DNA of 62,956 nt, counting the filler. It is 6 parts of 6 records of this genome, joined end to end, with 100 filler letters (N's around TTAATTAATTAA, not from the genome) between each part and the next. Parts side by side here need not be neighbours in the genome. Positions count along the whole stretch, not along the records: positions 57,585 to 62,956 come from SRR20825006_2652; 5 more parts are not named here. One strand, 5' to 3'. The notes beneath the pieces are model-generated. The model ran no database searches. It saw only the letters and a list, made by a program, of their open reading frames with translations, and was not told the origin of the DNA. How positions within the stretch are numbered: position 1 is the stretch's first letter; every line of letters begins with the position of its first letter. The position numbers were made by a program, and so were the translations under genes. This document shows positions 1 through 62,956 of the stretch, in pieces.

Positions 1-1
1 C

Positions 2-169
2 GCAAGCTGTGCCTTCATGTTGCCGGTGGCCACCGGGCCAAACGCAGTGGTGTTCTCTACCGGGCATATTCATGTGCCGGATATGATGCGCGCAGGCCTT
101 TGGCTCAACATCCTTGGCACCTTCGTGGTGGCAACGCTGTGTTACCTCTTGCTACCGCTTATTTTCTAG
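2..169 (+). CDS. SLC13/DASS family Na+-coupled anion symporter, C-terminal fragment (5' truncated)
   Basis: Frame from nt 2 reads [32 protein letters not shown]...LIF*; [12 protein letters not shown] is the DASS C-terminal signature. Not in ORF track. Confidence 0.85.
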
Positions 170-1072
170 GCCAAGCGCGGCGCGGTCCTGTTCAAAAAGC
201 GCCCTCAGTTCTGCAGCTTCTGCTGCAGGCAATTTGGGTGGTTGTTTGTTGGAAAAACCTGCCAGCGGAGCGAATAGATATTTGCGCATTTTAGGGCGCA
301 GGTGCCGCTGCCGTGCATGCGGGGCAATGCTACTGAACAAACGGTTGAGCAGGCGGTAAGCCGCCAACACACCACCGCCCACTGAAGGGTTCTGGTTATA
401 TTCAGTGGCATTGAAATCCGGCAGTGCTGGTGCATACCGCCCAAAGGTGGCGCGTATCGTATCCGCAGGTTTATCCTTGAGCGCCGCGTGATCAAAAATG
501 CGCACATTCTCATCACCAAAAGCCACCTTCAGGCTCGCCACCAAAGGGCACCAACTGATATCGCCATGCCTGACATGCGCGCAAAAATCCTTAAGGGTCA
601 GCGCCCCGCCTTTGCGCACATATTGCACATAGTAGGATGGCAGGAAGCTCTCAAAGCTGCGGGTGAAATAGATGACGTCAACGTCATAGTCCTCAAACAA
701 GCGCTTCAATTCAGCCACCCATTTTGCATGATGTGGGAAAAATCCGGCCTTGTCGGCATGATAGGGCTCCCCAAGTAACGACTCGTTCGACAGCAGCAGG
801 CTGTGCGCACCACTTTTTTCAAAGAGGGTGTTCAACCTGGCCCTTGCTGCCGCAAACGCCGCCTCGGGCTTCGATCGTGTTCGCATCTGCACCAGATGGG
901 TGTGCAGCATGTCTACCTTGCCGTGCTGGATCATGCGCTCAGGATAGACAATGCCCGCACGTTCTAGTGCGCCCGTGTTCTCTGCGAGATAATATTGCAG
1001 GCTGGTGGAGCCGGTTTTGGGCGCCCCCAAGTGCAGGATAATACGGCGCCTGTCTCCCGGCGTGGTTGTCAC
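152..1072 (-). CDS. Sulfotransferase-like (P-loop/PAPS-binding fold) hypothetical protein
   Basis: N-terminal [34 protein letters not shown] start overlaps the upstream gene's stop (GTGA). Confidence 0.7.
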
Positions 1073-2037
1073 GCCCAGACCTCCCGGCTCAGTCCGACAA
1101 GTGGGTGGTTGAGGAAACGCGCGTTCTCCGCCTTGAGGTCACTCACAAGCGCCTGCCGCTCATCGCCTGTGAAGGTGAACCGCATAGGCATGGCAAGCGC
1201 TGCCTTAAGCACCGCGATCTCGTAATCCCCCGCGCCGAGCAGGTCTTGCACCAATTCAGGGGTCGGCTTATCTGCTTTCCTCAGCGCCGGGAACAGAACG
1301 TCCCGTCGCCATGCGATATCAAGCCCCATGCCTGTACGGTTCATGGCCAGCAGAAGCGACAGCCCGTCTTCGCCAAAGCGGCTGTTGCCTGAACGCAGGC
1401 CCCCGCCTTCAAGGGTCAAACCCTCAAGCTCGAGGAAGCGCAGCAAATGGTCGGTTTTACCGTCTTGCGGCCAAGCTTCCAGCACGTCGATCTTGGCATG
1501 TTCGTCTATGCCATGGCGCTCAAACGCTGTCGCCATGCGGTGCCATGACATCTCGCCCGGTTTGAACCGCGCGGCAAAATCCTTAAAGTCTTCCCTGAGC
1601 CCAAACGCCACCCGAAAACCGTAAGCGGATTCGATGAAATTATCCTGCCGGCGCACAATCAATCTTGGATGCACTTCAGCGGCTTTTTTCAGCCGCGACA
1701 GTGCCCGGCAAAACTGATCGAACTTTTCGTAAAACCCGTGACCCAAATGGCCGGGCATGATGCCCATCAGGTTCTCTTCGCTGATCAGGATAGTGTCGGC
1801 CGGAAGTGTGGCAAGTGTGGCGGAAATTCGCGCCACAGCCATTTGGCTGCTTGGTTTCCAAAACCGATACTCATAAAGGCGGTTTACCGGCATTTTTTGA
1901 GCCTCAGAGGCCAAATCTTCGCGTAAATATAATGCCACATTTTGCGCCTCAATCTCGCCCCGGTTTCGCCGCAGCAAAGCTTGGGTCGCAGACGATGCAC
2001 AACGGTGCGCGCCCATATGAACAATCAGCTTTTTCAT
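1069..2037 (-). CDS. Sulfotransferase-like hypothetical protein (variant loop HMGAHRCASS)
   Basis: IVHMGAHRCASSATQ, ILISEENLMG, VRRQDNFIESAY; start placed at MKKLIVH (track start 2079). Confidence 0.65.
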   Translation of the reverse strand: MKKLIVHMGAHRCASSATQALLRRNRGEIEAQNVALYLREDLASEAQKMPVNRLYEYRFWKPSSQMAVARISATLATLPADTILISEENLMGIMPGHLGHGFYEKFDQFCRALSRLKKAAEVHPRLIVRRQDNFIESAYGFRVAFGLREDFKDFAARFKPGEMSWHRMATAFERHGIDEHAKIDVLEAWPQDGKTDHLLRFLELEGLTLEGGGLRSGNSRFGEDGLSLLLAMNRTGMGLDIAWRRDVLFPALRKADKPTPELVQDLLGAGDYEIAVLKAALAMPMRFTFTGDERQALVSDLKAENARFLNHPLVGLSREVWA

Positions 2038-2160
2038 GGCCCTTTTCTTGTCACCCTGATGCGCATTTGTCCATCGCACAAAAAATCTTGTCTGAGGAAG
2101 CGCTGAAAACAGCCACTAAATCATAGACTCTCACCCCTCAGGCACCATATAAGCAGCGCC

Positions 2161-2982
2161 ATGAGCTGCAATTTGCATACACGCCGTTTCCTGAAGATGC
2201 AGGGCCTCGGCAATGACTTTGTCATTTTTGACGCGAGGGAGCGTGAGCTTTCCTTGTCAGACGACGCTGTGCGCCATATCGCAAGCAGGCGGCGCGGTGT
2301 CGGATGTGACCAGCTTATCATCATGCGCGCGGCGGAAGACGCTGATATCTTTATGGAAATCAGAAATGCTGACGGCAGCCGTGTTGGCGCCTGCGGTAAC
2401 GCAACCCGCTGTGTTGGCCGCCTGATGCTGGATGAAACAGGCAAAAGCTCGGTCTCTATCCGCACTGATGCCGGGCTATTGAGCGCCAAACGCGCAGGCA
2501 GTGGCATTAGCGTAAACATGGGCCCGGCACGACTTGAGTGGAGCGAAATTCCCCTTGCCCGCCAGATGGATACAGTGAAGGCCGACTTCACGCTTGGCCC
2601 GCTCTCAAACCCTGTTTGTGTGAACATGGGCAACCCGCATGCGGTGTTTTTTGTGCCTGATGTAGACGCTGTGGACCTCGAAACCTATGGCCCACAGATC
2701 GAGACAGACCCGCTGTTCCCTGAGCGCGTGAATGTTTCCATCGCTCACATCCGGGACGGTATCATCCGCCAGCGGGTGTGGGAACGCGGTGCGGGCATCA
2801 CCGAAGCGTGCGGCTCAGGCGCCTGTGCGGGCGCTGTTGCTGCCGCCCGGCTGGGGCTCGCGGGGCGCAAATCAACCGTACAGCTTGACGGCGGGCCGCT
2901 TGAGATCGAATGGCTTGAGGACGGCACGGTACAGATGACCGGCAGCGCCACCCTCGCTTTTGAAGGGGAACTTTCCCTGTGA
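2161..2982 (+). CDS. dapF: Diaminopimelate epimerase
   Basis: KMQGLGNDF, GACGNATRC, NMGNPH, ERGAGITEACGSG. Confidence 0.97.
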   Translation: MSCNLHTRRFLKMQGLGNDFVIFDARERELSLSDDAVRHIASRRRGVGCDQLIIMRAAEDADIFMEIRNADGSRVGACGNATRCVGRLMLDETGKSSVSIRTDAGLLSAKRAGSGISVNMGPARLEWSEIPLARQMDTVKADFTLGPLSNPVCVNMGNPHAVFFVPDVDAVDLETYGPQIETDPLFPERVNVSIAHIRDGIIRQRVWERGAGITEACGSGACAGAVAAARLGLAGRKSTVQLDGGPLEIEWLEDGTVQMTGSATLAFEGELSL

Positions 2983-4271
2983 GCACCAAGCCAGATATCG
3001 TCACCTTTGGTTGCCGCCTCAACGCTTATGAAAGCGAGGTGATGCGCCGCCATGCGGAAGACGCAGGCCTTGATGATGTCATCATCGTCAACACCTGCGC
3101 CGTAACGGCTGAAGCCACCCGGCAGGCGCGCCAATCTATTCGCAAAATGAAGCGGGAGCGCCCGGATACGCCAATTATCGTGACCGGCTGCGCCGCGCAG
3201 ATCGACCCAACGCAGTTCTCGAAAATGCCTGAGGTCGCGACCGTGATCGGGAACCAGGAAAAGCTGGAAGCCAAAAGTTTTGTTGGCCTAAACCGCGCGG
3301 GGTTTGACCTCTCAAACGCGCCGCGCGTGCAGGTCAACGATATTTTTTCTGTCAAGGAAACCGCTGGCCACCTGATCGACGGTTTTGGCGAACGCGCGCG
3401 CGCATTTGTGCAAATCCAGAACGGCTGCAACCACCGCTGTACCTTCTGCATTATCCCCTATGGCCGCGGTAACAGCCGCTCTGTCGCCATGGGTGAAGTG
3501 GTGGACCAGATCAAACGGCTGGTGGATAAGGGTTTCAAGGAAGTCGTGCTCACAGGAGTGGATATCACCAGCTTTGGTGAAGACCTGCCGGGCACGCCAA
3601 CCCTTGGTCAGCTTGTGCAAAAGATCGTTAAGCTGGTGCCTGACCTGCCGCGCCTGCGTATCTCTTCGATCGATAGTATTGAGGTGGACGAGCCCCTATA
3701 CGATGCCATCATCCATGAACCGCGCGTGATGCCACACCTGCACCTGAGCCTTCAGGCGGGTGATGACATGATCCTCAAACGCATGAAACGCAGGCATTTG
3801 CGCGGTGACGCGATCGAGTTCACCAACCGCGTGCGCACTGAGCGCCCGGATATGGTGTTTGGTGCAGATATCATCGCGGGTTTCCCGACAGAAACCGAAG
3901 AGATGTTCCAGAACAGCCTGAGGCTGATCGAGGAATGTGACCTCACATGGCTGCATATCTTCCCTTATTCGGAACGCGAAGGCACGCCCGCCGCGCGCAT
4001 CCCCAACAAGGTACCCAAGGCCGTACGCAAGGAACGCGCCGCCCGCCTGCGGGCCGCCGGTGACAAGCGTGTTGCAGATCTGTTCAAGCGCGCCGAAGGC
4101 ACCGCAGCCAACGTGCTGGTGGAACGCATCGGCCATGACGGTGAAGCCGTAGGCCACTCGGAACAGTTCATCCCCGTGGTGATCAATGCAGCAGCCGAGC
4201 CCGGTGATATTGTGCCCGTGCGCTTGACCAAACGCGATGAAAACGCCATGACCGGCATCAAACCAGATTAA
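2979..4271 (+). CDS. mtaB: tRNA t6A37 methylthiotransferase MtaB
   Basis: TFGCRLNAYE, NTCAVT, radical SAM CNHRCTFC, C-terminal TRAM-like end; dapF-mtaB-ftsY order. Confidence 0.93.
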   Translation: MSTKPDIVTFGCRLNAYESEVMRRHAEDAGLDDVIIVNTCAVTAEATRQARQSIRKMKRERPDTPIIVTGCAAQIDPTQFSKMPEVATVIGNQEKLEAKSFVGLNRAGFDLSNAPRVQVNDIFSVKETAGHLIDGFGERARAFVQIQNGCNHRCTFCIIPYGRGNSRSVAMGEVVDQIKRLVDKGFKEVVLTGVDITSFGEDLPGTPTLGQLVQKIVKLVPDLPRLRISSIDSIEVDEPLYDAIIHEPRVMPHLHLSLQAGDDMILKRMKRRHLRGDAIEFTNRVRTERPDMVFGADIIAGFPTETEEMFQNSLRLIEECDLTWLHIFPYSEREGTPAARIPNKVPKAVRKERAARLRAAGDKRVADLFKRAEGTAANVLVERIGHDGEAVGHSEQFIPVVINAAAEPGDIVPVRLTKRDENAMTGIKPD

Positions 4272-4286
4272 ACCTCAGGGACTTTT

Positions 4287-5405
4287 ATGGCAGACGAGAA
4301 AAAAGGCTGGTTTCAGCGCCTTCGCGGCAAGAAAGACGAGGCGGTAGAGGCCCCGACGGAAGAAACGCCTGCTGAAGAAACCGAAGCGCCGAGCCCTGAG
4401 CCTGCTCCGGCAGAACCGGAGGTGGCGGGCCCGCCTGAGCCAGCGTCCGAACCAGCATCTGAGCCTATACCTGCGCCTCAGGAAAAGAAAAGCTGGTTCC
4501 AGCGCCTCAAGGCAGGCCTGAGGAAATCCACCAGCGCGATCTCCGGCGGCATTGGCGATATCTTCACCAAAGCCAAGCTGGATGACGATACGCTTGAGGA
4601 ACTTGAAGACCTTCTGATCACTTCAGACCTCGGTGTTTCTGTCGCTTCCAAGCTCACGCAGGCGCTGGCCAAAGGCCGCTATGATAAGGAAATCTCCGGC
4701 GAGGAAGTGAAGCAGGTTCTGGCGGATGAGGTAGAGAAAATCCTCAAGCCGGTTGCCAAACCACTGGTGATCAACAGCGCCAACAAACCGCACATCATCC
4801 TGATGGCGGGTGTGAACGGCGCGGGTAAAACAACCACCATCGGCAAGCTTGCCAAAAAATTCACGGAAGACGGCAAATCCGTCATGCTCGCGGCGGGTGA
4901 TACATTCCGCGCGGCAGCCGTTGAACAGCTTCAGGTGTGGGGTGATAGGAACGGCGTGCCGGTGGTTACCAAAGAGATCGGCGCGGATGCCGCTGCCCTT
5001 GCGTTTGAGGCCGTTGAACGCGCGACGCGTGAGGGTACGGACGTGCTACTCATCGACACCGCTGGTCGCCTGCAAAACCGGGACGAGTTGATGGCCGAGC
5101 TTGCCAAAGTTGTGCGTGTAATCGGCAAAAAAGTTGACGGCGCGCCGCATGATACGGTGATCGTGCTGGATGCCACCACGGGCCAAAACGCGGTGCATCA
5201 GGTGGAAGTCTTCCAGAAGCTTGCCAATATTTCCGGCATTGTGATGACAAAGCTGGACGGCTCCGCCCGCGGCGGTGTGCTGGTGGCGTGTGCCGAGAAG
5301 TTCGGCCTGCCCGTGCATGCCATCGGTGTTGGTGAAGCGATTGAAGACCTGCAGCCTTTTGATGCACGCGAATTCGCCCGCGCGCTGGTTGGGATTGAGG
5401 ATTGA
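4287..5405 (+). CDS. ftsY: SRP receptor FtsY
   Basis: GVNGAGKTTTIGKLA, DTFRAAA, DTAGRLQN, TKLDGSARGG; acidic Pro-rich N-terminus. Confidence 0.97.
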   Translation: MADEKKGWFQRLRGKKDEAVEAPTEETPAEETEAPSPEPAPAEPEVAGPPEPASEPASEPIPAPQEKKSWFQRLKAGLRKSTSAISGGIGDIFTKAKLDDDTLEELEDLLITSDLGVSVASKLTQALAKGRYDKEISGEEVKQVLADEVEKILKPVAKPLVINSANKPHIILMAGVNGAGKTTTIGKLAKKFTEDGKSVMLAAGDTFRAAAVEQLQVWGDRNGVPVVTKEIGADAAALAFEAVERATREGTDVLLIDTAGRLQNRDELMAELAKVVRVIGKKVDGAPHDTVIVLDATTGQNAVHQVEVFQKLANISGIVMTKLDGSARGGVLVACAEKFGLPVHAIGVGEAIEDLQPFDAREFARALVGIED

Positions 5406-5511
5406 GAGCCTTATAACTATTCTGGCCCCTCTTCTTCCTATTGTGGAGAAAACAACAAAAACGCCATTCTTTTAGGCTTCGGCGAACGCACTATATCTGC
5501 TGGAACTTTTA

Positions 5512-6876
5512 TTGATGTTTGAAAATTGTTACCTTCATATCGGAGCCGATAAAACAGGCAGTTCAAGCCTGCAGGTAAACCTGTACAGGTCTCGGGACGA
5601 GTTACACGAGAACGGTTTTCTTTATCCCAAAAACCTTGAAAATCATATTTTTCTGGCAACCGCGTTCCTCAGCGACGCGCACAAGCTTCACCATCATATA
5701 TCAGGTGGCAGAACGGATCCGGCCGCTATTGCCAACTATCTCACAAACGAACTAACCAGATTTGAAAACGAGGTGAGTGAAAGCTCCGCCCATACTCTCT
5801 TGATTTCCAGTGAGCAATTAAGCTTTGTCGAAAATTTGGATATCCAAGGCCTTCGCGATTACCTGAGCCGGTTTGCCCGGAACATACATATCATTCTCTA
5901 TATCCGTGAACCTGTCTCACATGCGACATCGTCACTTCAGCAAGCCATTAAATCCGGCCTAAGTACTTTTCAAAATTATGACTACACCTTCCTTGGGGCT
6001 CAAACCGCACGGGCGTATACTCAGGTCTTCGGAAAAGAAAACATGATCGTGCGTCCGTTTGAACGGCAACAGCTTTCAAACGGCGATATCTGGGACGATT
6101 ACTGTTCTCTCGTAGGGCTAGACAGCAACATTACTCCTCCCAGCAAACGTATAGAAACCAATGAGGCGGTGTCGTTTGAGGGCTTGGCAATAGCGGAAGC
6201 TCTGTACCGCCAGTTCCCCTTAACCACATCAGATGGTGGTTGGAACCGTGAAGTCGCAAAACGTAACGAGTTTCATAATATCGCGGGGAGAAAGTTTGAG
6301 CTGCCATTGGCGGTTAGAGAAGAAATTTTTGAAGCCAGCCGAGCCGACTTAGGCTATCTAGAGAGAGAATTTTCCCTTTCTCTTCCCCAGCCTGATTTTA
6401 CATCAGATGCCAGTTCACCTTGGGCACAGCCAACTATTAATAGCATTGCCCTAAGGCTCAACGAGCTTCAAATAACCGTAGAAAAGCTGTCCGTAGCGCT
6501 CTTGGTGAAACACGGTGATATCGCAGCAATGCAAGGAGAAAACCTTGAAGCTGTTAAATTCTACGTCAACGCCCTGGAGCGATCGCCCACAGAGGCATCA
6601 GTGTTAGCAAAAATCTACAACCTTATCCTCAAACACCCTGAAGTTAATTTCAACCTTACAGCACTTTGTGAAAAATTCGTTCACCAGAACCCTGGTGATA
6701 TAAGGTTTATAGAAATTGCCTGCGCATCCTATTTTCGCATCGGAAATACCGAACAGGCAAAAGCGTTGGCATCACAGCTACTTTCTCAAGACGCGCACAA
6801 TAAAACCGCCAAAACCATCAAGTCCGCAATTGAAAAGAGAGAACGGATAAATTCTACACAATCCGATAACACCTGA
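5512..6876 (+). CDS. Sulfotransferase-like domain protein with C-terminal TPR-like repeats
   Basis: LHIGADKTGSSSLQ, LISSEQL, YIREP; helical TPR-like tail (AVKFYVNALERSP; YFRIGNTEQAKALA); visibly more AT-rich than flanks. Confidence 0.65.
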   Translation: MMFENCYLHIGADKTGSSSLQVNLYRSRDELHENGFLYPKNLENHIFLATAFLSDAHKLHHHISGGRTDPAAIANYLTNELTRFENEVSESSAHTLLISSEQLSFVENLDIQGLRDYLSRFARNIHIILYIREPVSHATSSLQQAIKSGLSTFQNYDYTFLGAQTARAYTQVFGKENMIVRPFERQQLSNGDIWDDYCSLVGLDSNITPPSKRIETNEAVSFEGLAIAEALYRQFPLTTSDGGWNREVAKRNEFHNIAGRKFELPLAVREEIFEASRADLGYLEREFSLSLPQPDFTSDASSPWAQPTINSIALRLNELQITVEKLSVALLVKHGDIAAMQGENLEAVKFYVNALERSPTEASVLAKIYNLILKHPEVNFNLTALCEKFVHQNPGDIRFIEIACASYFRIGNTEQAKALASQLLSQDAHNKTAKTIKSAIEKRERINSTQSDNT

Positions 6877-6923
6877 ACCTAAAATGCTCATCTTTGTAGC
6901 TGCAGGTTTGTGAGAATTAAGGA

Positions 6924-8273
6924 TTAGGCCTTATCCTCCGGCGTGCTGTTTTTATACCAGTCTACATTACGAGTGAGATACATCGAGGCAGCAAGCGCCA
7001 CGAACATCAGCGTAGTACCTGCAAGAAGCGCGAAATCTTCCATATTCAGCACACCATACAGGAAGCCAAGAAGCGCAGTTTGGGTAAGGCAAATGCCAAC
7101 CGTCCAACCACCTGATTTGGTGACCGAATAGGCATAGATGGTCACGAGCCCCACAATAAGCAGCGACGAGACGACATAAGCCGCCGTGAAGGCCATATGC
7201 TCCGCCAGCGACAAGAGGCCCATAAAAAACAGGCTAAGGGCAAGGCCGATCAGAATATATTGCACAGGGTGCACCTTGCGGCCCGAAACAACCTCAAACA
7301 GGTAGATCACCGCAAAGGTCAGCAGCACAAAAAGCGAACCGTATTTTACGCTGCGGTCTGTGAGGCTGTAGGTGTTGACGGGGTCAATAAAATTGACCGA
7401 CACAGTATTTGAGACTGGAAGCGGCATACTGCCCGCGAGTATCGGCCCGATGCCTTGCGCGAGGCGCAGCGTTTGCCACCTTGCCTCAAACCCTTCCGCT
7501 GTTACGGTGCGGTTAATTGGTGAAAAACGACCATGAAAACCCGGTGACGGCCAAGGTGAAGAAAGCTCGATATCGCTTGTGGTGCCGGAGGGCCAGATAT
7601 TGAGCGCTTCCATGCCGCGAAGGGAGAAACTGGCTTCCACAGCGAAGGTTGCGCCTGCGCCCATGCCTGCAGCCGAGGCATGCACCCCGCTTTGGTTGTG
7701 CTCAAGCCCAGTCGCGGGCTCAATAGGTACTGCCCTACCATTCACCGTCATCACAATGTCGCCCTGCAAGCCCTGCAGGTCACTGAGGTAAAGGCCAACG
7801 GTTGCCCCGCTCCAATCGAGCGCTGATTTTTCAACGCCCTGAAAATTTTCAGGAACAACGAAATCAGCGACCATGGTGAGGTTCGCCGTATAAACATTGC
7901 TGCTATAAAGCCCGAGGCTACGGCTTTCCACGTCTACCGCGCCTTTGGTGGTCAACTTCTCTGGTAATAGAACCAGTTGCCGCTTCAGCGTTACAAGCTC
8001 GCCGGTATTGCGAATTTTCTCAATTGCCTCATAGGGCACAATAAGGACAGGGCCACCAACGGTTTGTTCATGTCCCCAGATTTCACCAATTTTTATCTGG
8101 GCTTCACGGGCTCGTCCGGCGCGTTCATTCACCAGGCTACCAATCATCGAAAGCGGGATAAGCATGATCAACAGCATGAAACCGATAAGAACCGACTTCA
8201 CGCCATAGCCGTTAAGGAACTGCATAAAACGGCCACTTGTGTCGTTACTGTGGCTATCCCGGTTATCGCTCAT
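6924..8273 (-). CDS. creD: Inner membrane protein CreD
   Basis: GPVLIVPY, WPSPGFHGRFSP, RSVKYG, VHPVQYILIGLAL, LLSLAEH, TRNVDWY. Confidence 0.92.
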   Translation of the reverse strand: MSDNRDSHSNDTSGRFMQFLNGYGVKSVLIGFMLLIMLIPLSMIGSLVNERAGRAREAQIKIGEIWGHEQTVGGPVLIVPYEAIEKIRNTGELVTLKRQLVLLPEKLTTKGAVDVESRSLGLYSSNVYTANLTMVADFVVPENFQGVEKSALDWSGATVGLYLSDLQGLQGDIVMTVNGRAVPIEPATGLEHNQSGVHASAAGMGAGATFAVEASFSLRGMEALNIWPSGTTSDIELSSPWPSPGFHGRFSPINRTVTAEGFEARWQTLRLAQGIGPILAGSMPLPVSNTVSVNFIDPVNTYSLTDRSVKYGSLFVLLTFAVIYLFEVVSGRKVHPVQYILIGLALSLFFMGLLSLAEHMAFTAAYVVSSLLIVGLVTIYAYSVTKSGGWTVGICLTQTALLGFLYGVLNMEDFALLAGTTLMFVALAASMYLTRNVDWYKNSTPEDKA

Positions 8274-8339
8274 GATCTTAGTCTCCCGCCAAACTCCCTC
8301 AAGTTTGACAGATAAATCATGGCGTTTTCAAGACTTTGG

Positions 8340-8897
8340 CTAAGCTTCAGGCGTCTCCGGCAATGCTGGGCCCATACGGGCAAGAGTGCCGTCTTTGAGG
8401 ATAAGCGTGTGATAGAGCACCCCCACCAAATGCAAGCCCACGAGCGCACTCAACACATACCAACCATAAACATGGATTTCCTCAAACAGGTGGTGAAGGT
8501 CCATATCGCGCGCGAACGGTGTCGGGATCACGGTTGCGCCAAACACGGTGATGTCCCACCCAACGGTTAAAAGCGTGAACATGCCCGCCAGCACCACCAG
8601 AAAAATAAGCGCATATATAAGCCCGTGTGCCACTTGTGCTATTTTTGCAATATACGCGGGCGTGCCTTCCTCCGGCTTTGGCGTATCGCCTGAGAGGCGA
8701 ACACCAAGGCGCAGCAGCATGAAGGCAAAGATCAGCGTGCCAAATGACATATGCAAGCGGATAAGCTCGTTTTTATCGTCCCCGCGCGGCATATCTGCGA
8801 ACACAAGGCCGAGCACCGATTGCCCAATAAGCGCGATAGCCAGAACCCAGTGCAAGGTTTTTGCAGGCCAGCCATAAGCATGTTTGGTGTTTTTCAT
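8340..8897 (-). CDS. Cytochrome b561 (di-heme, 4 TM)
   Basis: YGWPAKTLHW, LHMSFG, FEEIH, GLHLVGVLYH..KDGTLARM. Confidence 0.9.
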   Translation of the reverse strand: MKNTKHAYGWPAKTLHWVLAIALIGQSVLGLVFADMPRGDDKNELIRLHMSFGTLIFAFMLLRLGVRLSGDTPKPEEGTPAYIAKIAQVAHGLIYALIFLVVLAGMFTLLTVGWDITVFGATVIPTPFARDMDLHHLFEEIHVYGWYVLSALVGLHLVGVLYHTLILKDGTLARMGPALPETPEA

Positions 8898-8925
8898 CGG
8901 TGCTCTCCCTTTATTTGCCAGCGGG

Positions 8926-11004
8926 TTAGAAGCTTCCCGTCCAACTGATGCGTGCTTTCATGTTGCGGCCCGGGTCAACCACACCGGCAAACACGGTTTG
9001 CACTTCAGTATCAAACAGGTTGTCGACCCCTAGATCAATACGTAAACCCTTAAGCGTTTCCTTCGGCTGCCAGACAAGGAACAGGTCGACCGTCTCGTAA
9101 CCCGGGCGCTCGTCCGCCGCGTCGTTGACCTTGTCAAACCTGGCAGCGACATTGGCACGCGCACCGAAACGGGCGTCAATTTCCGGCACTTTCACTTCAC
9201 CAGAGAGATAAAGCCTGCTGGGCGCCAGCACACCAACATAATCGCCAGTGTCTTTATCCTTGCCGTCTACCGTGCTGTAGGATGCGATCAGGCGTATCCG
9301 CTCGCTGTTGTAGATGCCCTCAAGCTCAAAACCCTCAAGCTCTGCGCGGCCTGTGTTGATGTTGCGGCTGGTGCCTGCGTTACAAGTACCGGGCATGCCG
9401 GGCACGAAACACGGCAGTGAAAACTCAAAATTCACTTCAAGGTCGATGAGGTCTGTCACGTCAGACTTGAAGTAGGCGCCCTTGAGCGTGAAACGGTCAT
9501 CGCCTGCAAAAACCCCGGCAAAGTCCACGCCCGCACCAAACTCCCATGTTTTGGAACGCTCAGGCGCCAGGTCGGCGTTGGGGATAAAGAAGTTGGGCGC
9601 TTCAAGCCCTGGCCCAAGTGGGATGGTGAAGTGCAGGTCGTCTGCAAATATCTCGTTATATGAGGGCGCGCGGAAAGCTTCATTATAGCTGCCGAATACC
9701 ATGAACTCGTCAATCGGCCGCCATGTGGCCGCAACCTTTGGCGATGTTTTGCCTTCAGACGTTTCAACATTCTCGCCCACAGCGGTGTTCTTGAAATTGT
9801 CATACCGGAAGCCGGGAACCAGAATAAATTCACCGATACCGGTGTCTGCCACCAGTTCCCCCTGCACAAAAAGACCAAGGGTTTTGGCTGTGGCGTCCGG
9901 CACACCGCCGCGGCTACCGTCTGTGGTCGCGTTATCGGCGCCAACCTGCTCATCGCGGTAATATTCGCCGCCATACGTGAGCGTGAAACTGGTGTCGGTG
10001 CCGAAGTCAAAACGGCTGCGGTTATCGAAACTGATGCCCACCGTCTCCACATCACGGTTGATCACCCGGTCCGTATCAAGGTCACTTTCTTTCACGTTGG
10101 CTTTGTTCACATAACCGATGAGCGCAAAATTAACGAGGGTGCTTTCCGGGTTGAAGTCTAGCCCGGCGCGGAAGGTATCGCTCTTGATATCTTTCGCCAT
10201 CAGGTCGCCCGTATTGTTGCCAAGGCCGTTGTTCGGCTCAACCGCATCGTTGCGATAGCCAAGCCAGCTGCCGGAAAGCTTCAGCGCGTCGGACGCCTGA
10301 TAGCTCACCTTCGCGATGCCAGAGGCGATGCTGTCATCCGCTTGCAGGTTTGTGCTGTTGCCAAGGGATATATCACCCGAATCGCGCAGGCTAAGGCTTG
10401 CAACCGCATCAATCTTGCCGTCACTGCTGCGGCCAAAAAGCGTGGCACCGCGCAGCCACTCATCGTTCATGCCCTGATAGCCTGCGCTGAGGCGGTACCC
10501 GGCGTCAGCGTCCTCAGGCAGCAGGTCTGCCGCATCAACGGTGTTGAGCGTGATCACACCGCCGATGGCACCCGAACCATAAAGCGACGAACCACCGCCC
10601 CGTACAACCTCGGCTGACTTCAACAGATCAGGCTCGATGAAGAAACGCCCGTCATGGCCGGAGAGGAAACTTTGGCGCACACCGTCAAACAGCACCACAA
10701 CACCTTCGCCCGCCATACCGCGAATGGCTGGTGTTTGCCCGTTGCGGCGCGGACCACCATCAAACACAAGGCCCGGCACGGAAGCAAAGATGTCCGAGAT
10801 GCTGGAAGCTACAAGATCGTCAATCTCATCCCGCGAGACAACACTCACCGATGACGGCACTGAAAAAGCCTCAACAGGGTTTTTGGTAGCGCTGACCGTT
10901 ACTTCGGTAATATCAGCAGCCATTTCCGCCGCTGCCTGATGGGTTGCAAAGACAGAGAGGCCAGCCAGCAAGAGGGCATTTTTTTGTGCGCGGGTCATCA
11001 TCAT
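8926..11004 (-). CDS. TonB-dependent heme/hemoglobin receptor (HemR/HmuR-like)
   Basis: Plug IRG..GVRQSFLSGHDGRFF (plug His), FRAP...H...NADLAPE (FRAP/NPNL), terminal Phe; start at MMMTR after AGGA (track 11043). Confidence 0.88.
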   Translation of the reverse strand: MMMTRAQKNALLLAGLSVFATHQAAAEMAADITEVTVSATKNPVEAFSVPSSVSVVSRDEIDDLVASSISDIFASVPGLVFDGGPRRNGQTPAIRGMAGEGVVVLFDGVRQSFLSGHDGRFFIEPDLLKSAEVVRGGGSSLYGSGAIGGVITLNTVDAADLLPEDADAGYRLSAGYQGMNDEWLRGATLFGRSSDGKIDAVASLSLRDSGDISLGNSTNLQADDSIASGIAKVSYQASDALKLSGSWLGYRNDAVEPNNGLGNNTGDLMAKDIKSDTFRAGLDFNPESTLVNFALIGYVNKANVKESDLDTDRVINRDVETVGISFDNRSRFDFGTDTSFTLTYGGEYYRDEQVGADNATTDGSRGGVPDATAKTLGLFVQGELVADTGIGEFILVPGFRYDNFKNTAVGENVETSEGKTSPKVAATWRPIDEFMVFGSYNEAFRAPSYNEIFADDLHFTIPLGPGLEAPNFFIPNADLAPERSKTWEFGAGVDFAGVFAGDDRFTLKGAYFKSDVTDLIDLEVNFEFSLPCFVPGMPGTCNAGTSRNINTGRAELEGFELEGIYNSERIRLIASYSTVDGKDKDTGDYVGVLAPSRLYLSGEVKVPEIDARFGARANVAARFDKVNDAADERPGYETVDLFLVWQPKETLKGLRIDLGVDNLFDTEVQTVFAGVVDPGRNMKARISWTGSF

Positions 11005-11056
11005 GGGTTCCTGATCCTGAGTTTGTTTGGGTTTGAGGCTCAATGCATCGATAGTT

Positions 11057-11135
11057 GTTGCAATTGATTCTCATTTTTATTATCAGCGTCTTTATGCGAT
11101 TCAGTTTGCTAATGCAAGTAAGAATCATTATTATA
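11057..11135. promoter_or_regulatory. Two Fur-box-like sites in the receptor/DUF6607 divergent region
   Basis: GTTGCAATTGATTCTCATT (11057-11075; reverse complement 13/19 to AATGATAATCATTATCATT) and AGTAAGAATCATTATTATA (11117-11135; 14/19), counted by eye. Confidence 0.6.
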
Positions 11136-11162
11136 ATTGAAACACATTGGCGGGAACCAAAC

Positions 11163-12245
11163 ATGACATCTGTATCTTATCTAAGGCCCCTTAAGGCAGC
11201 AGTGGCACTTGCGGCTGGCCTTCTGCTCGCGGCATGTAACACCACTGGCCAGGGCGGTGGGCAATCTGTTGCACCGATGGCGGCGGCACCAACGATCTCA
11301 GCGGAAAAATTTGAAGCTGACCGCAGGGCTATCCTCGCCATGGTGGGCGACTATAAAGTGACATTCGACTTTCAGGAGACCGTGCCCTTCGTTGCAGGCT
11401 ATTCCCCGAAAGACCGATACGTTACCGGCGCGCACGAGATGGTGCGGGTGATTGAGGACACAGGCAGTTTCATCAGCCTGCAGCACATTCTTGTGGTGGG
11501 TGACGGCAAGGAAATGCCCTTCATGCCCATCAAACACTGGCGGCAGGACTGGCAGTTTGAGCCAACCGAGATCATAGATTTCATTGGCGCCAACACGTGG
11601 CAAAAACGGGAAGTAAGCGCAGCGGAGCGCGCGGGCAAATGGGCACAGGTGGTATATCAGGTTGATGATGCACCACGCTATGCCGCGGTTGCCGCGTGGG
11701 ACCATACCAACGGTATTGCATCCTGGACATCACCGCCAAGCTGGCGCCCGCTGCCCCGCCGTGACGCCACCAAGCGCGACGACTATCACGCAATTATCGC
11801 CAGCAATCGGCACGCCATTACACCAAACGGCTGGGTGCATGAGCAGGATAACGCCAAGCTGATCCTCACGGGCGATGCGCCGCAGGTGCTGGTGCATGAA
11901 ATTGGCGTGAACAGCTATACGCACTTTGATGACTTTGAAACCAAGCTCGGTACCGAATATTGGGAAAAAACCCAAGGATTCTGGCAAGCTATTCGTGACG
12001 AATGGACATCCCTGTTCGCGAATAACGACCGTGTCGGCCTCACAATTCAAGGCGAACCGGCGGAAATGTACATGCAGATCCTTGGTATCGCGACAGACGT
12101 GGAAACAGGAAAATCCACCACCGAAGCCGCGTCGAAGGAAGCGCTCAAGGTGCTGACAGAATATATCACCACCCAGCCGGGCGCTGTTGCCGACCGCCTG
12201 AAAGGCGAAACGGTTGAAGGTGGCGAAGCCTACAGCAGCCGCTAA
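11163..12245 (+). CDS. DUF6607-like exported lipoprotein
   Basis: Lipobox LLLAAC; QHIL, IKHWRQDW, VYQVDDAPRY, PLPRR, GWVHEQDNAK; clear homolog of 56526-57425. Confidence 0.8.
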   Translation: MTSVSYLRPLKAAVALAAGLLLAACNTTGQGGGQSVAPMAAAPTISAEKFEADRRAILAMVGDYKVTFDFQETVPFVAGYSPKDRYVTGAHEMVRVIEDTGSFISLQHILVVGDGKEMPFMPIKHWRQDWQFEPTEIIDFIGANTWQKREVSAAERAGKWAQVVYQVDDAPRYAAVAAWDHTNGIASWTSPPSWRPLPRRDATKRDDYHAIIASNRHAITPNGWVHEQDNAKLILTGDAPQVLVHEIGVNSYTHFDDFETKLGTEYWEKTQGFWQAIRDEWTSLFANNDRVGLTIQGEPAEMYMQILGIATDVETGKSTTEAASKEALKVLTEYITTQPGAVADRLKGETVEGGEAYSSR

Positions 12246-12254
12246 TATACTGAT

Positions 12255-12287
12255 GTACCGGGGAGTTACCCCCTCCCCGGTGCTTTT
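12255..12287 (+). terminator. Probable intrinsic terminator after DUF6607-like gene
   Basis: GTACCGGGGAG-7nt-CTCCCCGGTGC followed by TTTT. Confidence 0.6.
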
Positions 12288-12381
12288 ACGCCCCTTCGCG
12301 CATTGGTGCGGATAAAAGCACCTGCTCGCGGCACGCTGTTTCGCTGGTAATTTGGCGAAATCGGCTGTATAAGCCGCGCCC

Positions 12382-13737
12382 ATGAGCACAAGCACACACA
12401 CATCCAAAGTCGGTTTTGTCTCGCTCGGCTGCCCAAAGGCGCTGGTGGACAGCGAACGCATCCTCACCAAATTGCGGTCTGAGGGCTATGAAATCTCGCC
12501 CGAGTATCACGGCGCGGATGTTGTGGTCGTCAATACCTGCGGCTTTATCGATAGCGCGAAGGAAGAAAGCTTCAACGCCATCAAGGAAGCCATGAACGAG
12601 AACGGCAAGGTGATTGTAACCGGCTGTTTGGGTGTTGATGAAGGGGCCGTGCGCGAGGTGGTGCCCGGCGTTTTGGCCGTAACCGGCCCGCACCAGTATG
12701 AGCAGGTTGTGGGTGAAGTGCACAAAGCCGCGCCCCAGCCCCATGACCCCTATGTGCATCTGGTGCCTGAAGCGGGTCTCCGCCTCACACCGCGCCACTA
12801 TAGCTACCTCAAGATTTCAGAGGGCTGTAACCACCGCTGTAAATTCTGCATTATCCCAAGCCTTCGAGGCGACCTTGTGAGCCGCCCAATCCGCGCCGTT
12901 TTGCGCGAGGCTGAGAAGCTTGTGGAAGCAGGCACGCAGGAACTTCTGGTCATCAGCCAGGACACATCGGCCTACGGCCTTGACCTCAAGCACCAGACGG
13001 AAATGTGGAAGGACCGCGAAGTGCGCGCCCATATGACCGACCTCGCGCGCGAGCTTGGCAATCTGGATGCCTGGGTGCGGCTGCATTATGTGTACCCCTA
13101 CCCGCACGTTGATGACGTGATCCCGCTGATGGCGGAAGGCAAGATTCTGCAGTATCTCGATATCCCGTTCCAGCATGCCAGCCCAAGTGTGCTGCGCGCC
13201 ATGCGCCGCCCAGCCAATGAAGCCAAGGTGCTTGAGCGTATTGAGAAATGGCGCTCCATTGTGCCTGAGATCGTGCTGCGCTCCACCTTCATTGTAGGTT
13301 TCCCTGGTGAAACGGACGCTGACTTTGACTATCTGCTGGACTGGATGCGCGAAGCCAAGCTCGACCGTGTTGGGTGTTTCAAATATGAGCCCGTTGAAGG
13401 TGCCGCCGCCAACGCGCTTGAAAATCCTGTGCCGGAAGAATTGAAGCAGGAACGCTGGGAGCGCTTCATGGAAGTGCAGCAGGCAATTTCGGCAGAAAAG
13501 CTTAAGGACCGTGTTGACCTTGAAATGGCTGTGCTGATTGATGAGGTCACCGAAGACGGTGCCATCGGCCGTACCTATGCTGACGCACCGGAGATTGACG
13601 GGCAGGTCCACCTCAAAGGTGCAACCGAGCTCAGCGAAGGCGACATGGTCATGGCGTTGATCACGGAAAGTGACGACTATGACCTGCACGGCCATGTTGT
13701 TGCTGACGAGCCGGAAGACGACGGCTGGGACTGGTAG
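12382..13737 (+). CDS. rimO: Ribosomal protein S12 methylthiotransferase
   Basis: [43 protein letters not shown]. Confidence 0.96.
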
Positions 13738-13740
13738 TCG

Positions 13741-14112
13741 TTATTCTGCCAGCCCCATCATCCCGGCCCCTGCCACCAGTGAAAACATCAGCCAATGCGG
13801 CAAGCGCAGGAACCGCTGCTTGAAGCGAATGATGACCGTTGCGCTTATGATAGCAAGTAGTGCTGACGCCCCCGTTCCCAGATAAGCGAGGCTAAGAGCG
13901 CTCGCATCCCCTGCTGCCCAGTAAAAGCCCACAGCAACTGCCAAGTAAAGCAGTGTGAAAGCATGCCAACACCCGTAAAGAACCGTCTTGACGGTATCGT
14001 TCAGCTCCGTCGTGGCCAGCATCGGGGCTACGACATGCCGCCCGCCTCTTATGCAGTGCACCAACACCGTGCCAATCACCAAGCTACCGGCTACAATAAA
14101 ATATGTATTCAT
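13741..14112 (-). CDS. Small 4-TM membrane protein (paralog of 17949-18320)
   Basis: H-x3-GGRH, CWH, LP(H/Q)W motifs shared with 17949-18320; start at MNTYF. Confidence 0.7.
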   Translation of the reverse strand: MNTYFIVAGSLVIGTVLVHCIRGGRHVVAPMLATTELNDTVKTVLYGCWHAFTLLYLAVAVGFYWAAGDASALSLAYLGTGASALLAIISATVIIRFKQRFLRLPHWLMFSLVAGAGMMGLAE

Positions 14113-14187
14113 TGGTGTTCTCCTTTTCAGCACCGTAGCCACAAACCCGCCTAGGCACGATCCGCCATAATGTCGCATGAAATATAT

Positions 14188-14220
14188 TTGACATAATCAA
14201 CTATTAACTTGATTATGTCA
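14188..14220. promoter_or_regulatory. Inverted-repeat operator upstream of MarR-GNAT gene
   Basis: TGACATAATCAA-8nt-TTGATTATGTCA perfect 12-bp inverted repeat containing TTGACA. Confidence 0.65.
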
Positions 14221-14237
14221 GTTAAAGGAGCAGCCTG

Positions 14238-15167
14238 ATGCACAACACAGTTCCCAATGACACGGTTTTAGCCATTCGCAGGTTTAATCGCTTTTACACC
14301 AAACAGTTTGGTTTTCTGCAGCGCCGGATGCTTGAGAGCACCTATTCGCTGGTGGAATGTCGGGTGATTTACGAGCTGGCACAGCGGGGCGCCACCACCG
14401 CCAAGGCGATTGCCGCCTATCTTGGGCTGGACGCCGGATATTTGAGCCGCATCATCAAGCGGTTTGAAGATGAGGGCCTGTTGCACAAGGCACGCAGCAA
14501 GGCGGATGGGCGCAGCCGTATGCTGACACTGACCGACAAGGGAACCAAAACCGCAGACGACCTTGCGCACATGGCGAACAGTGATATCGCTGCACGGCTG
14601 GAAGCGCTTGATGCCGATACGGTCAAAGACATCACACAGGCCATGTGCAAGCTCGAAAGTGTTCTGGGGGAGACCGAACAGGACAACAAAACCGCCGTCA
14701 TCCGGTCTCACCGCCCGGGCGATATCGGCTGGGTCATCAAGGCGCACGGCGAAATTTATGACGCTGAATTTAATTTCAACGAGAACTTCGAAGCGCTCGT
14801 CGCCCGCATCGCGGCAGATTTTATCAACAGCTACGACCCCAAGGTCGAACATTGCTGGATCGCGGAAGTGAACGGGGAGAATGTGGGCAGCATCTTCCTT
14901 GTGAAAGACACGGATGAAGTCGCGAAGCTCAGGCTTCTGCTATTGACCCCAAAAGCACGCGGTTTGGGGCTTGGCAAAAAGCTGGTGGACGAGTGCCTCA
15001 ACTTTGCGCGCCGGGCCGGATACAAACGTGTTGAGCTATGGACCAATGCCGCCCTACACACCGCACGGCATATCTATGAAAAGGCCGGCTTCAAGCTTGT
15101 ATCAGAAGATGTGCATGAACATTTCGGGCCACCGCAAACTGGCCAGTATTGGCGACTTGATTTCTAG
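14238..15167 (+). CDS. Bifunctional MarR HTH / GNAT acetyltransferase
   Basis: IRRFNRFYT, LDAGYLSRII, DGRSRMLTLT; AKLRLLLL..ARGLGLGK, LWTN..ARHIY. Confidence 0.9.
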   Translation: MHNTVPNDTVLAIRRFNRFYTKQFGFLQRRMLESTYSLVECRVIYELAQRGATTAKAIAAYLGLDAGYLSRIIKRFEDEGLLHKARSKADGRSRMLTLTDKGTKTADDLAHMANSDIAARLEALDADTVKDITQAMCKLESVLGETEQDNKTAVIRSHRPGDIGWVIKAHGEIYDAEFNFNENFEALVARIAADFINSYDPKVEHCWIAEVNGENVGSIFLVKDTDEVAKLRLLLLTPKARGLGLGKKLVDECLNFARRAGYKRVELWTNAALHTARHIYEKAGFKLVSEDVHEHFGPPQTGQYWRLDF

Positions 15168-15943
15168 TTGTTATCTTGGGTGCGCTGTATAGCGGTAGTG
15201 TCCACCAATTGGTACCGCCCGGTTTTCTCAAGCGCGAGGAAAGTATTGCGAACCTTGTCTCTCAGCGTCACATCCGTCCCCAAACCGCTGGCAAGATAAA
15301 ACCCGGCTTTACCCTCTATGCGCATGGCGGGGCGGGTAATGGCCGGGTCAAAACCCTCTTTGCGGCGCAACCGTGCGTTCACAGCTAGGTCACTGACATA
15401 GATATCGGCCCGGTTCGCAACCACCATACGGAAATCTTCCGTGCGGCTATTAGCCACCACCACGATATTTTCTTTAGGGATGCCGGTCCAACCCAGCAGA
15501 TCACAGGTGAGGTCCCCCGTCACACATGCTGCCTGAAACTGGCCGGAAAGAAGCGTCTCTGGCGACACACTTCTGGGGTCGTCCGCCCGCACAAACAGAT
15601 AGAAGCTGGACGGTGCAAGCGGCACAAGCCAGTCAAATTCTTCCTCACGGTCAGGCGTGCGGGTAATTGTGTAGATAAGAGTGTTTTTTTTGGTTGTCGC
15701 GTAGAACATCGCCCGCGCCCAAGGCACGAGCTTTATGGTATAGGACAGCCCGGCAGCCTCAAGGACCTGATGCACCTTCTCGGTTGCAAGCCCTTCCACA
15801 ACCCCGTCATTTCCCAAGTAATTATAGGGTGGATAGTTCTCTGTGTAGACAACCACATCGTCTGCAGAGGCTGGTGTCACACCAAACCACAAAACAAGCC
15901 CCACCAACCAAACAACCATGCCAGGTCGTGACTTTTTCTTCAC
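15164..15943 (-). CDS. Family-3 type periplasmic substrate-binding protein (orphan)
   Basis: Signal peptide, VYTENYPPYNY, PWARA, RTPDRE. Confidence 0.8.
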   Translation of the reverse strand: MKKKSRPGMVVWLVGLVLWFGVTPASADDVVVYTENYPPYNYLGNDGVVEGLATEKVHQVLEAAGLSYTIKLVPWARAMFYATTKKNTLIYTITRTPDREEEFDWLVPLAPSSFYLFVRADDPRSVSPETLLSGQFQAACVTGDLTCDLLGWTGIPKENIVVVANSRTEDFRMVVANRADIYVSDLAVNARLRRKEGFDPAITRPAMRIEGKAGFYLASGLGTDVTLRDKVRNTFLALEKTGRYQLVDTTAIQRTQDNN

Positions 15944-16142
15944 GCTGTACCCCTGCTACTCAAACCCGCGCACGCGCGAGCTTATCCAACATCTGCCCCG
16001 CTTGATGGTAGCTCAGATATCACGCAAATCAAAAAAGTTAATGTATTTGGCTTATATGCCGTTGTCGGCAATCGCTCTTGAAAACACAATAAGCAAGCTA
16101 TATTCAGAAGATGGCTTCTGCGAGATGAAGCCTATTTAAGCT

Positions 16143-16290
16143 TGTACTCAGGGCAGGGTGAAATTCCCGACCGGCGGTATTTTCCAGAGTTTTGGAAACA
16201 GCCCGCGAGCGCCTATCCTGAAAGCCAGGATAGGGACAGCAGATCCGGTGAGAAACCGGAGCCGACGGTACAGTCCGGATGAGAGAGTGG
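16143..16290 (+). ncRNA. FMN riboswitch (RFN element)
   Basis: TCAGGGCAGGGTGAAATTCCCGACCGGCGGT...AGCCCGCGAGCG...GATCCGGTGAGAAACCGGAGCCGACGGTACAGTCCGGATGAGAGAG upstream of ribB. Confidence 0.95.
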
Positions 16291-16415
16291 AAGCAGCAAA
16301 CCCGCCTCAAAGTCATGAGGTGGCTTGCTCATGTCTGTGGTGGTGCAATTAGTTGGCCCGCCATGGTTCTCTATCAACGCCCTGATTCCTGCTGTTTCAA
16401 AAATGGAGACACACA

Positions 16416-17084
16416 GTGAATCAGACTTCCAAAAACACAACCAACCTAGGCTCGTTTGGCACACCCACTGAGCGGGTTGAGCGTGCCGTCAACCATCTAC
16501 GTGCTGGTGGCGGCGTCCTTGTGATGGATGATGAAACCCGCGAAAACGAAGGCGACATCATCTTCCCGGCCAGCACCATCACCGAAGCACAGATGGCCCT
16601 CCTCATTCGGGAAGGCACAGGCATTGTGTGCCTCGCCATGCCGGATGCACACCTGCAGACACTGGAGTTGCCACAAATGGTCCAAAACAACACGTCCGGC
16701 ATGGGTACAGCCTTCACCGTTTCAATCGAGGCCAAAGAAGGTGTAACCACCGGCGTATCCGCGGCCGACCGCGTGACCACCATCCGAGCTGCGATTGCAC
16801 CGGACACCAAACCCCATGACCTGGCCCGCCCCGGTCATGTGTTCCCGCTTCGGGCACACCCCGGTGGTATCACGGCGCGCGCGGGGCATACTGAGGCGTC
16901 AATCGACCTTGTTGAGCGGGCGGGTCACCCACCTGCGGCCGTCCTGTGCGAATTGACCAATCCTGACGGCACAATGGCGAGACTGCCCGAAATTGTCACC
17001 TTTGCAGAAGTCCACGGCATGCCAGTCGTAACGATTGACGACTTGAAAAGCTATATGGCCAATACTCAGGCACGCGTAGCCTGA
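16416..17084 (+). CDS. ribB: 3,4-dihydroxy-2-butanone-4-phosphate synthase (stand-alone)
   Basis: [39 protein letters not shown] start; downstream of FMN riboswitch. Confidence 0.96.
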
Positions 17085-17094
17085 AAACGAGGAC

Positions 17095-17841
17095 TTAGTC
17101 CTCCAGCCTTACCATCTGGTAGCGTCCGGCTTTCACGAGTCGGGCGTATGCCTTGCGAACCTTGTCACGCAAGTCTTCTGGCACCTGTGTGCCAGCGGCA
17201 AGATAAAACCCGCCCCGGCTCTCTATGGTCATGGCCGAGCGAACCACATCGGGCTCCAGCCCTGCATTTTTGAGGTGAGCGGCATTGAAGAATTTGTCGT
17301 TGATATAGACATCCGCACGCCCACCCACCACCATATGCGGCAAAGGATACCCATGATTGGGTACCACGATTGTTTTCTCTTTCGGAATTCCGGCCCGCCT
17401 TAAATATTCGCACGACAGGCTATTCGTGAGGCAAACACCGATAAATTCACCCGCTGCCAAGGTTTCTGGCGTAACTGGCCGACTATCGTCCGCACGAACG
17501 TATAGATGAAATTCTGACCGCCCGATCGGTACTAGCCAGTCAAACAGGTCTTCCCGCTCCGGCGTACGCGCAATGGTATAAATGAAGCTGTTTTCTTCCA
17601 GTAGTGCCCGCGCCATCGCACGGGGCCAGGGCACGGCCTTGATCGAATAGTTGATCCCGCTTGCCGCCAACACCTGCCGCACGTTCGCTGTTGCAACACC
17701 ATCGACAGTGCCATTAGGGCCGGTAAAATTATAGGGCGGAAATTCCTCCGTATAGACGACAGCGTCAGCCGCTGCCCCTTTTGCGCCAAACGCAAAACAC
17801 ACATACGTCAGCATGACCAGAAGTTGGTGTAGCCCCCGCAA
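17095..17841 (-). CDS. Family-3 type periplasmic substrate-binding protein (paralog of 15164-15943)
   Basis: VYTEEFPPYNF, PWPRA, RTPERE, FDWLVP, GFYLA, LRDKVR shared with paralog. Confidence 0.8.
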   Translation of the reverse strand: MRGLHQLLVMLTYVCFAFGAKGAAADAVVYTEEFPPYNFTGPNGTVDGVATANVRQVLAASGINYSIKAVPWPRAMARALLEENSFIYTIARTPEREDLFDWLVPIGRSEFHLYVRADDSRPVTPETLAAGEFIGVCLTNSLSCEYLRRAGIPKEKTIVVPNHGYPLPHMVVGGRADVYINDKFFNAAHLKNAGLEPDVVRSAMTIESRGGFYLAAGTQVPEDLRDKVRKAYARLVKAGRYQMVRLED

Positions 17842-17948
17842 ACCCTTCTCCCCAGACTGGTGAACTCAATCCTTACTGAGCCTAGCACAGCCCGCGGGTT
17901 TCCGCGATAGTGTCGTATAACCCCTACCCGGAACAAAGGGCTTCCGCC

Positions 17949-18320
17949 TTATGCTGCGAAACCAAGGCACCCGATAAGTGAGCTTACCAGAAAAAGGGAC
18001 CATTGCGGTAGTTCACGAAAGCTCTGTTTCTTCCATATGATGAGTGCCAGATTCCACAAGCAAAATGACACCGAAAGAGCAGCAGAAAATACCGCCAATT
18101 CAATTGCCTCAGGCGAGATTGCAGCCCACACAAAAGCGCTTGCCATCGCGATCAATGCCAGAGTGACGAGATGCCAGCAATAATAGTTGGTGAATTTGGG
18201 CACCTGATGAATATCCCGCGCCTTCAATAACGGTGCTGCGATATGGCGCCCACCAAACCAGCAGTGGATGCCACAGATCACAAAGGTGGTGATTCCTGCT
18301 GTCATGAAAAAGGTGTTCAT
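17949..18320 (-). CDS. Small 4-TM membrane protein (paralog of 13741-14112)
   Basis: IHCWFGGRH, YYCWH, LPQW. Confidence 0.7.
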   Translation of the reverse strand: MNTFFMTAGITTFVICGIHCWFGGRHIAAPLLKARDIHQVPKFTNYYCWHLVTLALIAMASAFVWAAISPEAIELAVFSAALSVSFCLWNLALIIWKKQSFRELPQWSLFLVSSLIGCLGFAA

Positions 18321-18417
18321 TGCCGTTCCTTCGCATCATTTGATGCCTTGACGGTAGCGAACCTATTCCTGCCCCGCCATGAGGCGCAGTGCCGCAGGCC
18401 CACCTTAGCAGAAACTA

Positions 18418-19044
18418 CTATGCACCCAGCCGATACTCACCGCCGCGCTCAATCGCCTTTTTATAAGCGGGGCGTGCCTGCATCCTATCCAGGTATGCCT
18501 GCAGGTTCGGGAAATACGCGAGTGCGCCACCTGCGGCCGCCGCCTCAAACACAAAGGAAAGTTGAACGTCCGCACCAGTGAATGTGTCCCCCACAAAAAA
18601 TTCATTTTCGCCCAGCACTTGCGCGAGATACCCGAGGTGGTTCACCGTCTCGCTTTTTATGCGCGGCCCAAGCGGTGCGCCCGCTTCCCCCAAACGCCCA
18701 ACATAGAGACCAAGCATCAGCGGCAACATGGCAGAGCCTTCCGCATAATGCAGCAGTTCAACATAGGTGTTGTAGAGCGGTGTCTCCGAGGAAGGCGCAA
18801 GCTTGCCATCCCCGTAGGTACGGACCACATATTCGACGATTGCGCCTGACTCCGCGATCTTCACGTCGCCATCTTCAAGAACCGGCGACTTGCCAAGAGG
18901 GTGCACTTTTTTGAGGCTTTCTGGTGCTAACCTCGTTTCCTTGTCACGCTCATAAAATATGATCTCATAATCCAAAGCCAGCTCTTCCAGAAGCCAGAGA
19001 ATCCGTTGAGAGCGAGAGTTGTTAAGATGATGAACTTTGATCAT
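18418..19044 (-). CDS. Glutathione S-transferase
   Basis: HHLNNSRSQRILWLLEEL, HPLGKSPV, ESGAIVEY. Confidence 0.93.
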   Translation of the reverse strand: MIKVHHLNNSRSQRILWLLEELALDYEIIFYERDKETRLAPESLKKVHPLGKSPVLEDGDVKIAESGAIVEYVVRTYGDGKLAPSSETPLYNTYVELLHYAEGSAMLPLMLGLYVGRLGEAGAPLGPRIKSETVNHLGYLAQVLGENEFFVGDTFTGADVQLSFVFEAAAAGGALAYFPNLQAYLDRMQARPAYKKAIERGGEYRLGA

Positions 19045-19278
19045 GAGCGGGGTCCTCTGTTGCAGTTACGACGCCGAATAACGGCGGCTTACCCAGTTAA
19101 ATAGGGCGGTCTGTCAATTGACAACCGGGGCCCTCTTTGTAGGCAAACGTCACCGTTCAAATTTCTTAAATTTCGTTGGGCCAGAATACAGCATGTGCTA
19201 GTTTTCTCTGCATCGGTGGACGCGGGGTAACCTCCCACACCCACCCAGCGTGGCAATATAATAAGGGCCCATTGAGCA

Positions 19279-20442
19279 ATGACAATCAAGATTGAAGACT
19301 ATTATCCCAAAGAGACTTTTGACCGGATCAAAGCCTTCGCGGAGGATAAAGAAACCCCCTTCCTTGTCGTTGATACCAAAATCATTGATGCCGCCTATGA
19401 AGAGCTGACCGCCGCTTTCCCCATTGCCCGCGTTTTTTATGCGGTCAAGGCAAACCCGGCACCTGAGATCATCAGGCTTCTGAAGGACAAGGGCTCCAAT
19501 TTCGATATTGCGTCGATCTATGAGCTGGACCGAGTGCTCGAGCTTGGTGTTACACCCGACCGAATCAGCTATGGAAACACGATCAAGAAATCGCGTGATA
19601 TCCGCTATTTTTATGAGCGCGGCGTGCGCCTGTTTGCCACAGATTCGGAAGATGACCTGCGCAACATCGCAAAAGCTGCGCCTGGCTCACGTGTGTACGC
19701 ACGCGTGCTGACGGAAGGCACCCATACGGCTGATTGGCCCCTGTCTCGCAAATTTGGCTGCCAGAACGACATGGCGATGGACCTGATGGTGCTCGCACGC
19801 GAACTTGGGCTCGAGCCATACGGTATTTCTTTCCATGTGGGTTCCCAACAGCGCGACATTGGTGCGTGGGACGCCGCAATCGCCAAGGTATGCAATATTT
19901 TTGAACGCCTGCGCGACGAAGACGGCATCGTTCTCAAGATGATCAATATGGGGGGCGGCTTTCCAGGCAACTATGTCACCCGCGCCCATGACCTTCAGAC
20001 TTATGCGAACGAGATTACCCGCTTCCTGAAGGAAGACTTTGGCGACGACATGCCCGAAATCATTCTGGAGCCGGGCCGTTCCCTTGTGGCCAATGCCGGC
20101 ATTCTGGTAAGCGAGGTTGTGTTGATCTCCCGCAAGGCGCGCATGTCGCTGCACCGCTGGGTGTTCACAGATGTTGGTAAATTCTCCGGCCTTATCGAGA
20201 CAATGGACGAAGCCATCAAATACCCGATCTACACAGAAAAACAGGGTGAATTTGAAGCGTCTATTATTGCAGGCCCAACGTGCGATAGCGCCGATATCAT
20301 GTATGAGGATACCAAAGTGCAGCTACCGCTGAACCTCGCGATCGGGGACAGGCTCTACTGGTTCTCAACCGGTGCCTACACCACGAGCTACAGCGCCATT
20401 GAGTTCAATGGCTTCCCGCCACTACAGGGTTATTATATCTAG
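19279..20442 (+). CDS. Fold-type III PLP-dependent ornithine(/lysine) decarboxylase
   Basis: YAVKAN, FDIAS, SFHVGSQ, GGGF, EPGR, GPTCDS, GAYT. Confidence 0.92.
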   Translation: MTIKIEDYYPKETFDRIKAFAEDKETPFLVVDTKIIDAAYEELTAAFPIARVFYAVKANPAPEIIRLLKDKGSNFDIASIYELDRVLELGVTPDRISYGNTIKKSRDIRYFYERGVRLFATDSEDDLRNIAKAAPGSRVYARVLTEGTHTADWPLSRKFGCQNDMAMDLMVLARELGLEPYGISFHVGSQQRDIGAWDAAIAKVCNIFERLRDEDGIVLKMINMGGGFPGNYVTRAHDLQTYANEITRFLKEDFGDDMPEIILEPGRSLVANAGILVSEVVLISRKARMSLHRWVFTDVGKFSGLIETMDEAIKYPIYTEKQGEFEASIIAGPTCDSADIMYEDTKVQLPLNLAIGDRLYWFSTGAYTTSYSAIEFNGFPPLQGYYI

Positions 20443-20548
20443 GCAACAGACCCTTTACCGCCCAGAATATCTTGCCATCCTATATGGTTGGCGAATAATA
20501 CTTGCTGGCTAATTGGCCTATGGCCTCACCGGGCTCGTGGTATGGGGG

Positions 20549-22963
20549 ATGATGATGGGAGAGCAGACGCCCGGTTTCAACCGGCTTGCATCCGCAGTTT
20601 TGCGGCTGCTCTTCGCGTGCTTTGCTGTTTCTTGCCTGCTCACCTCACCTGCTGCTTCAGAGACCTCTGATAGGTCCCCTAACTTGCTGCCCGGCGCCTG
20701 TTATTTCTATACAGAACGGCAAGACGACTTTCCTAATTTGCTGCCTTTGGTGGCCGGTCAAAAATGCGATGGCAAAGTGCAGGCCCGCCGCGACATGGTG
20801 TGGCTGTCCATGACACTGCACGAGGTAAAACCCGCCACACATACAAATTATCAACTCATAATGTTCCGTCACTGGGTCGAGCGTGCGGTCATACAGTTGC
20901 ACTATGCGGACGGCTACATGCAGAGCTATGATGTCGGCCCTCGTGACTTTGACGCCTTCTGGTCTGTTGGAAATTTTGTCAAATTCTCAGCGCCCGCGAG
21001 GGAGGCACCCGTTGAGCATATTCTGGTTGGCCTGCAGAACCCGTCATCCATCAAACTGTTCCGGGAAATTCGCTTCACGAAAGACACCGCTTGGCAAAAC
21101 GATGAGCTAAACGGCCACCTTCTTGTCAGCTTGATCGCAGGCGCCATCCTCGCCATGCTGATCTATAATATTTCGCTGGCGGCCGTGCTTCGGTTTGATT
21201 TTCACTTGCATTATTGCCTGTTTCTGTTTTCCATCCTCACTTATATCGTCACCGCCTATGGCTTGGTGGCGCATTATTTCCCCGGCTTGCTGACCGTTGG
21301 GCAGCAGATGAACATCACGATTTTTTCGCTGGGATTGAACGGATTAAGCGGCCTGTTTTTCCTTTGCGCCTTTATGGAAAAAGGGTTGCTTTCACAGCGC
21401 TGGGTCTTCCTTGCCAGAACGGTGGGCATCATCTTCATGGCCTGCGCACTGCTTTATATCAGCGCGCGTGGTTGGCATGCAGACACTATCGACCTTGTAT
21501 TCAACCTCATGTCCGGCGTGGGGCTTGTTGTCATCGTCATCATCCTTGCCAGCACCATTCGTAAAGGCAGTCACGCTGCAATCTATTATGCCATCGGCTG
21601 GATGCTGCCTGTGTTGGGGGTATGCCTGCGCATCCTGCGTGGCCTTGATATAATTCCTCATTCTGCCTTGGTGGAATACGGGATGCCCATCGGCATGGCA
21701 CTTGAGACGGTGATCCTCTCCATCGGTATCGCCAACCGCATCAGCCAGATCAGGAAAGAGCGGGACGCAGCGCGCCTGTTGAGCGAGCAAGCCAGTGCCG
21801 CCAGCAAAGCGAAATCCGACTTTCTGGCCCGGATGAGCCACGAGATACGCACGCCGATGAACGCGATTATCGGCCTGAGCGAATTGATGGCCACCACCAA
21901 ACTAAACACGCAACAGCAAAATTACCTCCAGAACATTCAGGTCTCTGGCGATATATTGTTGACCCTGATCAACGACATTCTCGACCTCTCGAAAATTGAA
22001 GCTGACAAGCTGGAGCTGGAGAAAATACGCTTCACACCCTCTGAGGTTTTCGACAGTGTCCATACGATCATCGAACCCGCTGCCCGCGCGAAAGGACTGA
22101 CGCTGACCCTCAAGGGTACAGACACGCTTCCGCCCGCACTGATGGGCGACCCAACACGGCTACGGCAGGTCCTGATCAATCTTGTCAACAACGCGGTTAA
22201 ATTCACCGATCACGGTGCTGTAGCCGTGCGCGTTGCGGCAAAAGAGGTCGGCGATAAGCTGACGGAAATTTCCTGCAGCGTCCAAGACACCGGGATCGGC
22301 GTGAGCCCAGACCAGCAGGAAAAGCTTTTCCGTGCTTTCACGCAGGCCGACGAAACGGTTACCCGCCGGTTTGGCGGCACCGGCCTCGGCCTTGCCATTT
22401 GCAAGCAGCTTGTTGAGATGATGGACGGCAAGATATGGGTGGAAAGCGAACCCGGCACAGGCACCACCTTCCATTTCAACGTGCAACTTGCGCACGCGAA
22501 CATGAGCGCTGCCAACGCACTCACAAAATCGCGCCAAACGGCCGACACCACTGGCGCGAAGTACACTATCTTCAAAAGTGCCCGCATCCTTGTGGCGGAA
22601 GACAACCCCATCAACCGCATGATTGCCGCCAAGCTGTTGGAACAAGTTGGGGCGCATTCAGACTTCGCCGTGGACGGCCGCGAAGCATTTGAGAAAGCAT
22701 CATCTGGTGCCTATGACCTCATACTCATGGACCTTCAGATGCCTGAGATGGACGGCATTGAGGTCACCCGTGCCTTGCGCGAAACCGATAGAGGCGCGCC
22801 GGTGCCGATCATTGCGATGACAGCGAACGTTAGCGATGAAGACCGGACCCGCTGCTTCGAAGCTGGCATGAATGCTCACATCCCGAAGCCGTTCAAACCT
22901 GAGGAATTTTACGCCGCCATGATGGAATGGCTACCTGAGGGCAGTGACGCGGCGAAGGGCTGA
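20549..22963 (+). CDS. 7TM-DISM hybrid sensor histidine kinase with receiver domain
   Basis: Seven hydrophobic segments, [26 protein letters not shown], receiver DLQMP; track start 20513. Confidence 0.92.
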
Positions 22964-22977
22964 TCACAAAAGACCGG

Positions 22978-25167
22978 TCACCGCGGGGCGTATTGCAGTA
23001 CCAAGGTCGCAAGTGGCGGCAGTGTGACCATCGCTGAATAAGGCTGGATATGCCACGGCACGGGCTCCGCATCCACGCCGCCCCCATTGCCCACATCGGA
23101 ACCACCGTAAAATTGCGAGTCTGTATTCAATCGCTCAGCCCAGAAACCTTTGTATGGCATGCCAACACGGTAACCGTGCCGCACGATGGGTGAGAAATTG
23201 CACAGCACAAGGCAGGGCTTTGTACCCTCGCCACCCCAGCGCAGAAAAGAAAGCACATTGTCGTCGGCGGCACTTCCGTCAACCCACTGAAAGCCGTCGT
23301 CAGTACAGTCTCGGCGGTGCATCGCCGGTGTCTCGCGGTAAAGCCGGTTCAGGTCCCGCACAAGGGACTGGATATTCTTGTGGTCGGCATTCTCAAGCAG
23401 GTGCCAATCCAGGCTGTTGTCAGCGTCCCACTCACGCTCCTGCGCGAACTCCCCGCCCATGAACAACAGCTTCTTGCCCGGATGACACCACATAAAGCCA
23501 TAATAAGCCCGCAGGTTGGCGAACTTTTGCCACCTGTCACCCGGCATACGACCGATCAGCGAACCCTTGCCATGCACCACTTCGTCATGGCTGAGCGGCA
23601 ACACGTAGTTCTCTGAAAACGCATACTGGATGCCAAATGTCATCTGATGGTGATGATGCTTGCGGTGCACGGGTTCGGTGGACATATATTTGAGCGTGTC
23701 GTTCATCCAGCCCATGTTCCACTTGAAGCCAAAGCCGAGCCCCCCATCATAGGTGGGGGCGGAGACTTTAGGGTAAGCGGTCGATTCTTCCGCTACCGTA
23801 ATGATCCCGTCATTCAGGGCATAAGCACGCTCATTCATTGCCCGCAACAGAGCAATCGCCTCCAGATTCTCGTTGCCGCCATGCTCGTTGGGCAACCATT
23901 CCCCATCCTTGCGGCTATAGTCCAGATACAGCATGGACGCCACAGCATCCACACGCAAACCATCCAGATGATATTCCTCAAGCCAGAAGTGCGCGTTGGA
24001 GATCAGATAGTTCGCGACCTCACGCCGTCCGAAATTGAAAATGAGCGTGTTCCAGTCGGGGTGACACCCCTTCCTTGGGTCCGCATGCTCAAAAAGATGC
24101 GTACCGTCAAATTTCACAAGCCCATGGTCGTCCGCCGGAAAATGGCCGGGCACCCAATCAAGCAACACACCAATCTCGGCCCTGTGGCAGGCATCAACAA
24201 ATGCCTTGAACTCTGCCGGTGTGCCAAAACGCCGGGTTGGCGAATATAGCCCGACAGGCTGATAGCCCCATGAGCCGTCAAACGGATATTCGGTGATCGG
24301 CATCAGCTCGATATGGGTAAAACCAAGGTCTTTCACATAAGGGACCAAGCGCTCCGCCAGCTCCGCATAGCTCAGGTAGGGGTTGTCTGCGTCCCACGTG
24401 CGCATCCATGACCCCAGGTGCACCTCATAGATCGACATGGGCGCGTGCATATTCTGGCGCGCACCCCTGCCCGCCATCCATTTACCGTCATCCCAGCCAT
24501 AGCCAACGATTGTACGCACCACCGAGGCGGTATTGGGCCGATATTCTGTGCCAAATGCAAATGGGTCGGCTTTGAGGGGCAGTTGTTTGCCATCACCCGA
24601 GAAAACGCAAAACTTATAGTGCGTGCCGTCGCCGATACCCGGCATGAACAGTTCCCAGATGCCGCTTCCACCCCGGCTGCGCATCACATGCTGCGTGCTG
24701 TTCCAGTGGTTGAAATCGCCCACCAGTGCCACATGATGCGCGCCGGGCGCCCACACCGCAAAGGCCGTGCCCATCACACCTTCATGCTCACAAACATGGG
24801 CACCAAGGCAGGTATAGGCCCGCTCGTGTGTGCCTTCAGACAGCAAGTGCAAATCAAGGTCCGATATCACCGGGCCAAACTGGTAGGCATCCTGATAGAA
24901 CCAGCTGTTGCCACCGCTGGTGGCCTTCAGCCTATATCCGTTTTTGGCTTTTGCAGGCGCGAGATAGCCTTCAAAAAGCCCCGCCTCATGGATTTTTGTG
25001 AGCGTACCAAGCGGGCGTTTGCCTGCGGGGGTGAAAACCTCAATTTTTTCCGCGCCCAGCGCATAGGTGCGGATAACGCTGCTGTCCGCTTCCACATGCC
25101 TGCCAAGGCGGGCAAACGGGTCCGTATGCCGCCCGCTTACAATTGCTTCAATTTCCGCCTGATCCAT
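22978..25167 (-). CDS. glgB: 1,4-alpha-glucan branching enzyme
   Basis: YEVHLGSW, SWGYQP, DWVPGHF, RVDAVASM, AEEST, SHDEVVHGK; start uncertain (25167-25239). Confidence 0.96.
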   Translation of the reverse strand: MDQAEIEAIVSGRHTDPFARLGRHVEADSSVIRTYALGAEKIEVFTPAGKRPLGTLTKIHEAGLFEGYLAPAKAKNGYRLKATSGGNSWFYQDAYQFGPVISDLDLHLLSEGTHERAYTCLGAHVCEHEGVMGTAFAVWAPGAHHVALVGDFNHWNSTQHVMRSRGGSGIWELFMPGIGDGTHYKFCVFSGDGKQLPLKADPFAFGTEYRPNTASVVRTIVGYGWDDGKWMAGRGARQNMHAPMSIYEVHLGSWMRTWDADNPYLSYAELAERLVPYVKDLGFTHIELMPITEYPFDGSWGYQPVGLYSPTRRFGTPAEFKAFVDACHRAEIGVLLDWVPGHFPADDHGLVKFDGTHLFEHADPRKGCHPDWNTLIFNFGRREVANYLISNAHFWLEEYHLDGLRVDAVASMLYLDYSRKDGEWLPNEHGGNENLEAIALLRAMNERAYALNDGIITVAEESTAYPKVSAPTYDGGLGFGFKWNMGWMNDTLKYMSTEPVHRKHHHHQMTFGIQYAFSENYVLPLSHDEVVHGKGSLIGRMPGDRWQKFANLRAYYGFMWCHPGKKLLFMGGEFAQEREWDADNSLDWHLLENADHKNIQSLVRDLNRLYRETPAMHRRDCTDDGFQWVDGSAADDNVLSFLRWGGEGTKPCLVLCNFSPIVRHGYRVGMPYKGFWAERLNTDSQFYGGSDVGNGGGVDAEPVPWHIQPYSAMVTLPPLATLVLQYAPR

Positions 25168-25192
25168 CACCACTTGGCTCAAAGGCACTGTT

Positions 25193-25841
25193 TCACCCCT
25201 CATCCGGCAGGGCTTTCCAGATATCCTTCGCATATCCACGGATTGTACGATCTGCAGAGAACCAGCCCATATTCGCTGTGTTCAGGATCGCCTTCCGGTG
25301 CCAATTGTCAACGTCCTTGAACTCGGCGTCCACTTTGCGCTGGGTTTCCCAGTAAGCGTCAAAGTCTGGCGTTACCTGAAAATAGTCATGGGCCAGCACA
25401 TTATCCACCACACCCGCAAAGCGTTCCGTATCGCCGTGGGAATAGAACCCCGATGATATCTGCTTCACCACTTCCTGCAGGCGCGGCGTCTCTGAAACCG
25501 TCATCCAAGGCTGGCAGCCTTCCTGCTGGCGCCGGGCCACCTCGTCAGCCTCCATGCCGAAGATGAAGATATTGTCGTCACCAACATGGTCCTTGATCTC
25601 CACATTCGCGCCGTCAAGTGTGCCGATAGTGAGCGCACCATTAAGCGCAAACTTCATGTTGCCAGTGCCCGACGCTTCAAAGCCTGCGGTTGAGATTTGC
25701 TCAGACAGGTCCGCACCGGGGATCAACTCTTCCGCCGCAGAGACATTATAGTTTGGCAGGAACACCACCTTGAGAAGGTCGCCCACATCTTCATCCGCAT
25801 TCACCTTGGCGGCCACGTCGTTGATCAGCTTGATGATCAGC
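25193..25841 (-). CDS. glgP: Glycogen phosphorylase, C-terminal part (5' truncated by contig end)
   Basis: EQISTAGFEASGTGNMKFALNG, TLDGANVEI, FSADRTI. Confidence 0.95.
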
Positions 25842-25941
25842 NNNNNNNNNNNNNNNNNNNNNNNNNNNNNNNNNNNNNNNNNNNNTTAATTAATTAANNN
25901 NNNNNNNNNNNNNNNNNNNNNNNNNNNNNNNNNNNNNNNNN
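25842..25941. other. Artificial contig spacer
   Basis: N44-TTAATTAATTAA-N44 (stops in all six frames). Confidence 0.99.
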
Positions 25942-26137
25942 CATGCGCCTGCTGCCGATCATCGACCATATCCAGATCGCCGACAGGCCGGGCCGGCATG
26001 AGCCGGGCAGCGGCACCATCGATTTTCCGTCCGTGTTCACGGCCATCCGTTCGAGCGGTTACCCGGGTTGGGTGGGGGCGGAATACCTGCCGGCCGCCGG
26101 GACCAGCATGGGGCTTGGCTGGCGCGAGCGCGCCTGA
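25942..26137 (+). CDS. Hydroxypyruvate isomerase family, C-terminal fragment
   Basis: HIQIADRPGRHEPGSGTIDF, GYPGWVGAEY. Confidence 0.85.
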
Positions 26138-26140
26138 CAT

Positions 26141-28591
26141 TCAGGTGCCGCGCGGCTTGGCACGATTGGTGGCGGACGCGGCAAGCGGATCGTCAGGCCA
26201 GGGGTGGCGCGGATAGCGGCCCTTGAGGTCGCGCGCCACATCCTTCCAGCTGCCGCGCCAGAAGCCGGGCAGGTCCCGCGTGGTCTGGATCGGCCGATGG
26301 GCCGGCGAAAGCAGCACCAGCAAGAGCGGTATGCGGCCATTGGCAATACTGGGGTGCCGGTCGAGCCCGAACAGTTCCTGCACCCGGATTTCCAGCGCCG
26401 GGCCATTTTCGGCGCCATAGTCGATGGGCAGGTGACTGCCCGAGGGCGCGTGGAAATGGCTGGGCAGCAGCTTTTCCATCTCCTGCTTTTTCGCCCAGGG
26501 CAGCATCGCCTCCAGCGCGGCGCCGAGATGCTCGGCGGTGATCGCGGCAAGCCGCGTCTCACCCAGAATGTGCGGGGTCAGCCAGGCCGGGTCGGCAGAC
26601 AGAGCCGTATCGGACAGGTCGGGCCAGTCAGCGCCCAGGCTCTGGTGGAGAAAACTGGCGCGGGCGCGCTGGGCTTTCTGATCCTTGCTCCAGGGCAGGG
26701 TGTCGACCCGTTTGATGGCGGCTTCGGCGAGGAGCTTTGCTGCGGCATCAAAATCGGTCACGGGGGCGGTTTCGTCGGCCAGCCGCAAGGCGTCGAGCCG
26801 GCGCTGCCGGCGGGCGCGCACGGCGCCGCTCGCCGGATCGAAGCTGAGGCTGGTTTCAGTGCGGATATGGGTCGCAAACAGGGTTTCGAGTTCGCTCGCA
26901 TCGAGCGCCGCGGCCGAACGGATGCGGCCCTGCGTGGCGCTGCCGGTCACATCGGCCACGACGATAAAGGGCGCGCCGGCCAGGGCGTGTGTCTCGTCAA
27001 GCTGGGCCTGCCGTCCATTGGCCAGGCGGAAGCGACCGCGGGCACCAGCCGACTGGGCCACCCGGTCGGGAAAGGCGCGGGCGAGGTGATGGCCGGGGGA
27101 CAGGTCCTCACCGGAGGATCCACCGGTCAGCTTTGCCCAGCGTCGGGCCAGGCTGCGGGCGTCCTCGGCGCGGCGCGATCGATCGGTGCGAAAGCGCTCG
27201 AGGCGGCGACCGAGATCGGTATCGTCCCCGCCCAGCCCCCGTTCGCCGATCAGCACGGCCAGTTCGGCAGCGGTTTGCGCATCGCCATCTTCGGCGCCGG
27301 CGACCACCATATGGGCAAGGCGCGGATGCAGTGGCAATTTTGCCAGGGCCTTACCGGCTGGCGTGAGGTGTCCGGCTTGATCGATGGCGTCGAGGCGAGA
27401 AAGCAGCGCTTTGGCCTCGGCCCAGGCCGGGGCAGGCGGGGGATCGAGGAAGGCCAGCGCCTTCGGATCGGTGACGCCCCAGCTGGCGAGATCAAGCAAC
27501 AGGCCGGACAGATCGGCGGCCAGGATCTCCGGGGTTTCGAACCGTTCGAGCGCGGCACTCTGGCCCTGGTGCCAGAGCCGGATGCAGACGCCGGGGCTGG
27601 TGCGCCCCGCCCGGCCGCGGCGCTGGTCGGCGCCGGCGCGGGATACGCGGCGGGTGGCGAGGCTCGTCATGCCGGTGGCGGGTTCATAGACCGGCACGCG
27701 GCGGAAGCCAGAATCGATGACGATGCGCACGCCCTCGATGGTCAGCGAGGTTTCGGCAATCGAGGTCGCCAGCACGATCTTGCGGCGCCCTTCGGGCGCG
27801 GGTTGAATGGCCCGGTCCTGTTCGGCGGGCGAGAGCTGGCCATAAAGCGGCGCCAGATCGGTATTGGCGGGCAGGCGGGTGGCCAGCCGTTCGGCGGTGC
27901 GGGTGATTTCGCCTTGCCCGGGCAGGAACACCAGCACCGATCCCTCATGCTCGCGCAAGGCAGCAAGCGTCGCGCCCGCCACCTGGTCCTCGAGGCGCTG
28001 CAGCGGGTCGGGCTCGACATGCAAAGTCTCGACCGGAAAAGTGCGGCCGGGGCTGTCGATGACCGGCGCATCATCGAGCAGGCGGGCCACACGCGCGCCA
28101 TCGATGGTGGCGGACATGACGAGAAGTCTCAGATCCGGCCGCAGGGCGCGGGCGTCGAGCGCCAGAGCAAATCCCAGATCGCCATCCAGGCTCCGTTCGT
28201 GAAATTCGTCGAAGATGACGGCAGCGACGCCCGCGAGTTCCGGGTCATTGAGCAACATGCGAGTGAAGACGCCCTCAGTGACCACTTCGATGCGGGTGCG
28301 GGCGGAGACTTTGGTCTCCATGCGCACCCGAAAACCAACAGTCTGACCGACCTCCTCGCCCAGCAGTCGGGCCATTTGCCGGGCAGCGGCGCGGGTGGCC
28401 AGCCGGCGCGGTTCGAGCATGAGGATGCGCCCTTCACCGCGCCAGGGGGCATTGAGCAGCGCCAGGGGCACGCGCGTGGTCTTGCCCGCGCCCGGCTGGG
28501 CCACCAGCACGGCGGACATCCCCTGCGTCAGGGCTTCGGCCAGGGCGGGCAGGGCGGCATCGATGGGCAGCGGCGGCATGGGGTTGGGCAT
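26141..28591 (-). CDS. hrpB: ATP-dependent helicase HrpB
   Basis: PGAGKTTRVP, EPRRLA, DEFHERS, MSAT, QRRGRAGR, LLSPA.RP, KGRYPRHPWP; start at MPNPM (track 28666). Confidence 0.96.
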   Translation of the reverse strand: MPNPMPPLPIDAALPALAEALTQGMSAVLVAQPGAGKTTRVPLALLNAPWRGEGRILMLEPRRLATRAAARQMARLLGEEVGQTVGFRVRMETKVSARTRIEVVTEGVFTRMLLNDPELAGVAAVIFDEFHERSLDGDLGFALALDARALRPDLRLLVMSATIDGARVARLLDDAPVIDSPGRTFPVETLHVEPDPLQRLEDQVAGATLAALREHEGSVLVFLPGQGEITRTAERLATRLPANTDLAPLYGQLSPAEQDRAIQPAPEGRRKIVLATSIAETSLTIEGVRIVIDSGFRRVPVYEPATGMTSLATRRVSRAGADQRRGRAGRTSPGVCIRLWHQGQSAALERFETPEILAADLSGLLLDLASWGVTDPKALAFLDPPPAPAWAEAKALLSRLDAIDQAGHLTPAGKALAKLPLHPRLAHMVVAGAEDGDAQTAAELAVLIGERGLGGDDTDLGRRLERFRTDRSRRAEDARSLARRWAKLTGGSSGEDLSPGHHLARAFPDRVAQSAGARGRFRLANGRQAQLDETHALAGAPFIVVADVTGSATQGRIRSAAALDASELETLFATHIRTETSLSFDPASGAVRARRQRRLDALRLADETAPVTDFDAAAKLLAEAAIKRVDTLPWSKDQKAQRARASFLHQSLGADWPDLSDTALSADPAWLTPHILGETRLAAITAEHLGAALEAMLPWAKKQEMEKLLPSHFHAPSGSHLPIDYGAENGPALEIRVQELFGLDRHPSIANGRIPLLLVLLSPAHRPIQTTRDLPGFWRGSWKDVARDLKGRYPRHPWPDDPLAASATNRAKPRGT

Positions 28592-28746
28592 AGAGAGCCG
28601 ATAGCCTTTGCTGCGACCTGCACGCAAGGGGCGTTGCGCCCGGTGCCGGTTTAGGGGCTTGTTCATCGCAAGCGTACTTGCGGGTTCTCCTTTGCGCCAG
28701 AGCGGGTTAGGGTGCTTGCCGTTCCCGCAACGGCCCGGAGTGGCGC

Positions 28747-29613
28747 ATGCAACTGACCCGTATCGCCAATGACCAGATCACGGTCGATATTGCGGCGCTA
28801 GGCGCTGAAATGCAGTCGATCCAGACGCGCGATGGCCGGCATTGGCTCTGGCATGGCGACGCCACCTATTGGACTGGCCGGTCCCCCATTCTGTTCCCTA
28901 TTGTCGGCAAGGCACCCAATGACACGGTGACCGTGGACGGCACGCCGTTCCAGATGAGCCAGCATGGCTTTGCCCGGCGCAGCAATTTTTCGCTCGTGCT
29001 TGAGGAGTCGGACCGTTGCGTCTATCGGCTGACCGCCTCCGAAGCGAGCCGGGCCATGTTTCCCTTCGATTTCCAGCTCGATGTCGAGCATCGGGTGGAA
29101 GGGCGCGCTGTCGTGGTGAGCGCCATGGTCACCAATCGCGACCACAAGATCATGCCCTTCGGCATCGGCTTTCACCCGGCCTTTGCCTGGCCGCTGCCGG
29201 GCGCAGAGGGAGCGCCGCATGGTGTCGAACTGGACGAAGGCGGCACGCCGGCGCTGCATCGGCTTTCGGGCGGGCTGGTGGATCCCAAGGCGCTGCCCTC
29301 GCCCTTTGAAGCGGGGCGTTTGACGCTCGACCACAGCCTGTTTGCGGACGACGCCATGCTGTTTCCCGAAGGGGCGGGCGCCGGGCTGGTCTATGGCCCT
29401 GCCGAGGGGCCGAGCGTGCATTTCACCTGGGAGAACCTGCCCAATTTCGCGCTCTGGACCAAGCCGGGCGCCGGCTTTATCTGCCTCGAACCCTGGCACG
29501 GCACCGCTGCGGAAATCGGCAGGTCGGAAGAATTGAGCGAGCGGCCGTTCTCCGAATTGCTGGGGCCGGGCGCAACGGCGCGCTACAGCTTCCGGGCGGA
29601 ACTCAGGGGTTAG
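28747..29613 (+). CDS. Aldose 1-epimerase family protein
   Basis: PILFPIVG, QHGFAR, GFHPAF, FICLEPWHG. Confidence 0.9.
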   Translation: MQLTRIANDQITVDIAALGAEMQSIQTRDGRHWLWHGDATYWTGRSPILFPIVGKAPNDTVTVDGTPFQMSQHGFARRSNFSLVLEESDRCVYRLTASEASRAMFPFDFQLDVEHRVEGRAVVVSAMVTNRDHKIMPFGIGFHPAFAWPLPGAEGAPHGVELDEGGTPALHRLSGGLVDPKALPSPFEAGRLTLDHSLFADDAMLFPEGAGAGLVYGPAEGPSVHFTWENLPNFALWTKPGAGFICLEPWHGTAAEIGRSEELSERPFSELLGPGATARYSFRAELRG

Positions 29614-29697
29614 TCGACCGCCATTCGAGCACAGCTCTCATGGCCTCCTTGTCTCGTTTCTCCCCACTGGGGCGAAACGCCAACGGACGACGCGGAG

Positions 29698-31224
29698 TTA
29701 CTCCGCTGCGCCGCGTTCTTCGGCCAGTTCGTCCGGGCCGTTGGGATCGCCCGGCGCTGTCTCGGCGCCCAGATCGGGGAAGGCTGCGATGCGCTGATTG
29801 CGGAAGTCGGTGCGTAACACGATCAGCCCGCGTTCCTCGAACCAGGTCAGCAGGCGCCGGGCACGGCTCGATGAATGGGTGCCATAAAGCCGGGCCAGAG
29901 TGGCGTCGGACGGGCATGGCGCGCCGGTGAGCGCGGCCTGGGCAATGACCAGGAACACGCCCTGCACATCGTCGGTCAGCGTTTCGGATAAGCTCAGCGC
30001 CTGCTGCCAGCCATCGGAGGATGCGGTCTGTTCGTCGGGCGCCACCCGGGCCACGGCGAGCAGCCGCTTGAAGGCCGGCAGGGCCGGCGGTTCGCCCGGC
30101 ACACGGCGAATGCGGCAGCGCACCAGGAAATCCTGATAGAGCTGGGCCGTGGTACGAAAGCCTGCATCGGGGTCGCTCATCAATTCGACCATCACCGCCT
30201 GGATCATGACGTCGCGTTCGGCCTCGTCGAGTTCGGGGAACAGCGAGACCGGCTCCTCGGGCGCATCGGCGCGGGCCCTGGCGCGGGCTTCGGCGACCTG
30301 GGCGAGTAGTTCATTGGTCGAAGGCGGCGGGGGCGGCGCCGGGCGGCGCACGACCGGCCGGGCCAGTTCCTCGGGGTCCTGGGTGAAAATCAGGTCTGCC
30401 GCGTCTGCCGGCGCTTCGGGCAAGGGGGTCAGCTTGGGGCTGGTCGAGCGCGCCGAGGTTTCCACCGAACCAATGACGATGGGCAGGGGTCGGCGGGAGA
30501 TGGCCGGTCCGAGTGCCACGAAATGGCCGCGCGCGAGGTCACGGAATTGTTCGGCCTGGCGGCGATCCATGCCCAGCAGGTCGGCAGCGCGGGCCATGTC
30601 GATATCGAGAAAGGTGCGGCCCATGAGGAAATTGGAGGCCTCTGCCGCCACGTTCTTGGCCAGCTTGGCCAGGCGCTGGGTGGCGATCACGCCAGCCAGG
30701 CCCCGCTTGCGGCCGCGGCACATCAGATTGGTCATGGCGCCCAGCGAGAGTTTGCGCGCTTCGTCGGAGACCTCGCCGCCCGCGGCGGGGGCGAAAAGCT
30801 GGGCCTCGTCAACCACCACCAGAACCGGATACCAGAAATCGCGGTCGGCATCGAACATGCCCCCGAGAAAGGCGGCGGCCGCGCGCATCTGCTGTTCGGC
30901 GTCGAGCCCTTCGAGATTGAGCACTACAGAGACACGGTGCTGGCGGACGCGGTTGGCGATGCGGGTCAATTCGCTTTCGGTGCGCGTGGCATCGACCACC
31001 AGGTGCCCGTATTTTTCGGACAGGGTAACGAAATCACCCTCGGGATCGATGATGCATTGCTGCACCCACTGGGCGGATTGCTCCAGCAGGCGGCGCAGCA
31101 GATGGGACTTGCCGGACCCCGAATTGCCCTGCACCAGAAGGCGCGTGGCGAGCAATTCCTCAAGATCCATGTGGGCTGGGCCGGATCCCCGGCTCTCTCC
31201 CATGTCGATGGCGACCTGCATCAT
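29698..31224 (-). CDS. HerA/DUF87-like P-loop ATPase with C-terminal winged-helix-like region
   Basis: Walker A GNSGSGKS, Walker B VVVDEAQ, RGRKRG, ATQR. Confidence 0.8.
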   Translation of the reverse strand: MMQVAIDMGESRGSGPAHMDLEELLATRLLVQGNSGSGKSHLLRRLLEQSAQWVQQCIIDPEGDFVTLSEKYGHLVVDATRTESELTRIANRVRQHRVSVVLNLEGLDAEQQMRAAAAFLGGMFDADRDFWYPVLVVVDEAQLFAPAAGGEVSDEARKLSLGAMTNLMCRGRKRGLAGVIATQRLAKLAKNVAAEASNFLMGRTFLDIDMARAADLLGMDRRQAEQFRDLARGHFVALGPAISRRPLPIVIGSVETSARSTSPKLTPLPEAPADAADLIFTQDPEELARPVVRRPAPPPPPSTNELLAQVAEARARARADAPEEPVSLFPELDEAERDVMIQAVMVELMSDPDAGFRTTAQLYQDFLVRCRIRRVPGEPPALPAFKRLLAVARVAPDEQTASSDGWQQALSLSETLTDDVQGVFLVIAQAALTGAPCPSDATLARLYGTHSSSRARRLLTWFEERGLIVLRTDFRNQRIAAFPDLGAETAPGDPNGPDELAEERGAAE

Positions 31225-31350
31225 CTCTCCGGCTGGATGCGCCTCATCTCCAGCGGGAAGGCAGACGCACGGCTAACTGACTATTTGCGAGTGATAGCAC
31301 ATAGCCTCACCGATTCGCCCAATCGGGGAAAGCCCGGTTCCACAGGCCAG

Positions 31351-31974
31351 TCAGTCCGGCTTGCGGGCGATCAGGAAGAGCGCGGCCTTGGGATTGGGGC
31401 GCCAGTCCTGCTCGATGACAAAGCCGGTCTGGACCATGTCGGCGCGCAACTGGTCGGGGGTCATCACATTGAGGACCGGCAACAGGCCCAGGGCGCGGCC
31501 GAGCGGGGCCACATAGCCGAACCATTTCATGGAATCGCCCAGGCAGGCCGTGCTGGACACAAACCGCCCGCCGGGCTTGAGCATGTCATAGACCCGCGCA
31601 ATGACCGCCTGCCGGTCCTTGAGCAGATGCAGGATGGAGAGCCCCAGCACCATGTCATAGCGGCCCGGTTCCACCGCAATGCTGGTGATGTCGCCCTGCT
31701 CGAAGGTGACATTGTCCACGCCGGCCTCGGCGACGCGCTGGCGGGCCATGTCGAGCATGCGGGTGGAAAAATCGATGGCGCGGACACTGCGCACATGCGG
31801 GGCATGGGCAATGGCCGTGCCCCCGGTGCCGCAGCCAAACTCGAAAATTTCCATCTCCGGGGTCAGATGGGCCTGGGTGCGCGCCAGTTTGGTGCGGTAG
31901 GCGTCTTCATCTGCAATCGGCTGGGCAGCATATTTGTCGGCCAGCCTGTCCCAGAAAGCGCTCAACTCGGCCAT
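31351..31974 (-). CDS. Class I SAM-dependent methyltransferase
   Basis: FEFGCGTGGT, DFS, LKPGGRF; start MAELSAFWD. Confidence 0.9.
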   Translation of the reverse strand: MAELSAFWDRLADKYAAQPIADEDAYRTKLARTQAHLTPEMEIFEFGCGTGGTAIAHAPHVRSVRAIDFSTRMLDMARQRVAEAGVDNVTFEQGDITSIAVEPGRYDMVLGLSILHLLKDRQAVIARVYDMLKPGGRFVSSTACLGDSMKWFGYVAPLGRALGLLPVLNVMTPDQLRADMVQTGFVIEQDWRPNPKAALFLIARKPD

Positions 31975-32071
31975 GTTCGCGGGGTCCTGCCTCAATGAAT
32001 TGACCGGAGTGTAATGGCCGCGCCGACAAAACAAAATTGCACAATTTGGCAGAAGACCTATACATCAGCGT

Positions 32072-32959
32072 ATGAATGGATTGCCCGGTAATCCCGACTG
32101 GAACCAGATGCGCGCCTTGCTGACCACGGTCGAGGCAGGGTCGCTGTCGGCCGCGGCCAAGCGCCTGGGCCTCACCCAGCCCACGCTGGGACGGCAGGTG
32201 GCGGCGCTGGAGGAAAGCCTGGGGCTGGCCATTTTCGAGCGGGTGGGGCGGAACCTGGTGCTCACCGAGGCGGGGCAGCGCCTGGTGGCCGATCTGCGTG
32301 ATATGGGCGCGGCGGCCGAGCGGGTGGCCCTGTCGGCGGCGGCGCAATCTCAGTCCGTTGAAGGCGTGGTGCGAATTACCACGGCCGACATCTATGCCGG
32401 CCATGTGCTGCCATCTTTGCTTGAAGAGATCCGGCGCGAGGCCCCGGCGATCACCGTTCAGGTGCTGGCGGTGGGGCAGATCAGCGATCTGTTGCGCCGC
32501 GAGGCCGATATTGCCATTCGCCATGTGCGCCCGGACCAGGACGGGCTGATTGCCCGGCGCTGCAAGGACACTGCGGCCTATGTCTATGGCACGCCGGCCC
32601 TGATCGAGAAGTTGGGTCGTCCGCAGACGGGCACAGAGCTGGCGCGGCACGATTTCGTCGGGGCGCTGGAAAACAATGATGATTTCATTGCCGAGATGCA
32701 GAAGCGCGGGGTGCCGCTGGGTGCGGACAATTTCCGGCTGGCAACGCAAAGTGGCATGACGGCGTGGGAATGGGTGCGCAAGGGCATGTGCCTGGGCGCC
32801 ATGGTGGAAGCGGTGGCGCGCCAGACCCCTGAGGTCGAAATCGTGGTTCCGTCAATCGAGCCCATACCGGTGCCGGTCTGGCTGGTGACGCATCGGGAGT
32901 TGCACACCAGCCGGCGCATCCGGCTGGTGTTCGACATGCTGGTCGAGCATTTATCCTGA
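32072..32959 (+). CDS. LysR family transcriptional regulator
   Basis: GSLSAAAKRLGLTQPTLGRQVAALE; divergent from methyltransferase. Confidence 0.93.
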   Translation: MNGLPGNPDWNQMRALLTTVEAGSLSAAAKRLGLTQPTLGRQVAALEESLGLAIFERVGRNLVLTEAGQRLVADLRDMGAAAERVALSAAAQSQSVEGVVRITTADIYAGHVLPSLLEEIRREAPAITVQVLAVGQISDLLRREADIAIRHVRPDQDGLIARRCKDTAAYVYGTPALIEKLGRPQTGTELARHDFVGALENNDDFIAEMQKRGVPLGADNFRLATQSGMTAWEWVRKGMCLGAMVEAVARQTPEVEIVVPSIEPIPVPVWLVTHRELHTSRRIRLVFDMLVEHLS

Positions 32960-32963
32960 GCGG

Positions 32964-33400
32964 CTAGAGATCCCGCAGCAGTCGCGCCGGTCTGGCCGAG
33001 GCCGCGCGCAGGATCGTCATGGCGCCCAGAATGGCGGTGATGGCAATGGCGACGGCCAGCACCACGATGATAATGTCGAGCTTGAGGGTGAACTCGACCG
33101 CCAGCAGCAATCCGCTGACAAAGCGGCCCATGCCGATGCCCAGCACCAGGGCGGGAATCGCCGCCAGCACCGCCAGCACCAGATATTGCAGGAAAGCCGA
33201 GCCGATCAGTTCGGACCGGGTGGCGCCCAGCACCTTGGTGATGATGGTGTCGGCCTCGCGCTGGCGGCGCCCGGTCGAGAGCGAACCGATCAGCACCAAG
33301 AGGCCATTGCCAACCGCCAGACCCCCGATCAGGCTGGCGGCAAAGGAGAGCTGGCCGAGTGCATCGGTCACTTGCTTGAGCGTGTCGCCCACCGAGATGA
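32964..33400 (-). CDS. FtsX-like ABC transporter permease, C-terminal fragment
   Basis: R..E..I.KVLGAT motif with TM helices; runs into spacer. Confidence 0.75.
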
Positions 33401-33500
33401 NNNNNNNNNNNNNNNNNNNNNNNNNNNNNNNNNNNNNNNNNNNNTTAATTAATTAANNNNNNNNNNNNNNNNNNNNNNNNNNNNNNNNNNNNNNNNNNNN
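33401..33500. other. Artificial contig spacer
   Basis: N44-TTAATTAATTAA-N44. Confidence 0.99.
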
Positions 33501-33686
33501 TTTCGGACCGATAACGGTGGTACCTCACCGAGCAAAAGCACACTCTTTACGCCCTCGTCGATCCTGTTTCGTCCCCATTGGCTCCTCCCCGCAAGGAGAG
33601 GAGATGGTGGAGACGCCGGGTACTGCCCCCGGGTCCGATGGGTTTATTACAATGACAGTTTATCGCCATAGCCCTTGCGGGCACCC
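33501..33686 (-). ncRNA. ssrA: Circularly permuted tmRNA gene (partial; tag-coding part lost in gap)
   Basis: Minus strand: ...CGGACCCGGGGGCAGTACCCGGCGTCTCCACCA (ends 33605), short intervening hairpin, then GGGGACGAAACAGGATCGAC (starts 33576); alphaproteobacterial permuted layout. Confidence 0.9.
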
Positions 33687-33786
33687 TCTATATAGGCGAG
33701 GGGCCAAGCGGATGCAAATCCGGATGGCTCGATTCAGGTCTGCTTAACATCTCGTGATCATGCTCGCGGTCCTCAAGAGGGCAGGC

Positions 33787-34338
33787 ATGAACACGTCGAG
33801 ACAAGGCTTTGGCCGGCGCGGCAGCGGGCGCAGGCGGCGCAGCGGATTGCTGGACACTTTGCCGCTCCTGCCGCTGGCCCTAGTTGCTGTCGGTGTGGGG
33901 GGTGGTCTCACCACCATGCTCGATGGGAGCGGTCTCAGCGATTGGCTGCTTGGCGCGCGCCAGAGTGCAGCACCAGCGGCGAGCCAGCTTCATTCGGGGC
34001 AATTCGGCCTCTGTTCGGGCTCCGTGCGCATCACCTGTGTGGTGGACGGCGACACGTTCTGGCTGGACGGCACCAAGATCCGTATTGCCGATATCAACAC
34101 TCCCGAGATCAGTTCGCCGCAGTGTTCGCAAGAGGCCGTGCTGGGCCGGCGCGCGACCGAACGCCTGAGGGAATTGCTCAATGCCGGTCCCTTCGCGCTG
34201 GTGCGGGACGGGCGGGACGAAGACCAATATGGCCGCAAGCTGCGCGTGGCCATGCGCGATGGTTCTTCGCTCGGCGGCCAATTGGTGGCCGAGGGGTTGG
34301 CGCATGAGTGGCAGGGCTACCGCCAGGGCTGGTGCTGA
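33787..34338 (+). CDS. Thermonuclease (SNase) family protein with N-terminal membrane anchor
   Basis: VVDGDT, IRIADINTPE, DQYGRKL, LVAEGLA. Confidence 0.88.
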   Translation: MNTSRQGFGRRGSGRRRRSGLLDTLPLLPLALVAVGVGGGLTTMLDGSGLSDWLLGARQSAAPAASQLHSGQFGLCSGSVRITCVVDGDTFWLDGTKIRIADINTPEISSPQCSQEAVLGRRATERLRELLNAGPFALVRDGRDEDQYGRKLRVAMRDGSSLGGQLVAEGLAHEWQGYRQGWC

Positions 34339-34341
34339 GGC

Positions 34342-35604
34342 CTAGCGTTCGACCGGCAGATGCTCGACCACCAGGCCCCTTGTGGTTCGCGGGGCAAAGC
34401 CGGGCCAGGTCCGGTCTCCGGCCGGCTCGGTCCAGGGGGCCGAGGCCAGGTCGAGATAGCGTGCCATGCTGTCGTCTTCCTTGAGGGTCAGGCCAAGGAA
34501 TGCGGTCAGGAAGTGCTGCGCGATGTTGTTCATCCGCACATTGGACCAGACGAAATCGGCATAGTGTTCATAAGGACTGCCCGGGCCGCCCTGTTGCAGG
34601 GCTTCGGCTGGAGGAGGCATGGGGGCCGCTGCGTTGTGCCCGGCGCCCTGGAAGCTGAGCATGTAGCGCTCGGCATTGACGGCGCCTTCGAAGATGCGGC
34701 GGATGCCGCCGGCATAGTCGGAAATTTCGTCCTGGGTTCCGCCGATCACGAGGAGGGGCATTTCGATGCCGGCCAGTCCTGCCGCGTCCCAGAGGCCAAG
34801 CTGCCCGCCCCAGGGCGCAATGGTGACGACCGCCTTCAAGCGTGGATCACGCGCCGCTCGATAGGTTGCCGAGTTGGCCGCGAGGGCGTCGAGCGCGCCG
34901 GGAGGCGCCATGCCCGACTCCATGGCGGCCGGCGACAGCCCGGCACCGGCGCTGATGACAGCGCCGTAGCCACCCATGGAATAGCCGATGATCGCGCTGT
35001 TTTCGGCGTCCACCAGACCGGACAGAAAGCCATCGCCTTGTCCCGACATCGCCGCGATGCGGTCGAGCACAAATAATTGGTCGGGCGAGCGGTTCGCCAG
35101 GGTGCTGGCAAAGCCCAGCTTGTTCTCATAGGTGCTTTCGAAATGGTCGATGCTGGCGACAACATAGCCATGGCTGGCGAGGTGTTCGCCAAACGGACTG
35201 AGCAAATAGCGATTGCCCGGATAGCCATGCGAGATGATGACCAGTGGAAATGGGCCTCCAGCCTGCTCGGGCGCGGCGTCGCGGATGGCCTGACCATGCA
35301 GCGTGACCGTCGCGGTGCTGTTGGCCATCTGTACATTGGGATAGGTGTTGTCGGTGTCGGCTGTGCCCGGATCGGCGGGATACCAGATTTCTGCGCGAAG
35401 GGGCCGGTCATAACGGGCCTGGGGGCCGGTGAGCACATCGGGCCGGTCGGTGTAGAGCAGGTCGATTGTCCTGACCCCGACGGTATGCGGTCCGGGCTGT
35501 GCCAGTTCGGGCGCATCGGGCAGCCGCTGGTCGATCCGATTGTCTTCGGCCAAGGGCATGCCTCCTGTCACCGCAAGCAGAAAAATCACCAGAAGCTGTC
35601 GCAT
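34342..35604 (-). CDS. Secreted alpha/beta hydrolase (dienelactone hydrolase/PAF-AH-like)
   Basis: Signal peptide, SHGYPG, nucleophile GYSMGG, D and GH catalytic candidates. Confidence 0.85.
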   Translation of the reverse strand: MRQLLVIFLLAVTGGMPLAEDNRIDQRLPDAPELAQPGPHTVGVRTIDLLYTDRPDVLTGPQARYDRPLRAEIWYPADPGTADTDNTYPNVQMANSTATVTLHGQAIRDAAPEQAGGPFPLVIISHGYPGNRYLLSPFGEHLASHGYVVASIDHFESTYENKLGFASTLANRSPDQLFVLDRIAAMSGQGDGFLSGLVDAENSAIIGYSMGGYGAVISAGAGLSPAAMESGMAPPGALDALAANSATYRAARDPRLKAVVTIAPWGGQLGLWDAAGLAGIEMPLLVIGGTQDEISDYAGGIRRIFEGAVNAERYMLSFQGAGHNAAAPMPPPAEALQQGGPGSPYEHYADFVWSNVRMNNIAQHFLTAFLGLTLKEDDSMARYLDLASAPWTEPAGDRTWPGFAPRTTRGLVVEHLPVER

Positions 35605-35745
35605 ACCGGTCTCCTCCCGTGCCGCAGAGTAGAGCGGGAAAACGAAAGATCAAGTCGTTCACGTGCTTTCATTCTGGTTCGTTTGTGACGCTGGACAAAT
35701 CGTGTGGCGCGCGGTCATGCTGGTCCGGCAAGGGAGTTTCAACCG

Positions 35746-36297
35746 ATGTCGATGGAGCCGCTGAGCGGCAGGGAATGCAATGGCTGCACGGCCTGCTGTT
35801 CCTTCCCGCCAATCCACAGCGAAACATTGCAGAAGCCGGCCAATACGATGTGCCGCCATTGTGCCGAGGGGCAGGGGTGTACCGTCTATGCGCAGCGGCC
35901 CAGCGTGTGCCGGGGCTTTTTCTGCGGCTGGTTCTTTCTGGAAGAACTCGGCCCGGAATGGCACCCCAGACAGAGCGGGGTGGTGATCCGGTCGGAGAGC
36001 TTCGACAATGACACGGTCACGCTGCTGATCCTGGAACTGGGTGCCTTCCTGGTGTCCGAAGAATTTGCCGGGATGGTGGGTGGTTGGGTGGAAGAAGGGT
36101 TTGGCGTCGAGTTCGAACGGCTGGGGCCGAAGGGGCATCTGCCGGCCAAGATGCGCATGAACGAATTGCTCGAAGAGGCCGTCGCAAAGCGCGATCTGCG
36201 GGAGATGCAGACCATTTTTGCCTGGTCCCTGGCGCATATCGACAAGACCCATGTCTGGGAGCCCGACGAGACGGTGCTGCGCAGCGCGCTGGGCTGA
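35746..36297 (+). CDS. YkgJ-like cysteine cluster protein
   Basis: CNGCTACC, CRHC, CTVYAQRPSVCRGFFC. Confidence 0.75.
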   Translation: MSMEPLSGRECNGCTACCSFPPIHSETLQKPANTMCRHCAEGQGCTVYAQRPSVCRGFFCGWFFLEELGPEWHPRQSGVVIRSESFDNDTVTLLILELGAFLVSEEFAGMVGGWVEEGFGVEFERLGPKGHLPAKMRMNELLEEAVAKRDLREMQTIFAWSLAHIDKTHVWEPDETVLRSALG

Positions 36298-36298
36298 C

Positions 36299-36580
36299 CT
36301 AGCCGTTCCACTTCATCTTCATATAGACCCCGCCTGTCTCCAGTTCTTCGAGCATCTGACCCAGGCGCTTGCGGCGGGTTTCCTCGCGCTTGGCGTTGTT
36401 GATCCACATCAGATAGTCATTGCGCTGATAGGCGGGGCGGGCCTCATAGAGCGCCACGAGGCCGCGTTCCTCCAGGGCGGTGCGCACGAAACCGGGCATG
36501 GGCTGGATCGGCCGGATCAGCGTGTTGGGGATCGGCGCGCCGAGAATATTGTGGTCGAGATCAGTCTTGGGGCGGCCCAT
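36299..36580 (-). CDS. YdeI/OmpD-associated family protein
   Basis: RPAYQRNDYLMWINNAKREETRRKRL. Confidence 0.8.
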   Translation of the reverse strand: MGRPKTDLDHNILGAPIPNTLIRPIQPMPGFVRTALEERGLVALYEARPAYQRNDYLMWINNAKREETRRKRLGQMLEELETGGVYMKMKWNG

Positions 36581-36693
36581 ATTGTGCTCCGCGTTGATGG
36601 CTGTTGGCCTCTTAGCATCGAGAATGCGCATAAGCTGTCAGTTGAATTCTCGTACTGCGTCGCAGCACGACCGAATCGCAGTAAGTTTGACTC

Positions 36694-37488
36694 ATGCAGT
36701 CCTATCTTCAGCTTCTTTCCGACATTCTCGAAAACGGCACCGACAAATCGGACCGGACCGGTACCGGTACGCGCAGCCTGTTCGGCTACCAGATGCGGTT
36801 CGACCTTTCGCAGGGTTTTCCGCTGGTCACGACCAAGAAGCTGCATCTCAAGTCGATCATCTATGAGCTGCTCTGGTTCATTCGCGGCGAAACCAACGTG
36901 CGCTGGCTGCAGGAACGCGGCGTCAGCATCTGGGATGAGTGGGCCGACGTGAATGGCGACCTGGGGCCCGTCTATGGCTCGCAATGGCGGAGCTGGCCGG
37001 CACCGGATGGGCGCAAGATCGACCAGTTGCAGAATGTCGTCGACCAAATCCGCAGCAAGCCTGATAGCCGCCGGCATATCGTTTCGGCGTGGAACCCGGC
37101 CGAGGTCGACAATATGGCGCTGCCGCCATGCCACGCATTGTTCCAGTTCTATGTCGCCAATGGGAAACTGAGCTGCCAGCTCTACCAGCGTTCGGCCGAC
37201 AGCTTTCTGGGCGTGCCGTTCAACATCGCGTCCTATGCGCTTTTGACCCATATGGTGGCACAGGTGTGCGAGCTGGAGGTCGGGGATTTCGTGCATACGC
37301 TGGGGGATGCGCATCTTTACAACAATCATTTCGAGCAGGCGCGGGAGCAGCTTGCGCGCGAACCGCGGCCCTTGCCGAAGCTGGTTATGAACTTCGAGCG
37401 CAAACGGCTGGAAGACTTTGTCTTCGAGGATTTTGCTTTTGAGGGCTATGATCCGCATCCGCGCATTGCCGCACCGATTGCGGTATGA
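36694..37488 (+). CDS. thyA: Thymidylate synthase
   Basis: DRTGTGT, ELLWF, ALPPCH, YQRSAD..LGVPFN. Confidence 0.98.
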
Positions 37489-37811
37489 GCCGGTCGCTGG
37501 AAGAACTCACCGCGCTGGTCTCGGAAGTCTCCGACACCTATGCCTCGCGCAATGACATTGCCCGCGATGATGATTGGTATCTGCTCAAGGTGCAGGAAGA
37601 GCTGGGCGAGCTGGTCGCCGAGTATCTCAGAGGGACCGGACGCGGGCGTATGAAGGGGGCGGATGTTGCTGCCGTCCGGCAGGCCCTGGAGGATGAGGCG
37701 GCAGACGTATTGGCCATGCTGCTGCTGTTTGCGCACAATAATGGTATCGACCTCGATGCGGCGCTGGAGCGGAAGTGGTTCAAATATCTTGGCCGTTCTC
37801 CGACGGTTTGA
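37485..37811 (+). CDS. MazG-like NTP pyrophosphohydrolase
   Basis: [10 protein letters not shown]...EDEAAD acidic motif; ATGA overlap with thyA. Confidence 0.8.
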
Positions 37812-37867
37812 CCGTTTCGCGCCGGGCGCGGCATGCTAGGGATGCTGGCGTCGAGGAGAGGGAGGTC

Positions 37868-38878
37868 ATGATGAGGGCTTGTGCTGCAACGCTGCTGGTG
37901 CTGATGGCCACGCCGGCTTTCGGCAATGATACGGCGGCGGTTCTGACCACGGGTGGGCTGGAATTTGTCTCGCATGGTGAAATCGCCATGGAGAGCGAGG
38001 AATTGTTCATCTCGCGCGAAGAGATCCGCGTCGTCTATCGGTTCCGCAATGACAGCGACGAAGACCACCATTTGCTGGTGGCTTTTCCCATGCCCGACAT
38101 CGTGCCGGATCATTTCTCGCCGGTGGCCTATCCGATGGGGGCGAGCGACAATCTGTTCGGGTTCGAGACGACGTTTGAGGGCGAGCCGGTCGAGGCAGAA
38201 CTGCACGAATATGCCTTTGCAGCTGGAATCGATCGGACCAAGCTGCTGGCAAAGCTCGATATTCCGCTGGTGCCGATCAGCCAGGAGGCCATCGACGCAG
38301 TCGACGGGCTGGATGAAGCGGCGATAGCCGAGCTCTTGCATCTGGGCCTGGCTATGCCGGATGAATACGACGCCGGGGAAGGTTGGGAAACCCACCACTG
38401 GCCGGCCTGGACCTATCGCGCGACCTATAGCTGGGAGGCGACGTTCCCGGCAGGCGAGACCGTTACCGTCGAACATCGCTATACACCCAGTGTCGGTGGA
38501 ACGACCGGCGTAGCGTTTCTGTCCGAACCTTATGAGGATGGGTATGATCCGGCCGCGGAATATCGGCGCAAATATTGTACGGACGAGGGTTTCGTAGCCG
38601 CGGTGCGCAAGACGCTGCCCAACCCGGACGAACCCTGGGGCGCACCGTTCACCGAAAGCTGGATTTCCTACATCCTGACCACAGGCGGCAATTGGGCCGG
38701 TGGCGGCATCGAAAATTTCCGGCTCGTCATCGACAAGGGCAGCACCGACAATCTGGTGTCATTCTGCGGCGACGGCGTGACCAAGATCGGGCCAACGACC
38801 TTCGAGATGGTCAAACAGGATTTCTTGCCGCGCGAGGAGCTGAACATTCTCATCCTGGAGCGCTATGAGGCGCAATAG
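37868..38878 (+). CDS. DUF4424-like exported protein
   Basis: Signal peptide, ND...GGL, IAMESEELFIS, VAFPMP, YILTTGGNW; family name from memory. Confidence 0.65.
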   Translation: MMRACAATLLVLMATPAFGNDTAAVLTTGGLEFVSHGEIAMESEELFISREEIRVVYRFRNDSDEDHHLLVAFPMPDIVPDHFSPVAYPMGASDNLFGFETTFEGEPVEAELHEYAFAAGIDRTKLLAKLDIPLVPISQEAIDAVDGLDEAAIAELLHLGLAMPDEYDAGEGWETHHWPAWTYRATYSWEATFPAGETVTVEHRYTPSVGGTTGVAFLSEPYEDGYDPAAEYRRKYCTDEGFVAAVRKTLPNPDEPWGAPFTESWISYILTTGGNWAGGGIENFRLVIDKGSTDNLVSFCGDGVTKIGPTTFEMVKQDFLPREELNILILERYEAQ

Positions 38879-38972
38879 CGCCGCCATGGCCCGAACGTCA
38901 TCCGCGCCAGCGGATGTCGCCGTAACTGCAATCAATGGAGGCCCCCGCCCTGCGGGGCGTGTTATCAAGGAC

Positions 38973-39455
38973 TTGACCAAGCTCACTATCCGCCGCGCCG
39001 TCCCAGCGGACGCCGGCCAGATCGTCGAATTTATCCGCGCGCTGGCTGTCTATGAGAAGCTCGAACACGAAGTGCAGGCCGGTGAGGCCGAAATTGCGCG
39101 CGATCTGTTCGGGGCCGAACCCAAGGTGTTCTGCGAGATGGCCGAATGGGAGGGCAAGCCGGTCGGCTTTGCGCTCTGGTTCTATACCTATTCGACCTTT
39201 CAGGGCCGGCACGGCATCTGGCTCGAGGATCTTTACGTCGATCCGGAACTGCGCGGGAAGGGGATCGGCAAGGCCTTGCTGGTCCACCTCGCGCAACGCT
39301 GCGTAAAAGAGGAGCTGGGGCGGTTCGAGTGGTGGGTGCTCGACTGGAATGAACCCTCCATTGCATTCTACAAAAGCCAGGGGGGCGTGATGCAGGACGA
39401 GTGGACCAAGGTGCGGGTGGATGGGGACGCGCTCTCCAAGTTGGGGCAGCTATGA
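38973..39455 (+). CDS. GNAT N-acetyltransferase (diamine acetyltransferase-like)
   Basis: LAVYEK, YSTFQG, LEDLYV..RGKGIG, VLDWNEPSIAFY; TTG start after AAGGA. Confidence 0.88.
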   Translation: MTKLTIRRAVPADAGQIVEFIRALAVYEKLEHEVQAGEAEIARDLFGAEPKVFCEMAEWEGKPVGFALWFYTYSTFQGRHGIWLEDLYVDPELRGKGIGKALLVHLAQRCVKEELGRFEWWVLDWNEPSIAFYKSQGGVMQDEWTKVRVDGDALSKLGQL

Positions 39456-39976
39456 GCGTTCTCATTTCCCTGATCGCCGCGGTGGCGCGCAACAATGTGA
39501 TTGGTGCGGACCAGTCCATGCCCTGGCGCATTCCGTCGGACTTTGCCTGGTTCAAGCAGACCACGATGGGCAAGCCCATGGTCATGGGGCGCAAGCAGTT
39601 CGAGACTTTCCCCAAGCCATTGCCGGGGCGTCCGCATATTGTGGTGACGCGGCAACATGATTATCGGCCCGAGGGGGTGCTGGTTCGCCACAGCCTGCAG
39701 GAGGCCCTCGCCGCTGCGCGGCGACTGGCCGAGGCCAGCGACCAGAATGAAATCATGGTGATTGGTGGTGGCGACATATACGCGCAGGCGATGCCGCTGG
39801 CGGACCGGCTCTATATCAGCCATGTCGACCTGGAGCCGGACGGGGATGTGCATTTTCCGCCAATTGACGCGGTCGAATGGCGGGTCGTCGATGAGCCCGA
39901 CATGCCCCGATCCGAACGCGATCCGGCCACTTATGCGATAAGGGTTTACGAACGCATTCACGGGACCGCGCATTGA
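39452..39976 (+). CDS. folA: Dihydrofolate reductase
   Basis: IAAVARNNVIG, MPW..PSD, MGRK, PLPGR, IGGGDIY. Confidence 0.95.
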   Translation: MSVLISLIAAVARNNVIGADQSMPWRIPSDFAWFKQTTMGKPMVMGRKQFETFPKPLPGRPHIVVTRQHDYRPEGVLVRHSLQEALAAARRLAEASDQNEIMVIGGGDIYAQAMPLADRLYISHVDLEPDGDVHFPPIDAVEWRVVDEPDMPRSERDPATYAIRVYERIHGTAH

Positions 39977-40039
39977 TCGAGCGGGCGCCTTGCCTATATA
40001 TGGCAGCAATGATTTCTCGAAGACACCGAAAGGAATGCG

Positions 40040-41140
40040 ATGCCTTGGGAGAATAATGGTGGCGGAGGCGGCCGCAATAGTGGCGGCCCGTGGGGCCAGG
40101 CGCCAGGGGGAGGCGGGGGCGGTCCACGCCGTCCGGGTAACAACACTCCCAATCTCGAAGACATTCTGAACCGCGGACGCGCTCAGTTTGGTGGCGGATT
40201 GCCGGGGGGACGCTGGCTTTTGGTCGGTGGTGTGCTGCTTCTGGGCGCTTTCTGGGTGGTCAATTCGGTCTACACTGTCGAAGAAGCCGAAGTCGGTGTT
40301 GAATTCCGCCTGGGCGCGCCCAAGCAGGAATTGTCGACTGCGGGTCTGCACTTCCATCTCTGGCCGATTGAAACGGTCGAGAAGGTGAACACCTCGCAGA
40401 ACCAGACCTCGATCGGAACAGCGACCGGTGCCGGTTCGCGCGCGAACGCCGATGACGGGCTGATGCTTTCGGGCGACCAGAACATCGTCGATGTACGCTT
40501 TGCCGTGCTTTGGTCGGTGGGCAATCCGATCGACTATGTGATCAATGTCCGCGACCCCGAGGAAATGGTGCGCAACGCCGCGGAAAGCGCGATGCGCGAA
40601 ATCGTTGGCCGTCGTCCGGCGCAGGATATTTTCCGTGACGACCGCGCCGGGATCGCCATCGAGGTGCAGCAGATCACCCAGGACATTCTCGATTCCTACG
40701 GCATGGGCGTTTCGGTGCAGCAGATCTCGATCGAGAATGCCGCTCCGCCGTCCGAAGTGGCTGATGCCTTCAACGAAGTGCAGCGTGCCGAACAGGACGA
40801 AGACCGTCTGCAGGAAGAAGCCCGCTCCTACGCCAACACCCTCCTGGGTGACGCCCGCGGTCAGGCCGCAGCGCTGCGCGAAGAAGCTGCGGCTTACTCG
40901 AACCGTGTGGTGCAGGAAGCAACCGGTGAGGCCGAGCGCTTCAACGCGGTCTATGCCGAATATGTCAACGCACCCGAAGTGACCCGCAAGCGTCTGTTCC
41001 TGGAAACCATGGAACAGGTGCTGGGCGCCTCCGAAAAGGTGCTGGTCGAGAATGGTGCCGGTGGTTCGGGCGTCGTGCCCTATCTGCCGCTGCCTGAACT
41101 GCGCTCCCGCACCAATGCAAACGCCGGTACGGGGGAGTAA
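40040..41140 (+). CDS. hflK: FtsH protease modulator HflK
   Basis: MPW Gly-rich N-terminus, MLSGDQNIVDV, APEVTRKRLFLETME. Confidence 0.95.
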   Translation: MPWENNGGGGGRNSGGPWGQAPGGGGGGPRRPGNNTPNLEDILNRGRAQFGGGLPGGRWLLVGGVLLLGAFWVVNSVYTVEEAEVGVEFRLGAPKQELSTAGLHFHLWPIETVEKVNTSQNQTSIGTATGAGSRANADDGLMLSGDQNIVDVRFAVLWSVGNPIDYVINVRDPEEMVRNAAESAMREIVGRRPAQDIFRDDRAGIAIEVQQITQDILDSYGMGVSVQQISIENAAPPSEVADAFNEVQRAEQDEDRLQEEARSYANTLLGDARGQAAALREEAAAYSNRVVQEATGEAERFNAVYAEYVNAPEVTRKRLFLETMEQVLGASEKVLVENGAGGSGVVPYLPLPELRSRTNANAGTGE

Positions 41141-41143
41141 GCC

Positions 41144-42259
41144 ATGAGCAATCGTCTCTTTATCATTGGCGCCGTCGTGGTGGCGGCCCTCTATGTGCTG
41201 TTCTCCTCGATCTATGTGGTCAACGAGCGTGAGCAGGCCATTGTTCTGCGTTTCGGCCAGATCACCGATGTGCGCAGCGAGCCGGGTCTGTATTTCAAGA
41301 TCCCGACCGATATCGTGGATAGCGTGCAGATCATCGAAGATCGTCTGCTGCGTCAGGATATCGCCGACATGACCGTTCAGGTCTCGGGCGGCGCCTTCTA
41401 CGAGGTGGACGCTTTCCTGACCTACAAGATCGTCGATCCGGTGCTGTTCCGCCAGCGGGCTCTTGGCCAGTTGTCGGTCGCCCAGGATCGTATCGCCACG
41501 CGTTTCGACGCTGCCCTGCGTCAGGTCTATGGTCTGCGTGAGTTCAATGCGGCTCTCTCCGAGCAGCGCCCGCAGATGATGGACGAAGCGCGCGACCTGA
41601 TCCGTCCGGAAATGGCCGCGCTGGGTATCGACATCGTCGATGTGCGCATTCTGCGGACCGATCTTGCGGATGAAGTGTCCGAGCGGACCTATGAGCGCAT
41701 GCGTGCCGAACGTCTGGCTGAGGCTGCGCTGCTGCGTGCCCGCGGTCAGGAACAGGCACAGAGCCTGCGCGCCATTGCTGAACGTCAGGCGGTGGAAATC
41801 GTCGCTGCAGCCACACGCGATGCCGAAATCATCCGTGGTACGGGCGACGCCGAACGGAACCGCATTTTTGCCTCGGCTTATGGGCAGGACGCGGAATTCT
41901 TCGAGTTTTATCGCTCGATGGAATCCTACCGGACGGCGCTGGGCAATACCGGCACCACCATGGTCCTCTCGCCTGATAGCGCCTTCTTCCGCTACTTCGG
42001 TTCGGACGGCGAAATTCCGGCGGCCAGCACAAGCTTTGCCACGCCGCTGCCGCAGCAATCGGCGCCTCAGCCCAGCACCAGCTCGGACGAGCCGGCACTG
42101 GATGGCCTGGGCATCGAGGAAACCGTGGCGCCGACCATGACGCTGGACGATGGTTCGGAACTCTCGCCGACTGTTGGCACCGAGGCCCCGCCGCCGGCCG
42201 AGGAGACTCCGCCTTCGGTCGATGGAGCAACCCCGACTGAAGCGCCAGCCAGCCAGTAG
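41144..42259 (+). CDS. hflC: FtsH protease modulator HflC with acidic Pro-rich C-terminal extension
   Basis: EPGLYFKIP, YERMRAER, FFEFYRSMESY, LSPDSAFFRYF. Confidence 0.95.
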   Translation: MSNRLFIIGAVVVAALYVLFSSIYVVNEREQAIVLRFGQITDVRSEPGLYFKIPTDIVDSVQIIEDRLLRQDIADMTVQVSGGAFYEVDAFLTYKIVDPVLFRQRALGQLSVAQDRIATRFDAALRQVYGLREFNAALSEQRPQMMDEARDLIRPEMAALGIDIVDVRILRTDLADEVSERTYERMRAERLAEAALLRARGQEQAQSLRAIAERQAVEIVAAATRDAEIIRGTGDAERNRIFASAYGQDAEFFEFYRSMESYRTALGNTGTTMVLSPDSAFFRYFGSDGEIPAASTSFATPLPQQSAPQPSTSSDEPALDGLGIEETVAPTMTLDDGSELSPTVGTEAPPPAEETPPSVDGATPTEAPASQ

Positions 42260-42277
42260 ACCAACGGCACGTCAACA

Positions 42278-42309
42278 AAAGGCCGGCGCAGGAAACTGCG
42301 CCGGCCTTT
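42278..42309 (+). terminator. Intrinsic terminator after hflC
   Basis: AAAGGCCGGCGCAG-GAAA-CTGCGCCGGCCTTT. Confidence 0.85.
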
Positions 42310-42326
42310 GCTATTGGAGGGGGTAA

Positions 42327-42405
42327 CTAGAGCATTTCACCTTTCAATCAAACGGTGAGGTCGCTCCAAGTCTTTGTTTTGTCGCGTTTCCGAACCGCAA
42401 AACCG
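42327..42405. repeat. Hyphomicrobiales palindromic intergenic repeat (BRU-RS/RIME-like), truncated at contig end
   Basis: Starts CTAGAGCATTT..., ends ...GTCGCGTTTCCGAACCGCAAAACCG; resembles recalled CTAGAGCAT...ATGCTCTAG elements. Confidence 0.55.
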
Positions 42406-42505
42406 NNNNNNNNNNNNNNNNNNNNNNNNNNNNNNNNNNNNNNNNNNNNTTAATTAATTAANNNNNNNNNNNNNNNNNNNNNNNNNNNNNNNNNNNNNNN
42501 NNNNN
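42406..42505. other. Artificial contig spacer
   Basis: N44-TTAATTAATTAA-N44; composition switches from GC-rich to AT-rich. Confidence 0.99.
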
Positions 42506-42524
42506 GACAAGCTCAGTTTGACAA
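42506..42524. repeat. Remnant of REP-like element at contig start
   Basis: GACAAGCTCAGTTTGAC resembles (TTC)GACAAGCTCAG..TGAC REP arms. Confidence 0.45.
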
Positions 42525-42589
42525 CTATGAATTACTTTTTGACAGCCTACTATTAATTATTTCCTTGTAATAAAAACCCTCTATGAGGA

Positions 42590-44971
42590 TTAAAAAGTAA
42601 TTGTAGCACCAACTAGAAAGTTAATTCCAGCTTGCGGATAATACCCAGCTCCATCAAAAGTAGTAGTAGAACCATCGTCATTACCAACATCATACGTATA
42701 ATAATATCCATTAGAGATGTATTTAGCATCAAAAATATTGTTTACCAAGCCACTTAATACAATGGATTTAAAAAAACTTTCCGTCTCAATGGTGTATTGC
42801 ACATTAAAATCGTTTACAAAATAACTATCCAATTTTGAACTTTCGGCATCGGTATTCCCTAAATATTGCTCAGAAACATATTTAGAAAGGAAAGACAATT
42901 GTAAATTTCTAATGGGTAAATAAGTAAAGTTATTTCCTGCAACAAAATTAGGAGAATACGATATATTGGTATGTCCTAAATCTTGCACTTCTCCATCTAT
43001 TTGAGAATAAAAATCTAGATTCTTATTAGTACTTAATGCTAAATTAGGTTTAAGCAAAAACTTATCAGCAAAGAAAAAAGTAGCATCTACTTCAAGTCCT
43101 AATCGGTAGCTATCGCCCACATTTTTACGTAATGGCGCTCCAACATCGTTTAACTCCCCTGTTAACACCAACTGGTTTTTATAACGCATATAGTACGTAT
43201 TTGCGTTTACTTTAATTGTTGGCGAAGCATAGCGCCATCCTAATTCAAAATCGTTTAAAGTTTCTGGCTCTGGACTTCCACTTTCGTAATCGTTACGATT
43301 AGGCTCTCTATTGGCACGGGCATAAGAAAAATATAAGTTATTGGCTTCATTAAGACTGTACGTAAGTCCTGCTTTCGGATTAAAAAAGTCAAATTCATCG
43401 TCTACCAAACCTGTATCATCTCCATTAGCTTGGTAAGTTACACGGCGGTATTGCAAATCTCCATAAAGACTTAAATTATCAGTCAATTTATAATTTAACT
43501 TTGCAAAACTATTAAAGTCGGTTTTTGTTGAGTTATCATCATAATAGCGATCTCTAATTTCACTATCGCCAGCATAACGTGCCCAAATAATTTCCCCGAA
43601 ATGGTCGCCTTCATATTTATTCCAAGCGCCACCAGCTATAAATTCCATCGTTTCATTTTCGTAAGTTACAGAAAAGGTAGTCCCATAAAAATGATTACTA
43701 AGCCATCTACGGCGAATTAAATCTGTAGTATTTACCAAATCCCCATCTATGGTAACTGGCTCAAATCCGTAGGTTGCAAAATCATCATCTTGGCGGTATT
43801 GCTCAAAAAATCCGCGTCCACGGGTGTAGTGAATCGCTAGATTTGTATTCCAATTTGCAGAAACTTGTTCATTCCAATGCAATTGAAAATGGTCTTGTTT
43901 ATAATCGTCTACTTCATTATCATAATAATCCACCACATTTTCATCTTCATCATAAATAGCTCCAGCACTATTAAAAGTCCTTCCATATTGCTCTATTTGC
44001 CAGTCTTCAACTCCGTTCCACGACTGGTACGTAATTTCATGTCCGCCAAAAACGAGCGCTTTAATCAAGGTATTATCGTCCACATAAGCCCCTTGTAAAA
44101 AGTATGATTCCAAATCGGAGGCAGCTCTATCTATATATCCATCAGATTTTATTCGAGACAAACGCCCAGAAACTTCTATATGGTTATTAAGCAGGCCACT
44201 GCTAAATTTTATATTTGCTTTTCGGGTATCAAAACTCCCAACAGAACCAGAAATCTCGGCATAAGGATCTTTATTTACAGCATCCGTTAATAAATTTAAA
44301 CTCGCTCCAAAAGCTCCAGCACCATTAGTAGAAGTTCCAACTCCACGTTGCAATTGTAAATTCTCAACAGAAGATGCAAAATCGGGCATATTCACCCAAA
44401 AACTACCATGAGATTCCGAATCGTTATATGGGATTCCATTGATGGTTACATTGACACGGGTAGCATCACTCCCACGCACCCGAATTCCAGTGTATCCAAC
44501 ACCAGCTCCAGCATCGGAAGTGGTTACCACCGACGGTAAATACCCCATTAAAACAGGGATATCTTGTCCTAAATTTCTAGGTGCAATATCTTCCGCAGAA
44601 AGATTTGAAAAAGTTACTGGAGTATCACTAGTTACCCTAATTGCAGAAACCAAAACCTCATCCAACATAACATCGTCTTCAGAAATTTGCACATTAAGTA
44701 CCATATCTTCTGTAACATTAATTGTTTTTGTAATTGGATTTTGCGCTGAAAATGTAAAAACTAAAACTTGCTTTCCTTGTGGAACAGCTAATTCATAATA
44801 TCCATCTGCATCCGTCTGCGTACCATTATTGGTATTTTCTAAAATTACCGTAGCTCCAGGAACACCAACATTTTCTTGATCGGTAAAGGTTCCTGATACT
44901 TTAAATTCTTGGGCAGAACTCAATTCGACTCCTAGAAATAAAAGACTTAAAAATGTGAATAAAAACTTCAT
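42590..44971 (-). CDS. TonB-dependent receptor, probable thiamine importer
   Basis: Carboxypeptidase-regulatory-like N-domain, plug SDAGAGVGYTGIRVRGSD, QRGVGTSTNG, terminal Phe; TPP riboswitch upstream. Confidence 0.88.
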   Translation of the reverse strand: MKFLFTFLSLLFLGVELSSAQEFKVSGTFTDQENVGVPGATVILENTNNGTQTDADGYYELAVPQGKQVLVFTFSAQNPITKTINVTEDMVLNVQISEDDVMLDEVLVSAIRVTSDTPVTFSNLSAEDIAPRNLGQDIPVLMGYLPSVVTTSDAGAGVGYTGIRVRGSDATRVNVTINGIPYNDSESHGSFWVNMPDFASSVENLQLQRGVGTSTNGAGAFGASLNLLTDAVNKDPYAEISGSVGSFDTRKANIKFSSGLLNNHIEVSGRLSRIKSDGYIDRAASDLESYFLQGAYVDDNTLIKALVFGGHEITYQSWNGVEDWQIEQYGRTFNSAGAIYDEDENVVDYYDNEVDDYKQDHFQLHWNEQVSANWNTNLAIHYTRGRGFFEQYRQDDDFATYGFEPVTIDGDLVNTTDLIRRRWLSNHFYGTTFSVTYENETMEFIAGGAWNKYEGDHFGEIIWARYAGDSEIRDRYYDDNSTKTDFNSFAKLNYKLTDNLSLYGDLQYRRVTYQANGDDTGLVDDEFDFFNPKAGLTYSLNEANNLYFSYARANREPNRNDYESGSPEPETLNDFELGWRYASPTIKVNANTYYMRYKNQLVLTGELNDVGAPLRKNVGDSYRLGLEVDATFFFADKFLLKPNLALSTNKNLDFYSQIDGEVQDLGHTNISYSPNFVAGNNFTYLPIRNLQLSFLSKYVSEQYLGNTDAESSKLDSYFVNDFNVQYTIETESFFKSIVLSGLVNNIFDAKYISNGYYYTYDVGNDDGSTTTFDGAGYYPQAGINFLVGATITF

Positions 44972-45135
44972 TCGTAATTGTTTTACGAATAAAAGGGGTT
45001 ATTATTCTTTAGTTTGATTAAAATTAATTTGTTGCCTACAAAGCTTCGGGAAAATATTTCTTCCCAACTCCACTCAAAAAGACAGTTGTTTATTAACTCC
45101 TTTTCGAATTTATATTTAAAACCGCTTTTAAACTC

Positions 45136-45243
45136 GGCCATCCCTAAACAGCATTACCTGTTCTAGGTTCCATGGGTATAATCTCAGCCTTTTTTTAGTT
45201 GAAAAATATAAAATTTAACCCCTAAAAAGCACCCCTTATGAGA
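45136..45243 (-). ncRNA. TPP riboswitch
   Basis: Minus strand AGGGGTGC...GGCTGAGATTATACCCATGGAACCTAGAACAGGTAATGCTGTTTAGGGA. Confidence 0.9.
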
Positions 45244-45334
45244 TGCCGCAAAATTACAAAACGAATGCTGGTTTCGGAAAATATTTTGACAAAAATTTCA
45301 CATCGGTTTGACGTCCTTTATTTATCTTTAAAAA

Positions 45335-47800
45335 ATGGAAAATTCGAAGAGCAGAATCCCTTTAAAAGTATTGCTGAGCTATTTAGCTTTGGTTTCTCTA
45401 GTTGTAATTGTTGGCTGGTTGGTATATCAAGAGATAAGTTCTTTTACCCAAGCGCAAAAAGATGAAACTATTGAAAAAAATAAGATCCTTCGTATAGGTA
45501 AACTCCTTACTCTTATGTACGAAAGTGAAAGCTTTGCGCGTTCGGCTATTCAATCAAATTCTCAACAACCTTATGTAAGTTTTCTTCGGAAGAATGACTC
45601 TATTTCCATACAAATAGATTCCTTAAAACAAATTATAAATCAGCCATATCAATCCAAATTACTAGATAGTGTTAATTTTTTACTTCAGCAGAAAATAAAG
45701 AACATCAACGAACTTAGAGAGCTTAGGATTAACGACACCTCTGAAAAAACAATTGAAAGTGCTATTGAAAAACTTTCAAATATAGAAGATCAACTAGGGC
45801 GACTTTCCTTAAAAGATTTTGTAGCAAACCCCGATAGTTTAGATCTTGAAACAAAGAAAAAGTTATTAGAATTTATTGCTATTAATAATAGGTATATTCC
45901 TAGAGACTCCAGTAATTCTGTTGATGAACGAACCCTAGATTCTATTGTTACTGCTTCTAGAGAAATGCTTCAAAATGTAAAAGAAAAAGCCTCAACACAA
46001 AAGCTTTCTTTGGCAATTAAAGAGCGTCAATTACTAAGAAACGACCTCACTACTTCTCAACAATTACGTCAAATACTAACGGCTTTTGAAAACGAATTTG
46101 TAAATAATGCCCGTATATTAAATGTTGAAAGAGAGCGTGTACTTCAGCGAAGCATTAAGGTTATTACAATTGCAGCCATTATTGGTGCGATTTTAGTGAT
46201 TGTTTTTTCAATTATTATTTTAAGAGATTCCTGGCGAAGTCAGCAATACAAAAGGCAAATTGAAGATTCTAATGAGCATAATAAACTTTTAGTAAAAAGC
46301 AGGGAACAGCTTATTTCTATGGTTAGTCACGACTTAAGAACTCCTTTAAGTACAATTTTGGGGTATACCGAACTTCTTAAAGATGCCAATTTGAACGAAA
46401 AAGAATCTCATTATACCGACCGTATAAAAAATGCTTCTAGCTATGTTACACAATTGGTTGATGATTTACTAGATTTTACAAAACTAGAAGCTGGAAAAAT
46501 TAATATTGAACACGTAGCTTTTAATCTGAATACCCTAATTACGGAAACTGCAGAAGGTGTACAATCTATCTATAGTGCAAAAAATATAAATCTGATAATT
46601 GACATCGACAAATCAATAAATAAACATTTAATAGGAGATCCCTTCCGAGTAAAACAAATTTTATCAAACCTCATAGGGAATGCCTATAAATTTACAGAAG
46701 AAGGGAGTATAACCGTTAAAGTAAGATTAAAAACTACAAGCGAAAATGAACAGTTAATTTCTATTTCTGTTATTGATACTGGGATAGGAATTAAAAAAGA
46801 AAAGCAACATATTATTTTTGAAGAGTTTACACAAGCCGACGGTAACACCGAAAAAAAATATGGAGGAAGCGGACTAGGGTTAACTATTTCTAGAAAGCTT
46901 GCTTCGTTATTGGGCGGAAGTTTATATTTAGAAAGTAAAGAAGGAAAAGGTAGTACTTTTTCATTTGTTTTTCCTGCAAAATTTAGCAGTAAAGATGTGA
47001 TTATAAAAAATGTTGAAAATCCCGATTTTACTATTCTCAATAAAAAATACACTGCTATTGTTATAGATGATGATGAAACGCTCCTGAAACTAAATAAAGA
47101 AATTCTAGAAAAAAATAATTTTAAAGTATTTGCTTTTGATAGTGGTAAAAAAGCGCTTGATAAGATTAAAAGTATTGAATATGATTTTATTGTAACCGAT
47201 ATTCAATTACCATCTTTTAACGGATTTTATTTTGCTGAAACCTTACGTTCTGATAAACAATACGGATATAACAACCAACCAATTATTGCTGTTACAGGAA
47301 GAAAAGATCTTAATAAAAAAAGTTATATAGAAGCTGGATTTGCCGAATTTTTATTCAAGCCTTATGAACCAAAATCTTTACTACACAAAATTTCTAAAGT
47401 TTTAGATAACACGCAAGAAACTGCTGAAAATGAAGAAGAAACGGAGACAACTATCAAAAAAAATACCCTTTTTGATCTTTCCTCTTTAAGTTCTTTTTTG
47501 AGTGATGACGAAGCCATGTTAGACATCTTAGAGGTGTTTAAAGAGAATACTTCTAAAGACCTAAAAGATTTAAAAACGTATATAGCGAAAGAAAATTTAG
47601 AGGAAATCCGAAAAATAGCTCACAAAATGCAAACTATGTTTAAGCAAATAGATGCACAAACAGTAGTGCCTATCCTTAATTTTTTAGAGCATTTCAAAGA
47701 TGAAGAGAAAAAGCAATTACCCTCTAATTACAAAGCTTTAAAAAAGAATATAAAACTAACTTTTTCGGCTATCGATAAGCATCTTAAAAACAACAAGTAA
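45335..47800 (+). CDS. Hybrid sensor histidine kinase (HisKA-HATPase-REC-HPt)
   Basis: 2 TM, SHDLRTPL, NLIGNAYKFT, GGSGLGL, VTDIQLP, HPt AHKM. Confidence 0.92.
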   Translation: MENSKSRIPLKVLLSYLALVSLVVIVGWLVYQEISSFTQAQKDETIEKNKILRIGKLLTLMYESESFARSAIQSNSQQPYVSFLRKNDSISIQIDSLKQIINQPYQSKLLDSVNFLLQQKIKNINELRELRINDTSEKTIESAIEKLSNIEDQLGRLSLKDFVANPDSLDLETKKKLLEFIAINNRYIPRDSSNSVDERTLDSIVTASREMLQNVKEKASTQKLSLAIKERQLLRNDLTTSQQLRQILTAFENEFVNNARILNVERERVLQRSIKVITIAAIIGAILVIVFSIIILRDSWRSQQYKRQIEDSNEHNKLLVKSREQLISMVSHDLRTPLSTILGYTELLKDANLNEKESHYTDRIKNASSYVTQLVDDLLDFTKLEAGKINIEHVAFNLNTLITETAEGVQSIYSAKNINLIIDIDKSINKHLIGDPFRVKQILSNLIGNAYKFTEEGSITVKVRLKTTSENEQLISISVIDTGIGIKKEKQHIIFEEFTQADGNTEKKYGGSGLGLTISRKLASLLGGSLYLESKEGKGSTFSFVFPAKFSSKDVIIKNVENPDFTILNKKYTAIVIDDDETLLKLNKEILEKNNFKVFAFDSGKKALDKIKSIEYDFIVTDIQLPSFNGFYFAETLRSDKQYGYNNQPIIAVTGRKDLNKKSYIEAGFAEFLFKPYEPKSLLHKISKVLDNTQETAENEEETETTIKKNTLFDLSSLSSFLSDDEAMLDILEVFKENTSKDLKDLKTYIAKENLEEIRKIAHKMQTMFKQIDAQTVVPILNFLEHFKDEEKKQLPSNYKALKKNIKLTFSAIDKHLKNNK

Positions 47801-47816
47801 TTATCTTTCTTAGAAA

Positions 47817-48461
47817 CTATGCTTCTATTTCGTATTCTTTAATTTTATTATAAAGTGTTTTACGAGTAATATTAAGTAATCTTGCGGCTTTAGATTTATT
47901 ATTTCCTACTTCATTTAACGCATTTATAATTAAGTCGCGCTCATTATCTTTTGTAGAAAAAGATTTTATATGCTGATTTTCTTTTGGTGGATTTGTAAGT
48001 TCCATTGGTAAAACCGATTTTTCAATCAAATCTCCTTGCGTAAGTAATGCCGATCTTTTTATTACATTGGACATTTCTCGTAAATTTCCTGGCCATTTAT
48101 ATTGCTGAAAAATTGTAATCACTTCATCAGAAAATCCTAATACATTTTTATTAAGCTGCTCATTTGCCATATTCAAAAAATGGTCTGCAAAAATGAGCAA
48201 ATCTTCTTTTCGCTCGTATAAATTAGGCACTTTAATGGTAAATTCGTTCAATCGGTGATAAAGATCTTCTCTAAATTGTCCTTTTTCAACAGCTTGTAAT
48301 AAATCTTCATTAGTAGCTGTAATTAATCTAATATCAACCTCAATCTCTTGATTACTTCCTATCGGTTTGATTTTTCGCTCTTGAAGAGCTCTTAATAACT
48401 GAATTTGATTTTCATAAGATAAATTCCCCACTTCATCTAAAAAAATAGTTCCTCCATTTGC
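47817..48461 (-). CDS. Sigma-54-dependent (NtrC-type) regulator, C-terminal part
   Basis: FLDEVGNL, LLRALQE, FREDLYHRL, WPGNLRE, Fis HTH AARLLNITRKTLYNK. Confidence 0.92.
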   Translation of the reverse strand, partial: ANGGTIFLDEVGNLSYENQIQLLRALQERKIKPIGSNQEIEVDIRLITATNEDLLQAVEKGQFREDLYHRLNEFTIKVPNLYERKEDLLIFADHFLNMANEQLNKNVLGFSDEVITIFQQYKWPGNLREMSNVIKRSALLTQGDLIEKSVLPMELTNPPKENQHIKSFSTKDNERDLIINALNEVGNNKSKAARLLNITRKTLYNKIKEYEIEA

Positions 48462-48561
48462 NNNNNNNNNNNNNNNNNNNNNNNNNNNNNNNNNNNNNNN
48501 NNNNNTTAATTAATTAANNNNNNNNNNNNNNNNNNNNNNNNNNNNNNNNNNNNNNNNNNNN
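48462..48561. other. Artificial contig spacer
   Basis: N44-TTAATTAATTAA-N44. Confidence 0.99.
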
Positions 48562-49841
48562 TGCATCATCTTCATCATTTTACTCATTTGATTGAATTGC
48601 TTCAACAGCTGATTCACTTCTTGAATAGATGTTCCACTCCCTTTGGCAATACGCTTTTTTCTACTTCCGTTTAAAAGAGAAGGATTAGAACGCTCACTTG
48701 GAGTCATAGAATGTATAATGGCTTCCACTCCCTTAAAAGCGTCGTCATCTATATCCATTCCTTTTAAAGCTTTTCCGGCACCAGGAATCATTCCTAGTAA
48801 ATCCTTCATGCTTCCCATCTTTTTTATTTGTTGAATCTGACTTAGGAAGTCATCAAAACCAAACTGATTTTTAGCAATTTTTTTATGAAGTTTTCTAGCC
48901 TCTTCTTCGTCATATTGCTCTTGAGCTCTTTCAACTAAAGAAACCACATCTCCCATTCCAAGGATTCGATCTGCCATACGAGAAGGATAGAAAACATCTA
49001 TTGCATCCATCTTCTCCCCTGTACCAATAAATTTAATTGGCTTATTAACAACAGATTTAATTGACAACGCTGCTCCACCACGAGTATCACCATCTAATTT
49101 GGTAAGAATTACCCCATTAAAATCCAATACATCGTTAAATGCTTTTGCAGTATTTACAGCATCTTGCCCCGTCATAGAATCTACCACAAATAAAGTTTCA
49201 TTTGGTGTAATTGCAGTGTGAATATTAGAAATTTCATTCATCATTTCCTCATCTACTGCCAAACGTCCAGCGGTATCGACAATAACTACATTATGTCCAT
49301 TTGCTTTAGCATGCTCAATCCCTGCTTTTGCAATTGCAACAGGATCTGAATTTCCTTTATCAGAAAAAACTTCCACTCCTATTTGATCTCCTACAACATG
49401 AAGCTGATCAATCGCAGCAGGACGATACACATCACAAGCTACTAAAAGAGGTTTCTTAGTTTTTTTAGTTTTTAGAAAGTTTGCTAGTTTACCAGAAAAG
49501 GTAGTTTTACCCGAACCTTGTAACCCTGCCATTAAAATAACTGATGGACTTCCAGAAAGGTCAACTCCAGCAGCTTCTCCTCCCATTAACTCAATCAACT
49601 CATCTTTAACGAGTTTCACCATCAATTGTCCTGGCTTCAATGTAGTTAATACATCTTGCCCTAAAGCTTTTTCCTTTACAGTATTAGTAAACTCTTTAGC
49701 TGTTTTAAAGTTAACATCGGCATCAAGTAACGCACGACGTACTTCTTTAAGTGTTTCTGCTACGTTTACCTCTGTAATTTGTCCATGTCCTTTTAATACA
49801 TGAAACGCCTTATCTAACTTATCGCTTAAATTATCGAACAT
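48562..49841 (-). CDS. ffh: Signal recognition particle protein Ffh (3' end truncated)
   Basis: GLQGSGKTT, DVYRPAA, DTAGR, TKLDGDTRGG, Met-rich M domain. Confidence 0.97.
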
Positions 49842-50033
49842 ATTGTTTTCCTTCTTTTTAGCCCCTCATTCTTTGGGAAGTGCAAATTTAAGAATTTGGA
49901 TTAGAAGTTGGAAGCTTATTTTAGACTTCTTAGTGTATAGTTTATCAGAAATGTTATATTTTGTAATATTTGAGTTATTTCTACTACAATTTCTAGCCTT
50001 TTTTTACTTCTTTAGACTACAAAAGGCATCAAA

Positions 50034-51398
50034 TTATATTTGTAGTATTGAATCTTTATATTTCCACGCTCCTCTTTTATAATATACAAACGCTATAATT
50101 GCAGCGAGGGCGTTGGAAATAGGAAAAGCCCACCAAATCCCTTCATAATCCAAAGGTGTTTTATTGGATAACATAAAGCCAACAGGAAACCGAACCACCC
50201 ATAAAGCTATAATAGAAATTAACATGGAAACTTTAGTAAAACCAGCTCCATTAAATACCCCATTTAAAACTTGTTGCACTCCTAACAGACCAAAGCTAGG
50301 CGACATTATTTTAATGAATTTAGCTCCTATTTGAATCACATTTTCATCGTCTGGAACAAAAAATCGAGTTAAGGGTTCAGCAAAAAAAAACAACAACATC
50401 CCTAGAAAAGTAAGTCCTATTGCGGCAATTAACGCACTTAAATCCCCTACTTTTTCTGCTCTATCAATCCTCCCTGCTCCAATATTTTGCCCCACCAAAC
50501 TAGTGGTTGCAATAGATAATCCCAAAGCGGGAACAATTACTAAACTCAATATTCTAGCACCAATTCCATAGGCTGCCACCACATCACTACTAAAACTTGT
50601 AACTAGCATAACCATTGCTGTCATTGCAGTTGCTCTACTGGATTGATCTAAACTGGAAGGAATTCCAATAACAAACAAGTTTTTAACCCATTTAAAATCG
50701 AATTTCATATGGGAAAACTTAATTTTAATCCCCCTTTTTCCTCGGAAGAGAATCCACATTCCTGCCATAGCAGAAATTCCTTGTGTAATTATACTTGCAA
50801 TAGCAGCACCCGCAACTCCATAACCAGGGATAGAACCGTAACCAAATATAAACAGAGGATCCAAAATAAGGTTAAGAATAACGGTAGCTAAAACGATATA
50901 CATCGGAATTAAAACATTACCAATTCCACGCATTAGCGATTGGTATACGAAAAACATAAATAGAAAAATAAATCCCCATGAAGAAACCTTAAAATAGGTA
51001 ACAGAATCGTTTAATATTTCTGGACCTGCTCCCACTAATCTCATAAGTGGATCGGCTAAATAGTAGCCTAAAAAGGCTAAGAAAATAGAAATAAAAAAAA
51101 TTACAATTACAGTTTGAGAAGCAGAATAATTTACCATTTTTTGGTCTCCTGCTCCTTTGTGCTGAGATACTATAACCGTACCTCCAAGTGTTAATCCACC
51201 TCCCAATGATAATACTAAAAACAAAATAGGAAAACTTAAACTTACACTTGCTACTGCATTTGCACCCAATCTCCCCAACCAAAATGTATCAATTAATTGA
51301 TACATGGTTTGTAGTATATTAGCCATAATAATTGGAAAGGCTAATCCTAAAAGTGAATTAAGAATATTACCTTTAACTAAATTATTTTCTTTTTCCAT
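50034..51398 (-). CDS. MATE family efflux transporter
   Basis: ~12 TM, DTFWLGRLG, NLILDPLFIFG, GVAGAAIAS, GQNIGAG. Confidence 0.92.
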   Translation of the reverse strand: MEKENNLVKGNILNSLLGLAFPIIMANILQTMYQLIDTFWLGRLGANAVASVSLSFPILFLVLSLGGGLTLGGTVIVSQHKGAGDQKMVNYSASQTVIVIFFISIFLAFLGYYLADPLMRLVGAGPEILNDSVTYFKVSSWGFIFLFMFFVYQSLMRGIGNVLIPMYIVLATVILNLILDPLFIFGYGSIPGYGVAGAAIASIITQGISAMAGMWILFRGKRGIKIKFSHMKFDFKWVKNLFVIGIPSSLDQSSRATAMTAMVMLVTSFSSDVVAAYGIGARILSLVIVPALGLSIATTSLVGQNIGAGRIDRAEKVGDLSALIAAIGLTFLGMLLFFFAEPLTRFFVPDDENVIQIGAKFIKIMSPSFGLLGVQQVLNGVFNGAGFTKVSMLISIIALWVVRFPVGFMLSNKTPLDYEGIWWAFPISNALAAIIAFVYYKRGAWKYKDSILQI

Positions 51399-51442
51399 CC
51401 ACTAATTATAATATAGCTTAAAGTTAAACTATTTATAGGAAA

Positions 51443-52219
51443 CTACCTTCCTCCATTGGCACGAAGATCGGCTAAACATTGACTATCTAATTTGGGAATA
51501 TTTTCTTCTGAAATCATTCCCCCTATATTAATACCAGACTCCACACGGTAATTCATCAAACAAGTTTCAACATCACAATGATGTCCGTTTTCTGTATCAA
51601 GATGGTCTGTTTGCATTTCGGAACCCAAATCTACAAGCCCTAAAAGATGAGAAAACTCATGCCTATAAACGGTAGATTCCAATAGCACACGACTAGGCTC
51701 TGTAAAATCATTACTAAACTTTTGTATGGTTTCTTCAAAGATAACAAATGATGTATTTCTATATGCCACTCCTAGAACTACCGAATTCTCATCGTTGTCC
51801 TTGTATTCTCCATCCACAAAAAAAGCAAACAATGCTAATCTACTTCCAGAATTATAGTGTGTTCTTATTTCCTTCTCAATACTATCTATCTCCTCAATGG
51901 TAAATAACTCCTTATTAGGAGAAACTATAGAACGCTTATTTATTTCCACACCTCCAGATTTGTAACAACGCTGATTGATAAAAGAAACTAAATTATCTAA
52001 AGAGCTTTGCGAAGGCTCAAATCCTTCAACATACACCACTTCAATAACTAAATCTGTAAAATTATCTTCGGATAAAAAATCGTTAGCTGAATCTCCTGTA
52101 CCCTGTCTATTAGCAGATTTTGTGGGATTATTTGTTTCCTGTGAATCGTCATCCTTAGCACAAGACACAAAAAAGATGAAGCTAGCTACTAAAAAATAGC
52201 GAAAGGTATGTTTTAACAT
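51443..52219 (-). CDS. Zinc metalloprotease-like lipoprotein
   Basis: Lipobox FVSC, HEFSHLLGL, HHC...CLM. Confidence 0.75.
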   Translation of the reverse strand: MLKHTFRYFLVASFIFFVSCAKDDDSQETNNPTKSANRQGTGDSANDFLSEDNFTDLVIEVVYVEGFEPSQSSLDNLVSFINQRCYKSGGVEINKRSIVSPNKELFTIEEIDSIEKEIRTHYNSGSRLALFAFFVDGEYKDNDENSVVLGVAYRNTSFVIFEETIQKFSNDFTEPSRVLLESTVYRHEFSHLLGLVDLGSEMQTDHLDTENGHHCDVETCLMNYRVESGINIGGMISEENIPKLDSQCLADLRANGGR

Positions 52220-52254
52220 TCGTTCGTTTTTTTATGCAATATATTAATATTCAA

Positions 52255-52289
52255 TAAAAAAAGAGGCGCTCTCTTTAAAAAGCGCCTCT
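52255..52289 (-). terminator. Intrinsic terminator closing receptor-hmuY-doxX operon
   Basis: AGAGGCGCT-10nt-AGCGCCTCT with A-run on the left (U-run on minus strand). Confidence 0.75.
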
Positions 52290-52353
52290 AACCACATGAA
52301 TTAATGAATAACTAATTATCTAACTGACTAAAAGTCAATTAAATTTCTTCTCT

Positions 52354-52800
52354 CTAAATTGGTCTTATCCAAACTAGAGGTTTCCATTTTTTATATTCCT
52401 TAAGAACTAAAGCAAGATTGATGGCAAAAAAGGCTAAGGTTTTTAGTAATTCTCCTGTTTCTTCCCTTTCCAAAAAATAATGAAACAGAAAAATATGTAG
52501 GGTTATAGGAAGTAAAAAAATAGCTCCTATAAAACTTGTTCCTTGGATAATTAATAAGAGTCCAAATAAAATCTCACAAATCCCCAATACCTGCCAAAAG
52601 TAGCCTGTTTGCTTTGCGCCACTTATATAAAGTATTTTTTGAAGGGTACTTTCCTTCTCTGGAGATGAGAATTTTTCGGCTTTCTGAAACACTTCAATTG
52701 GGGTAGGACTTGGTTGTTCAAACTTATGAATTCCTCCATAAATCATGAGTCCGCCTAAAAACAATCGAAGGATTATAAATAAAATACTAACTGCTTTCAT
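52354..52800 (-). CDS. DoxX family membrane protein
   Basis: LRLFLGGLMIYGGIHKF, EILFGLLL, LPITLHIFLFH; starts 1 nt after hmuY stop. Confidence 0.8.
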   Translation of the reverse strand: MKAVSILFIILRLFLGGLMIYGGIHKFEQPSPTPIEVFQKAEKFSSPEKESTLQKILYISGAKQTGYFWQVLGICEILFGLLLIIQGTSFIGAIFLLPITLHIFLFHYFLEREETGELLKTLAFFAINLALVLKEYKKWKPLVWIRPI

Positions 52801-52801
52801 C

Positions 52802-54286
52802 TTACAACAAATTATATTCAAATTTAGGATATCCACGCTCTCCACTTTCACTTAACAAAGCAGTAAAACGGATTTTATAATAATTTCCATCGGGGTCTTT
52901 GAGAACATAATATCTATCATTCTTTGCTACAGGCGTTGATGAAGAAGGTCCTGTTGTAGATCTCCATCCACTTCCTATAATATTCTTTTTATCAAATACT
53001 AATGAGTCTTCTATTACATCGCTCATCGTAAAATCTTCATAAGACTTTATTCCATCTTCTATCACTACTTCATATACCCCTGTCCCACCTAAAGTATTGT
53101 GTAAAACAAAATCTGAATAAGTAGTTCCAATTTCAGTTGCAAAAACTCCTGAAAAATTAAGATCCCATTCTGCTTTTGCTGGTTCTACAGATAATGCTTT
53201 ATTATTTGTCAAACTAAAAGCAGTACTGTTATATTGCGGAGTTTTACTTATTAACACCTCAGAATAATCCGTAGCATCTAAAGGCGCATATTTCAACTTG
53301 TAACTATCCCCTTCCATTGTAACTCTTATTTTGTACCACCCTCTATCTACAGACCCAGTATTTATCTTTCCTGGTTCTGCGGGTGTATCTTCAATTTCAG
53401 TTCCCATATAAACCAAATAAACTTTGTTCTCTTCATCATTTACAGCAATTTCGGATATTGCAGTTCCCTCTAATTCTCCTGTAGATGTATCAACATATGG
53501 TTCATACATTGAATACGAAACTTTTACTCCTACTTTATATTCTTCAACTGAATTTACGGTTACCTCTTTAAAAGATTGTGTAAATAAATCAAAACTATTT
53601 ATGACTAATGGTGGATCGAAAACTGTTGAGCTAGTTACCGCATTTATATCTGTAAACTGAGTTAATTCTGCTGCTGAAACTCTCAATGCAGGATTTAAAA
53701 ACACTCTATTTTCTGATCCAGAATAAAAAGCGAGCTCCCACGTATCTCTTTTAATTGGAGTCATTTTTTGAGAACTCAAATCAATAAATACTTGATTAGG
53801 ATATGTAGAACCTCCCCAATCTGGAGATAAAACCCCACCAAGAGCAGCGCTTTCTGTAAAACTAACCGCTAACGAAGTATTTCCTTGTATGCTACTTTCT
53901 GGATTTGAAATAGAAGCTAACTTAAAAGTAACCGACATTTCGGTTCCTTCAATTGGGTTTTGTAATTTATTAAGGGTAAAAGTCGCCGAATTACTCCCAG
54001 CGGTTACAGGAACTGTAATAGTACCCTCTTCCGATGCTGGATTGGTTGTAAAATGTGTGTCATATTCTGCATTTACCGTTGTGTAGGTAATTGTAGCCGT
54101 ACCGTTTTCTGCTGCGTTTCTAGAAAACACTAACTTAACTTCCTTTGTTTCTTCTTCCGTAGTTAAACTTACCGAAGGATTTTCGAAAGCTACTACAAAT
54201 TCTTGCGTAGTTTTAGTATCGTCATCACTACAGGATGCGAGTATAAATAAAACAAAGAGGTTTAAGATTAAAAACTTGTTTTTCAT
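52802..54286 (-). CDS. HmuY family lipoprotein with N-terminal Ig-like extension
   Basis: Lipobox LASC, WELAF, WDLNF, YYVLKDPDGNYYKIRF, GERGYPKFEY. Confidence 0.8.
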   Translation of the reverse strand: MKNKFLILNLFVLFILASCSDDDTKTTQEFVVAFENPSVSLTTEEETKEVKLVFSRNAAENGTATITYTTVNAEYDTHFTTNPASEEGTITVPVTAGSNSATFTLNKLQNPIEGTEMSVTFKLASISNPESSIQGNTSLAVSFTESAALGGVLSPDWGGSTYPNQVFIDLSSQKMTPIKRDTWELAFYSGSENRVFLNPALRVSAAELTQFTDINAVTSSTVFDPPLVINSFDLFTQSFKEVTVNSVEEYKVGVKVSYSMYEPYVDTSTGELEGTAISEIAVNDEENKVYLVYMGTEIEDTPAEPGKINTGSVDRGWYKIRVTMEGDSYKLKYAPLDATDYSEVLISKTPQYNSTAFSLTNNKALSVEPAKAEWDLNFSGVFATEIGTTYSDFVLHNTLGGTGVYEVVIEDGIKSYEDFTMSDVIEDSLVFDKKNIIGSGWRSTTGPSSSTPVAKNDRYYVLKDPDGNYYKIRFTALLSESGERGYPKFEYNLL

Positions 54287-54292
54287 GATTGT

Positions 54293-56413
54293 CTAGTTAA
54301 AATTTAAATTATATAATAGTTTTATAAAGTAGGATCTTCCGTACCCCAAGAGCACATTAGAGGGAGGTCCCGAATGCACCCCGCCACTCACAGATGTGCT
54401 GTTTACCCTAGTAACATCTAATAAATTTCTTGCACCAAGAGTTAGCTGAAGTTTGTTGTTGTAAAATGCCTTTCGTATCGACGCATCCCACCAACTATAC
54501 GCATCTTGTTTGCCTCTAATTAATATTGTTTCTCCATTTTCATCTTGATCTTGCAAAAACTGATATTCGGGTCCGTTGTGTTTAAAATATGTTGAAAAAG
54601 TGGTATTCCATTGAGGAACACTATAAGACAAACTTGCATTTAGTTGTAATGCCTTTAAATAATCGTCATCATAATTTCTCCCTTCTAAAACTTTAGAAAC
54701 TCCCGAGTAGGAAATTCCTAAATTCCCACTAATATTTTGATACATAAATCCATTAGAAAACGATACATTCCATGTTTTATATTTGTCAATATTAGTATAC
54801 TGATATGCTAAAGGAGAACTATTTACAATGATGAGTTCAATACGGTCGTCTACATCTATATATCCAACAGATAATTTGCTCCTTAAGCTGAAATTATTCT
54901 GAAACTCGAAGATTTTTTTAGCATGAATAAAAGCAGAAATTCCCTCTTCTGGTTTTAAGTCTTCATTACCTCGTACATCATGATTGGCATCTACGAAATA
55001 AGAATACAGCTCTGTAAAATTTGGCATTCTTGGCGCTGTACCTACAACCGCTCTAACCTCCATCTTATTTTTAAAAAGGTATTTAGAAGACAATTCTAAA
55101 GCGGTTTGCGTATCAAATTTGTTTGAAAAGAAAACCCGAGCTCCTGGTCGGAATGAAAGCCTACTATTTGGTACGTATTCTGCAGATGCAAACACATCAT
55201 AAGAGCCTATTTTTCTACGGATATTCTCTCCATCATAATCTCCAGAGATAGAAGAGGCATACCCTTCATTTTGACTAATCTCATAACCAACTTGAAAATC
55301 AAAGGCATTTTCATTTAAAAAATTACTAAACGTTCCTTTGGAATAGTATATGCTACGCGATTCGTATTCAAATTCTGCTATATCAAACTTTTCTTCTTCT
55401 AAAATTCTATAGTTATACGTTTCTGCATTTTTCTTTTGTTGCTGAAAAGAAAGCGAAACATTGTATAAAATTCCGCTATTAAAACTTCCGTTTGCATTTA
55501 AATGATGCATAAATCTTTGGGAAGTAAATATTTCGTCCGAAGAAATAGGATTTCGTGTTTGTGTGGAAGGGTTGTAATTTTCTCTTACTACGGAATCGTA
55601 ACGAGAAACTTTTTCATTAAAATATTCAAACTTGTAAAACATTTTCATGTTTTCAGCTTGATAGCTCAACATCCCTTTTGTGTTGTATTGCAATTTAGGA
55701 AGCCACTCATAGCCACGCTTTCCATCGTTATATTGATAACTTTCTCCCTGCTTATCTCCCCATAATCCTGCAAAATCGTTTCGTGTGGCAGTAATATTAG
55801 CATATAACTTTTCAGATATATTATTAGAAACACTTAACGATTGAATATGCCTTCCTTTATCAAACCACCCATACTCATCTCCAATGGTTTCTTCTTGTAA
55901 ATAGGGTCTTATTTGCCATTTGTAATTAGCCGATTTTTTGGTAATAATATTAATAACACCCGCAACGGCATCTGCTCCATATTGAACTCCCATGGCGCCC
56001 TCAACAATTTCAATCTGTTCAATATCATCTAAATTAATTTGCGTTAAATCGGTATTATTTCCAAAACCTTCATCGTTTACTAGCGGAATATTATCTACCA
56101 AAATTTTGACATATTGACCGTCTAAACCAAACATTTTTATACTTGATTTCCCAGTGGAAGCATTTGGAAGAATTGAAATATTTAAAGTCTGATTTAAAAC
56201 ATCTGCCAAATTGTTTCCTGCTTGACGATTTATGTCTGCTTGACTGATTACAGTAACTTCATAAACCGATTTTTTTACCGACTGCGGATTGTACTGTCCA
56301 GTAACTACTACTTCCTCCAAATCGTTTACTACTAAAGAATCCATTATTTGAACCTTTTGAGCAAAACCAAAGCTTACAGTTAAAAATAATATTAGGTATG
56401 TTAGTTGTTTCAT
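54293..56413 (-). CDS. TonB-dependent receptor, HmuR-like heme receptor
   Basis: EVVVTGQ, IEIVEGAMGV.YG..A..GVINIITK, PRMP...NH..GNEDLKPE (FRAP/His/NPNL-like); upstream of hmuY-like gene. Confidence 0.85.
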   Translation of the reverse strand: MKQLTYLILFLTVSFGFAQKVQIMDSLVVNDLEEVVVTGQYNPQSVKKSVYEVTVISQADINRQAGNNLADVLNQTLNISILPNASTGKSSIKMFGLDGQYVKILVDNIPLVNDEGFGNNTDLTQINLDDIEQIEIVEGAMGVQYGADAVAGVINIITKKSANYKWQIRPYLQEETIGDEYGWFDKGRHIQSLSVSNNISEKLYANITATRNDFAGLWGDKQGESYQYNDGKRGYEWLPKLQYNTKGMLSYQAENMKMFYKFEYFNEKVSRYDSVVRENYNPSTQTRNPISSDEIFTSQRFMHHLNANGSFNSGILYNVSLSFQQQKKNAETYNYRILEEEKFDIAEFEYESRSIYYSKGTFSNFLNENAFDFQVGYEISQNEGYASSISGDYDGENIRRKIGSYDVFASAEYVPNSRLSFRPGARVFFSNKFDTQTALELSSKYLFKNKMEVRAVVGTAPRMPNFTELYSYFVDANHDVRGNEDLKPEEGISAFIHAKKIFEFQNNFSLRSKLSVGYIDVDDRIELIIVNSSPLAYQYTNIDKYKTWNVSFSNGFMYQNISGNLGISYSGVSKVLEGRNYDDDYLKALQLNASLSYSVPQWNTTFSTYFKHNGPEYQFLQDQDENGETILIRGKQDAYSWWDASIRKAFYNNKLQLTLGARNLLDVTRVNSTSVSGGVHSGPPSNVLLGYGRSYFIKLLYNLNFN

Positions 56414-56477
56414 TATTTAGATTGATTCTGAATAATTTTATGACAAATATATAGTTATTTTTATTCAATCTAAATAA
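56413..56477. promoter_or_regulatory. Two oppositely oriented AT-rich dyad boxes (candidate Bacteroidota Fur boxes) flanking a TAnnTTTG promoter element
   Basis: TTATTTAGATTGATTCTGAATAA (56413-56435) and TTATTTTTATTCAATCTAAATAA (56455-56477); TATATTTG on minus strand at 56444-56451. Confidence 0.65.
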
Positions 56478-56525
56478 ATTTTATATTTTTGTTCCATCAG
56501 AAATGAAAAACTAATTATATCAACA

Positions 56526-57425
56526 ATGAAAAAATTATCAATTTTTATAGGCTTAACAATGGCGAGCCTTGCTGTAACAGCTCAAAAGCACGATAAAAGT
56601 GCGGATCAAAAAAACATTAAAGACATGTGTGGCTGTTATGAAGTACGTTTCAATTTTGCCGAAACATTTAACAACGCAAAAGATTCTACCTACCAAGCTT
56701 CCAAAGTAAAACAAGTAGGCGCTTTAGAATGGGTACAATTGGTAGAAGACAAACCCAATAAAATTGTAATGCAGCATTTATTAATTGCCAACGACACCAT
56801 GATTATTAAACATTGGAGGCAAGATTGGTTGTATGAAAACACCAATTTATATCAGTTTTATAAAGACAAAACATGGAAGTTTGAAAAATTGGCAAAAGAA
56901 GATGTAAAAGGGCAATGGACACAAAAAGTGTATCAAGTAGATGATAGTCCGCGTTATGAAGGCACCGCAAGTTGGGTACATGTTGACGGGAAAAATTATT
57001 GGGTAAACACCACCGATGCTCCTTTACCAAGAAGAGAACACACCGTTCGAGACGATTATAATGTTATGAAGCGTAGAAACATACATGCCATTACAGATTA
57101 CGGTTGGTTGCATGAACAGGATAATGATAAAATTATTAGAGACGATGAAGGAAATGATTTTGTATTAGCTCAAGAAAAAGGCTACGACACCTATACAAAA
57201 GTAGCTGATGAAAAATGTAAAGCAGCACAAGATTGGTGGAAAGAAAATGAAGCTTTCTGGAAAATTGTAAGAAATAAATGGCAAGACTTATTTGAGCAAA
57301 ACAAAGATATTGAGTTACAAAAAAGCGTTGACAACAAACCTTTATTTGCGCATTTATTTGCGATGCCTGCAAACAGTAGTAAAAAAGAAATTGAAGCAGT
57401 AATTGACAGCTTTATTGTGAAATAA
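56526..57425 (+). CDS. DUF6607-like exported protein
   Basis: Signal peptide; MCGCY, QHLL, IKHWRQDW, VYQVDDSPRY, PLPRR, GWLHEQDNDK; homolog of 11163-12245. Confidence 0.82.
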   Translation: MKKLSIFIGLTMASLAVTAQKHDKSADQKNIKDMCGCYEVRFNFAETFNNAKDSTYQASKVKQVGALEWVQLVEDKPNKIVMQHLLIANDTMIIKHWRQDWLYENTNLYQFYKDKTWKFEKLAKEDVKGQWTQKVYQVDDSPRYEGTASWVHVDGKNYWVNTTDAPLPRREHTVRDDYNVMKRRNIHAITDYGWLHEQDNDKIIRDDEGNDFVLAQEKGYDTYTKVADEKCKAAQDWWKENEAFWKIVRNKWQDLFEQNKDIELQKSVDNKPLFAHLFAMPANSSKKEIEAVIDSFIVK

Positions 57426-57459
57426 ATTACCGCAATATTTAATCTATTTCTACCTAGAG

Positions 57460-57484
57460 CCCTTCGGTAAACTTAGGACAGGCT
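57460..57484. repeat. REP-like arm at contig end
   Basis: CCCTTCGGTAAACTTAGGACAGGCT resembles CCCTTCGACAAGCTCAGGACAGG-type REP; similar to 42506 remnant. Confidence 0.45.
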
Positions 57485-57584
57485 NNNNNNNNNNNNNNNN
57501 NNNNNNNNNNNNNNNNNNNNNNNNNNNNTTAATTAATTAANNNNNNNNNNNNNNNNNNNNNNNNNNNNNNNNNNNNNNNNNNNN
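57485..57584. other. Artificial contig spacer
   Basis: N44-TTAATTAATTAA-N44. Confidence 0.99.
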
Positions 57585-57681
57585 TTTAATACTAAGCTAA
57601 ATAAACTCCTTAAGCATAAAAATTACTGAATAAAGAAAACTAAAAATTAAATATTATCATTACGGAAATCCTCAAACACAT

Positions 57682-57710
57682 AAAAAAGCCAATCACATTG
57701 AATTGGCTTT
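57682..57710 (-). terminator. Intrinsic terminator after HTH gene
   Basis: AAAAAAGCCAAT-8nt-ATTGGCTTT. Confidence 0.7.
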
Positions 57711-57731
57711 CTATATATTAATTTTTAATAT

Positions 57732-58037
57732 TCATTCTGGAATATCTACCCCATATTTATCTTCAAATTCCTTAAAAAGTACTTTTAAGGAATATTTTTC
57801 ATGCCTACAAATATTATATATAGTTGAGATGGGTATATTATATCCTTCTAAGGACTTTAATTTACTTATAGTTGAAGAAGATAGTCCTACCATATCGGAA
57901 TATTGATTTTGAGAGATACTTTTCCCCTCTTGATTCTTGGTAACCCTTAAAAATTTATCAGCAATAAAATTACATAAATGCTTGTTTATTAACGCATTTG
58001 TTTTATTTAGCTTTTTTTTATCATTTTTTATTGCCAT
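57732..58037 (-). CDS. Small XRE/Cro-like helix-turn-helix protein
   Basis: SQNQYSDMVGLSSSTISKLKS..GYNIPISTIYNIC. Confidence 0.75.
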   Translation of the reverse strand: MAIKNDKKKLNKTNALINKHLCNFIADKFLRVTKNQEGKSISQNQYSDMVGLSSSTISKLKSLEGYNIPISTIYNICRHEKYSLKVLFKEFEDKYGVDIPE

Positions 58038-58085
58038 TCATACTACTTCTATACTCAAATGAAATAAATAATCAAAAAATAACCG

Positions 58086-58099
58086 TTCGCTTTAGCGAA
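58086..58099. promoter_or_regulatory. Palindromic operator candidate upstream of HTH gene
   Basis: TTCGCT-TT-AGCGAA. Confidence 0.5.
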
Positions 58100-58138
58100 T
58101 GATTAAATTATTTTTATTATATTCGTTTTTGAATAACA

Positions 58139-58146
58139 TATATTTG
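58139..58146 (+). promoter_or_regulatory. Bacteroidota -7 promoter element
   Basis: TATATTTG matches TAnnTTTG, ~45 nt before the long hairpin. Confidence 0.55.
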
Positions 58147-58190
58147 CAATTCTTCAAATAGAAAAATATTAGAAGTAATTGCTTTGAATC

Positions 58191-58320
58191 TTGTATCGGA
58201 AAACTGGTAATTTTTAGACAACGAGATGATAAGTAAATTGGCTCACAACCCGGGTGTGGGCTCTCTTATCGTTGTCCGGTATACCAGTACCTCCGATACA
58301 ATAAGTAGAGTTTCACACCC
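58191..58320 (+). ncRNA. Putative structured RNA/leader with two alternative folds
   Basis: Nested helices TTGTATCGGA/TCCGATACAA, CTGGTA/TACCAG, GACAACGA/TCGTTGTC, GCTCAC/GTGGGC; 58252-58269 also pairs with 58301-58320. Confidence 0.65.
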
Positions 58321-58805
58321 AATTATTTTATACATAGAAACTATTACGCATTTTCATAGCATTTCTTCATCAATAGGTTTCTAGCATTGCATTTACAATG
58401 TTTTATATAATGAACCAACTAACTACCTCATTATGGTTTTGTTTATTGCCTTTAAACCTTTCATATGGTTTGAGGGTATCGGTCATGGATAGACTTTTTG
58501 TAAAGAAACCAAAAGGTCCTATTTAGACCATTTTTGTTACGGGATTGATGATATAAATTATTGATTTTGGCATACGATACACAGTTATCCCGTAATAATA
58601 CTCTTCACGAATCACGGAAACCACCGTGTAAACTATTAGCAAGCTTAGAACGAATTTTTAAGGTTTCGCTGGCAACCTGAACTATCATACTTTGGTATGA
58701 AATTCAAACAGTGAAACTAAAATGTTTAACTAATTTAAATTAAAGTATATAAGAAGAAACAGTCAAAAAATAGCATCAACAATAAATTAGTTTCAAACTA
58801 AAAAA

Positions 58806-58846
58806 AAAGGCTCTCCGCCATTGTGGAAAGTGATCGGAAAGCCTTT
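58806..58846 (+). promoter_or_regulatory. Stem-loop just upstream of susC
   Basis: AAAGGCTCTCCG...CGGAAAGCCTTT preceded by A-run. Confidence 0.5.
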
Positions 58847-58887
58847 GTATCAATTAAACGAAGTCTAACTAATAACATTTCAAAATT

Positions 58888-61800
58888 ATGCAAAAAAAGT
58901 GTGTAATAAGAGATAAGTGTATACTATTATTTACCCTGCTTATCTTTTCAATTGGAACGTATTCCCTATTTGGGAATACCAGGGGTATTAATTTATTTGA
59001 TTTAGCTGCATACCAACATCGGATTAAAGGAGTGGTCACTGATACTAATGGCATTCCTATTCAAGGTGTAAACGTAAAATTGCAAGACGCATCTCAGGGA
59101 ACGTTCACTAATGAAGATGGCATCTTTTATTTAGAGGCCAGTCCTTCCGATGTTTTGGTTGTCAGTTATATTGGTTTTAAAACCCTTGTAGTAAAAGTGG
59201 GAGATACCGAAGAACTTTCCTTGGTATTGGAAGAAGATGTTACCGATTTAGGTGCTGTTACGGTTAATGCTGGATATTACACGGTATCTGAAAAAGAACG
59301 TACGGGAAGTATTTCTAAAATCACTGCTGCAGCTATTGAGGAACAACCCGTCACTAATGTATTAGCTACCATGCAGGGACAGATGCCAGGAGTAAATATT
59401 TCCCAAACCACTGGAATGCCAGGGGGTGGATTTTCCATCCAGATACGAGGACAAAATAGTTTGCGATTGGATGCCAATGCCCCACTCTATGTTATTGATG
59501 GCGTTCCCTATGCCTCCGAAGGAATTGGATCTAACAGTACATCAGGTGTACTTGCTGGAAGCACGAGTCCACTAAACAGTATTAATCCTGATAACATTGC
59601 GAGTATCGAGGTATTAAAGGATGCTGATGCCACTGCTATTTATGGTTCTCGTGGAGCTAATGGTGTGGTGCTTATTACCACTAAAAAAGGAAAAGCTGGT
59701 AAAACCCAAATAGTAGCAAATTATTCCTATGGCTTAGGACAAGTTACCCGCTTCATTGATTTAATGGATACCACTGCGTACTTACAAATGCGAAGGGAAG
59801 CTTTTGCCAATGATGGAATTACCAATTATCCCTCCAATGCTTATGATGTAAATGGAACTTGGGATCAACATCGATATACGGATTGGCAAGAGGTTCTTAC
59901 AGGCGGTTCAGCAGCATATACCAATGCTGGAATCAGTATTTCAGGTGGAGGCTCACAAACCAATTTCTTCCTGAGCGGTAATTTTTTAAATCAAACTACA
60001 GTATTTCCTGGGGATTTTCGTTATCAAAAAGGAAATGTTCACTTGGGAATAAACCATACCTCTACTGATCAAAAGTTTTCAGTTTCTTTTTCAGGAACGT
60101 ATACTACTCAGGATAACAACCTGCCTTATACCGACCTTACATACATCTCTAGAACGCTCCCACCAAATGCCCCTGCGCTCTATAACTCCGATGAAAGCCT
60201 TAATTGGGAAAACGGAACCTTCAACAATCCTTTGAGCGCTTTTGAAGGGGAATTCAATGCAATCACCTATGATCTAGTTGCCAATAGTCTTATTTCCTAC
60301 AAACCTTTTAGAGGATTGGAACTTAGCTCCTCTTTTGGTTATACTAATTTACAACATAGGGAAAACAACTCTAATCCCTCTACGCTATACAACCCTGCCT
60401 TCGGAATAGGTCCTGACAATTCTGCAATTTTCCTAACTCAAACTAATAGAGATTCATGGATTATTGAGCCTCGGCTACGTTATCAAACCAAACTAGGGAC
60501 TCTGTCCATGGATTTTCTAACTGGCGCCACCTTTCAAAATCGAACAAATTACAATCTGGGACAACTTGCTATTGGGTTTCCCTCTAATAGTCTAATCCAT
60601 AATTTAGAAGCGGCATCCTCCATACAAGTGAACGGTTATGATAATGCTATGTATAGATACCAAGCTTTGTTTGGAAGAGTAAATCTAAATTTTAAAGGAC
60701 GCTATATTTTAAACCTAACAGGAAGACGTGATGGTTCCTCTCGTTTTGGACCCGGGAATCAATTTGCTAATTTCGGAGCTATTGGAGCTGCTTGGTTATT
60801 CGCTGAAGAAACTTGGGTTAAGAAAGGACTACCCTTTATCAGTTTCGGAAAACTTAGAGGAAGCTATGGAACTACTGGAAGTGACCAGATTGGTGATTAT
60901 CAATATTTAGATACCTACGCTACGTCGGGAGGACTCTATGGTGGAAATGTAGGACTTACCCCTACTCGTTTATTTAATTCCAACTTTGGATGGGAAACTA
61001 ATAAAAAACTGGAACTGGCACTAGAAACAGGGTTTCTAAAAGATAGGTTATTTTTTACCACTGCTTGGTATAAAAATCGATCTTCCAATCAATTGGTGGG
61101 CATTCCGCTACCCGCTACTACTGGCTTTACTTCTATTCAAGCGAATTTAAATGCCACTGTAGAAAATCAGGGGTGGGAATTTACACTTCGAAGCGTCAAC
61201 CTCAACCATAAGGATTGGAACTGGACGACCAATATGAACCTGACCATCCCAGAAAACAAACTATTATCCTTCCCCGACTTAGAAGGCTCTACTTATCGAA
61301 ATCGCCTCGTTATTGGCAAGGCTTTAAATATCGACAAAGTATATCACTACACAGGTCTTAATAGTGATACTGGAGTTTACGAATTCGAGGATTACAATAA
61401 CGATGGTGCCATTGCATCTCCAGATGACAGGCAATTCATTCAGGACTTAAATCCCAAATTCTTTGGAGGGATTCAAAATCAAATCTCCTATAAACAGTTC
61501 AAGTTTGACTTTTTATTTCAATTTGTTAAAAAAGAGGCACCAAATGCATTTGCTTCTTTTGGTATGCCCGGACTAATGAGCAATCAACCATTAGAAGTAT
61601 CTGATAGGTGGCAAAATCCAAATACATTAGGCACCTATCAGCGTTACTCCACTGGTGTTGATACAGAAATACGTAATGGTTACCTAAACTATCAACAGAG
61701 TAATGCAGCTATTTCTGATGCCTCTTTCATCAGGCTTAAAAACTTATCCATCTCTTATACGATTCCGAAGAAATGGTTCTATGATATAGAGTGCCGCATT

Positions 61801-61923
61801 TTTATGCAAGGGCAAAACTTACTCACCTTTACGCCCTATAAAGGAGGGGATCCAGAGTTTGAGTTTTCAGGACGTTTACCACCCTTAAAACTTTTCACCA
61901 CTGGCATTGAACTACGCTTTTAA
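58888..61923 (+). CDS. SusC/RagA family TonB-linked outer membrane protein
   Basis: IQIRGQNS, PLYVIDGVP, IEVLKDADATAIYGSRGANGVVLITTK, RRDGSSRFG, WETNKK. Confidence 0.96.
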   Translation: MQKKCVIRDKCILLFTLLIFSIGTYSLFGNTRGINLFDLAAYQHRIKGVVTDTNGIPIQGVNVKLQDASQGTFTNEDGIFYLEASPSDVLVVSYIGFKTLVVKVGDTEELSLVLEEDVTDLGAVTVNAGYYTVSEKERTGSISKITAAAIEEQPVTNVLATMQGQMPGVNISQTTGMPGGGFSIQIRGQNSLRLDANAPLYVIDGVPYASEGIGSNSTSGVLAGSTSPLNSINPDNIASIEVLKDADATAIYGSRGANGVVLITTKKGKAGKTQIVANYSYGLGQVTRFIDLMDTTAYLQMRREAFANDGITNYPSNAYDVNGTWDQHRYTDWQEVLTGGSAAYTNAGISISGGGSQTNFFLSGNFLNQTTVFPGDFRYQKGNVHLGINHTSTDQKFSVSFSGTYTTQDNNLPYTDLTYISRTLPPNAPALYNSDESLNWENGTFNNPLSAFEGEFNAITYDLVANSLISYKPFRGLELSSSFGYTNLQHRENNSNPSTLYNPAFGIGPDNSAIFLTQTNRDSWIIEPRLRYQTKLGTLSMDFLTGATFQNRTNYNLGQLAIGFPSNSLIHNLEAASSIQVNGYDNAMYRYQALFGRVNLNFKGRYILNLTGRRDGSSRFGPGNQFANFGAIGAAWLFAEETWVKKGLPFISFGKLRGSYGTTGSDQIGDYQYLDTYATSGGLYGGNVGLTPTRLFNSNFGWETNKKLELALETGFLKDRLFFTTAWYKNRSSNQLVGIPLPATTGFTSIQANLNATVENQGWEFTLRSVNLNHKDWNWTTNMNLTIPENKLLSFPDLEGSTYRNRLVIGKALNIDKVYHYTGLNSDTGVYEFEDYNNDGAIASPDDRQFIQDLNPKFFGGIQNQISYKQFKFDFLFQFVKKEAPNAFASFGMPGLMSNQPLEVSDRWQNPNTLGTYQRYSTGVDTEIRNGYLNYQQSNAAISDASFIRLKNLSISYTIPKKWFYDIECRIFMQGQNLLTFTPYKGGDPEFEFSGRLPPLKLFTTGIELRF

Positions 61924-61941
61924 TCTTCAAAATATAAAACA

Positions 61942-62956
61942 ATGAAAATACATAAGAATATCATCTATAACATTATCACACCGATCAGTTTGTTGATTTT
62001 CTGTGCTGGTTGCGAATCTTTTGTAGAAATTCCACTACCTGATACGGAACTCAATACCTCCTTTGTTTTTGAGGATGTTGCAACAGCTGAGGCTGCCATA
62101 ACCGCAATCTATGCATCACTAAGAGATGAAGGACTTTTGACTGGAAAAGTTTCTGGAATATCACATCAATTAGGAGTCTACAGTGATGAACTTACTTATT
62201 ATGGTCCTTCAGAAAATCTGAGCTATCAATTTTATTTAAACAATCTTTCCGCTTCAGATACTCGAATGGAATCCCTGTGGAATTATAGCTACGAGCAGTT
62301 ATATGCAGCCAACTCTGCGTTGGAGGGCATTAGACAGAGTAGCGCATTAAGCGAAGAACAAAGAATTTTCCTCACGGGAGAAGCGCTATTTCTAAGAGGA
62401 CTTATTCATTTTTATTTGGTGAACCTCTATGGTGACATTCCCTATGCAGACAGTACCGATTATAACCAAAATAGCACATCAGCTAGAATGGAAAGCACTA
62501 CCGTTTATCAATATATCATAGAGGATTTACAAACTGCGGTGAAACAATTACCCACAGCCTACCACTCTCCTGATCGGGTACGTCCAAACCGAGCTGCAGC
62601 ACAGTCACTTCTTGCAAGAGTGTACTTATTCCAAGGCGACTGGCAGAACGCTTCTAATATGGCATCAGCAGTTTTAAATCAAACAGACCGCTACCTTTTA
62701 GAAAGTCCAGCACTCACCTTCTTAAAAGGAAGTACATCCACCATTTGGCAATTGAGTCCTTCCCAGGTGGGATACAACACCCATGAAGCCAGCACCTTTA
62801 TCTTTACAGCTGGTCCTCCCCCACAATCTGCATTGAGTGAGGACTTAGTAGCTGCCTTTTCCAATGAAGACTTAAGAAAGGATGCATGGATTCATTCTAT
62901 TCATGACGCATCAGAAACGTGGTACATGCTGGAAATTCTTGCCAAACTGACCCATG
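61942..62956 (+). CDS. SusD/RagB family lipoprotein (3' truncated by window end)
   Basis: ATG 61942: MKIHKNIIYNIITPISLLIFCAGCESFVEI..., GEALFLRG...LVNLYGDIP, AAQSLLARVYL; open to window end, absent from ORF track. Confidence 0.92.
   Translation, partial: MKIHKNIIYNIITPISLLIFCAGCESFVEIPLPDTELNTSFVFEDVATAEAAITAIYASLRDEGLLTGKVSGISHQLGVYSDELTYYGPSENLSYQFYLNNLSASDTRMESLWNYSYEQLYAANSALEGIRQSSALSEEQRIFLTGEALFLRGLIHFYLVNLYGDIPYADSTDYNQNSTSARMESTTVYQYIIEDLQTAVKQLPTAYHSPDRVRPNRAAAQSLLARVYLFQGDWQNASNMASAVLNQTDRYLLESPALTFLKGSTSTIWQLSPSQVGYNTHEASTFIFTAGPPPQSALSEDLVAAFSNEDLRKDAWIHSIHDASETWYMLEILAKLTH

Follow-up and report, generated by a model that had tools for sequence, protein, structure and literature searches.

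Two divergent gene pairs in one window

The window, i.e. the whole stretch of 62,956 nucleotides that was analysed, contains two genes that encode homologous proteins, each transcribed divergently from the gene of a TonB-dependent receptor, as the first-pass annotation had claimed (Table 1). One pair belongs to a Kordiimonas-like alphaproteobacterium (alpha locus) and the other to a member of the Bacteroidota, whose protein (Bacteroidota copy) is 90% identical to a Joostella protein. The two products share 36% identity over 274 columns (BLASTP, E 3e-61), and the motifs reported earlier, QHIL/QHLL, IKHWRQDW, VYQVDDxPRY, PLPRR and HAIT..GW.HEQDN.K, are all readable in this alignment, which contains five aligned His rather than the four counted at first. 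Both copies matched the Pfam family PF20311 (DUF6607; gathering cut-off, 27), the alpha copy with 240.2 bits (E 3.6e-71) and the Bacteroidota copy with 340.3 bits (E 1.2e-101). Clustered at 50% identity, this family gives at least 888 clusters. Among the entries listed, the source names of the homologues give no function (DUF6607, hypothetical, lipoprotein, secreted protein and one DKNYY label).

Table 1 Features of the alphaproteobacterial and Bacteroidota loci, in window coordinates.
Feature	Position	Strand	Basis or remark
Cytochrome b561 family inner-membrane protein	8340..8897	-	PF01292, E 5.6e-26; 28 nt past receptor, same strand
TonB-dependent haem receptor, ShuA/HemR type	8926..11043	-	TIGR01785, ShuA 3fhh, plug and barrel Pfam domains
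Divergent promoter spacer, alpha locus	11044..11162		119 nt; 158 nt, from 11005, if receptor starts at ATG 11004
Fur-box-like site 1	11060..11084		two overlapping 19-mers, 13 and 14 of 19 to enterobacterial consensus
Sigma-70-like promoter match facing DUF6607 gene	11106..11134	+	TTGCTA-17-TATTAT; consensus match only
Fur-box-like site 2, overlapping promoter-like site	11114..11138		two overlapping 19-mers, 13 of 19 each to enterobacterial consensus
DUF6607/RhuH-family protein, 360 aa, predicted outer-membrane lipoprotein (alpha copy)	11163..12245	+	PF20311, AF2 model, 8XJC match
Predicted signal peptide, lipobox LLLAAC; putative lipidation site Cys25, Asn at +2	11163..11237	+	regex ALAAGLLLAAC
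DoxX-family membrane protein	52354..52851	-	PF07681, E 2.2e-6; overlaps end of HmuY-like gene by 50 nt
HmuY-domain protein in RhuA position	52802..54286	-	PF14064, E 4.4e-21; 6 nt after receptor
TonB-dependent receptor in RhuR position	54293..56413	-	plug and barrel domains; gene order
Divergent spacer, candidate operator: inverted pair of 17-nt elements	56414..56525		112 nt; elements 56413-56429 (-) and 56461-56477 (+)
RhuH orthologue (Flavobacteriaceae, Joostella-like), 299 aa, predicted signal peptide without lipobox	56526..57425	+	PF20311, 8xjc

As far as the first-pass annotation was aware, no function had been assigned to this family. Yet one of its members, RhuH (B739_1415, PDB 8XJC), was characterised in 2025 as a haemophore of the duck pathogen Riemerella anatipestifer (Wang et al. 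2025, PMC11967795). The premise was therefore out of date, and with it falls the idea of a novel type of component. The rhuH gene is divergent from rhuR-rhuA, with which it shares a 122-bp bidirectional promoter that is regulated by Fur and iron. RhuH binds haem with a Kd of 3.4e-11 M and uses His96 as the axial ligand, the H96A substitution lowering the affinity by about a million-fold; its affinity for haem is also about a million times higher than for protoporphyrin IX. It acts outside the cell and takes haem from haemoglobin; it lacks a membrane anchor and is shed in vesicles (PMC11967795). The abstract of that paper places the homologues "predominantly in Weeksellaceae and Flavobacteriaceae", and the terms "Proteobacteria", "lipoprotein" and "DUF" do not occur in its main text.

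The two proteins of the window belong to the RhuH haemophore family. The earlier proposal of an iron-repressed, exported haem binder acting with the adjacent receptor is supported, as this has been demonstrated for RhuH (PMC11967795). Each copy is predicted to be exported: by regular expression, the alpha copy carries the lipobox ALAAGLLLAAC with Cys25, and the N-terminus of the Bacteroidota copy is hydrophobic but has no lipobox. A lipobox was similarly found in 112 of the 120 close homologues of the alpha copy, versus 4 of 119 flavobacterial ones. Homologues of 355-361 aa span 100% of the alpha copy from the 11163 ATG.

Predicted fold and haem-pocket residues

The AF2 model of the alpha copy (pLDDT 90.3, pTM 0.84) had as its best PDB match 8XJC, the "novel haemophore of R. 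anatipestifer" (Foldseek E 7e-29, TMt 0.91, 34% identity). By VIA-align, 272 of 278 residues were aligned with a Z score of 34.0 and an rmsd of 2.1 Å, the next match reaching a Z of 10.7. The structural check proposed earlier thus assigned the predicted model to the RhuH fold, with an N-terminal beta-barrel-like domain and C-terminal helices wrapped round it. At the sequence level, 8xjc was matched with E 3.6e-53 by the alpha copy (phmmer) and E 2.3e-85 by the Bacteroidota copy. Members of this family are exported barrel-plus-helices proteins that hold one haem on a single proximal His, its propionates being buried against Arg, Tyr and Gln.

Residue equivalences between RhuH and the two copies were counted by hand on the alignments to 8xjc and then checked. 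The axial His96 of RhuH corresponds to H125 of the alpha copy and H96 of the Bacteroidota copy, inside the KHWRQDW motif, and a His occupies this position in 388 of 390 aligned family members (120/120, 148/150 and 120/120 in three sets). Both copies retain most of the other haem contacts. The Bacteroidota copy keeps all six residues (His96, R143, Y144, R170, R183 and Q198) with the numbering of RhuH, and the alpha copy keeps four of the five propionate contacts, R143/Y144 as R172/Y173, R170 as R200 and Q198 as Q228. The propionate contacts, including R183, come from the AlphaFold3 model of the RhuH paper and not from a holo crystal (PMC11967795). R183 is replaced by Ala213 in the alpha copy, and Ala is found there in 120 of 120 close homologues; three residues further, Arg216 is an Arg in 117 of these 120. 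At the position of the RhuH dimer residue Glu160, the alpha copy has Thr189 and the Bacteroidota copy Val160. The conserved ligand residues suggest that the alpha copy would bind haem as RhuH does.

Receptors, spacers and gene linkage

Haem receptors of the HemR/HmuR type are marked by a FRAP box and an NPNL box that flank a His, and the first-pass annotation had read these motifs in both receptors. This held in part for the alpha receptor, in which FRAP, at residue 457, is followed by a His, but NADL takes the place of NPNL at residue 489 (NPDL in the consensus of 36 relatives). In the Bacteroidota receptor both boxes are absent, the sequence reading PRMP...H...NEDL. The assignment to the haem-receptor class similarly stood for the alpha receptor, with 437.7 bits on the NCBIfam haem-receptor model TIGR01785 (cut-off, 316.85), but not for the Bacteroidota receptor, which scored 88.4 bits, on its plug domain only. 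The alpha receptor also matched ShuA (3fhh) over its full length (residues 48-701, E 1.6e-83), and HasR matched it on the plug domain only. The Bacteroidota receptor was classed as RhuR-like by gene order only (rhuH / rhuR-rhuA, PMC11967795); close relatives of it were found next to DUF6607 at 22 of 80 metagenome loci. The Bacteroidota locus is an ordinary orthologue of the published rhuH / rhuR-rhuA system. Relatives of its DoxX gene were seen in 10 of 80 flavobacterial loci.

Fur-like dyads had been described in both spacers. The alpha spacer contains four matches of at least 13/19 to the Fur consensus, out of the seven found in the 26-kb alpha block, though this consensus is that of enterobacteria and the best matches reach only 13-14 of 19. 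Among related loci, 11 of 25 such spacers reached at least 13/19, versus 4 of 118 other intergenic regions of similar AT content, which is consistent with control of the alpha module by iron. Sigma-70-like consensus matches were about as frequent in the alpha region as expected (2 found, 2.7 expected). In the Bacteroidota spacer no match of at least 13/19 to the enterobacterial consensus was found, and an inverted pair of 17-nt elements is present instead. This element has four matches in the window, for 0.31 expected; two of the four lie in the Bacteroidota spacer, and the element is conserved in the spacers of flavobacterial relatives.

The neighbourhood census proposed earlier indicated strong linkage to haem-type receptors in two independent censuses. 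Among the best 80 of at least 600 genome loci of the proteobacterial type, a haem-type receptor was adjacent in 58, of which 50 were above the TIGR01785 cut-off and 8, truncated or frameshifted, were detected with a custom HMM. Three of the remaining loci had less than 300 nt upstream, and 19 had no adjacent haem-type receptor. In the nearest complete genome, TIGR01785 matched 86 stretches from about 50 receptor genes, but only one of these receptors was above the cut-off, and it adjoins the single DUF6607 gene of that genome. Of 80 related loci, 6 have a cytochrome b561 relative adjoining the module.

No HmuT/HemS-type partner was found beside the alpha-type module, and a search of the nearest complete genome yielded no HemS, no canonical haem oxygenase and no HutW above cut-off, so that a route for using imported haem is not visible there. 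As only these three families of haem degradation were searched, their absence is weak evidence. This genome has a ferrochelatase and makes its own haem. The family was present in 13 of the 401 Pseudomonadota genomes that were sampled, and its proteobacterial branch is also present in genome bins of Planctomycetota, Hydrogenedentota and Thermodesulfobacteriota.

A probable lipoprotein branch of the RhuH family

Most likely, the alpha protein is a RhuH-family lipoprotein haemophore working with a ShuA-type receptor; the Bacteroidota locus is a plain rhuH / rhuR-rhuA orthologue. Both copies resemble RhuH by their Pfam family and by a gene divergent from that of a TonB-dependent receptor, the two being separated by some 110-160 nt that contain candidate Fur sites at the alpha locus and a candidate operator at the Bacteroidota locus. 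To this the Bacteroidota copy adds all six haem-contact residues and the lack of a lipobox, and the alpha copy its predicted fold (Z 34), its axial His and most propionate contacts. The alpha locus is nevertheless a variant. With RhuH the protein shares only about 34% identity; it has a lipobox, whereas RhuH has none and is released in vesicles; Arg183 has given way to Ala213, with Arg216 three residues later, and Glu160 to Thr189; the receptor is of the ShuA type and not of the RhuR type, no RhuA-like gene is present, and a cytochrome b561 gene comes after the receptor. What is still new is this putatively lipidated proteobacterial branch of a known family.

We propose that iron limitation would lift Fur repression and allow expression of both the alpha DUF6607 gene and the receptor gene. 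The lipoprotein, presumably anchored in the outer membrane, would capture free or protein-bound haem on His125 and pass it to the ShuA-type receptor, for import with TonB energy. HmuY of Porphyromonas gingivalis, an iron-regulated, lipid-anchored haem binder encoded beside the TonB-dependent receptor HmuR, which it is thought to feed (PMC11967795, discussion), is comparable in this respect, but is unrelated in fold and sequence, uses two His ligands and is co-transcribed with its receptor instead of divergent from it. Within the window, a HmuY-domain protein occurs at the Bacteroidota locus only. HasA/HasR and HphA likewise combine an extracellular high-affinity haem carrier, a dedicated TonB-dependent receptor and Fur control, but with other folds, other secretion routes and no relationship in sequence, at 8-9% identity (PMC11967795).

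We considered the possibility that the alpha lipoprotein, unlike the anchor-less RhuH, is exposed on the periplasmic side. This is the usual orientation of outer-membrane lipoproteins in Proteobacteria, and the alpha copy, a predicted lipoprotein, has no recognisable surface-export feature. Anchored in the inner leaflet of the outer membrane, it would take over haem from the receptor after import and serve as a carrier or buffer in the periplasm, not as an external scavenger. The lack of a HmuT/HemS-type partner beside the module and of HemS in the nearest complete genome would fit with such a shuttle, as would an anchored arrangement that differs from RhuH (PMC11967795). However, RhuH, the characterised relative, works extracellularly and strips haemoglobin of its haem (PMC11967795), the haem-pocket residues of the alpha copy are the same, and a Kd of about 1e-11 M, if kept, fits capture better than hand-on. 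We therefore regard a periplasmic shuttle as unlikely.

It is still harder to reconcile the data with a different ligand, such as a bilin, a corrinoid, a chlorophyll breakdown product or another hydrophobic molecule, or with a nitrobindin-like redox or NO role, the receptor then importing something other than haem. The second-tier structural matches (Z 8-11 by VIA-align, Foldseek E about 1e-4) are the tetrapyrrole-binding barrels of nitrobindins, Rv2717c and phycobilin lyases, together with polyketide spirocyclases. One propionate contact has moved in the alpha branch, 19 of the best 80 proteobacterial-type loci (of at least 600) are without an adjacent haem-type receptor, and the receptors paired with flavobacterial relatives are of two different types. 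Yet the axial His is near-invariant (388/390), the alpha receptor passes a haem-specific model and resembles ShuA along its full length, and RhuH strongly prefers haem to protoporphyrin IX (PMC11967795), making another ligand very improbable. Nitrobindins and Rv2717c do bind haem on a proximal His in a barrel of similar topology (Z 9-9.5, Foldseek TMt about 0.5), but they are cytosolic proteins of about 150 residues with 6-10% identity, no C-terminal helical domain and no receptor linkage, and the similarity may reflect the common barrel only. The first-pass annotation had also allowed for haem processing, i.e. degradation or modification of haem outside the cytoplasm to free its iron. The cytochrome b561 gene after the alpha receptor and the failure to find a cytoplasmic haem-degrading enzyme in the nearest complete genome (three families searched) could be read in this way. 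This role found no support: the pocket, with a single His ligand and propionate clamps, is carrier-like, RhuH binds and extracts haem, and catalysis is not among the results reported for it in PMC11967795. We consider an enzymatic function barely credible.

Through RhuH, DUF6607, which Pfam lists as of unknown function, gains an experimentally grounded one, and a haemophore reported as specific to Flavobacteriales turns out to have, in Proteobacteria, a large branch of predicted lipoproteins that is tied to standard haem receptors. With respect to its broader role, we lean slightly towards the view that RhuH-type carriers are widespread and anciently split, the proteobacterial branch being a lipid-anchored partner of ShuA-type receptors with a re-wired clamp (Arg216 for Arg183) and serving as a cell-bound scavenger in free-living marine Alphaproteobacteria. 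If this is true, Kordiimonas, Hyphomonadaceae and Parvularculaceae would scavenge dissolved or particulate haem at the cell, perhaps with the help of a linked cytochrome b561, and this would add a so far overlooked component to marine haem-iron uptake. The clade-specific arginine swap and the contrast between anchored and released proteins represent a natural experiment on the haem pocket and on haem delivery. For non-pathogenic marine and soil bacteria, a dedicated haem-capture step ahead of the receptor is indicated, which bears on the recycling of haem iron in the sea.

Relationship of the DUF6607 proteins to the haemophore RhuH

Along the window, GC content steps from about 0.55 (to about 26 kb) through about 0.63 (to about 42 kb) to about 0.34 in the rest. 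These three blocks of composition, which meet near 26000 and 42000, are contigs from different organisms placed end to end. The first-pass annotation had described two exported, homologous proteins of the DUF6607 family (PF20311) in the window, and this was confirmed by their alignment (36% identity, E 3e-61), by Pfam scores far over the DUF6607 threshold for both, and by their predicted export signals, a lipobox with Cys25 in the alphaproteobacterial (alpha) copy and a plain hydrophobic leader in the Bacteroidota copy. The closest relatives of the alpha copy are Kordiimonas proteins (74% identity for K. aestuarii), and the Bacteroidota copy is 90% identical to a protein of Joostella (Flavobacteriaceae).

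Features of the alpha and Bacteroidota loci in the window
Feature	Position	Strand	Remarks
CreD inner-membrane protein	6924-8273	-	PF06123, E 9.5e-128; downstream of cytochrome b561, same strand
Cytochrome b561 family	8340-8897	-	28 nt past the haem receptor
TonB-dependent receptor, alpha locus	8926-11043	-	profile match
Alpha spacer, 119 nt	11044-11162		between receptor and DUF6607 gene
DUF6607 alpha copy, 360 aa	11163-12245	+	Pfam
DoxX-family membrane protein	52354-52851	-	50-nt overlap with the end of the HmuY-like gene
HmuY-domain protein	52802-54286	-	next after the Bacteroidota receptor
TonB-dependent receptor, Bacteroidota locus	54293-56413	-	profile match
DUF6607 Bacteroidota copy, 299 aa	56526-57425	+	Pfam; divergent from receptor

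No paper was found under the family names DUF6607 or PF20311, and the connection with RhuH was reached via a fold search only; among the literature matches listed for the name RhuH, one paper was relevant and the others were unrelated acronyms. The alpha copy was modelled with AlphaFold2 from an alignment of 55 diverse family members, giving a confident model (pLDDT 90.3, pTM 0.84). Its top match by a wide margin was PDB 8XJC, 'a novel haemophore of Riemerella anatipestifer', both with Foldseek (E 7e-29, TMt 0.91) and with VIA-align (Z 34.0, rmsd 2.1 A over 272 residues, the runner-up having a Z of 10.7). A lower tier in VIA-align (Z 8-11) was made up of small barrels with tetrapyrrole or other ligands, namely nitrobindins, Rv2717c and phycobilin lyases. 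By sequence, the 8XJC chain matched the alpha copy with E 3.6e-53 and the Bacteroidota copy with E 2.3e-85.

According to the main text of Wang et al. (Adv Sci 2025, PMC11967795), rhuH and rhuR-rhuA share a 122-bp bidirectional promoter with a Fur box, and RhuH (B739_1415) is induced when iron is limiting and when fur is mutated, is required for growth on haemoglobin or hemin, and leaves the cell with outer-membrane vesicles. The protein binds one haem with a Kd of 3.4e-11 M and strips haemoglobin of haem; its dimerisation is dispensable. The same text places His96 on the haem iron, based on an AlphaFold3 holo model and on an H96A mutant (Kd 2e-5 M), and assigns the propionate contacts to R143, Y144, R170, R183 and Q198 in the holo model. 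The head-to-head arrangement with a receptor and the haem-acquisition function that had been inferred for our proteins from the DNA are those that this source reports for RhuH.

Residue equivalences were counted on the printed alignments to 8XJC and the positions were checked in the window proteins. All six haem residues of RhuH are kept in the Bacteroidota copy, with identical numbering. The alpha copy keeps His96 (H125), R143/Y144 (R172/Y173), R170 (R200) and Q198 (Q228), and has Ala213 at the position of R183. The axial histidine is found in 388 of 390 aligned family members. At the R183 site, flavobacterial-type homologues have Arg (120/120), with Ile or Val three residues on, whereas alpha-type homologues have Ala (120/120), with Arg three residues on in 117 of the 120. 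We infer from these alignments that the shifted arginine of the alpha-type branch may represent a relocated propionate clamp. Glu160, a dimer residue of RhuH, is lost in both proteins (Val160 in the Bacteroidota copy, Thr189 in the alpha copy).

Partner receptors and gene neighbourhoods

The alpha receptor scored 437.7 bits against TIGR01785, the NCBIfam haem-receptor model (cut-off 316.85), and resembles ShuA over its full length (E 1.6e-83); by curated criteria it is a predicted haem receptor. The Bacteroidota receptor did not reach the TIGR01785 cut-off. FRAP and NPNL boxes with an intervening His had been attributed to both receptors; the alpha receptor does contain FRAP and the following His, but reads NADL in place of NPNL, and the Bacteroidota receptor lacks both boxes.

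G001, the nearest complete genome, has 41% of sampled words in common with the window and contains the alpha locus. TIGR01785 matches 86 stretches of G001, corresponding to about 50 receptor genes, and the sole one over the cut-off adjoins the DUF6607 gene; the genome has a single gene of each kind, haem-type receptor and DUF6607. The search for haem use in G001, which covered three families, HemS, the canonical haem oxygenase PF01126 and HutW, showed neither HemS nor PF01126, and HutW remained below its cut-off; ferrochelatase is present. None of the three families thus marks an onward path for imported haem in G001, although degraders of other kinds, such as IsdG-like or HugZ-like enzymes, may be present.

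The proteobacterial census was made on the best 80 of at least 600 matches in species-representative genomes, mostly of Alphaproteobacteria, but also of Gamma- and Betaproteobacteria and of Planctomycetota, Hydrogenedentota and Thermodesulfobacteriota bins. A receptor passing TIGR01785 was located within 1.1 kb in 50 of the 80 loci (31 divergent, 19 upstream on the same strand). In eight further loci the receptor was cut by a contig end or frameshifted, as judged with an HMM built from the 50, and three had less than 300 nt upstream. An adjacent haem-type receptor was absent in the remaining 19; three of these (L019, L020, L030) have a receptor of another type, and a fourth (L077) is surrounded by genes for a siderophore-interacting protein, FecCD and ABC components, with a haem-type receptor 3.5 kb off.

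Beyond the receptor, no third gene was generally conserved in these 80 loci: the largest neighbour cluster was a histidine kinase (11/80), followed by unrelated housekeeping genes. Relatives of cytochrome b561 lie by the module in six loci, after the receptor in L002, L003 and L009 and after DUF6607 in L004, L011 and L017; at a guess, they could act on haem or iron in a redox reaction on the periplasmic side. No link of CreD to the DUF6607 module was seen in related loci. In three loci, the gene immediately following the haem receptor encodes a small soluble protein of 156-176 aa with a WAFRA motif (L004:5174-5704(-), L009:3685-4170(-), L015:5200-5670(-)); these proteins lack hydrophobic segments and gave no match to Pfam at 1e-6.

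Among 80 flavobacterial metagenome loci, 22 had a receptor closely related to the one in the window's Bacteroidota locus, with an HmuY-like gene following it in 19 of the 22. A different receptor type was found in 32 loci, and the four of these receptors that were checked scored 158-176 bits on TIGR01785, under the cut-off. An adjacent receptor was absent in 26 loci, ten of which had less than 400 nt upstream; in the other 16, a pair encoding ankyrin and DUF2271 proteins recurs, and further neighbours are a Fur gene, PepSY-flavodoxin reductases, a SOUL haem-binding protein, KatG and other receptors. In loci of the ankyrin-DUF2271 kind (L127, L129, L134, L137, L154, and L136 by size), DUF6607 is followed by an ankyrin-repeat protein of about 490 aa and, where the sequence continues, by a DUF2271 periplasmic protein. 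The Fur gene of L127 is divergent from DUF6607, and the SOUL-domain protein of L140 (2324-2920(+)) is encoded directly after it. DoxX genes lie near DUF6607 in 10 of the 80 loci (L082, L101, L103, L107, L108, L109, L113, L135, L140, L144).

Intergenic spacers

Fur-like dyads had been proposed in both spacers. The alpha spacer contains four of the seven matches of at least 13/19 to the enterobacterial Fur consensus in the 26-kb block; the Bacteroidota spacer has none at this level. Two of the alpha-spacer matches coincide in part with a promoter-like sequence directed towards the DUF6607 gene. In 19 of 33 divergent proteobacterial loci, the best match of the whole locus, ties included, lay in the spacer; at 13/19 or better, matches occurred in 11 of 25 spacers versus 4 of 118 other intergenic regions of the same loci, the AT content being similar (0.49 and 0.46, respectively).

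In the flavobacterial spacers (L082-L160), the element TTATTYAATCTAAATAA is conserved, whichever of the two receptor types follows. The window's Bacteroidota spacer contains an inverted pair (56413-56429(-) and 56461-56477(+)), accounting for two of the four matches with at most three mismatches in the whole window, where 0.31 were expected. TTATTYAATCTAAATAA is a candidate operator. It is accompanied in DUF6607-receptor spacers by -7 boxes of the Bacteroidota type (TAnnTTTG). For the Fur box of the rhuH promoter, the article on RhuH lists positions in its main text but no sequence.

Two branches of the family

The family comprises at least 888 clusters at 50% identity (E <= 1e-3); of the 401 Pseudomonadota genomes sampled, 13 have a member, and the 14 control genomes have none. 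A FastTree phylogeny was computed for 157 of 162 DUF6607 sequences, five with stops inside the tblastn match being left out. Its midpoint root separates the flavobacterial from the proteobacterial sequences, with a FastTree support of 1.0 for the latter. In the proteobacterial half, gene order tracks the protein tree, with clades of 16/16 co-directional, 13/13 divergent, and 23 divergent plus 8 unknown loci, an agreement that is a description rather than a test, because related sequences share labels; in the flavobacterial half, loci with one or the other receptor type are intermingled. A lipobox was present in 112 of 120 members of the proteobacterial branch versus 4 of 119 flavobacterial ones, and in 41 of 138 diverse representatives; none of the lipobox-bearing homologues examined had Asp at +2. 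One representative protein (P0121, 673 aa) contains two DUF6607 stretches, so that it is either a fusion or the result of tandem duplication.

As an orthologue of the published RhuH system, the Bacteroidota locus is already known. The alpha locus falls within a large branch that is absent from the main text of PMC11967795 and lies outside the order named there. It is a new variant of the RhuH system, differing from it by a protein predicted from its lipobox to be lipid-anchored, by a ShuA-type partner receptor without a RhuA-like gene, and by the moved arginine.

Follow-up and report, generated by a model that had tools for sequence, protein, structure and literature searches.

The element at positions 58191–58320 of the window (the whole stretch of DNA analysed, 62,956 nt in length) is probably a leader RNA on a target of dCas12f-sigmaE RNA-guided transcription (RGT), which adopts two folds and in which the RNA-guided start would bypass a terminator; overall, this is the best explanation of our observations. 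We are confident that this region makes up the core of a conserved + strand RNA locus, which is about 190 nt long and reaches roughly from 58130/58150 to 58333. The initial annotation had described a structured RNA at this place, and covariation in homologues rules out a chance hairpin.

The first of the two folds (state A, 58191–58301, + strand) is a rod made of helices P1 to P5, and it is the predicted antiterminator fold. Re-reading of the sequence located all the rod helices listed in the initial annotation at their coordinates, including TTGTATCGGA (58191–58200) paired with TCCGATACAA (58292–58301), a pair which is also found by repeat search; however, two of the listed helices, GACAACGA/TCGTTGTC and GATAAG/CTTATC, overlap by the bases TC at 58268–58269. 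The MFE structure of the + strand is this rod (−41.9 kcal/mol, z −3.6, equalled by 0 of 200 shuffles). The − strand, taken as a single sequence, gives a fold that is no less stable (−46.8, z −4.6), and therefore the strand is not assignable from one sequence. The middle strand of the rod (58252–58269, + strand) also pairs with the segment 58301–58320 (+ strand), which is the 3′ arm of the terminator. This competition of two partners for one strand is real, as covariation keeps both pairings in 63 homologues. Across copies, the rod is favoured over the terminator by a median of 7.4 kcal/mol, and the values for the window copy are −41.1 and −37.7; by these predictions the two states are close in energy. 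Because the rod is the predicted more stable state, termination by default would hinge on folding kinetics.

Covariation analysis of the homologues, run with shuffles, reveals that both folds covary. Two alignments were used for most of the figures, namely an unfitted MAFFT alignment of 22 sequences (A3) and an alignment of 63 copies fitted to the rod (A6). In A3 the rod reaches 92.0% pairing, and 18 of its 33 pairs show double changes; the corresponding values for the competing pairing are 96.3% and 7 of 16, although such double-change counts, here and below, overstate the independent events because the homologues are mutually related. For the rod and for the competing pairing alike, 0 of 500 shuffles of A3 matched the covariation score and the percentage paired. 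The rod on A6 is 96.0% paired, with double changes in 29 of 33 pairs and 0 of 500 shuffles as high, figures which are inflated by the fitting of A6 to the rod; slid controls on this alignment are only 35–47% paired. The terminator stem is 92.2% paired in 63 homologues and shows double changes in 10 of 16 pairs. One of its pairs, 109–174, is AU in 29 sequences and UA in 14, at a position where the rod has no pair. In the rod (133 vs 42) as well as in the alternative fold (143 vs 24), G-U cells are more frequent than A-C cells, which points to an RNA of the + strand.

State B consists of the helices X, Y and Z together with a hairpin of 16–17 bp (58252–58269 with 58301–58320), which is followed by a U-run. 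The stem, the U-run and the covariation together mark the competing fold as an intrinsic terminator. The hallmarks of an intrinsic-terminator attenuator are present, namely a stem followed by a U-run and an exclusive alternative pairing, both of them conserved. The initial annotation had seen both pairings of the switch but had not named the downstream partner as the 3′ arm of a terminator in front of a U-run. At least 5 T are found within the 9 bases past the terminator stem in 61 of the 63 copies; the U-rich tract of the window (58321–58333, + strand) has 5 T in 9 and is weaker than in most copies.

Helix X (58188–58227, + strand) is formed by the 5′ tail 58188–58193 and CGAGAT at 58222–58227, and it cannot form together with the base of P1 or with the end of P3. 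Its pair 7–47 is CG in 30 sequences, UA in 17 and UG in 4, and its pair 6–48 is UA in 51 and CG in 5. A pseudoknot in which helix X exists alongside the rod was considered and, on general structural grounds, judged sterically unlikely. Hairpin Y (58199–58215, + strand) pairs AAAA at 58200–58203 with TTTT at 58211–58214 so that the loop contains the P2 5′ strand. Its pairing reaches 89.3%, 3 of its 5 pairs show double changes, and it also appears in MFE folds constrained to the terminator; taken together, X and Y are 87.8% paired with double changes in 9 of 11 pairs. Hairpin Z (58278–58291, + strand), in which GGTA at 58278–58281 pairs with TACC at 58288–58291 and the 3′ strand of P2 lies in the loop, is 91.9% paired and has 8 cells with double changes, but by the pair-count measure 202 of 500 shuffles do as well, and Z is therefore weakly supported. 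Upstream of the core, hairpin P0 (58146–58182, + strand; GCAA..CTTCA with TGAAG..TTGC, with an A/U-rich loop) is paired by RNAalifold on alignment A2, where GC-to-AU double changes occur at 2–3 positions. Whether the outer pairs of P0 are inside the RNA depends on the RNA start site. Pairing of the P0 5′ strand with GAATC was rejected, since no compensating changes were seen by eye in A2. A leader peptide was rejected as well, because the ATG at 58226 is not conserved and the indels are not in threes.

The motif TAnnTTTG, which we take to be a promoter element, is present as TATATTTG at 58139–58146 (+ strand), 45 nt upstream of the rod, in agreement with the initial annotation. This second box abuts P0, is conserved in alignments A2 and A7 and is the sole match on the + strand of the intergenic region 58038–58887; across the whole window the motif is not above chance (38 matches vs 36.9 expected). 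A putative −7-type box further upstream (58118–58125, + strand) occupies nearly invariant columns in A7, reads TATATTCG in the window, is TATATTTG in 90% or more of 20 homologues, and presumably acts as a promoter. The window's copy of this upstream box is degenerate.

The element adjoins a small divergent hth gene and is oriented towards susC and susD genes downstream. The hth gene (57732–58037, − strand) encodes 101 aa with a Cro/C1-type HTH; its ORF matches Pfam HTH_26 with E 6.7e-4 and 20.3 bits, under the 22-bit cut-off, and is 43% identical to the upstream ORF of a Myroides locus (L059). Ten small divergent ORFs that precede homologous elements were compared with HTH families, and 3 of them match. 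As tblastn matches to the hth protein occur in just 2 of 42 loci, the HTH was rejected as a sequence-conserved partner of the element; this scarcity fits the HTH diversification reported in PMC13472631. A palindrome at 58086–58099 (no strand assigned), noticed as a terminator-like match, is a candidate HTH operator or bidirectional hairpin, and homologues have a palindrome of different sequence at the equivalent place (A7). Inverted repeats within 50 bp have been reported for most such hth genes (PMC13472631). On the other side of the element lie a susC/ragA-type TonB-linked transporter gene of 1011 aa (58888–61923, + strand; Pfam and NCBIfam TIGR04056, E 3.5e-219) and a susD-like gene (61942–62955, + strand; Pfam SusD-like_3, E 6.5e-30), which is cut by the window end. 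The analysis recognised in the window three contigs that differ in GC content and are connected by N linkers.

A covariance model built for the element (R1) matches upstream of 26 of 42 susC-homologue loci, and 17 copies are present in 5 named genomes. The nearest named genome is that of G. orientalis, with 99% identity over the region. In a sample of 151 Flavobacteriales genomes, the element is found in 33, with 80 copies in total and up to 8 per genome; in a Bacteroidota sample, R1 matches occur in 22 of 151 genomes, and a Chitinophagales plasmid carries a match of 110.5 bits. The ORF downstream is co-oriented with the element in 43 of 48 loci and the ORF upstream in 26 of 47, and the former figure bears out the cis linkage to the downstream operon that had been proposed. 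In 14 of the 43 co-oriented loci the ORF starts 13–100 nt past the element, and the spacing between the element and susC start codons is 300–850 nt. Copies of the family also precede a pair of genes for a sigma factor and a TnpB/Cas12f-like protein (L143, L144, L155, L156 and L127–L129). Downstream genes include susCD-peptidase loci, ECF sigma operons, a 175-aa family and small secreted proteins. For the 175-aa family, neither Pfam nor NCBIfam gave a match, the PDB gave none at E ≤ 0.001, and the name in the protein atlas is simply ‘hypothetical protein’; its AlphaFold model is all-helical with pLDDT 79.5. For want of a Pfam, NCBIfam or PDB match, this family was rejected as an RNA-binding partner. 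Four sequencing runs yielded contigs only: a 237-nt contig of a paralogue was seen at depth 460 in one run of unspecified kind, and another run covers just a part of hth.

The window region has no Rfam match at E up to 10, and 14 homologous loci have none at E up to 0.1, in line with the initial annotation, which had recognised no aptamer; the family, as defined by the covariance model, is absent from Rfam 15. The fold is not described in the papers found by literature searches, and Weinberg 2017 and Brewer 2021 contain none of the related terms that were looked for. Among the columns with conservation of 90% or higher, just 2 lie outside the pairs of both folds; together with the lack of an Rfam match, this gives no support to a metabolite riboswitch, the metabolite-sensing side of the riboswitch logic suggested earlier.

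The connection to RNA-guided transcripts comes from the middle strand. A 364-aa ORF located after a 271-aa ECF sigma ORF matches TnpB/Cas12f family models (E 1.4e-13), and in 9 loci guides of the form GGCGTGGG(C/T)T... are present directly 3′ of dcas12f-like genes. These guides begin with GGCGTGGG, which is the sequence of the middle strand of the element, so that the guide RNA matches the strand common to both folds. Identity between guide and middle strand is 10–13 of 16 positions in the 16 within-genome comparisons printed. In the window, the middle strand 58252–58269 is a candidate protospacer with a 5′-G TAM at 58253/58254, and the site is preceded by G, as GG, in 54 of the 63 copies. Compared by hand with the guides of the two G. 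orientalis gRNAs, the window copy agrees at 11 of 16 positions, with a C-to-T change at the first guide position. The G. orientalis guide, likewise compared by hand, has a mismatch at position 11 to its own elements; native mismatches at guide positions 11–12 have been reported (10.1101/2025.06.10.658880).

It has been reported that the RGT start lies 46 bp past the TAM (PMC13472631; 10.1101/2025.06.10.658880). On this basis, the predicted dCas12f-sigmaE start site of the window is at 58298–58302 (+ strand; TAM + 45 to 48). TAM + 46, which is position 58300 in the window, falls on alignment columns 159–167 in 63 of 63 copies and precedes the terminator 3′ arm by 0–7 nt in all of them. As the published start lies between the two terminator arms in every copy, RNA-guided transcripts would escape the terminator. 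A dCas12f-like gene is present in 8 of the 151 Flavobacteriales genomes, each of them one of the 33 carriers of the element.

The initial annotation had treated the element as an undescribed kind. This view probably does not hold, because the DNA of the middle strand is also matched by a dCas12f guide RNA and the context fits that of PMC13472631. Hoffmann et al. (Nature 2026, PMC13472631) describe an RNA on native DNA targets of dCas12f-sigmaE RGT in Bacteroidota, located upstream of susCD, rpoE-dcas12f and other operons, with a 5′-G TAM, a 46-bp start and an abundant ncRNA whose role and promoter are stated to be unknown; structures are given in a companion preprint (10.1101/2025.06.10.658880). 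The element very likely belongs to their ‘hth-associated ncRNA’ family and is thus probably not new as an entity. The identification is based on the context (hth, RNA, and susCD or rpoE-dcas12f) and on the match of the guide to the middle strand. In the text of PMC13472631 available to us, that RNA likewise has an adjoining small divergent hth gene and a large intergenic region before susCD or rpoE-dcas12f, overlaps a gRNA-matching site with a 5′-G TAM on the same strand, and occurs in several copies per genome in Flavobacteriales and other Bacteroidota.

However, the two descriptions differ in several respects. The same available text of PMC13472631 puts the target at the 5′ end of the ncRNA and gives no structure, promoter or role. 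Here, the covarying structure reaches about 65–110 nt further upstream of the guide match, and the match itself lies about 65 nt inside the conserved structure, with P1 to P3 connecting its upstream and downstream flanks. The sequenced ncRNA would then be only a 3′ portion, shortened or processed, unless the identification with the hth-associated ncRNA is partly off. In addition, our analysis describes two exclusive folds, with terminator arms which straddle the predicted RGT start, and finds the element also in genomes without detectable dCas12f. The full two-state architecture, the RGT start between the terminator arms and the occurrence of the element beyond detected dCas12f are what is new here.

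We propose a way in which this leader may work, and consider it somewhat better than an even chance. Transcripts from the upstream housekeeping-type promoter would fold X and Y first and then the terminator; the terminated transcripts would be the abundant short ncRNA, and susCD would stay off. A transcript that zips into the more stable rod would instead read through. When dCas12f-gRNA binds the middle-strand DNA, sigmaE-RNAP would start about 46 bp past the TAM (58298–58302), that is, past the 5′ arm of the terminator and just before its 3′ arm, and would produce an mRNA without the terminator for the expression of susCD. Such a model would be a concrete proposal for the role and the promoter of the ncRNA, both stated as unknown in PMC13472631. 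It would also explain the long intergenic regions at targets, an abundant ncRNA alongside a silent operon, and how many operons are addressed by one fixed guide. In E. coli reporters the ncRNA and the HTH have been reported to be dispensable for activation (PMC13472631), which is compatible with the bypass model and lends no support to it. For the window copy, the change at the first guide position, the weaker U-run and the degenerate upstream box count against the proposed leader.

A somewhat weaker explanation, which deserves serious consideration all the same, is a free-standing attenuator or riboswitch-like leader, in which a small molecule, a protein or a physiological cue shifts the balance between rod and terminator and RGT is an add-on. 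With the query used for the Flavobacteriales sample, no dCas12f-like gene was found in 25 of its 33 element-bearing genomes, and in 4 named genomes with 1–7 copies of the element neither dCas12f nor a gRNA-like site was found. The balanced energies of the two folds, the co-orientation with diverse genes and the ORF starts at 13–100 nt in 14 of 43 loci also favour such a leader. However, the conserved columns are almost all explained by pairing, leaving no evident ligand pocket, no effector is known, and distant or divergent dCas12f clades may have escaped the two-query searches. This explanation is compatible with the RGT-target leader and may represent its ancestral function.

The presence of the element in genomes without detected dCas12f means that it is probably a free-standing attenuator tag which was later targeted by RGT, and its wider spread than the detected dCas12f clade suggests that RGT exploited an existing regulatory tag. 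More tentatively, an extended scenario is possible in which an old, self-sufficient bistable attenuator tagged a regulon and the dCas12f guide evolved later, with the RNA-guided start inside the terminator. The terminated RNA would then refold into the rod, its anti-guide tail would feed back on dCas12f-gRNA, and promoter choice rather than a ligand would set the switch. In this attenuator-tag scenario, the guide targets the most constrained strand of the element.

It is also conceivable, though we think it unlikely, that the released ncRNA is a trans-acting negative regulator or anti-guide sponge, which would titrate dCas12f-gRNA in an anti-sigma-like manner. Both the 5′ and the 3′ arm pair with the middle strand, whose sequence is that of the guide, and the arms are therefore complementary to the guide seed; the 3′ arm would be a free tail in the rod, which is the more stable state after release. 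The abundance of the ncRNA next to a lowly expressed rpoE-dcas12f has led to the guess of a negative role (PMC13472631). However, pairing to a dCas12f-bound guide is hypothetical, no effect of the ncRNA was reported from the E. coli assays (PMC13472631), and a sponge leaves both the strict downstream co-orientation and the element in genomes without dCas12f unexplained.

A stand-alone sRNA gene family of the FopS/GibS type, with its own promoter and terminator, acting on distant mRNAs and with no role in cis, is improbable. The conserved promoter-like boxes, the terminator, the multiple copies and the 300–850 nt before susC start codons would agree with it, and control of susC by an sRNA is already known from FopS (PMC11697453). 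However, co-orientation with the downstream ORF in 43 of 48 loci argues against it, a covarying antiterminator fold is needless for a simple sRNA, no further TAnnTTTG box is present between the element and susC in the window, and there is no Rfam match although the FopS model is deposited in Rfam (PMC11697453). A repeat that acts at the DNA level only, as a MITE end or a palindromic operator, is hardly credible: the element is a long, multi-copy inverted repeat, its − strand as a single sequence folds as well as the + strand, and single copies lie beside an IS1595 transposase and on a plasmid, but same-genome copies have diverged with pairs kept by compensatory and G-U changes, G-U exceeds A-C, the promoter box and U-run have a fixed orientation, a pattern scan of viral contigs gave 0 matches and near-identical dispersed copies were not seen, so that the MITE end considered in the initial annotation can be dismissed.

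The element was also compared with further known systems. The Flavo-1 RNA motif mentioned in PMC9723704 is also a multi-copy structured motif of Flavobacteria, but its Rfam model matches neither the window region nor the 14 homologous loci. FopS/GibS of Bacteroides is likewise a multi-copy RNA family of Bacteroidota tied to susC-type operons (PMC11697453). However, FopS consists of a single-stranded 5′ seed and a terminator hairpin, has been reported to act in trans on translation start regions and only in Bacteroidaceae (PMC11697453), whereas the element is large, multi-helical and linked in cis, with no sequence or Rfam match to FopS. T-box leaders contain a conserved UGGN which pairs with the tRNA 3′ end. 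A T-box-like sensing of the tRNA 3′ end by the UGGU of P2 was rejected, because the UGG varies (UGC, CGC, UGA, CCC) and covaries with a compensated partner; the window region also has no Rfam match to a T-box. With terminator/antiterminator leaders in general (riboswitch platforms, T-box, protein-dependent attenuators), the element shares a strand with two competing partners, a GC-rich hairpin followed by a U-run, and a location upstream of, and co-oriented with, the regulated genes. In contrast to such leaders, the switching strand is here in the apical part of the rod rather than at the 3′ edge, the 3′ halves of P1 to P3 lie within the terminator loop, the alternative state has three helices of its own, a ligand pocket is not evident, and a further promoter, which is RNA-guided, seems to have its start within the terminator.

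The helices that the initial annotation had placed in the intergenic stretch separating hth from susCD (58191–58320, plus strand) are present in the window sequence as given. The minimum-energy fold of the plus strand is a five-helix rod (P1–P5, 58191–58301; −41.9 kcal/mol, z −3.6, equalled by none of 200 shuffles). The minus strand gives a fold that is no less stable; one sequence by itself therefore does not distinguish an RNA from a DNA palindrome, nor the plus strand from the minus strand. The TAnnTTTG promoter element reported about 45 nt before the rod was located as TATATTTG at 58139–58146, 45 nt 5′ of the rod; it is the sole plus-strand occurrence within the 850-nt intergenic region, and over the whole window the motif is not enriched. 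The statement that the fold resembles no recognised aptamer agrees with Rfam, where no family reached the gathering threshold or appeared at E up to 10, and 14 homologous loci gave no match at E up to 0.1.

The window is composed of three contigs with GC of about 0.55, 0.60–0.70 and 0.33, with N runs (25842–25942 and 42407–42506) around a TTAATTAATTAA stop-codon linker, and this difference in GC points to an origin in different organisms. The element lies within the third contig (42507–62956). A SusC protein search led to Galbibacter orientalis scaffold_2 (L069), which matches the window at 99% identity across the entire intergenic region and at 100% within the rod. Two RNAs in the two high-GC contigs, an Alphaproteobacteria-type or permuted tmRNA (33501–33682, minus strand, 167 bits) and an FMN riboswitch (16140–16294, plus strand, 113 bits), are unrelated to the element. 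The region upstream of hth (52802–57425) encodes a HmuY-like protein, a TonB-dependent receptor and a DUF6607 protein, apparently as a cluster for the uptake of haem or iron. A perfect palindrome at 58086–58099, which is separated by about 49 bp from the start of hth and precedes the upstream promoter box by about 20 bp, is a candidate HTH operator that would govern both divergent promoters; in the alignment of homologous upstream regions a palindrome of different sequence occupies the equivalent position. A hairpin with 12-bp arms follows an A-run at 58806–58846, 40 nt 5′ of the susC start codon and within the long 5′ UTR, and is terminator-like on the minus strand.

The BLAST search for relatives that had been proposed was productive: the first ~340 nt of the intergenic region are 64–89% identical (blastn) to sequences 5′ of susC homologues in Flavobacterium, Chryseobacterium, Myroides, Arenibacter and Pustulibacterium. 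A covariance model (R1) built from 22 of these intergenic sequences detects the element in 26 of 42 susC loci and at 17 sites in five genomes from that set (maximum 7 per genome). Among sampled genomes, 33 of 151 Flavobacteriales carry it (80 copies, maximum 8 per genome), as do 22 of 151 Bacteroidota. R1 also matches (110.5 bits) a mobilizable plasmid of Rhizosphaericola (Chitinophagales). This copy (L142, NZ_CP044017.1, 15038–15184 of the record), which precedes genes for a 187-aa hypothetical protein and a metallophosphoesterase, has UUCC/GGAA in place of the central CUCA/UGAG pairs of the terminator described below. Locus L125 (genome G228) has two same-strand copies 8.4 kb apart (1001–1150 and 9383–9532), and on G. 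orientalis scaffold_2 (L074/L119) one element copy is separated from its susC/susD pair by an inserted IS1595-family transposase gene. Sequencing run X17, whose kind (RNA or DNA) is not recorded, yielded, as contig record 5, 237 nt from a paralogous copy; this contig starts near the apical hairpin and corresponds to 58242–58282. Its depth of 460, against 2.5–50 for the other contigs of the run, is a hint of an abundant short RNA.

The proposal that one strand has two competing partners is borne out by comparative data. In an unfitted MAFFT alignment of 22 sequences, pairing in the rod reaches 92.0% and 18 of its 33 pairs show double changes; for the middle strand (58252–58269) with the downstream segment (58301–58320) the figures are 96.3% and 7 of 16. 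In a 63-sequence alignment fitted to the rod the values are 96.0% and 29 of 33 (slid controls 35–47% paired) for the rod, and 92.2% and 10 of 16 for the alternative pairing, which the fit did not model; the homologues are mutually related, and these counts are not independent events. One pair of the alternative fold, whose bases are unpaired in the rod, reads AU in 29 sequences and UA in 14. Where the shared strand has changed, both partners have changed with it: a triplet that is A-T-A in the window copy reads T-A-T in two copies from Myroides. Because a U-run follows the downstream arm in 61 of 63 copies, the alternative pairing is predicted to be an intrinsic terminator. The terminator state has three more helices: X, in which the 5′ tail pairs with CGAGA (one pair CG in 30 and UA in 17 sequences); Y, AAAA/UUUU around the 5′ strand of P2; and Z, GGUA/UACC around the 3′ strand of P2, weakly supported. 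All three reappear from energy alone when folding is constrained to the terminator. The two states differ by a median of 7.4 kcal/mol (−41.1 versus −37.7 in the window copy). G-U cells outnumber A-C cells in both folds (133:42 and 143:24), which argues for an RNA from the plus strand. Of the riboswitch or attenuator logic suggested earlier, a terminator with a conserved competing fold is retained, but there is no sign of a ligand pocket, since only two of the columns conserved in at least 90% of sequences are unpaired in both folds.

The element is linked to what lies downstream. In 43 of 48 loci the longest ORF within 1 kb 3′ of it shares its strand (in two of the other five the ORF is a shadow of a conserved plus-strand ORF), and upstream ORFs are divided 26 versus 21. 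This co-orientation favours the cis-regulatory reading of the initial annotation. The description of the element as unannotated has to be revised, as the context fits the published hth-associated ncRNA family. Of 46 loci, 23 have susC within 1.5 kb; susD often comes next, together with an S9 peptidase or thioredoxin-like protein. Other downstream genes encode a 271-aa ECF sigma factor followed by a 364-aa protein, which matches the NCBIfam TnpB and Cas12f models (E 1.4e-13, below cut-off), or assorted small secreted proteins or lipoproteins with no family matches. A helical family of ~175 aa follows the element in 6 of 46 loci, and genome G301 has it at 5 of its 8 element copies. Neither Pfam nor NCBIfam matches this family, which is predicted to be all-helical, has no PDB fold match, and is absent from the target categories named in the available text on dCas12f-sigmaE RNA-guided transcription (RGT; Hoffmann et al., PMC13472631). 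Members directly 3′ of the element are at L079:1853–2401, L083, L093, L096, L105, L145–L148 and L150–L152.

In RGT, a nuclease-dead Cas12f, an ECF sigma factor and an 85–105-nt guide RNA start transcription about 46 bp 3′ of a 5′-G TAM (PMC13472631, Nature 2026, as far as available). Directly 3′ of the dcas12f-like genes we find a conserved scaffold, at the end of which the guide begins with GGCGTGGG, the sequence of the two-partner middle strand. Within a genome, 10–13 of 16 positions are shared by guide and middle strand among the 16 comparisons listed. In G. orientalis, guide and elements disagree at position 11, and native mismatches at guide positions 11–12 are described in the accessible part of a companion preprint (10.1101/2025.06.10.658880). 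The window copy departs from the G. orientalis guides in the seed; its U-run is weak and its upstream box degenerate.

When the G preceding the guide match is taken as the TAM, TAM+46 falls in 63 of 63 copies either within the final 7 nt of the 3′ strand of P1 or on the terminator 3′ arm's first nucleotide (58300 in the window), and the terminator 5′ arm ends at TAM+15 to 20. A dCas12f-sigmaE transcript starting past the 5′ arm would hold the 3′ arm only and would be unable to form the terminator; both arms would be present in RNA transcribed from the conserved TATATTTG box upstream. We infer that the terminator keeps transcription of the ncRNA from running into the operon and that RGT gets around this barrier; the rod would be an escape route or the form adopted after release. 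Complementarity of both outer arms to the guide seed leaves room for another role, in which the released RNA acts as an anti-guide. As to the terminator bypass, the available text of PMC13472631 has a single mention of "terminator", in a reporter-construct legend, and our literature search found no paper describing a two-state fold. The feature is real and conserved; the predicted structural model and the proposed terminator-bypass geometry are new and testable.

A dCas12f-like gene was detected in 8 of the 151 sampled Flavobacteriales genomes, all 8 among the 33 element carriers. In four named genomes with 1–7 elements each, protein and family searches detected no dCas12f, and outside the elements no gRNA-like site was found. 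These distributions suggest an element that is older or more widespread than the detectable RGT clade, and distant dCas12f clades have possibly been missed.

According to the accessible text of PMC13472631, native RGT targets lie in large intergenic regions 5′ of susCD, two-component genes and rpoE-dcas12f itself, and each is overlapped by an abundant same-strand "hth-associated ncRNA" whose role and promoter elements, in the authors' words, "remain unknown". The order hth, RNA, susCD in the window corresponds to category I of that study. However, the target is placed there at the ncRNA 5′ end, whereas the conserved structure described here begins well upstream of the guide match; a shorter or processed RNA would reconcile the two. 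The element is most likely a member of the family published in 2025–26.
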